Shown here in pieces: positions 1 through 64,000 of a stretch of 64,000 nt of DNA; the stretch's first letter is position 1, and each line of letters opens with the position of its first letter. Under the pieces are notes generated by a model that was not told where the DNA came from, did no database searches, and was given only the letters and a program-made list of their open reading frames with translations. This DNA comes from Eledone cirrhosa. Taxonomy: Eukaryota. Where the stretch lies: contig OZ024743.1 of the NCBI GenBank assembly GCA_964016885.1, positions 309,690,001 through 309,754,000 of the forward strand, written 5' to 3'. A program made the translations under genes and the position numbers.

Positions 1-539
1 AATGGGACTAATTCTTATAACACCTGTTTTATTTTGTGTTTGTGTATTTCTTTGTCGTCTATTCATGGCAATTTTAATCCTTTTGATCCCGAGCTTCCTA
101 AAACCAGATCTGGTTCTATAATGAAAACTATCTGCTTTAAAGAGTTCATGTTTAAATTGAAACCTTCCTTCATAATTGAGAGAACCTTTTAAGTTTTGTT
201 CAAAATTGCGGCTTGATAATGAAAAAGTTAGTTATATTACTAAAACCTTCGAATTTTTTAGTATTTTAAGAATTAATCTTAAGTGATAGACAGTGTCTTT
301 CAGTAGAAATATGGTAAGAAAATGGTTAAAGTATGTTGGAGCTACTAATGGCTAATGAATTTAGTATATTCTAGTATGAACCTGAGTGGAATATTATCAA
401 AATATTCTGGTAAGCAATTCATACAATGCCTAGACACATCCTGCTCTGCTTATAGTCTTTGGTTATGGCATAGATGACCAGTAATTGATCTTTACAGTCT
501 TCTGAGTTTTTGCTGCACTGTTGCACTATGTGGAAATAA

Positions 540-2150
540 TTCGTTTTTTCGATATTTTTATCCTCTCCATTATTATGGTAGTAATATTCTATAAGTTTTA
601 GGATGGATTGTAAAGTTTAGAGTTCGCTGTTTTCGAATTAAAATGACTTTTGTAATCAATGAACCAATCAAGTGTTGTTTTCATTTCTTTTAATACATTA
701 AATATTCTTTTGCTAGTTCTTTGTGTAAGCTTCTTAGATATTTCAAGAAGTTTATTATGTTAACAACCTCCCGTATTCATTTCCTCCTGTCTTCTAAATA
801 ATTCTTTCTTAGGAGAAAATCTTGCTCTGGCTGCCTTTTCGAATAATCCCCGGGATTATCTAAGTGCTACGTTTATTTTTTTAAACAATCTCATACGTGG
901 TGATAAGTTCCCCAAATCTCTCTGGCGTGAAATTATTGTTGCTGCATATATTTCTATTTTGTTTGTTCCTAGTTTTTAATAAAAATGTGTGGGTCTTGAA
1001 TGAACTTAATATTTTTTATCTAAAGAATCTCTTGTTTTTCAGAACAAAGTATTTTGTGCAATATGGCAAAGGTTTCTTGTTTTAGAGATTTTGTTTTGGT
1101 TTCCTACAATTCCTTCTTTTTATACAAGATTTCTATACTGTTTCTCGCTTTTTTTGTTTTCCAATTGTTTATTTTTGCTATTGATTTTAAAGATTACGTG
1201 ATACCATCATTTATTTCCTATATTTTGCTATATAATTATTTTCTATATTATCTATTTACTATTAGACATTTCACTATGAGTAGATCTTAACTACGTCTTA
1301 ACTACTGTGGCTGTCGCAATAAAACATTCGCTTAATCTGGTTATATTGATGTCTGTGCTTGTTTGAATTATGTATGTCACAGTCAGATTTGCATATTTTG
1401 GTTATTGTTATTGCTTTTTAATCGTTGTTTTTCATTGAAAGTTATTCCCGTTATAACATACGGAAGCCTGCTATCGATTTTAACTCGCTATTTCCAAATT
1501 TGATTATAATCATGTTCATAATTTCTATCTTCAGAATTACCTATTTTGAATCTTTTTCATATACATATGGTTTATGTTGTTTCAGGCCTGATTTCTGTGA
1601 ACAACATTATGCAGGTGTTCTACAGTTGGTTTGATGTATTTTAGTATTTACTTATCATGGTACTTTTCTAAATTCTTTTATTTTCGGTGTTTATTTTTAA
1701 TGTGTTCTTTGTGTATCACTTTATTTAAGTGTTCTATACCAATATCTGGTTTTAAGTATCTACTTAAGTTAGCTTGTTTGTTCGAAACCAAAGTTATTTT
1801 GTGATCAGGGTTATTTTTCTCAAAGCATTATCGTATTTTTAGTTTTGGTGTGTAGTGTTGCTGTAAATTACCTATATAACATAGAAATATATGTCACCCA
1901 TGCTCATTTCTGCATCTTCTGTTTCATTTGCGAGGCTTCAAAGTAATATCCGCTCATTTATTTACATCGTCATCATTTCTATCGAGTAACCAACATATTT
2001 CTGGCGATGCCAAGATTCCTTCACCTCATTTGTCGACATTTCATGCATCAAATAATGAAATCTCTTGCTGTATACTTTTGGCATTTTGTCCTTGTATTAT
2101 ACCCATCGTTTTGAGATTCTGTTACCAATTATGAAATTATTATTACATAC
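540..2150 (-). mobile_element. Highly degenerate Penelope-like element (RT to GIY-YIG remnant)
   Basis: The minus strand gives fragments resembling PLE RT motifs (GILASPEIC near 1990-2020) and an A-rich coding-strand bias like the PLE at 49-50 kb. There are many stops and frameshifts. Confidence 0.4.
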
Positions 2151-2789
2151 ATTGTGTTTGCTACGTATGTCATTTCTAACATTGGCACGAAACTGTAAAT
2201 TTATGAAATAAGGATTTAATCATTTCAGACAATAGACACTATATTAGAAGTAATGTTATCGCTTTACGTCTGTTTTTTTTTTATGGCTGCACGGGTCGGA
2301 CGAAACCTGGAGATTATCCCGGTTTCGTGGGATTTAAACGATTGAAAGTACAAGAGTGCTTCCTAGACGGGTCACCACTCCGTCATAGAACTAACCTGAA
2401 GCTGGCACTGGTACACATTCTCAGATAAATGAACTTGAAAATTAGAACTGAAGTGCTTTGCTGAAGAACAAAATGCAACTCCCACCCTAGGAATCGAAAC
2501 CACACCCTTATGATCTTGAGTCCAATACTGTAGCCTTTAGCTCACACAGTTTGTTGTTTATTTTAATAACCCGGAAACATTGAGTAGAAACGTAAGCTCC
2601 TGGGTTTTGGACTGAGGATTTAATATATCACAAGTACATAAGGTATACCCTCGAGAAGAACAGAACTCCCATTAAGGCCAACAAGGCAGCCGCCTAGCGT
2701 GCAGATCTCCGAGAGACGCATTACTGAACCTTAAAGGATCATAGTTGTTGAATATATAATAATTTCACGTGATCAATAAATAAATCGCA

Positions 2790-4550
2790 CTGCCACACAG
2801 CAGTGTTGTGGAAATATAGAAAGCGATGCGGAGGGCCGTATGTTCGTAGTGCGGCTGCTTCCACCACCTCACCTGTGATGACTTGGCGCGTCGAGCCTCC
2901 AGTGCCCTCACAGCGTGGAGATGCAGAAACTGTCTCTTCCCTTCGTCTGCAACAGCCACGGCCGTCTGGCACACCACCAGATTAAACAGCGAGCTTGCTT
3001 GATGCCCAAGCCTCGCTGGTCAATATCGCTCGGCTCAGGCGGCTCCGGAAAGTCCCACTCTGGATCCCGAGAGCGACCCGGGTGCCGGTAACCGATGCCC
3101 TCTCTTCCTCGTTTGAATGTCTGCTACGAAGCTGAGGCCTTTGCAACCTCCATCTCGGACGTGCGGTCTATTCCCCACCAAGTATAGGTGACCCCCAAAG
3201 AGGGTGTCCTCATCCTTGGGTCACCGATCAACCCGTCGGCCAACCACTCCACCATCAGGTCCAGGCTCCAACAACTCACGAGTCGACTGGGCTTGATCGA
3301 CGGCCGCCCAGATCTCTTTCTGTTGAGGAACTGCTTCGCCATGCCGAAGCTCCTCTACACCCTTCGCTGCGCTCCGTGCTACATGCACGCATCTCTCCTC
3401 ACTGACCTTGATACATTTATCCGAGCAGCAGCCGAGGAAATATGCAACGTCAGGTTTGACGACATTGGATGGCAACAGGCCACTTTACCTGTCAGATATA
3501 GCAGCCTTGGCCTCCGGTACACGATCTCCCTGGCTTTGCCATCGTTTCTTTCGTCGGTAACCTCATGTCGCGTCCTTGTCAGCAGGGTTCTCCAAAACAA
3601 TAGAACCCTCTACGATCAGGGAACGTGAGGCCGCCTCTGAGACGTGGGACCGGCTGGGACTTAGCCCAGTAGACGTCCCTCATTCTTCTCCCTCTGCTGA
3701 CCTCAAGTCTCCCCAAAGCATTTTGGATGCCATCAAGTCTCCCCAAAGCATTTTGGATGCCATCCAGTGCAGCCTGGGCTCAGACAGGCTCACGCGCCAG
3801 CTCGAACAGCACCGCCTTGCCTATTTTCGTGCGGCCTCCAAAACCCACAGTGGTTGCCTCTGTCCATGCCTTGCCCTCCTTCTCCACTGGCATGTAGCTG
3901 GATAACAATAGCTTGCACATCGGCGTTTCTTTGAGATTTGGCCTCCGGATCTGTGAGCCACATAAATGTCGCTGTCGATCCACTGTGGACTCTTTCGGCC
4001 TCCACCAGCTTTCCAGTCGCCACAGTGCCGGCCGCCTTACACGCCATGCTGCCCTCAACGAGGTCATATAGCATGGCTTGGACACTCCAGCCTTCCTTTC
4101 CCAGCTCGAGCCGGTGGGGCTGGACCGAGGGGACGGCAAGGCCAGATGGTATGACCATCTTCTCGTTCCGCGGTGGCAAACCCCTCGTCTGGGATGCCAC
4201 ATGCACTGACACTTTCTCCAGCTGCAACCTGTGCAGTCTGTGACTAACCCAGGTTCTGCTGCACGTCGGGCTGAGGAGGCCAAACTCTCCAAATACCGGT
4301 CGCTCTCCGACAGGTTTGCGGTCGTACACTTGGCAGTGGAAACTTCTGGGATCCTCGGCCCTAGTGCTACCTCCCTATTCACCACCATAGGTGCTGAGCT
4401 GACCAGCCGCAGGTGTGAGCCTTGCGAGTTGGAATGGCTCTTCCAGCGCGTGTCCCTTGTCATCCTCCGGGGAAACGTCTTCTCCATTTTGTCCGCCGGG
4501 GCTGTGAGGAGGCCATCAATGTGATTGACTGACTTGTCATTTTATAATGG
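2790..4550 (+). mobile_element. CRE-clade-like non-LTR retrotransposon (restriction-like endonuclease), internally deleted and frameshifted
   Basis: Frames give LGSPI...LLRNCFAMPKLLYTLRCAP...WQQATLPVR (RT C-terminal/thumb), HKCRC...H (Zn knuckle), RPDG...LVWDATCTDT and LAVETSG...LFQRVSLVILRGN (PD-D/ExK REL endonuclease). The RT core is missing. A related 3' fragment lies at ~40500-40615. Confidence 0.85.
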
Positions 4551-6025
4551 ACACACATATATAGATACAGACATACAGACACACATACAACTGGTTTCAT
4601 TAACTGTAACTGTTTTTATATTTATCTTTCATTAACACCATTCTATATCTTTTTGGAAACACGCATTTGATATTTTACAGGTGTTCTCCGTCTACTCAAT
4701 CAATACACAATACAAACTATGGATTTCACTTCCTCTCTCTATGTTCTTCTCCTACACGTTCTTATCCTGTCTATCGACATCCAGACTCTGACCATACACA
4801 CACACACACCAACACCCATATAGGAACATACATATGCACAGACATGTACACCATTCCCACACACATGTAAAGACACCCACTAATACACTAACCCACAACA
4901 CCCATATACATACCACTCACGTTTCTGTACTTACTATTTAACACATGTTCACACAAACTCGCTTCTTTTCAGACACACATACTTACATCCACACACATAC
5001 ACACACTCACATTTAACACAGACACTCACACACCCACACATACACTTTACCCTCTGCCGTCTCTTCCTAGACTCTGAGTATTTTGCAGCACCCTCTATAC
5101 TCTCCCCTTGATCACCCCAAACACACTTCACACACTACCACACCCATGCCATCCCCCCCATCCACCCTGGACCTGTACCTCCTATCGCTTTTATTTTTAT
5201 TTTTATGTTTATCATCATTTTTACTTTGTAACTTCCCTCATTAAAACCCTCCTTACTCCTCCTTGGAGTACTTGTTCTTCCCCCATCCGAACTTTCCCGA
5301 TGAAAGGCATCTGTCCGAAACGTTCAATCCTCCGCCACTTCCACCAAGCGTGAACCTAATATAACTTTGTAGAATTTCAACTATATGTACATATACATAT
5401 ACAGGGAACGTTTCCACGAACCAAAGTATCGACTTCCTGTCTTCCTTCGGTTGCATCGGTTTTCGAAATATTTACTTCTGCGTTCACAGATTGATTTTTT
5501 TAGTTTCAGAAGATCCCGTTAAGGGTGAAAGCAGCGATTCTTTGCTTAAACTTTAATCTTTTATTTTAATAAATATATATATATATATACAACATGTTTT
5601 TCACACCTTTTGAATTCGTTACTGACAGCGATCAATTTGGAAATTTCGGTCCTAACTGAGGGAGTCTCTTGAAAAGCTCGGAGCCTCATGGATAATGCAA
5701 CGATTAGACATTTCCACAAAGTACGAACGAAACTATCGATAGTCGGGACTGGGAGAATGTTTGATAACGTTTATCTATTTTTTTTTTCAAACTTACATTT
5801 TAGACTTAGCTCCGTTACAGATTAAGAGGAAATACTACGTAAATTTTATCTGACTGTTCCTCATAAAGGAATATCGGTAACATTTATCTGTTATTTCTTC
5901 AAAGTTACATTTTAAACTTAGCTCCGTTTAAATGCTTATTTATCTGGTTGATTTCTACGGACTAAGAAGAAAAAAATTGCATAAATTTTGTCTGACTATT
6001 CTTCAAACATATCATTTGATATATA

Positions 6026-7403
6026 TCATCATCATCATCATTTTACGTCCGCTTTTCTCTGCTTGCAAGAGTGGGATGGGTCTTATTCAGCACAGCATCT
6101 CTCCACTTGTCACGGTCCTCCGTCATCTCCTGCGTGAGCTTCAGTGATCTGAGGTCTGCTCTCACCACCTCTGCCCATGTTTTTCGTAGTCTTCGTCTTC
6201 TGCGTCTTCCTTCTAGTGAAATTTCTTGGCACTTCTTATCCTTCATGCGTACCACATGCCCATACCATCGCAGTCTTCTCTCCCGCACAATACACAGTTT
6301 CTCTCAACTCATCCATGCTTGGTCGCTCACGCACATTGAAATTACACATCCAACGAAGCATGATTGCTTCATTTCTCTCCAGCCGTCGCATATCCTCTGC
6401 AGTTGCTGCCCATGTCTCACAACCATGCAGCATCACCCATCTGACACAGGCAACATATAACCGGTCATATAACTGGCATTTCGTACGCAGGGAGAAACTA
6501 TTTGTCAACAGAGGAAGCAGCTCCCTAAACTTCTTCCAGCTCATCCTTATTCTAGATACTATGGACCCGGAACACCCCTCCAATGCTAATCTGGTCACCC
6601 AGAGACCAGAAGCTATCATTCACTTCTATAGAACCTACCTGCATTTGAAAAATGTGTCTATCACTGCGACTTCTACAGTAAAATTTCCCTGGTCATCTAC
6701 TGTATACGTAGTTTTGCCTATCTGTTAGTTTGCCTGTTGTCCCACTACATCTCTTGTGTACCCAAGATCTGCATTGTGTAGATTTTATAGAATTCATGCA
6801 TGCTCATTTTCTACATATCGAAAATGGCCATTTCCCTGATGGAATCATAGTTTTGTCCTCTTTTCTATTTATCAACACTTTTGTCTTAGCTAGGTTCACT
6901 CTCACTCCGCTGGATTCCAACTGCTGTTTCCATAGCCAGAATTTATTCTCTAGCTACCCTACTGATTCTGCTATAAGAACAAGATCGTCAGCATAGAGAA
7001 GTTCCCATGGGCAGCCAGTCTTAAACTCCTCTGTTATGGCTTGGAGGAATATAATGAACAAGAGCGGGATGAGGACCGAACCCAACCCTGATGTAGTCCT
7101 ACTCTGGAATTCCTCACTAAACTCCATTCCTACTCTCACTTTACTGACAACACCTCTGTACATATCTTGCACTGTCCTCACTACTCATTCCTCTACACTT
7201 AGTCTCCTTAGGGACCACCAGATGACAGAGCGGGGTACCTATCAAAGGCCTTCTCTAGGTCAACAAAAGCTAAGTATAGTGGCTTATTCTTTAAGAACCT
7301 TCTTGTAGTTGTCTCACTAAGAAGAGGGCATCTGTTGTACTTTTCCCAGGCACAAGACCAAGCTGCATCTTATTTAAGTTGACCCTTTCTCTAATTAGTT
7401 GCG

Positions 7404-7404
<1 letters not shown>
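6026..7404 (-). mobile_element. RTE-clade LINE, 5'-truncated, degenerate
   Basis: Minus-strand frames contain [34 protein letters not shown] and RLRWYGHVVR...DRDKWR. A (GAT)n-type tail lies at 6026-6042. Confidence 0.9.
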
Positions 7405-7490
<86 letters not shown>

Positions 7491-7600
7491 ACATATATAT
7501 ATATATATATGTATGTGTGTATGTGTGTGAGTGATACAAATAAACGAAAAAAGGTGACCTTTTATGGTTTTTAATGTCCATTTTTTCTTTTCTATTACAG

Positions 7601-7803
7601 GTCGTAAATTACAGCTATATTTATTGGTTGAACACATGGCTTCTTTTAAATCCTTGGTGGCTCTGCTGTGATTGGTCATATAATTGCATCCCTATTTTGA
7701 GTTCGGCTTGGAATATTCGGACGATAGCTGCACTTTCCTTCTGGATCTTGATTATTCTGATGACTTACAAAATTATCAAGCTTCGGAAGACATCGCTGGC
7801 ACG
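7601..7803 (+). CDS. TMTC4: Internal exon of TMTC4-like protein O-mannosyltransferase (DUF1736 region)
   Basis: Polypyrimidine tract plus TACAG acceptor, and CG|GTAAAA donor. It encodes [40 protein letters not shown]..., matching the TMTC4-type motif [21 protein letters not shown]. Its phase-2 end joins in frame to the exon at 42479. Confidence 0.9.
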
Positions 7804-8149
7804 GTAAAATATTTTCACCCTTTTCTTGTATCTATATCTGTCTATTCTTAGTCATGCCAATTTGCAAAGGGAATATGTTACTGTGAAGAGATATAACATT
7901 GAAACATGTCCCTTGCTTTCACCTAGATTTAGTCCCATTACACTACCTTTAAAAACTTGGATTAGCCTAGGCTATATGGATTAACTCTCTTGCATGTTTC
8001 CATGACAAAATACACCTAAAGGGACTTGCTTGCTTGAAAATGCGCTGCTATTTTCATTTGATTGGATTTTTCCACCACTCGCCACATTCAGACAGCAAGA
8101 ATTTATTCGTATCGAAACAGATTATGCTCTCCCCTTGGGTATTGTTATT

Positions 8150-9200
8150 ATGGAGGACTGGTATGCCGTGGCTGATGATGCGCAAACATGTGCTGAGGCT
8201 ACGTCATCTCCAAATTATTCTGGATGGTGAACAGGTCTGGTCACCGTTCGGGAGGTACGTTTTTCCCCAGTTCATATCCTTGATGGAATTGCAATCTTGG
8301 GTCAAGCGAAGACCGAAATGTCTGGAATGTCTTCAAGCGCTCACAGCTCGCAGCAAATCAAGTAGTACGACTGGTGGAAACTCCACCTCAGCGTTCTTTA
8401 AAGGGTTGGTGGAGGGTAAGAACCATGATGCTGACGAAAATCAACTAGCCACTCTCTTCCACGGGAACTTCGGTTCAGGGCCCATGGATAACGCCCAGAA
8501 ATCCCTGGCCTGACAGTGCTACCGAGCAGCTTTGCCAGTTCGGGATAAAATCTACAGGCATGGAAGTGCGGTCAGTCAGGCCTGTCCGAGGTTCGCGCAG
8601 GGTAAGGAAACCATCCTGCGCGCACACTTCGAGTGTCCGAGTATTGCTGACTTGTGGGTCTATGTAGAACACCTGCTGTCACGTGTAGGACGGATCCAAC
8701 TATCAATTGCACCCATTGTGAAAATCGCCCCACCGTCCTCCACGGAAGGAGAGGCAGTTTTTATCTGCCTGGTAGCCATAGCGAAAGAGATCCCGTGGTG
8801 GACGCATTTGAAAGGGTTGAAGACAGCTATTTCCTTCTTCGGCGAAGCTCTGATTAACTTTTTTAGATTTCACTTGAAGAGGAAAATCAGGGTGGAGAGA
8901 GAAGTGCTGCCTTCCAACCGGTTTGTTGAACGGTGGGTGAGTGTGGCGAGCATCGTCCGTGTGAATGGGCCTGCCTTGAGCATACGCCTGTAGATTGGGA
9001 TAGAAAAACTGGGAGAGGACAATTAGCCCTAGCAGACAGGCTGACCGTGGCTTTTGTGGGATTGCTAGTCGAGTGACCCTTAGAGTCTCCTCACCTTTGT
9101 GGAATTTGTTGTTTGTTTTAAATGTTTATTTTCTTCGTCTCTTTTACAAAGTTTATTTTACACAAAGAAAAATGCACACTGTATCGAATTGTATCGTCTT
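8150..9200 (+). mobile_element. L1/Tx1-clade LINE 3' fragment (zf-RVT C-terminal domain)
   Basis: LPVRDKIYRH...ACPR...ETILRAHFECPSIADLW is the typical C-terminal Cys/His domain of L1/Tx1 ORF2, followed by a T-rich 3' UTR. Confidence 0.8.
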
Positions 9201-11057
9201 TAACGTTTCCATAATGTCATGCCAGTGTGGCTAAGCACCAGTAATGCACTGGGGTAATTGCTGGCCTTGTGCCAAAAGTAAAAACATTATTATTATTATT
9301 GTAAAGAGTTATGACTCTTTACGTTCTGAGTTTAAATCACGCCGATGTTAGCGATGCCTTTCATCCTTACGCTATATCACATATCGCTTGTATAGACGTT
9401 CATATATTTGCATCGTTATATCATAACTTTTATATTTCCGTCGCTAATTTTCTCCTTTTTCGTTTTCATTACATTTCGCTGTAATGCAGTTTATATATAA
9501 TATCGTCTTTTTTAAATGTACCATGGATTACTTTACTGATTACAGAGGAGAGTGTAATACAGTCTCTCTTCAATTTCTGTGTATATTGTCAATTACAAAT
9601 GTGTTTGATTATCATAGCTACATGCATATATATTTGCATATAATATGTACACTACACGTGCTAGCAGAAAACCACCCCAAAGGTGGTTTTTCTGCTAGTA
9701 AATATAAAGACCCAAATCCAGAGAGGGCTTTATAAGGGTTGTGTATATATAAGTATATAAAACCACGTAGTGCAAATTTATTATTTGCACACACATACAG
9801 ATATAGATATATATATGAATGCACATTGCTTTGTGTTTAAGGTATTCGGCTTACGAACGTGAGGTTGCTAGTTCGCTTTCTGGCGGCGCGATATGCACTT
9901 GAGCAAGACACTTTATTTCACGTTGTTCCAGTCCATTCAGTGGACAAAAATGTATTGTACATGTAATTCGAAGGGACAGCCTTGTCATATTCTGAGGTCA
10001 CGCTGAATCTCCCTGAGGACTACGTCTTTGTCGAATACTCAGCCACTTGCACGTTAATTTTACCAGCATGCTGTTCTTTTGATCGTATCAACTGGAATAT
10101 TGGCCGACAGAGTGCCACTGCTACACACACATATATATGTATATATTTAAAAGAAGGGCTTCTGCAGATTCCATCTACCTACCTCCACAGAGAAGTCATT
10201 GATCAACCTGAGGCTTTAGCAGAACATAGCTGGCTTGTGGACTGAACCCAGACCCACGTGGTTGCATATCGAACTCTTTAACCACACAGCCATGTCTGAC
10301 ATCTTGCTCTGTTGATGATCGTTTTCTCACTAGTAGCGTATAGTTTAATCCTAACAATCAATTGGAAATATTAATACTATGCTAAGCAATATAAATGATC
10401 TACGGCATAGTTCATCAGAAGGATTAAATTGATAACTACTTCAGTGGCAAGGGAAATCCCTAATTTGTATTACACCACAACTTAATTACAAAGTCATCAT
10501 CATGAATGATTCCTAACAACATACATTTAAAATATCATTTATCTGATGAGTAGTAGGTGTGTCTGGAATATATATTTGGTTAACTTAGAATAGCAATGAA
10601 CAGCAAATTAAACTCTCTTTGATCATTTACAAGGAATGATCATTATATATTCTCCTTAAAAGCCATGATCGCTCGACCTGCTAAAAATACTCATTTAATT
10701 TCCATTAATATCCACTCTAACTTATTGAGAAATTAGAACGCAATGGACACTCTGGTACTAGATATATTATGATAGAAAACATTTGGGATAGCTAGGTTAA
10801 GGCTGAAATCTCTTTGATCATATATATCTGCTCAGTCATGCTGACCTGAGATAAATTACAAAAACAAAATACTAATATGATTATGTGGTGAATTGGCAGA
10901 TGTGTTAGGGCACCGAATATAAAGCTTTGCATTATTGTTTGCTGCTCTCTGCTTCGCTCTGAGTTCAAATCCGGCTGAGTTCAACTTTACCTTCCATTCT
11001 TTCGAGGCCAGTTTCTCTCTTTCCCTCTCTTCTTACTCCACCCTCTCTCTCTCTCTC

Positions 11058-11095
<38 letters not shown>

Positions 11096-12908
11096 GTTCA
11101 GACCTGGAAAGCGATGTGCTGCACTAAGTTTAAGCGTCACGATGGTGCCCCTACGACCCTCATCAGAAGCTCAGGTTCCATGGATGAAATATATAACTAA
11201 ACTTTATAAGATAAGCTATGTCCTTCATCAGAAACCTTGTTATCTGAACCCTATACACAGAATGACCAGTAAATTCCATTGTATTTACATAAATATAAAA
11301 GAGGATTTGAACTGTTCTCATACTCTTAGCGAATTTTTGACATTCTCATAAACCAAAAGTATTATTATATGCATAAAACAGCCTAAAATTCAAGACATCC
11401 ATATCACAAATTGCGTGAACTAGCCTAAGAAAGCAGATGATTAACGGCACTGATTAACCTAACTGTTTTCACGAAACCAGAACTACACAATGAAATGTCT
11501 CAGAGGACTGCATACTCTGTTATTTCTAATAGGCTTTACTGGTACAAATTCTATTGGAACTGGAATTATCTATCTTGCGCATCTAATACAGAAGTCGCAA
11601 AATAATAAAATATTCTAACGCAATGCGATCACTCACAATGTTTTCAAACTGAATACAAGTAGGTTGATGAAAGTAGCAGCAAATTAAGATTACTACTTCG
11701 AAAAATGCAAATATTGGATAGTCGAGTCTTGGGAAATCCAAAACGAGAAAATGGAATTGGCATGAAGAAGTGCACCATTTCATACCAAATGGTCATTCTA
11801 AGCTGCCAAGATTTTGACAATTATCTAGATACAGCTCAAATATAAAGGTTCAACGTATGTATTTATAAAAACGTTTTAGGAAACAATGTTCCATTGGTCA
11901 GTGAATCGCTGCTACTATCTGTCTATGGCAACTCCATGCAGAAATAGGCGGATTCTGAACTCAGAATGGATAGTCCTGATCAAATACCTGTTCATTAATA
12001 ATCCGCCCAAACTCCATCTATTCATAGGTATTTTTTATCGACTCCAAAATGATTAAAGGCCAAATTGACTTCGGCGGGTTTGAACTAACAGCGCATTAAA
12101 CCGGAAAAAACAGACATTTGAACCGACCACCTAAGAACCCCGCCAATTCGCCGCCTAATGGTATTTTCTTTCTTTCTCTCTTTCCGTCTTTCTATCATTT
12201 TTCTTTCTTTTCCTTTCTCTCTCTTCTAACTTTTAGTCTCTTTTTCTTTTTCTTATAGGAATAATATATTTCAATAATATATACACCATATATATATATA
12301 TATATATATGCATACACATATAAGTGTGTCAGTATTGTTTGTATGTTTTTAAGTCCATGTATAATAAAAAAAAACAAAAAGAAGAAAAAACGAAGCAGCG
12401 AATTGGCTGAGTCGTTAGAACGTTGGATAGAATTATTTGTGTTATTCGTTTTGCTTATCTACGTTCTGCGCTCAAATCCTATTGATATCAACTTCGCCTT
12501 TCATCATTTCGAGGTTGACAATTAAATCACCAGCTGTAGCATGTTTGCTTTTTCTTCTTTCTCACTTTCTCTCTGAATCTCATTCTACCTTTCTCCTTCT
12601 TGAACAAATTGTCTATTCACACACGGAGAATAATATGTTCCGACTAGTATCAAATGTCCAATATATAGCGTTTGTTCGAAGGCGCCTCTACGAATCTATT
12701 GGCATTTAAGCGTCCATGGCATAAAAGGCTTTTGCTGTCCTGTCCCAGGGGCGCAGCCCCATCACCACTGCGCCCTACAGCCCATCACCCTCGCTCTTCC
12801 ACCTCCCGTGCTTCTGTGACCGTAGAACCCTTGTCTTTCCTTTCATACTCCGTTATTAAATATTTGTTATGTTATTATTTGAAATAGATTTGAAATAGAT
12901 TTGAAAAA

Positions 12909-13093
12909 GGTGGTGAATTGGCAGTATCGGTTGAGGGTCGGACGCCATGCTTTGCAGCAGAGTTACGTCCCTTTACGGACTGAGTTCAAATCCCGCCGAG
13001 GTTAACTTTGCCTTTCATCCTTACGGGGTCGATAAAATAAAGTACCAGTAATGCACTGAGTAATTGGTGGCCTTGTGCCAAAAGTAGAAACAA
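12909..13093 (+). mobile_element. tRNA-derived SINE family A (central motif TTGCCTTTCATCCTTACGGGGTCGATAAAATAAAGTACCAG, Meta-domain-like)
   Basis: A-box-like GGTGAATTGG and B-box GAGTTCAAATCCC. More than 10 related copies occur in the window, e.g. ~9300, 10885, 12400, 14150, 15085(-), 36815, 38725, 41215, 63240(-). Confidence 0.85.
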
Positions 13094-13443
13094 TTATTTG
13101 AAATAGATTTGCTTACGATTTATTTTTAATAAAACATATTTAGCTGATAAATGTGAGTTTTCCTTTTCATCAACAAGGCTTAGATGAAACAATAATTAAT
13201 TGATATATATCTAATTTCAATTATATATGATATTTCTTAAGTTATTTATTTAGAACATTTTGTATTGGTTTTATAGAAGGACACGAACAGATTTTGATTT
13301 GATTTTACTTTTCAATTATATATTAGATACACTGAATATTTTGTATATCATATATAGTTTTTAGAACATTCAACAGTTAGAATACATATTCAATAGTCGT
13401 TAGAATATGATTAGTTATTTCGTTGTTTATAGTAGTAATTAAT

Positions 13444-13628
13444 TGTTTCTACGTTAGGCACAAGGCCAGCAATTACCCAGTGTATTACTGGTACTTTATT
13501 TTATCGACCCCGTAAGGATGAAAGGCAAAGTTAACCTCGGCGGGATTTGAACTCAGAATGGCAAGGGCCGTAACTCTATGCGTCAAAGCATGGCGTCCGA
13601 CCCTCTACCGATACTGCCAATCCACCGC
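13444..13628 (-). mobile_element. SINE family A with 13-bp TSD
   Basis: Reverse-complement copy flanked by AGTAGTAATTAAT at 13431-13443 and 13629-13641. Confidence 0.9.
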
Positions 13629-41884: not shown

Positions 41885-42270
41885 AGGATTCTTCACGACG
41901 ACAATGCACTTGTCAAAAAGCCCTCTCCACTCGTGAATTTCTCGCCAAATACAACATTTTATCGCTTCCGTACCCACCAATGTTCGCCAGATATGGCACC
42001 TGCAGACATCCATATCTTCTACAAGCTGAAAATGCAACTTAAAAGTCGCCGTTTTAACACCGTCGCCGAAATCCAGGGCGAATCGCTGAAGGTCCTCGAC
42101 TCGCTTACGGAAGATGACTTCCAGGCCGGATTACAAAAGTAGCAGGAACGCTGGGACCGGTGGATTGCAGTAATAGGTGACTATTTCTAAGAATATGATG
42201 TTAAAAATTAGGTAAATATATTAGTTTTTTAAACATAACTAGTCCATGAACTTTTTGACACCACCTCGAA
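41885..42270 (+). mobile_element. Mariner transposase 3' fragment
   Basis: LHDDNA...SPDMAPADIHIFYKLKMQLKSRRF (HDNA and SPDLAPxD motifs), ending in the TIR-like AACTTTTTGACACCACCTCG. Confidence 0.8.
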
Positions 42271-42478
42271 TATCTGTGTGTGTATGTGCATATACGACTA
42301 TACATATATATAATAAATATATAAAATAAAGAAACAAATCTCAAATAGATTCCAACATGAACTAGACTAAAAATGTCTTCTGTCTAATGCCGCAATGCAT
42401 ATAATTTGTGCATGTGGTTAACATTCAGTAAAAATACTGCCATGGGAAATAAGTTTCAAATATTATTTCTATTTTCAG

Positions 42479-42656
42479 GAAAATCTCATTATCCTTAATA
42501 TTTTGGATTGTCCCGTTTACTCCGGCAAGCAACATGTTTTTTAGAGTTGGTTTTGTTATTGCTGAAAGAAATCTCTACCTACCCAGCCTTGGTTTCTGTT
42601 TAGCTATTTCACTTGGATTTTGTGTGTTACGTGAAACTCACAAACAACACTCTCAG
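42479..42656 (+). CDS. TMTC4: Next internal exon of TMTC4-like gene
   Basis: TTTTCAG acceptor and CAG|GTAAGT donor. It encodes (R)[47 protein letters not shown]..., the hallmark PF.PASNLFFRVGFVVAER.LY.PS motif of TMTC proteins. The frame is compatible with the exon ending at 7803. Confidence 0.93.
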
Positions 42657-42906
42657 GTAAGTCATTATTATATCATGCATACAATTGTAGTGAAATCAAG
42701 AGTTTCACTTCAAGCGGATTGTTTTCTCTTTTCCCTTTACTCATATGTACCCCCCCCCCCCTCCCCAATATATATATATATATATATAATAATAATAATA
42801 GTGAGTAAAATCGAAGTTGCAGCTTCAATTAGCATTTGTCGAAATCAATCTTCTGAAGCGGGCACAGAGCACCCAATGAGATGATATCGATAAATCGATA
42901 AATTAT

Positions 42907-45245
42907 AAGGCATATGACTTTTTATACAACTCCATATGAGCATGCTATTTTGTAATGAGGTTTTTGTCATAAAGAAAGAATTACAGTTGTTTTTTTGTAG
43001 ATTTTGAAAAAAATTCTTGCACATACTAAATTGTATTTTTAATTTTTTGGTAATTAGCCAGTCTCATAAAATAAATAACTAAAACAATAACTTATGACAA
43101 TAAAAAAATTATTTTAATTATTAGTTAAACAAAATTTAATCTCTAAGGTTCTACTACTTTTACAAAATGGCAAAAGGTCCTGCACAACTTTTACAGCTCG
43201 CTCAGCGCAAATGTTCGAGCGTTGCGTCTCAATTGGAGATTCTTCATTAGACCAAAATTTTCTGACGGTGTTTGCAACCTTTTCATACTTGGCCTTAATT
43301 AGTTGGTCAATTAGTTTCTGCTTGCTGTCAGCTCTATACAGTTGACTTGAGAACCACATTTTTCCCCACATTCCGCAGATGTATTCGGCACCAGCGCGCA
43401 GCTTCGCTCGTTCATCAGGCATCAAATTAGACCCAAGCAACAAATAAATTGCTTGGCTATTCCAACGAGCATTGTGTAAATTAGGTAATTTCTTAAAATT
43501 TATTTTAGGAATCGGACCGTTTTCAAAGAAATGTTGCACGGCTATCACGAGATACTGAAATAAATCCATGTCACTTCTCCAGCGCGTCGGGGTTTCATTA
43601 ATTTCCGTCGTTCCATTTGAAAAGTTCTGCTTCAGTTCGTCATAGTTCTTTAAAATGGCCTCAACAAAGTAATAATTGATATATGGCGAAGTTGTTTTGC
43701 TCCTATATAGTTGAGCAAAATAAACTTTCAAGGCACGGTCTAAAATGTGGTGCTGGTATACAACATATAATGGCTTGCTGTAACCGCGACGCGCGAACTC
43801 ACTGTTGAGCATGGCAACAACTCCTGCTTTTTGCCGGTATTGACACTATTTGTGTCGGAGACTATCATCACGATAGATTCCCACAGTTCATAGTAAGAGC
43901 CTTTCCATCAGTTAATGCCATCGGCCTCGGGCGTATTTCTTTCTCATCATTTTCTATCACTACAACCTGATATTCTACGTCTCATTCGTTTTCCATCAAC
44001 ATGAAGGCTCTATTTCTCCCTTTTGAGTTCATTTTTCCACTTTTCCATGAGTTTCTCACCTTCTCTGATAACTGCTTTGTGCACTGCCGACTGACTCGGG
44101 GTTCTTACCTTAATACCCCCACTTTTAAATTCGTTGTAAACTGCTGCTGCTTTTCTACTAGGTAATTTAGTATTTCTTACTAGGTTAACAGCATGAGCTG
44201 TGTTTTCTCTTTTTCGTTTTTTTTCTGGTGAAGGTGAAGGTGAAGATTTATAATCGCTGGTATTTGTATCAGTGTTACCGTAACTTTCATTTCAGTCCAG
44301 ATGAATGTATGAGCAGGATGGCTTATCATGATCTAGTTCTTGCTTTTTGTTTTAAATTCTCTTAAAGGATGGATTTTCATTTCACTGTCTATTTTCATTG
44401 TAGTATACCCAACCTTTCCACAACTCTCAACTTGCTTTTCATAAAACGACAAATCTTCGGCTGCTAACCATATCCCATATTTTTTTTGTAATATGAAACA
44501 GATTATTGAAATTCGCAGAGCCAGGTCTTTACACTTCTTTTTCCTTTTTTTAAATTATTTTTTCAATTTTTCGAGGTATTGAAAATTTGTTGATAGTTGG
44601 AAAGCTGAACTTTTCCCATAACCTTTCACATTCTCCAGTAATTATCTTAATTCTTTTTTTGGTATTTTTCTCTTCAGCAGCAAAAGTGATATAACGATCT
44701 GTTTCTCAGTAGGTAGCTTGCATAATTCGATTAATGAACTTTGAATTTTCGTTTTCCTAGATTTCTTTCTCTTCTCAAAATGACAAACATTTTGTGCCCA
44801 AATCTTCTCTTTAGCAAGTGGATTTTTAAACATCTGAAATTTATAATATTAATATAATATAAATATAAATATTAAAATATATTAATAAATATACCTCGCA
44901 AATTTTACTTTATTCTCTTTATGTATTTTATGAATTTTATGAATAGATTAAATAGACAAATAAGTGATGAACAAGCAATAAAGTTGATCCATTAAACAAT
45001 TTGAAGAAGGATACTATATTTGATAAACTGTTAAATTGCACATTATATTTTAATTACATACACACGTATATTGTATATGCAATTCTATATTAGTTAATCA
45101 ATGTTAAAGAATCTACCTTGTGCAAGAGTTTTTTAAAATTCTAATATTTTTTAACATGCTCACAAGTATTTTATAGTAAAAGTTCATCTGAAAATGGCAT
45201 GCTCATTTATTTTTTTAATAAAAGTGTACTTTAGGAATATGCCTA
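42907..45245 (-). mobile_element. Degenerate DNA transposon, probably hATm-like, with 9-bp TSD
   Basis: Termini AAGGCATAT...ATATGCCTA, flanked by ATAAATTAT (42898-42906, 45246-45254). Minus ORF 43114-43812 has QHHIL, HNARW and SNICAERAVK motifs. Upstream frames are broken. Confidence 0.75.
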
Positions 45246-45706
45246 ATAAATTATAGCTCAGAGTTATAACAATACGTTAGGGGTATGACACAGTGAAAAG
45301 CCACCACAACAACGAAAATACAAACAAGTTAAAGACGAACCTGGACCTGATGAATAGATATTATATAAATATCTTCGTTTGGTTTCTGGGAATACGAAAG
45401 CACACCAAGTTTCGTAACATGCAAACATGTAATGTATCTTAAGATAGAACGAGGTTATCACTTTCTCAACATGCCTTTCGTTCCGTTTTCCAAGAGCGGG
45501 GCTTAATATCTCCACTGCCAAGTATTGTAGCAGTAACTTCGGCAGAGGAAGTTCACATCCGGGTTTTGGCGGGCAAATTCAAAAGTGAGGACAAAGGAAT
45601 TTATTCACAGCCTCTAAAGTAAGATCTCAAGTAGGTCAAACAAACAATGAATAATTAACCAATCAATTAATCAAACAATTAATTATAAAGGCTAGAAGAA
45701 AATAAT

Positions 45707-45886
45707 TGTTTCTACTTTAGGCACAAGGCCAGCAATTACCCAGTGCATTACTGGTACTTTATTTTATCGACCCCGTAAGGATGAAAGGCAAAGTCAACCT
45801 CGGCGGGATTTGAACTCAGATCGTAAAGGGACGTAACTATGCTGGAAAGCATGGCGTCCGACCCTCTACCGATACTGCCAATCCAC
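45707..45886 (-). mobile_element. SINE family A with 18-bp TSD
   Basis: AGGCTAGAAGAAAATAAT at 45689-45706 and 45887-45904. Confidence 0.9.
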
Positions 45887-46428
45887 AGGCTAGAAGAAAA
45901 TAATAATAATAATAGTGAGTAAAATCGACGTTGCAGTTGCGATTAGCATTTGTCGAAATCAATCTTCTGCGGTTGGCACGAAGCACTCAATGACGTGATA
46001 TCCATAAATCGATAAATTATAGCTTAGAGTAATAACAATACATTACGGGTGTGAAACAGTTAAAATTGTGACCGGAGAGATGTTGCCACCAAAGCCACTA
46101 CAACAACGAAAATACATATATTTATAAAACACATACACATGTCATCGATAGAACAGCTACTAAAACAGCTAAATGCTGTGAAACACAGCAATAGGGAAAA
46201 TGACTCAGAAAGCAAAAACCAACAGCCAATGGTCATCAGAGAGACAATCCACAACTTGGGTGACAGGCAGATGAAATATAGAAGATAGTGAAGGAGAAGT
46301 GTATTGGTGAACAGAAGTGACCGAAAGTGGAAATGAAGAAAGGCGTTGTACAAGACATATTTATACACACACATCCTCACCTTCATCAGCTCTCAAACGA
46401 GCAATATTCACACACACACACACACACA

Positions 46429-46480
<52 letters not shown>

Positions 46481-46726
46481 CACGCACACGCAGACACACA
46501 TGCACACATATATATGTATATATACCGCGGTCAGGTTAGGGTTAGGTTGGTCTCGTTTGGCTTTTCAGAGGTGCTTATGTCTTCGTGCTGCAACCTCGCC
46601 GTGGTCGTGCGTTCACCTCATGGTTTTGTTTCCCCTGTTTGTTTGTTTTTTGGAAGGGCCAGGGACGACGGCGTGGCGCGTCGGTGTCTCTTTCTGCGAC
46701 TTCGCCCGCTTCGCTCATCTTGTGAA

Positions 46727-46896
46727 GGCGCGTGGCTGAGTGGTTAGAGAATTGGATTCGCAATCGTGAGGTTGTGAGTTCGATTCCTGGACTGGGCGAT
46801 GCGTTATGTCCTTGAGCAAGAAACTTTATTTCACGTTGCTCTATCAACGGAAATATTGTTTCCTTGGTCTCATTTGACGAAAGTCGATCGACTGTC
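46727..46896 (+). mobile_element. tRNA-derived SINE family B (CORE-like)
   Basis: GGCGCGTGGCTGAGTGGTTAG...GAGTTCGATTCC...TGTCCTTGAGCAAG. Diverged copies lie at ~9830, 2440(-) and 38060(-). Confidence 0.85.
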
Positions 46897-46942
46897 ATAT
46901 ATACATATATATATATGTTTATATATATGTATATATGTATAT

Positions 46943-47201
46943 ATAGTTAAAGAAAGAAGAGTAACATGGTTGGCTGTACAATAAGGGCTTTATTTAAAGT
47001 ACTGACAATTGTTTCGTTGATCAGGTGTATCTACGTGCTCTGATATGTTGACCAGTGGTAAACAATGTATTGGAGATCGATTGACGCAACCTCAAGCGAT
47101 TAGCGAATTCTAGACACACCTGATCAACGAAACAATTGTCAGTACTTTAAATAAAGCCCTTATTGTACAGCTAACCATGTTACTCTTCTTTCTTTAACTA
47201 T
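46943..47201. repeat. Fold-back element with 86-bp near-perfect arms overlapping a decayed hammerhead
   Basis: 46943-47028 is the reverse complement of 47116-47201. GTGCT-CTGATAT-GTTGACCAG...CTGATCAAC-GAAA-CAATTG-TC-AGTAC spans 47035-47145. Confidence 0.85.
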
Positions 47202-47339
47202 TATTACTCCAAGTATAACCTCCATAGAAATTGCCGCGAACTCGCTGCATCTTCTTGAGTCAAGCAAAGCCGTACGTTAAAACTGTCCCCGACGCGGAGT
47301 ACTGTAACTGGATTACCTATAACGATAACTTGTTATCCC

Positions 47340-47389
<50 letters not shown>

Positions 47390-48240
47390 GATAGAACCAG
47401 TTTCAAACTAATTACGCCATTATTCAACAGAGTAATAGCGTATCACTATATTATAAAGAGTTGGGACGCAACGGATGGACACTTACCATTTCAACAGGCA
47501 GATCCAGACTATTTGCCAAAAGGCCTCGGCGTTGACTTATATAATAAGTGTGATATACATCTACATTCACACCCATCATTTTCCCACATGCACTCATTTA
47601 AGTATGTAGTACCAGCACCATTCTAAATAAAACGTGGTTATTTTAATCATCCAGTAACGAAAAAAAAAAATCGAACAAATAAATATACTCGAAACTACAA
47701 AAACAATGCTGACAATATGATCTACAATTTTTTTAGATAACTAAGAAATAAGTGATCCCCTTGTTGACAAATATTTAATTTGTAAATCTATGAATTGGAC
47801 AACTCTTTGATCAGGGTGAGCTGCTGCTGGTTGTGAGGCCCATTCTATAGTTCTGTTGTCTGAAAATCGCGATAAACATGTCTGCTGGCAGACATAATTA
47901 CACTCACACCGTCACATATATTCAATAAATATTATTCTACCTCCTTTTAAAGATTATTCTATCTCAAATTGAACATACAGATACACACGCATGCGCACAA
48001 ATATGCACACATACATATACACAATCACTAAGCTTCATATCTACTCACACAACCTTTCCTTAAACATAGAAAAATGTATATGAAAGCGTGTGTGTGTATC
48101 TGTATCTAAAAAAAAAATGCATTCATGTCTCTCTAAAACTCATCTATGAAGAAAATTTACAATTGGATGGATAATATATACCATTATATGGACAGTCTGG
48201 AGTTGAAACAGGAAGAGCTTGGTCGTCGTGTCTCGACTGT

Positions 48241-49132
<892 letters not shown>

Positions 49133-50739
49133 CCTGATATTGTGGGGTTATTTATCGCCTTTAGACTCCAGGAAAAATTCAGCAATCTCCACGGCGGAAT
49201 ATACCGCGACGATGTTCTCCTCCTAGCTAAAAACCTTAATAACCAAAAACTAGAAAAACTACGCAAAGATATAAGAAAACTACTACTCGAAATAGGACTA
49301 ACTATAACATATGAATACAACCTTAAAGTAGTTAACTTCCTGGATGTCACACTCAATTTAAACTCTGGTTTGATTAAACCGTTTCATAAATTGAATGAAA
49401 ATCTCAAATACGTAAATGTTGGGTTTAACCACCCCATCTCTATAATTAAATCTATCCCTAAAATTATTTCCCTTAGAATCTCGGGTCTATCTTCTAACAT
49501 ACAAGTATTTAAGGAACACGCCGAGTACTACGATAACGCCCTTAGTAAAGCAAGCTACCTCAACAAAATAGAGTACATAGATGGGAACAATCAAAACACC
49601 CAAAATAAATCCCACATAGGTAGATATAATAACACAACACCAAACCACACTTACTACCATAGTATGCACACCAGTAAACCAACAAACAAAACTAATAGAA
49701 AGCGATGCAAAGAGTACTTATGGTATAACCCCGAATACAATAGTTCCATTAGTACAAATTTACCAGTACTCTTCTTTAAAATAATTAAAAGACATTTTCC
49801 TACATCACACAAATACCACAAAATCCTAAACCCTACCACTATAAGACTGTCATACTCTACAGCGTTAAACCTTGAACAACACATAAAAAAGATCAATACT
49901 AGAAGGTTAAACGAAAACACTAAAAACTTAAGTACAAAGAACACAAAAAAAACAGTAGACAATACACTACAAAACATAAATAAACCACACCTAAGTTCGT
50001 CCGCAATACTACTCCAGAGAAAACCCAACGTACACAACTGTAACTGCACCTATCGTGACAACTGCCCTCTCGGCAATAACTGCCTGGAAAAAAATATTAT
50101 TTATAAGTGTACCATTAAATCCGGAGGCAACGAGTGGTATTACGTGGGATCAACGGCAACATCGTTTAAATCTCGATTGTATAGGCACTCTTACTCAATA
50201 AAACACCAGAGCCAAAGAAATGTAACAACTTTAGCAGAAAAAGCTTGGACGCTCAGGGATAGCGACCAAAAGTTTACCCTAAAATGGGAGAAATTAGCTA
50301 AAACCCAAAGCTTTTCCAGGAGCCAAAATTTCTGCAAATTGTGTAATCTTGAGATTTATTACATAATCACACACAAGAAGAAACTGCTGAATAACAGAAT
50401 TGAACGAACATTATTCTGCCGTCACAGAACTAAAACCCTTTTTTCCCACTACAAGCCGAATATTACATAAAAGAGGGACATCCCCCAACTATATAAACCT
50501 TAATCTAGTTAGAAAAATATAAAAACAATCTCTTCTCAACATATATTAATAACCTTAAATTACCACACTAATAATGGAAAGATATGCTGATGAGAATAGG
50601 TGCAAATATGCGATAATGAATGTGTCTAAAAACGTCCATAAGTATGTATATATATGTGAAAATGTATATAAATAAGTAAATATATATATATGTTTGATGT
50701 GTATAGTTAGATGTAAGTGTATTCATGTATTAAAGTGCT

Positions 50740-50797
<58 letters not shown>

Positions 50798-51628
50798 ATG
50801 TATATATGTATATATAGATGTGTATGTATGTGTATGTGTGTGCACATGGACTAGAGTATGTATGTATATATGTGTGTGTCTATACGTGTGTATATAAAGA
50901 TAAGTTGAGTATGAAAATGTATACACATGAGCGCGTGTGTATGTACATGAATACATGTGTGTATATATATGTGTATGCATGTGTATATATATGTAAGTAT
51001 GAATATGTGAATTGTGAGTATATGTATTTTGTAGAGGTGTGCAAATATATTTGTGTGTGAATGCGTGGGTGAAAGGATACGTACACTTGAAAGAAAAATT
51101 TAAGTCTGAATGTTAATTAAGTGCAAACACAAAACCAACCACGCATATCTTTACTATCTCTAATCCTTCTATAGATTTAGAAAAATAACCAATAATATAT
51201 TCTATAAAAAATGTCAAAACAACAGATGGGAATCTAATTACTCAGTGCCACCAAGAATTCTCACTGCTATCGAAAAACCACTCCTTCAACTATTCTTCTA
51301 ACAACTTCACCCCTCCCTCCTAATATTCTCTATAAATACTAAATAGGTCCTCAGTAATATTATTCTGATGAAATGACAGTAAATAATAACATTGAAATAT
51401 TGAATGTCTGCATAACTAAAAGTTTGTAGATAGCAACTGTTTTAGGTTATGTAACTGTTATAGAAACACGTGTCAATAAATTCCTTTCAACTAAACTGTA
51501 TCCATTCAAATCTTTCTATTTTTCTCCGGATTACTTTTGGAACTACAACTGGAACCGTCGAGCAAACTCTACGTGAGCTGATAATCTACTGTGTGTAATA
51601 TTTATATTACAACACAACGGAAAATACT
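49133..51628 (+). mobile_element. 5'-truncated Penelope-like element (Neptune-type): open RT C-terminal half plus GIY-YIG, long 3' region with hammerhead
   Basis: Uninterrupted frame 49133-50470: [56 protein letters not shown]. Confidence 0.92.
51360..51479 (+). ncRNA. Type I hammerhead ribozyme with large loop-II insertion
   Basis: TTATT-CTGATGA-A-ATGACAGT...(~75 nt)...ACTGTTAT-A-GAAA-CACGTG-TC-AATAA. The palindromic minimal stem III is typical of PLE HHRs. Confidence 0.75.
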
Positions 51629-51629
51629 G

Positions 51630-52005
<376 letters not shown>

Positions 52006-52323
52006 CATATATAGCTTTTAAAGAATCTCCCTTTTCTTTAATTCTATCGACCATGACTTACCCCCCACTGATTTTATAGACACCTGTTAGCTTAAGAGAA
52101 ACTTAATGACAAGGAATGGTATGCCATCCGGAACCTGTTTATAGAATTCTGTCTGCCCTTGTTACTCTAAAAACATAAATAAATAAAAATAAACTATAGC
52201 TTTGTAGAATTAGATTTTAATGAATTCCCTTTTCTATCAACCAATGACCTGCACCCATCCCACTCCCCACCCTCTCCTACCACTTGTAGAGACCTAAAAT
52301 ACCATATTTATTTTTTGATACCC

Positions 52324-52374
52324 AGATTCCTGATGATTTCTAATGAATGAAACAGTTCTAGTCCTGTAGAATCT
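52324..52374 (+). ncRNA. Type I hammerhead ribozyme (decayed relative at 41545-41596)
   Basis: AGATTC-CTGATGA-TTTCTAATGAAT-GAAA-CAG TTCTAGTC CTG-TA-GAATCT: 6-bp stem I, short stem II, 4-bp stem III, GUA triplet. Confidence 0.75.
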
Positions 52375-52463
52375 CATCTATATTAAAACTTTTATACTCT
52401 GCTATGTATTGACTACCTTACTTACTGTGGTTACCTCCGATTCAACCCGGAATAACGTACATA

Positions 52464-52520
<57 letters not shown>

Positions 52521-52521
52521 G

Positions 52522-52552
<31 letters not shown>

Positions 52553-52557
52553 GTATA

Positions 52558-52604
<47 letters not shown>

Positions 52605-52606
52605 GA

Positions 52607-52638
<32 letters not shown>

Positions 52639-52639
52639 G

Positions 52640-52673
<34 letters not shown>

Positions 52674-52712
52674 TATATGTATATATATATATATATATGT
52701 ATATATATAACG

Positions 52713-52753
<41 letters not shown>

Positions 52754-52765
52754 TGTATATATATG

Positions 52766-52796
<31 letters not shown>

Positions 52797-52823
52797 GTAT
52801 ATATATGTATATATATATATATA

Positions 52824-54983
52824 TCGAACATATGTGCTAAACACACCCCATTAAGAACTATAAACAAATCTAAGAGCAGAATCCCTAGAAATAGAAAAAC
52901 ACTCATCAGAAAAATTAAGAGAACGAACAAAAAAATCAACAAGCTGAAATACTGTCAGCAGCAACACATCAACTTGACTGCCATTTCATCACTAGAGATT
53001 AAAAAACATAACCTCCAAAACAACATAATGTCCCTCATCAACAATCAGAGAAGAGCTGAAGAGGCCTGGGCCATTGAGAAGATCAAACTCAATCCCAAAG
53101 TGTTCTTTTCATTTGCAAAAAAACACAAAATCACTGGCTCTACTGTTGGCCCTCTAATTGATGAAAATGGCACTCTTCAAGACAATGCTAAAACCATGGG
53201 TGAGATACTGCAGAAACAATACTGCTCTGTTTTCAGCAATCCTGATATGGCCGATCTGGGCTGTATCGGCGATGTTACTCCCCATTACACCTTATCGGAC
53301 ATAACGTTTGGCGCCCCTGATGTCTTGGCGGCAATAAAGGAAATCAAACATAATTCAGCAGTAGGTCCCGATAGGTTCCCTGCTTGTGTCTTGAAGGCGT
53401 GTCAACACCAACTTGCTTCTCCTCTTGCCAATCTGTGGCGGAACTCACTGGATGCTGGATATGTGCCAGAAAACCTTCTATCCCAGTCTGTTGTCCCAGT
53501 TTTCAAAAAGGGAAACAAATCCCTTGCCGTGAATTACCGTCCAATCTCACTCACCTCTCATATCATTAAGGTATTTGAGCGAGTGGTGAGATCGCGAATG
53601 ACCCACTTCCTTGAGAGTAACAATATGCTGAACTCCAACCAGCATGGATTCCGTAATGGAAGGGATTGCCTGACGCAACTACTGCATCACTTTGATGACA
53701 TTTTGAGAGCCTTGGGAGAGGGTTCCAACACTGATGTTATCTACCTTGATTTCAGCAAGGCCTTTGACAGGGTTGATCATAACATTCTACTGAGAAAGCT
53801 GTCCAATATTGGTGTCACTGGAAAGCTGCTGCAGTGGATCAAGAGCTTCCTGTCAAACAGAACCCAACATGTTGTAGTTGAGGGAGTCAAATCAAGCCCA
53901 GCCAAAGTCAGTAGTGGAGTCCCACAAGGCACTGTGTTGGGCCCACTTCTCTTCATCATCTATATTAATGACATCACTGACATCATCAAACACAGCAACA
54001 TTAAAATTTTCGCTGATGATTCCAAGCTCCAAAAGGTCATCAATGGCGTGGATGACCGGATAAGCCTTCAGTCAGACCTACTGGCTGTTACCCAATGGGC
54101 AGAAAAGAACAACATGTTCCTGAACGAAGACAAATTCGAACTGATCCACTTTGGAAAAGAGGATGCTCTGAAACTCCCGTACTCCCTTCCCTCCGGGGAA
54201 ACTCTCGTGGCATCTAACAACATCAGAGACTTGGGAGTAACCGTGGACAGCAACATAAGCTGGACCACGCATATAAGCAGCAAAGTTGACATGGCCCGCA
54301 GAATGTGTTCCTGGATCCTCAGAACCTTCCAGTCGAGAGATTCCCGCACCATTATCCTTCTCTTCTCTACTTTCGCCCGACCACACCTTGAATACTGTTG
54401 TCCACTGTGGTCTCCCCACACGAAACAAAGTATCATGAAACTTGAAGCTCCTCAAAGGGCAATCACGAAAAAGATAGATGGCATGTCAGACCTTGACTAC
54501 TGGGGTCGATTGGAAAACCTGAAACTTTACTCACTCCAACGTCGCCGTGAGCGTTATATTATCTGCATGATGTGGAAAATGTTCCATCATCACTGCCCAA
54601 ATGATGTTGGCATCGCCTTCAAGATACACCCAAGGCTTGGGCCCCGTGCTATCCGTCCCATTCAAAAATCTAAATCGCAACTCATAACAACAATACGGCA
54701 CAATTATTTCACCTCAATCGGCCCTGCTCTCTTCAACATCACACCAGGACACGTCAAAACAGAAACTGACCACACAAGATTCAAGAAGTCTTTGGACAAA
54801 TTCCTCCAAGTAATCCCGGACAAACCACCCACACCCGGATATGTCTCCGCAAACAGTAATTCTCTTCTCGAATGGGCCATGGTGCCCAAATCCTGAATTG
54901 AAAGACTTCGCCAGGTGGTGCTATTAAGTTAGACATGGCCTGGGCCAATACTGGCCAAAACATTTCAAAGTTATTCAAAGTTA
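52824..54983 (+). mobile_element. CR1/L2-group LINE, 5'-truncated, with intact ~690-aa RT reading frame (to 54896)
   Basis: [51 protein letters not shown] and SLQRRRER, with no stops. Short 3' UTR. Embedded in (TA)n. Confidence 0.95.
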
Positions 54984-54984
54984 T

Positions 54985-58816
<3,832 letters not shown>

Positions 58817-59435
58817 GGTGGCTGCCAACTCGTTTTCGAGTACGGCCACTACTTTATATCCATGTAGGAGAACCCCTACCAATGCGCTGAACGAGTGTGA
58901 CTTTTTAGTCCAGCCAGCGACTTGAAAACTCTGGTACAAACACTACACTTGTGACAATTATTGACACATAGTGCTGGGCCCATGGTACCATGTGACGACA
59001 AGTGCAGAGAGATCTCCAGATATAAAGCAATGCCTGTGCCGTGAAGCTTTTATAGTGAGCAAAGGCACTGCACAAAGCCAGTCCCACTCTCTTAACCAAG
59101 ATGATATTTACCAAAAAGAAGAACAAGTCAACATCATTGGATACCATCAGAGTTGCAGGTGTTATATCAGAGTTTTCCTTCTCCTAGAATTCTGCCTTGA
59201 CAAAGGCTAAGGGGTCATCTCTCCCGGTGATTTTGGATGGCCATTGACTCTTAAGAGCTCCTTTGCCCTTTGACAGGTTTTGTTTTTAGTCCTGCAGGAT
59301 GTCCAAAGTCACCCTCCTCACCAAGAAACCTTGGTGGGGTTGCCAGTTTAGTCGCCAACGACCCGACCATGAGACAGGTTGTACTGGGATACATGTTACC
59401 AGTAGCACCAACTAGTGACCTGACAATATATATAC

Positions 59436-59490
<55 letters not shown>

Positions 59491-59492
59491 CT

Positions 59493-59676
<184 letters not shown>

Positions 59677-60246
59677 CACATATATATATATATAATAAAA
59701 AAAGTACAAAAATACAGAGATTACAAATAAATATATATAAAAATACAAAACAATAAAGGAACAAAAAGCCCGAAAAACCAAAAAAAAAAAAAGCAAAGTA
59801 TAAATACATCAAAGCACAATCAGTTCAAAAACAGGATGTACAGGCAGATTAAGAGAGTTTGCAAGCATGAGTCTGTGAGAAGAATAGTTGGTTAGCAGTG
59901 GTGCAGCCTTATATGTATGATGATCCATATCAGGGATGGTGTACTCCAATTATATCGCCTTGTAACGGGTCGATTCTCCTTATCATATCAGCACCCTACG
60001 AACCACATCGATATGTTCCAGTTCCGCACGTTAAGGGAGATAACACTATTATTCCAAAACCTATACCCAGGAGATTTATCACAATAAGCGGTCTGGGATA
60101 AAAGAAATTACGATGATTTAAAGAAATGTATGGTACATGTACAGCTGGCACACAAGTGAGAAAATTGAAAATACGCCAGGTCCGCAATAAGTGGCATTCC
60201 CCAAAGTCCTCACGTTCGGTCGCTCAACCCAACGTCCCAGAGGAAA

Positions 60247-60317
<71 letters not shown>

Positions 60318-60325
<8 letters not shown>

Positions 60326-61808
60326 ATAAATTAACGGAGCCATAGACTCTCGCCATTCACTGTAAATAATGTGTTGAGAGGAAATCCTGAGCTCTTTAAA
60401 ATACAATATGTTGAAACGGTAACACACTAGAGAGAGATACAGTGCGCTATCAATAAAACAGGGAAAAACCACCAGTGTATGGAATCTATAACCTATGAAA
60501 TGCAGACTATAGACACGATAATTAAAAATATAAATTAAAGCGTAAGTAAATACCTCTATAACTATATAACACACGTACAAATCCAAAGAGATCTGTTTCG
60601 CCAGTAAGTTGTTGACAGAAATGGAATAATGCCGATTCTTCAGCGTGTGTAAGGCTATACATTTCAGACAACACTAAGAGAAGAATTTTAAAGTGACTGT
60701 CCAGCTACACTTGGGAGAGAGAAGTCACAGCGTGTTTAAGGGCAGTGAAACAGTGGCCTCTGAGGGACGGGCTGCTAGAAAGGGCAGCCCAAAACCACTC
60801 AGAGAAGTGTGCTCAACCAAACAGAGAGAGAGGAAAGACTGTAATAAGGAGCGAAATATCACGATAAATTAACGGAGCCATAGACTATCGCCGTCCCCTG
60901 TAAATAATGTGCTCAAAAGAGAGAAAATCCTGAGCTCTTTAAAATACAATATGTTGAAAAGGTAACACGCTAGAGAGAGATACAGTGTGCCATCAATAAA
61001 ACAGGGAAAAACCACCAGTGTATGGAATCTATAACCTATGGAAGGCAGAATATAGACACGATAATTAAAAATATAAATTAAAGCGTAAATAAATACCTCT
61101 ATAACTATATAACACACGTACAAATCCAAAGAGATCTGTTTCGCCAGTAAGTTGTTGACAGAAATGGAATAACCCCGATTCTTCAGCGTGTGTAAAGCTA
61201 TACATTTCAGACAACAGTAATAGCGCACTGTATCTCTCTCTAGTATGTTACCTTTTCAACATATTGTATTTTAAAGAGCTTAGGATTTCCTCTCCTTTGA
61301 GCACATTATTTACAGGGAATGGCGAGAGTCTATGGCTCCGTTAATTTATCGTGATATTTCGCTCCTTATAACAGTCTTTCCTCTCTCTCTCTGTTTGGTT
61401 GAGCACACTTCTCTGAATGGTTTTTGGCTGTCCTTTCTAGTAGCTCGTCCCTCAGAGGCCACTGGTTCACTGCCCTTAAACACGCTGTGACTTCTCTCTC
61501 CCACGTGTAGCTGGACAGGCACTTTAAAATTATCTTAGTGTTGTCTGAATTGTATAGCCTTACACACGCTGAAGAGTCGGAGTTATTCCATTTCTGTCAA
61601 CAACTTACTGGCGAAACAGATCTCTTTGTATTTGTACGTGTGCTATATAGTTTTAGAGGTATTTATTTACGCTTTAATTTATATTTTTAATTATCGTGTC
61701 TATAGTCTGCCTTTCATAGGTTATAGATTCCATACAGTGGTGGTTTTTCCCTGTTTTATTGATAGCGCACTGTATCTCTCTCTAGTGTGTTACCCTTTCA
61801 ACATATTG

Positions 61809-61815
<7 letters not shown>
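60318..61815. mobile_element. Retrozyme-like non-coding ~540-bp unit: ~1.65 tandem copies plus ~1.1 inverted copies, three hammerheads
   Basis: TCACGATAAATTAACGGAGCC occurs at 60321 and 60859. From 61220 the sequence is the reverse complement of the unit and itself repeats (ATAGCGCACTGTATC at 61220 and 61762). (TA)n lies on both flanks. Confidence 0.85.
61563..61642 (+). ncRNA. Type I hammerhead ribozyme, canonical core (minus copies 60569-60650 and 61112-61193)
   Basis: CACACG-CTGAAGA-GTCGGAGTT...AACTTACTGGC-GAAA-CAGAT CTCTTTGT ATTTG-TA-CGTGTG: 6-bp stem I, stable stem III, GUA triplet. Confidence 0.88.
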
Positions 61816-61876
<61 letters not shown>

Positions 61877-62479
61877 AAAAGGTAAACAGAAATAACAACA
61901 CGATCGGTACAGTATATGTAAGGAATATATTAGGTTAACGCTTGAAATAGGAGGAATAGAGTCTTAACGTTTCGGATGCTAGTCCCCCATCAGAAGAAAG
62001 AATGAGAAATAAGATAGATTGAAGGGACGGGTTGAAATTGGAATAAATGTCTTTAGATAAAAATAACAGGTCCATTCATGTTGACATCTCATATATGTAT
62101 ATATGTGTGTGCCTGTGTGTCCATATGTGTATGTGTGTGTGAAGTGTTCATGGCTGGAAAGATCGCAAATGACGGTAGCAATTGATGCAGAGTAGGTAGA
62201 GTTACATGGTATAATTTCAACGGAATGTTTCTCTTCTTTTTGTCTTGTTAACAATCTTCTGTATATTGTGATACGCTCATCCTCATCACTAACCGCTAAG
62301 TCAATATCCTACCATGTGTATAAATAATTGCCTATATTCCTAAAGTACAAGTGTTTTTCGTATCAAGATAATAATCCTATTATTTCTCTATCTCATTTCT
62401 TTTTCTTTTCCGTTGGAATATTCGTGTTACATACTGTATTACGTGTTCCTACTTATAGCTAAATATTTAAAGAAATAAC

Positions 62480-62760
62480 AGCAACTCTATAACTATAACC
62501 ACCTCCACTACATCCATCTTCACTAACATCATCATCATTATCAACATCATCATCGTCATCATCATCATCATCATCGTCATCACCATCAATAATAGCAATA
62601 ACAACGGCGACAACAATGACTACAAAATATACAAGTTTTAAAACAACAACAACAACAACATCAACACTATAACTACTTTCACCACAACCACACCACTACC
62701 ATGATCATCATTATCACCTCACCATCAGCAATAACAACGACCATCTCAATAACGACAAAA
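62480..62760. repeat. Degenerate (CAT)n/(CAA)n/(CAC)n low-complexity tract
   Basis: Directly visible. Confidence 0.85.
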
Positions 62761-64000
62761 TATACAAATTAATCCAATTCACTTGCTGTCATTTCATTTC
62801 CTTTTGCGTCATCTATATAACGAAACTGCCTAATCTCTTGGTGAATTCTTGTTGACGTAAAGCTCGAAGATGTGATATTTCAAATGATAAGAAAAGTTGT
62901 CTTTCTATTAAAGACAGGCAAATATTCCCAGTTTCTAAGATCCATAAAACGCAAAGAAATATGGTTTTGAGATATAATAATATTAGAATAAAAAAAATCC
63001 ATATTTACTGGCTTCAAAAATTGATACAAAGCTCTCATATTGTTAAGTGTGAATGACGTATAATTGACTAACTTTACCATAATCTTCGAGTGGGGCTTAT
63101 TTTATCGACTTCATATTAATAACTGCATTGTTTCTTTCAAGGGACTATGTTAAAAAATAAACCTCATTTGGTCATTCCATGAGAGTATCTTAGAAAGCCT
63201 ATTAACTTTTCAGCCTACCCCAGTAATTCATTCTAACATTGCCACAAGGTCAGTATATGTCGATTATATTGACATAGTACTTGGCAGGTGCTTTATTTTA
63301 TTTTAGTAACACCAGAAGGATGAAGGGGAAAGTTGACCCAGGTGGGATTTGAACTCAGAACGTAGAAACACGTAAATAAATACTGCAAAGAATTTTGTCT
63401 CACGCTCTACCGTTACTTCCAACCTACCACCATTGTGGCGTATTTTATTAAGATATTGAGTTTAATAGAAAATCAAAATCTCTATATAAATTTGAGCGAC
63501 TTCCCTCCGTCATACAATGTATGTATGTGTTTGTGTGAATGTTTGTGTGTGTTTAAAAGGAAGGAAGTGGATGGCGAAAAAGCTATAGCAAAACAGCGGC
63601 TGGCGTTCTATTTGTTATGTTGTGTGTGAGTGTATGTGTATGTGTGTTTGTGTAAATGTGTATGTGTGTGTGTGTTTGTGTGAATGTATGTCTGTGAGTG
63701 TGTATTTTTGTAAGTGTGTCGATGTTTGCGCATTTATATTTATATACTCCTAGATAAAAATGTATACATATGCACATACACGCATATACACATACGCGTC
63801 AGCGAGGGGAAAAATTCTACAGTTTTAAAATACTCTATCTCGCTTCGTAATGTACCAGAAAATACCACGTAGTTTCACATAAACAAAATATGTGGAGACA
63901 TTCTGTTTGACATTATTCAGTTCGGAGAGATTATTGTGTTGGTATAAATGGAATCGTCAAATATGGAACTAGCTGTAAAACAGTTATTCTCTATCTTCTC

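Follow-up and report, generated by a model that had tools for sequence, protein, structure and literature searches.

Animal retrozymes and Penelope-like elements

Animal non-LTR retrozymes are tandem repeats that lack an open reading frame (ORF) and carry type I hammerhead ribozymes (HHRs); circles have been described in coral, mussel and axolotl, and Penelope-like elements (PLEs) are the mobilisers proposed for them (PMC7229834). The excerpts of this work that were consulted give a unit size of 150-450 bp and include a mollusc example, the mussel retrozyme, with a unit of 350-390 bp (PMC7229834). In a later study, likewise available in excerpts, units of 51-972 bp are listed from 35 genomes of vertebrates, insects and a coral, and it is argued that animal non-LTR retrozymes derive from the pseudo-LTRs of PLEs and are non-autonomous; one of nine Xenopus retrozymes cleaved (10.64898/2026.07.22.740005). 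How animal retrozymes re-enter the genome is so far a proposal.

The PLE literature, again as far as the consulted excerpts go, describes a characteristic insertion pattern. PLE insertions contain a partial tandem and an inverted 5'-truncated copy, optionally with a tail of 30-40 bp at one end, and they are biased towards microsatellites (PMC8557442), while the inversions are mostly head to head and pseudo-LTRs are enough to allow integration in trans (PMC3846280). In vitro, a purified PLE protein of lizard origin cut AT-rich DNA on both strands, extended both, and initiated reverse transcription at defined internal sites of its RNA downstream of the hammerhead; hammerhead cleavage was not required (PMC11167929). 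Most metazoan hammerheads have a helix III of only 1-2 bp, and a long helix III is found in fungal and protist PLEs (PMC4209133). For cephalopods the record is sparse. For the giant squid, 235 hammerhead matches to Rfam have been counted, which are given without description in the text available (PMC6962438), the word 'ribozyme' is absent from the available text of a paper on Octopus vulgaris repeats (PMC13282606), and no cephalopod or octopus retrozyme or hammerhead-repeat family was found in the literature searched, which covered few subscription journals or repeat databases.

The locus described here lies in a 64-kb stretch of DNA that was analysed as a whole and is referred to below as the window. 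Judged from its sequence, it probably represents one old insertion of a multi-copy non-coding unit which is copied in trans by the reverse transcriptase (RT) and endonuclease of a PLE and which belongs to the animal non-LTR retrozymes, in this case of an octopus. As far as sequence-level features go, the unit would correspond to the definition of such a retrozyme.

Organisation of the locus

A self-BLAST of the window reveals a direct repeat (60318-60680 versus 60856-61223, 93.5% identity) and an inverted match (60397-60993 versus 61815-61220, 94.0% identity), and no further copies of the unit in the window at E<0.01. These matches define two arms. The left arm on the minus strand is 901 nt long and corresponds to 1.66 units of approximately 540 nt, and the right arm on the plus strand is 596 nt long and corresponds to 1.1 units, which agrees with the original prediction of about 1.65 tandem and about 1.1 inverted copies. 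The unit itself is non-coding, measures 538-543 nt and has a GC content of 39.8%. Read in the sense of the hammerhead, the left arm begins with a 5'-truncated copy of 360 nt (La, 60857-61216), which is followed head to tail by a full unit of 538 nt (Lb, 60319-60856); La thereby occupies the position of the pseudo-LTR in a PLE partial tandem, and the 3' end of Lb at 60319 adjoins (AT)n at what proves to be the fixed end of the family (see below). The right arm begins with the terminal 137 nt of one unit (Ra, 61220-61356), reaches the phase of the fixed end and continues into 459 nt of the next unit (Rb, 61357-61815), which stops 83 nt before the fixed end.

The two arms meet head to head at 61217-61219, where about three bases, as read from the sequence, match neither arm cleanly. 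Both 3' ends in the RNA sense therefore face outward, the left one into an (AT)36 tract (60250-60321) that overlaps the end of the unit by a few bases, and the right one into a (TA)24 tract followed by (TG)n (61814-61862). The two tracts are the left and right parts of the target microsatellite, so that the proposed insertion into (TA)n is borne out; no target duplication is distinguishable inside the microsatellite. The locus thus displays the features of a PLE-type insertion, namely a partial tandem with a head-to-head inverted 5'-truncated copy, an AT-rich microsatellite as target and a defined 3' end. The outer end of the right arm counts against this reading, as it falls 83 nt short of the fixed end and the difference is longer than the PLE tail of 30-40 bp.

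Three CUGAAGA/GAAA/GUA cores are present, two on the minus strand starting at 61186 and 60643 and one on the plus strand starting at 61569, with predicted cuts after 61119, 60576 and 61636, respectively. Each belongs to a type I HHR motif (60569-60650 and 61112-61193 on the minus strand, 61562-61643 on the plus strand), and a type I HHR is thus found in two consecutive tandem units of the left arm, the second of which is 5'-truncated. The descriptor for type I HHRs finds no match in 2,000 dinucleotide-shuffled monomers, in keeping with the predicted hammerhead in every copy, and the predicted spacing of 543 nt between the minus-strand HHRs is exactly that of the cut sites at 60576 and 61119. 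A single weak descriptor match in the rest of the window, at 52330, has a weak stem II region of 12 nt and no similarity to the unit, and was rejected as due to chance.

The unit family in public sequencing runs

Seven of the ten public runs listed carry part of the stretch, under four organism labels and from three studies, and four of them (X1, X4, X7 and X8) were compared with the right arm (61220-61813). In X1, 2,752 of 16.3 million contigs match, 611 of them at an identity of at least 99% and 355 at less than 90%; the RAD run X8 contributes 2,845 matching reads, X4 eight contigs and X7 a single contig. The contigs of X1 and the other runs are short, so that no listed piece covers the whole stretch, and their depth is not a measure of copy number. 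Letters that are private to the right arm, for example those at 61441 and 61550, are absent or nearly so in X1, which therefore is probably not where the window comes from. The unit is therefore multi-copy as had been predicted, with variants in independent runs, and a single-copy local duplication or an assembly artefact is refuted as an explanation of the family. For the locus, such an origin is scarcely credible. Long (TA)n flanks and inverted repeats do trouble assemblers, and the inversion joint of the locus is not found among the joints listed for the runs, but the copies stand 4-7% apart with private changes, and the unit recurs in thousands of contigs across independent runs.

The ends and joints of the matching pieces (15 loose ends and seven opposite-strand joints listed, with 309 loose ends and five joints beyond those listed) provide information on the phase of the unit. 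Six of the listed loose ends are from X1, and of these five lead into diverged versions of the unit and one into (AT)n. The latter, (AT)n behind 61357, is the most frequent among those listed with 38 contigs, and the same end occurs in two contigs of X4. The phase 61356/61357 is also that of the border between the left arm and (AT)n at 60319, at a distance of 257-262 nt downstream of the cut site. The outer (3') end of the family is fixed and is located downstream of the HHR and away from the cut site. The original prediction that the unit is circularly permuted and has no fixed ends consequently fails for the 3' end, and its reading as a cephalopod retrozyme stands with regard to an ORF-less multi-copy HHR tandem in an octopus-like genome and falls with regard to the words 'circularly permuted'.

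The joint between the fixed end and the start of the following unit is present twice in the locus and once in a 419-nt X4 contig that also spans the HHR, and tandem joints are seen in X1, X4 and X8. Joints between opposite strands are found in at least five different forms in X1, each in one contig, among the joints listed. Two further listed opposite-strand joints from X8 were left out, so that five of seven are counted, because the read ends of X8 fall at TTAA sites. The piles of read ends in X8 (61343, 61346, 61528, 61679 and 61689) were likewise dismissed as restriction ends, as all of them are at most five bases from TTAA. The share of matches that continue into unlike sequence is 0 in X1, 0.06 in X4, 0 in X7 and 0.71 in X8, the last of which is discounted and may be caused by the TTAA read ends.

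The cut position 61636 coincides exactly with breaks in two X1 contigs, of which one has a deletion that starts there and the other has two extra letters. For the 20 listed X1 joint ends that do not wrap around, such breaks are expected by chance with a probability of about 0.0005 if one place is considered and of 0.012 if five are. The breaks, which were noticed after the fact, are only a hint of possible cutting and rejoining in vivo. X1 also contains deletion variants, one with a joint from 61345 to 61789 (depth 39.8) and another, which has a CUGAUGA core, with a joint from 61373 to 61582.

The copies at the locus differ from each other by 3.7-7.3%, with six, five and eight private changes in 277 shared columns, or about 2.3% each. 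This pattern fits a single source followed by independent, star-like decay of the three copies. The three copies also share letters that are in the minority in X1 (61573 and 61577), which would fit one source and also templates drawn from one subfamily. With a rate of 0.09 for 25 million years, as implied by the available text of the O. vulgaris repeat paper (PMC13282606), the insertion would be roughly 6 million years old. The copy at this locus is old and decayed, and the active source is probably a different one.

A satellite-like local repeat or a SINE-like element unrelated to PLEs would offer a different account, in which the HHR would be a relic that plays a passive part, and duplication at the DNA level and fold-back in an unstable (TA)n tract would explain the arrangement. 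The divergence of 4-7% between copies, the great abundance of (TA)n in the window and a hammerhead that may be inactive would suit such an element. The fixed end at (AT)n in two organisms, together with several inversion joints in separate contigs, argues instead for repeated insertions, and the three copies have decayed in a star-like manner that is consistent with a single event; an origin of this kind is very improbable.

Structure and predicted activity of the hammerhead

Stem I of the hammerhead comprises 7 bp, and stem III comprises 7 bp in the minus-strand copies (pair probability 0.85-0.99) and 6 bp in the plus-strand copy, which confirms the predicted stable, non-minimal stem III at a length of 6-7 rather than 5-6 bp. 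Stem II is less regular. In the motif at 60569-60650 it consists of an A-C mismatch and four pairs that enclose a loop 2 of 27 nt, and the closing 10.1-11.1 pair is likewise A opposite C in the motif at 61112-61193, a mismatch in both minus-strand HHRs that the original prediction had overlooked. Only the plus-strand motif has a G-C pair at this position, and its G is private to that copy. In X1, A at 61576 (10.1) makes up 99% and C at 61612 (11.1) 96% of the depth, and in X8 the same letters are found in 238 of 248 and 333 of 371 reads, respectively. The conserved G10.1-C11.1 pair of canonical type I HHRs is hence absent in most copies and, because A and C dominate both the X1 depth and the X8 reads, the closing mismatch is a trait of the family and not a product of decay. 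A subfamily with a CUGAUGA core has a stem II of four pairs closed by A-U; it occurs on separate loose ends and reads as well as in X4, and its matched stem II suggests selection on the fold.

Whether this hammerhead cleaves itself is doubtful, given the A-C closing pair, a disfavoured predicted fold and the lack of an Rfam match. When folded in context, stem II has a pair probability of 0 and stem I of 0.02-0.34, and the active fold is not predicted to be the most stable one. Rfam models do not back the predicted hammerhead, as none reaches the gathering score across the window and none is among the 15 matches at E<=10 in 60200-61900. No passage on the 10.1-11.1 pair was found in the available text of a published study of pairwise HHR mutants. 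A pattern scan for the HHR core gave no match in viral contigs and none in genome contigs; two loci in metagenome contigs, with 63-64% GC and no further similarity, were put down to chance.

A leader upstream of stem I (61540-61552 on the plus strand) is predicted to be complementary to loop 2 (61589-61601), with 10 of 13 positions paired in the plus-strand copy and 11 of 13 in the minus-strand copies. The pairing has an energy of -12.3 kcal/mol, which is matched by 14 of 2,000 shuffles, and the leader is the best site in the left arm; no compensatory change is seen in it. It could form a pseudoknot, a feature which in the available text of one study is reported for about 40% of hammerheads (PMC3088659), or alternatively a blocking fold. 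The inner end of the left arm (61216) lies one base before the phase of this leader, which may be chance. The 543-nt monomer as a whole folds better than shuffled sequences (z -3.3, 0 of 100), and an RNA reading through the locus is predicted to contain 570 pairs between the arms, a duplex which would bury the ribozymes.

Coding capacity and a possible origin from PLE debris

The longest stop-free frame of the unit has 115-118 codons, passes across the HHR in each of the three copies and lacks a start codon near its beginning. Its length is equalled by 84 of 2,000 shuffles, and a search of 1.84 billion representatives and of longer proteins yielded no homologue, so that a coding role was rejected and the description of the unit as ORF-less is upheld. 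No ORF for an RT or a GIY-YIG endonuclease is present in the locus.

These observations bear on the possibility that the locus is debris of an ORF-bearing PLE, in which the unit would be the pseudo-LTR and stacks without an ORF would arise through 5' truncation, and no self-propagating non-autonomous family would exist. In favour of this, ordinary PLE insertions have the same layout, and 5' truncation is described for most PLE copies in the excerpts consulted. The stop-free frame through the HHR is common to all three copies, the ORFs of PLEs can start at the HHR (PMC11167929, available in part), and the short contigs and partly listed loose ends could have allowed a rare ORF-bearing form to be missed. 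In addition, the summed X1 depth averages 126k over 61640-61759 and 32k over 61360-61639, a roughly fourfold difference that truncation anchored at the 3' end would produce. This step at approximately 61640 and a second one at about 61280 would also be expected from 5' ends close to the cut site and from a further start site; neither is present in X4, and contig depth does not represent copy number. Truncation would moreover be expected to produce variable joints, yet the identical end-to-start joint is found twice in the locus and again in another organism, and branches into unlike sequence are lacking in X1 (0) and few in X4 (0.06). The frame has neither a start codon near its beginning nor a homologue, its length is attained by shuffled sequences, and the HHR differs from the minimal type of PLEs. 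An origin from PLE debris is therefore judged unlikely.

Genomic context

Two exons resembling TMTC4 are located on the plus strand of the window (7586-7804 and 42468-42659), the second of which has its best matches, at 88-91% identity, in the TMTC4 proteins of Octopus sinensis and O. vulgaris. The last 240 residues of TMTC4 were not found in the 64-kb window, and the hammerhead element probably lies in the TMTC4-like intron that follows 42468-42659.

Several other elements surround it. A 5'-truncated ORF (49136-50467, plus strand) and a fragment (22969-23375, plus strand) show about 35-44% identity to unnamed proteins; the ORF has 27 unnamed relatives at 27-48% identity and (TA)n at its 5' side. 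The Atlas neighbours of both include GIY-YIG (21-27% of members) and RVT_1 (13%) clusters, and no Pfam or PDB match was found for the ORF. Partly from their motifs and partly from these Atlas leads, we take both to be PLE-like RT/GIY-YIG sequences. Broken frames at 16380-17501 on the minus strand contain a Cys-rich linker and a GIY-YIG-like string, and by these motifs presumably resemble a Neptune-type PLE. The PLE remnants of the window have no DNA similarity to the unit, and no autonomous PLE partner with a unit-like terminal repeat is present in the 64 kb. Decayed strings that resemble a hammerhead core or a minimal hammerhead are seen near 50585 (after the ORF at 49136-50467), near 16070 (downstream of the frames at 16380-17501) and, by eye, at about 5297-5330 on the plus strand, the last with a short palindromic helix III region. 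A 686-codon open frame at 52836-54896 (plus strand) matches RVT_1 (E 1.7e-31) and belongs to a non-LTR retroelement situated between long (TA)n-rich tracts, one of which (54982-58816) spans 3.8 kb and has flanking sequence repeated within it near 55970-56070. A further open frame of 243 codons (43114-43845, minus strand) is probably derived from a transposon. (TA)n tracts are very abundant throughout the window.

Proposed mechanism of insertion

The layout, the fixed end, the (TA)n target and the occurrence of PLE-like remnants in the window support the earlier proposal that PLE machinery is the likely mobiliser of the unit. It is envisaged that an RNA longer than the unit is transcribed from a tandem source and that the PLE protein, having nicked (TA)n, initiates reverse transcription at a particular site inside this RNA, which would create the fixed end. 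Reverse transcription would then proceed back through the HHR and across the joint between units to a variable stop, resulting in a partial tandem, and priming from the other DNA strand would give rise to the inverted arm. After insertion the three copies would have decayed independently, by about 2.3% each.

Two templates could serve in this scheme, an uncut multimer or a 540-nt circle that is generated by self-cleavage and re-ligation. Internal initiation works on either, and the locus itself cannot choose between them. The tandem and inverted layout is the ordinary insertion pattern of PLEs and therefore provides no evidence for a circle; by analogy, the published PLE findings can account for every feature of the locus without one. 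Leaning towards an uncut multimer are the predicted fold, the A-C pair and the finding that one in nine Xenopus retrozymes cleaved; leaning towards cleavage are the length of stem III, the conservation of the core and the pair of breaks at the cut site. On balance the multimer is slightly favoured. The fuller version of the circle model is rather unlikely. According to this model the hammerhead would be a new variant, with a 7-bp stem III, an A-C pair and a 27-nt loop 2 locked to the leader, the unit would be the first cephalopod retrozyme, and the re-ligated 540-nt circle would be copied by a Penelope RT from a fixed internal site and past the ligation point. If this were true, the thousands of copies, with the scars they bear at the scissile bond and their mapped start phase, would amount to a genomic record of circle-templated retrotransposition.

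Comparison with known systems

The unit resembles the animal non-LTR retrozymes in that it forms ORF-less tandems with one type I HHR per unit, has a GC content below 50%, is present in many copies and has a PLE as proposed mobiliser. With 538-543 nt it is larger than the 150-450 bp given in 2020 and falls within the 51-972 bp given in 2026. Unlike these retrozymes it has a stem III of 6-7 bp, a loop 2 of 27 nt and, in most copies, an A-C mismatch that closes stem II. The short partial tandems, inverted arms and fixed end likewise set it apart, as they are not described in the available text of either retrozyme study (PMC7229834, 10.64898/2026.07.22.740005). Circles are expressed from the described retrozymes, whereas the present unit is known from DNA.

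With the endonuclease-bearing PLEs and their pseudo-LTRs the unit shares the partial tandem, the head-to-head inverted 5'-truncated copy, the (TA)n target, a defined initiation point for reverse transcription that lies downstream of the HHR, proposed in the case of the unit, and unequal ends. It differs from the elements themselves in the absence of an RT/GIY-YIG ORF, in an end difference of 83 nt rather than a 30-40-bp tail, and in an HHR that is not of the minimal dimer type. Its type I topology and CUGANGA/GAAA core are those of PLE HHRs, and its large helix III is reminiscent of fungal and protist PLEs as far as these are covered by the excerpts consulted (PMC4209133). The minimal HHRs of metazoan PLEs, in contrast, have a palindromic helix III that requires a dimer, which the unit does not possess, and the G10.1-C11.1 pair is missing from most of its copies. 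A further parallel is MRC1 of Chlamydomonas reinhardtii, the non-coding units of which form pseudo-LTRs and head-to-tail insertions; in the available text canonical HHRs are reported to be absent from most Chlamys elements, unlike the present unit with its HHR motifs (PMC8557442).

The unit family combines the full insertion signature of a PLE with the lack of an ORF and with a start phase that is fixed away from the cut site of the ribozyme. The fixed phase would tie the spread of retrozymes to the internal initiation that a PLE protein shows in vitro, and it allows the question of circle versus multimer to be tested on young copies. As a probable retrozyme, the family would extend this kind of animal element to the octopus and add an unusual hammerhead to those described.
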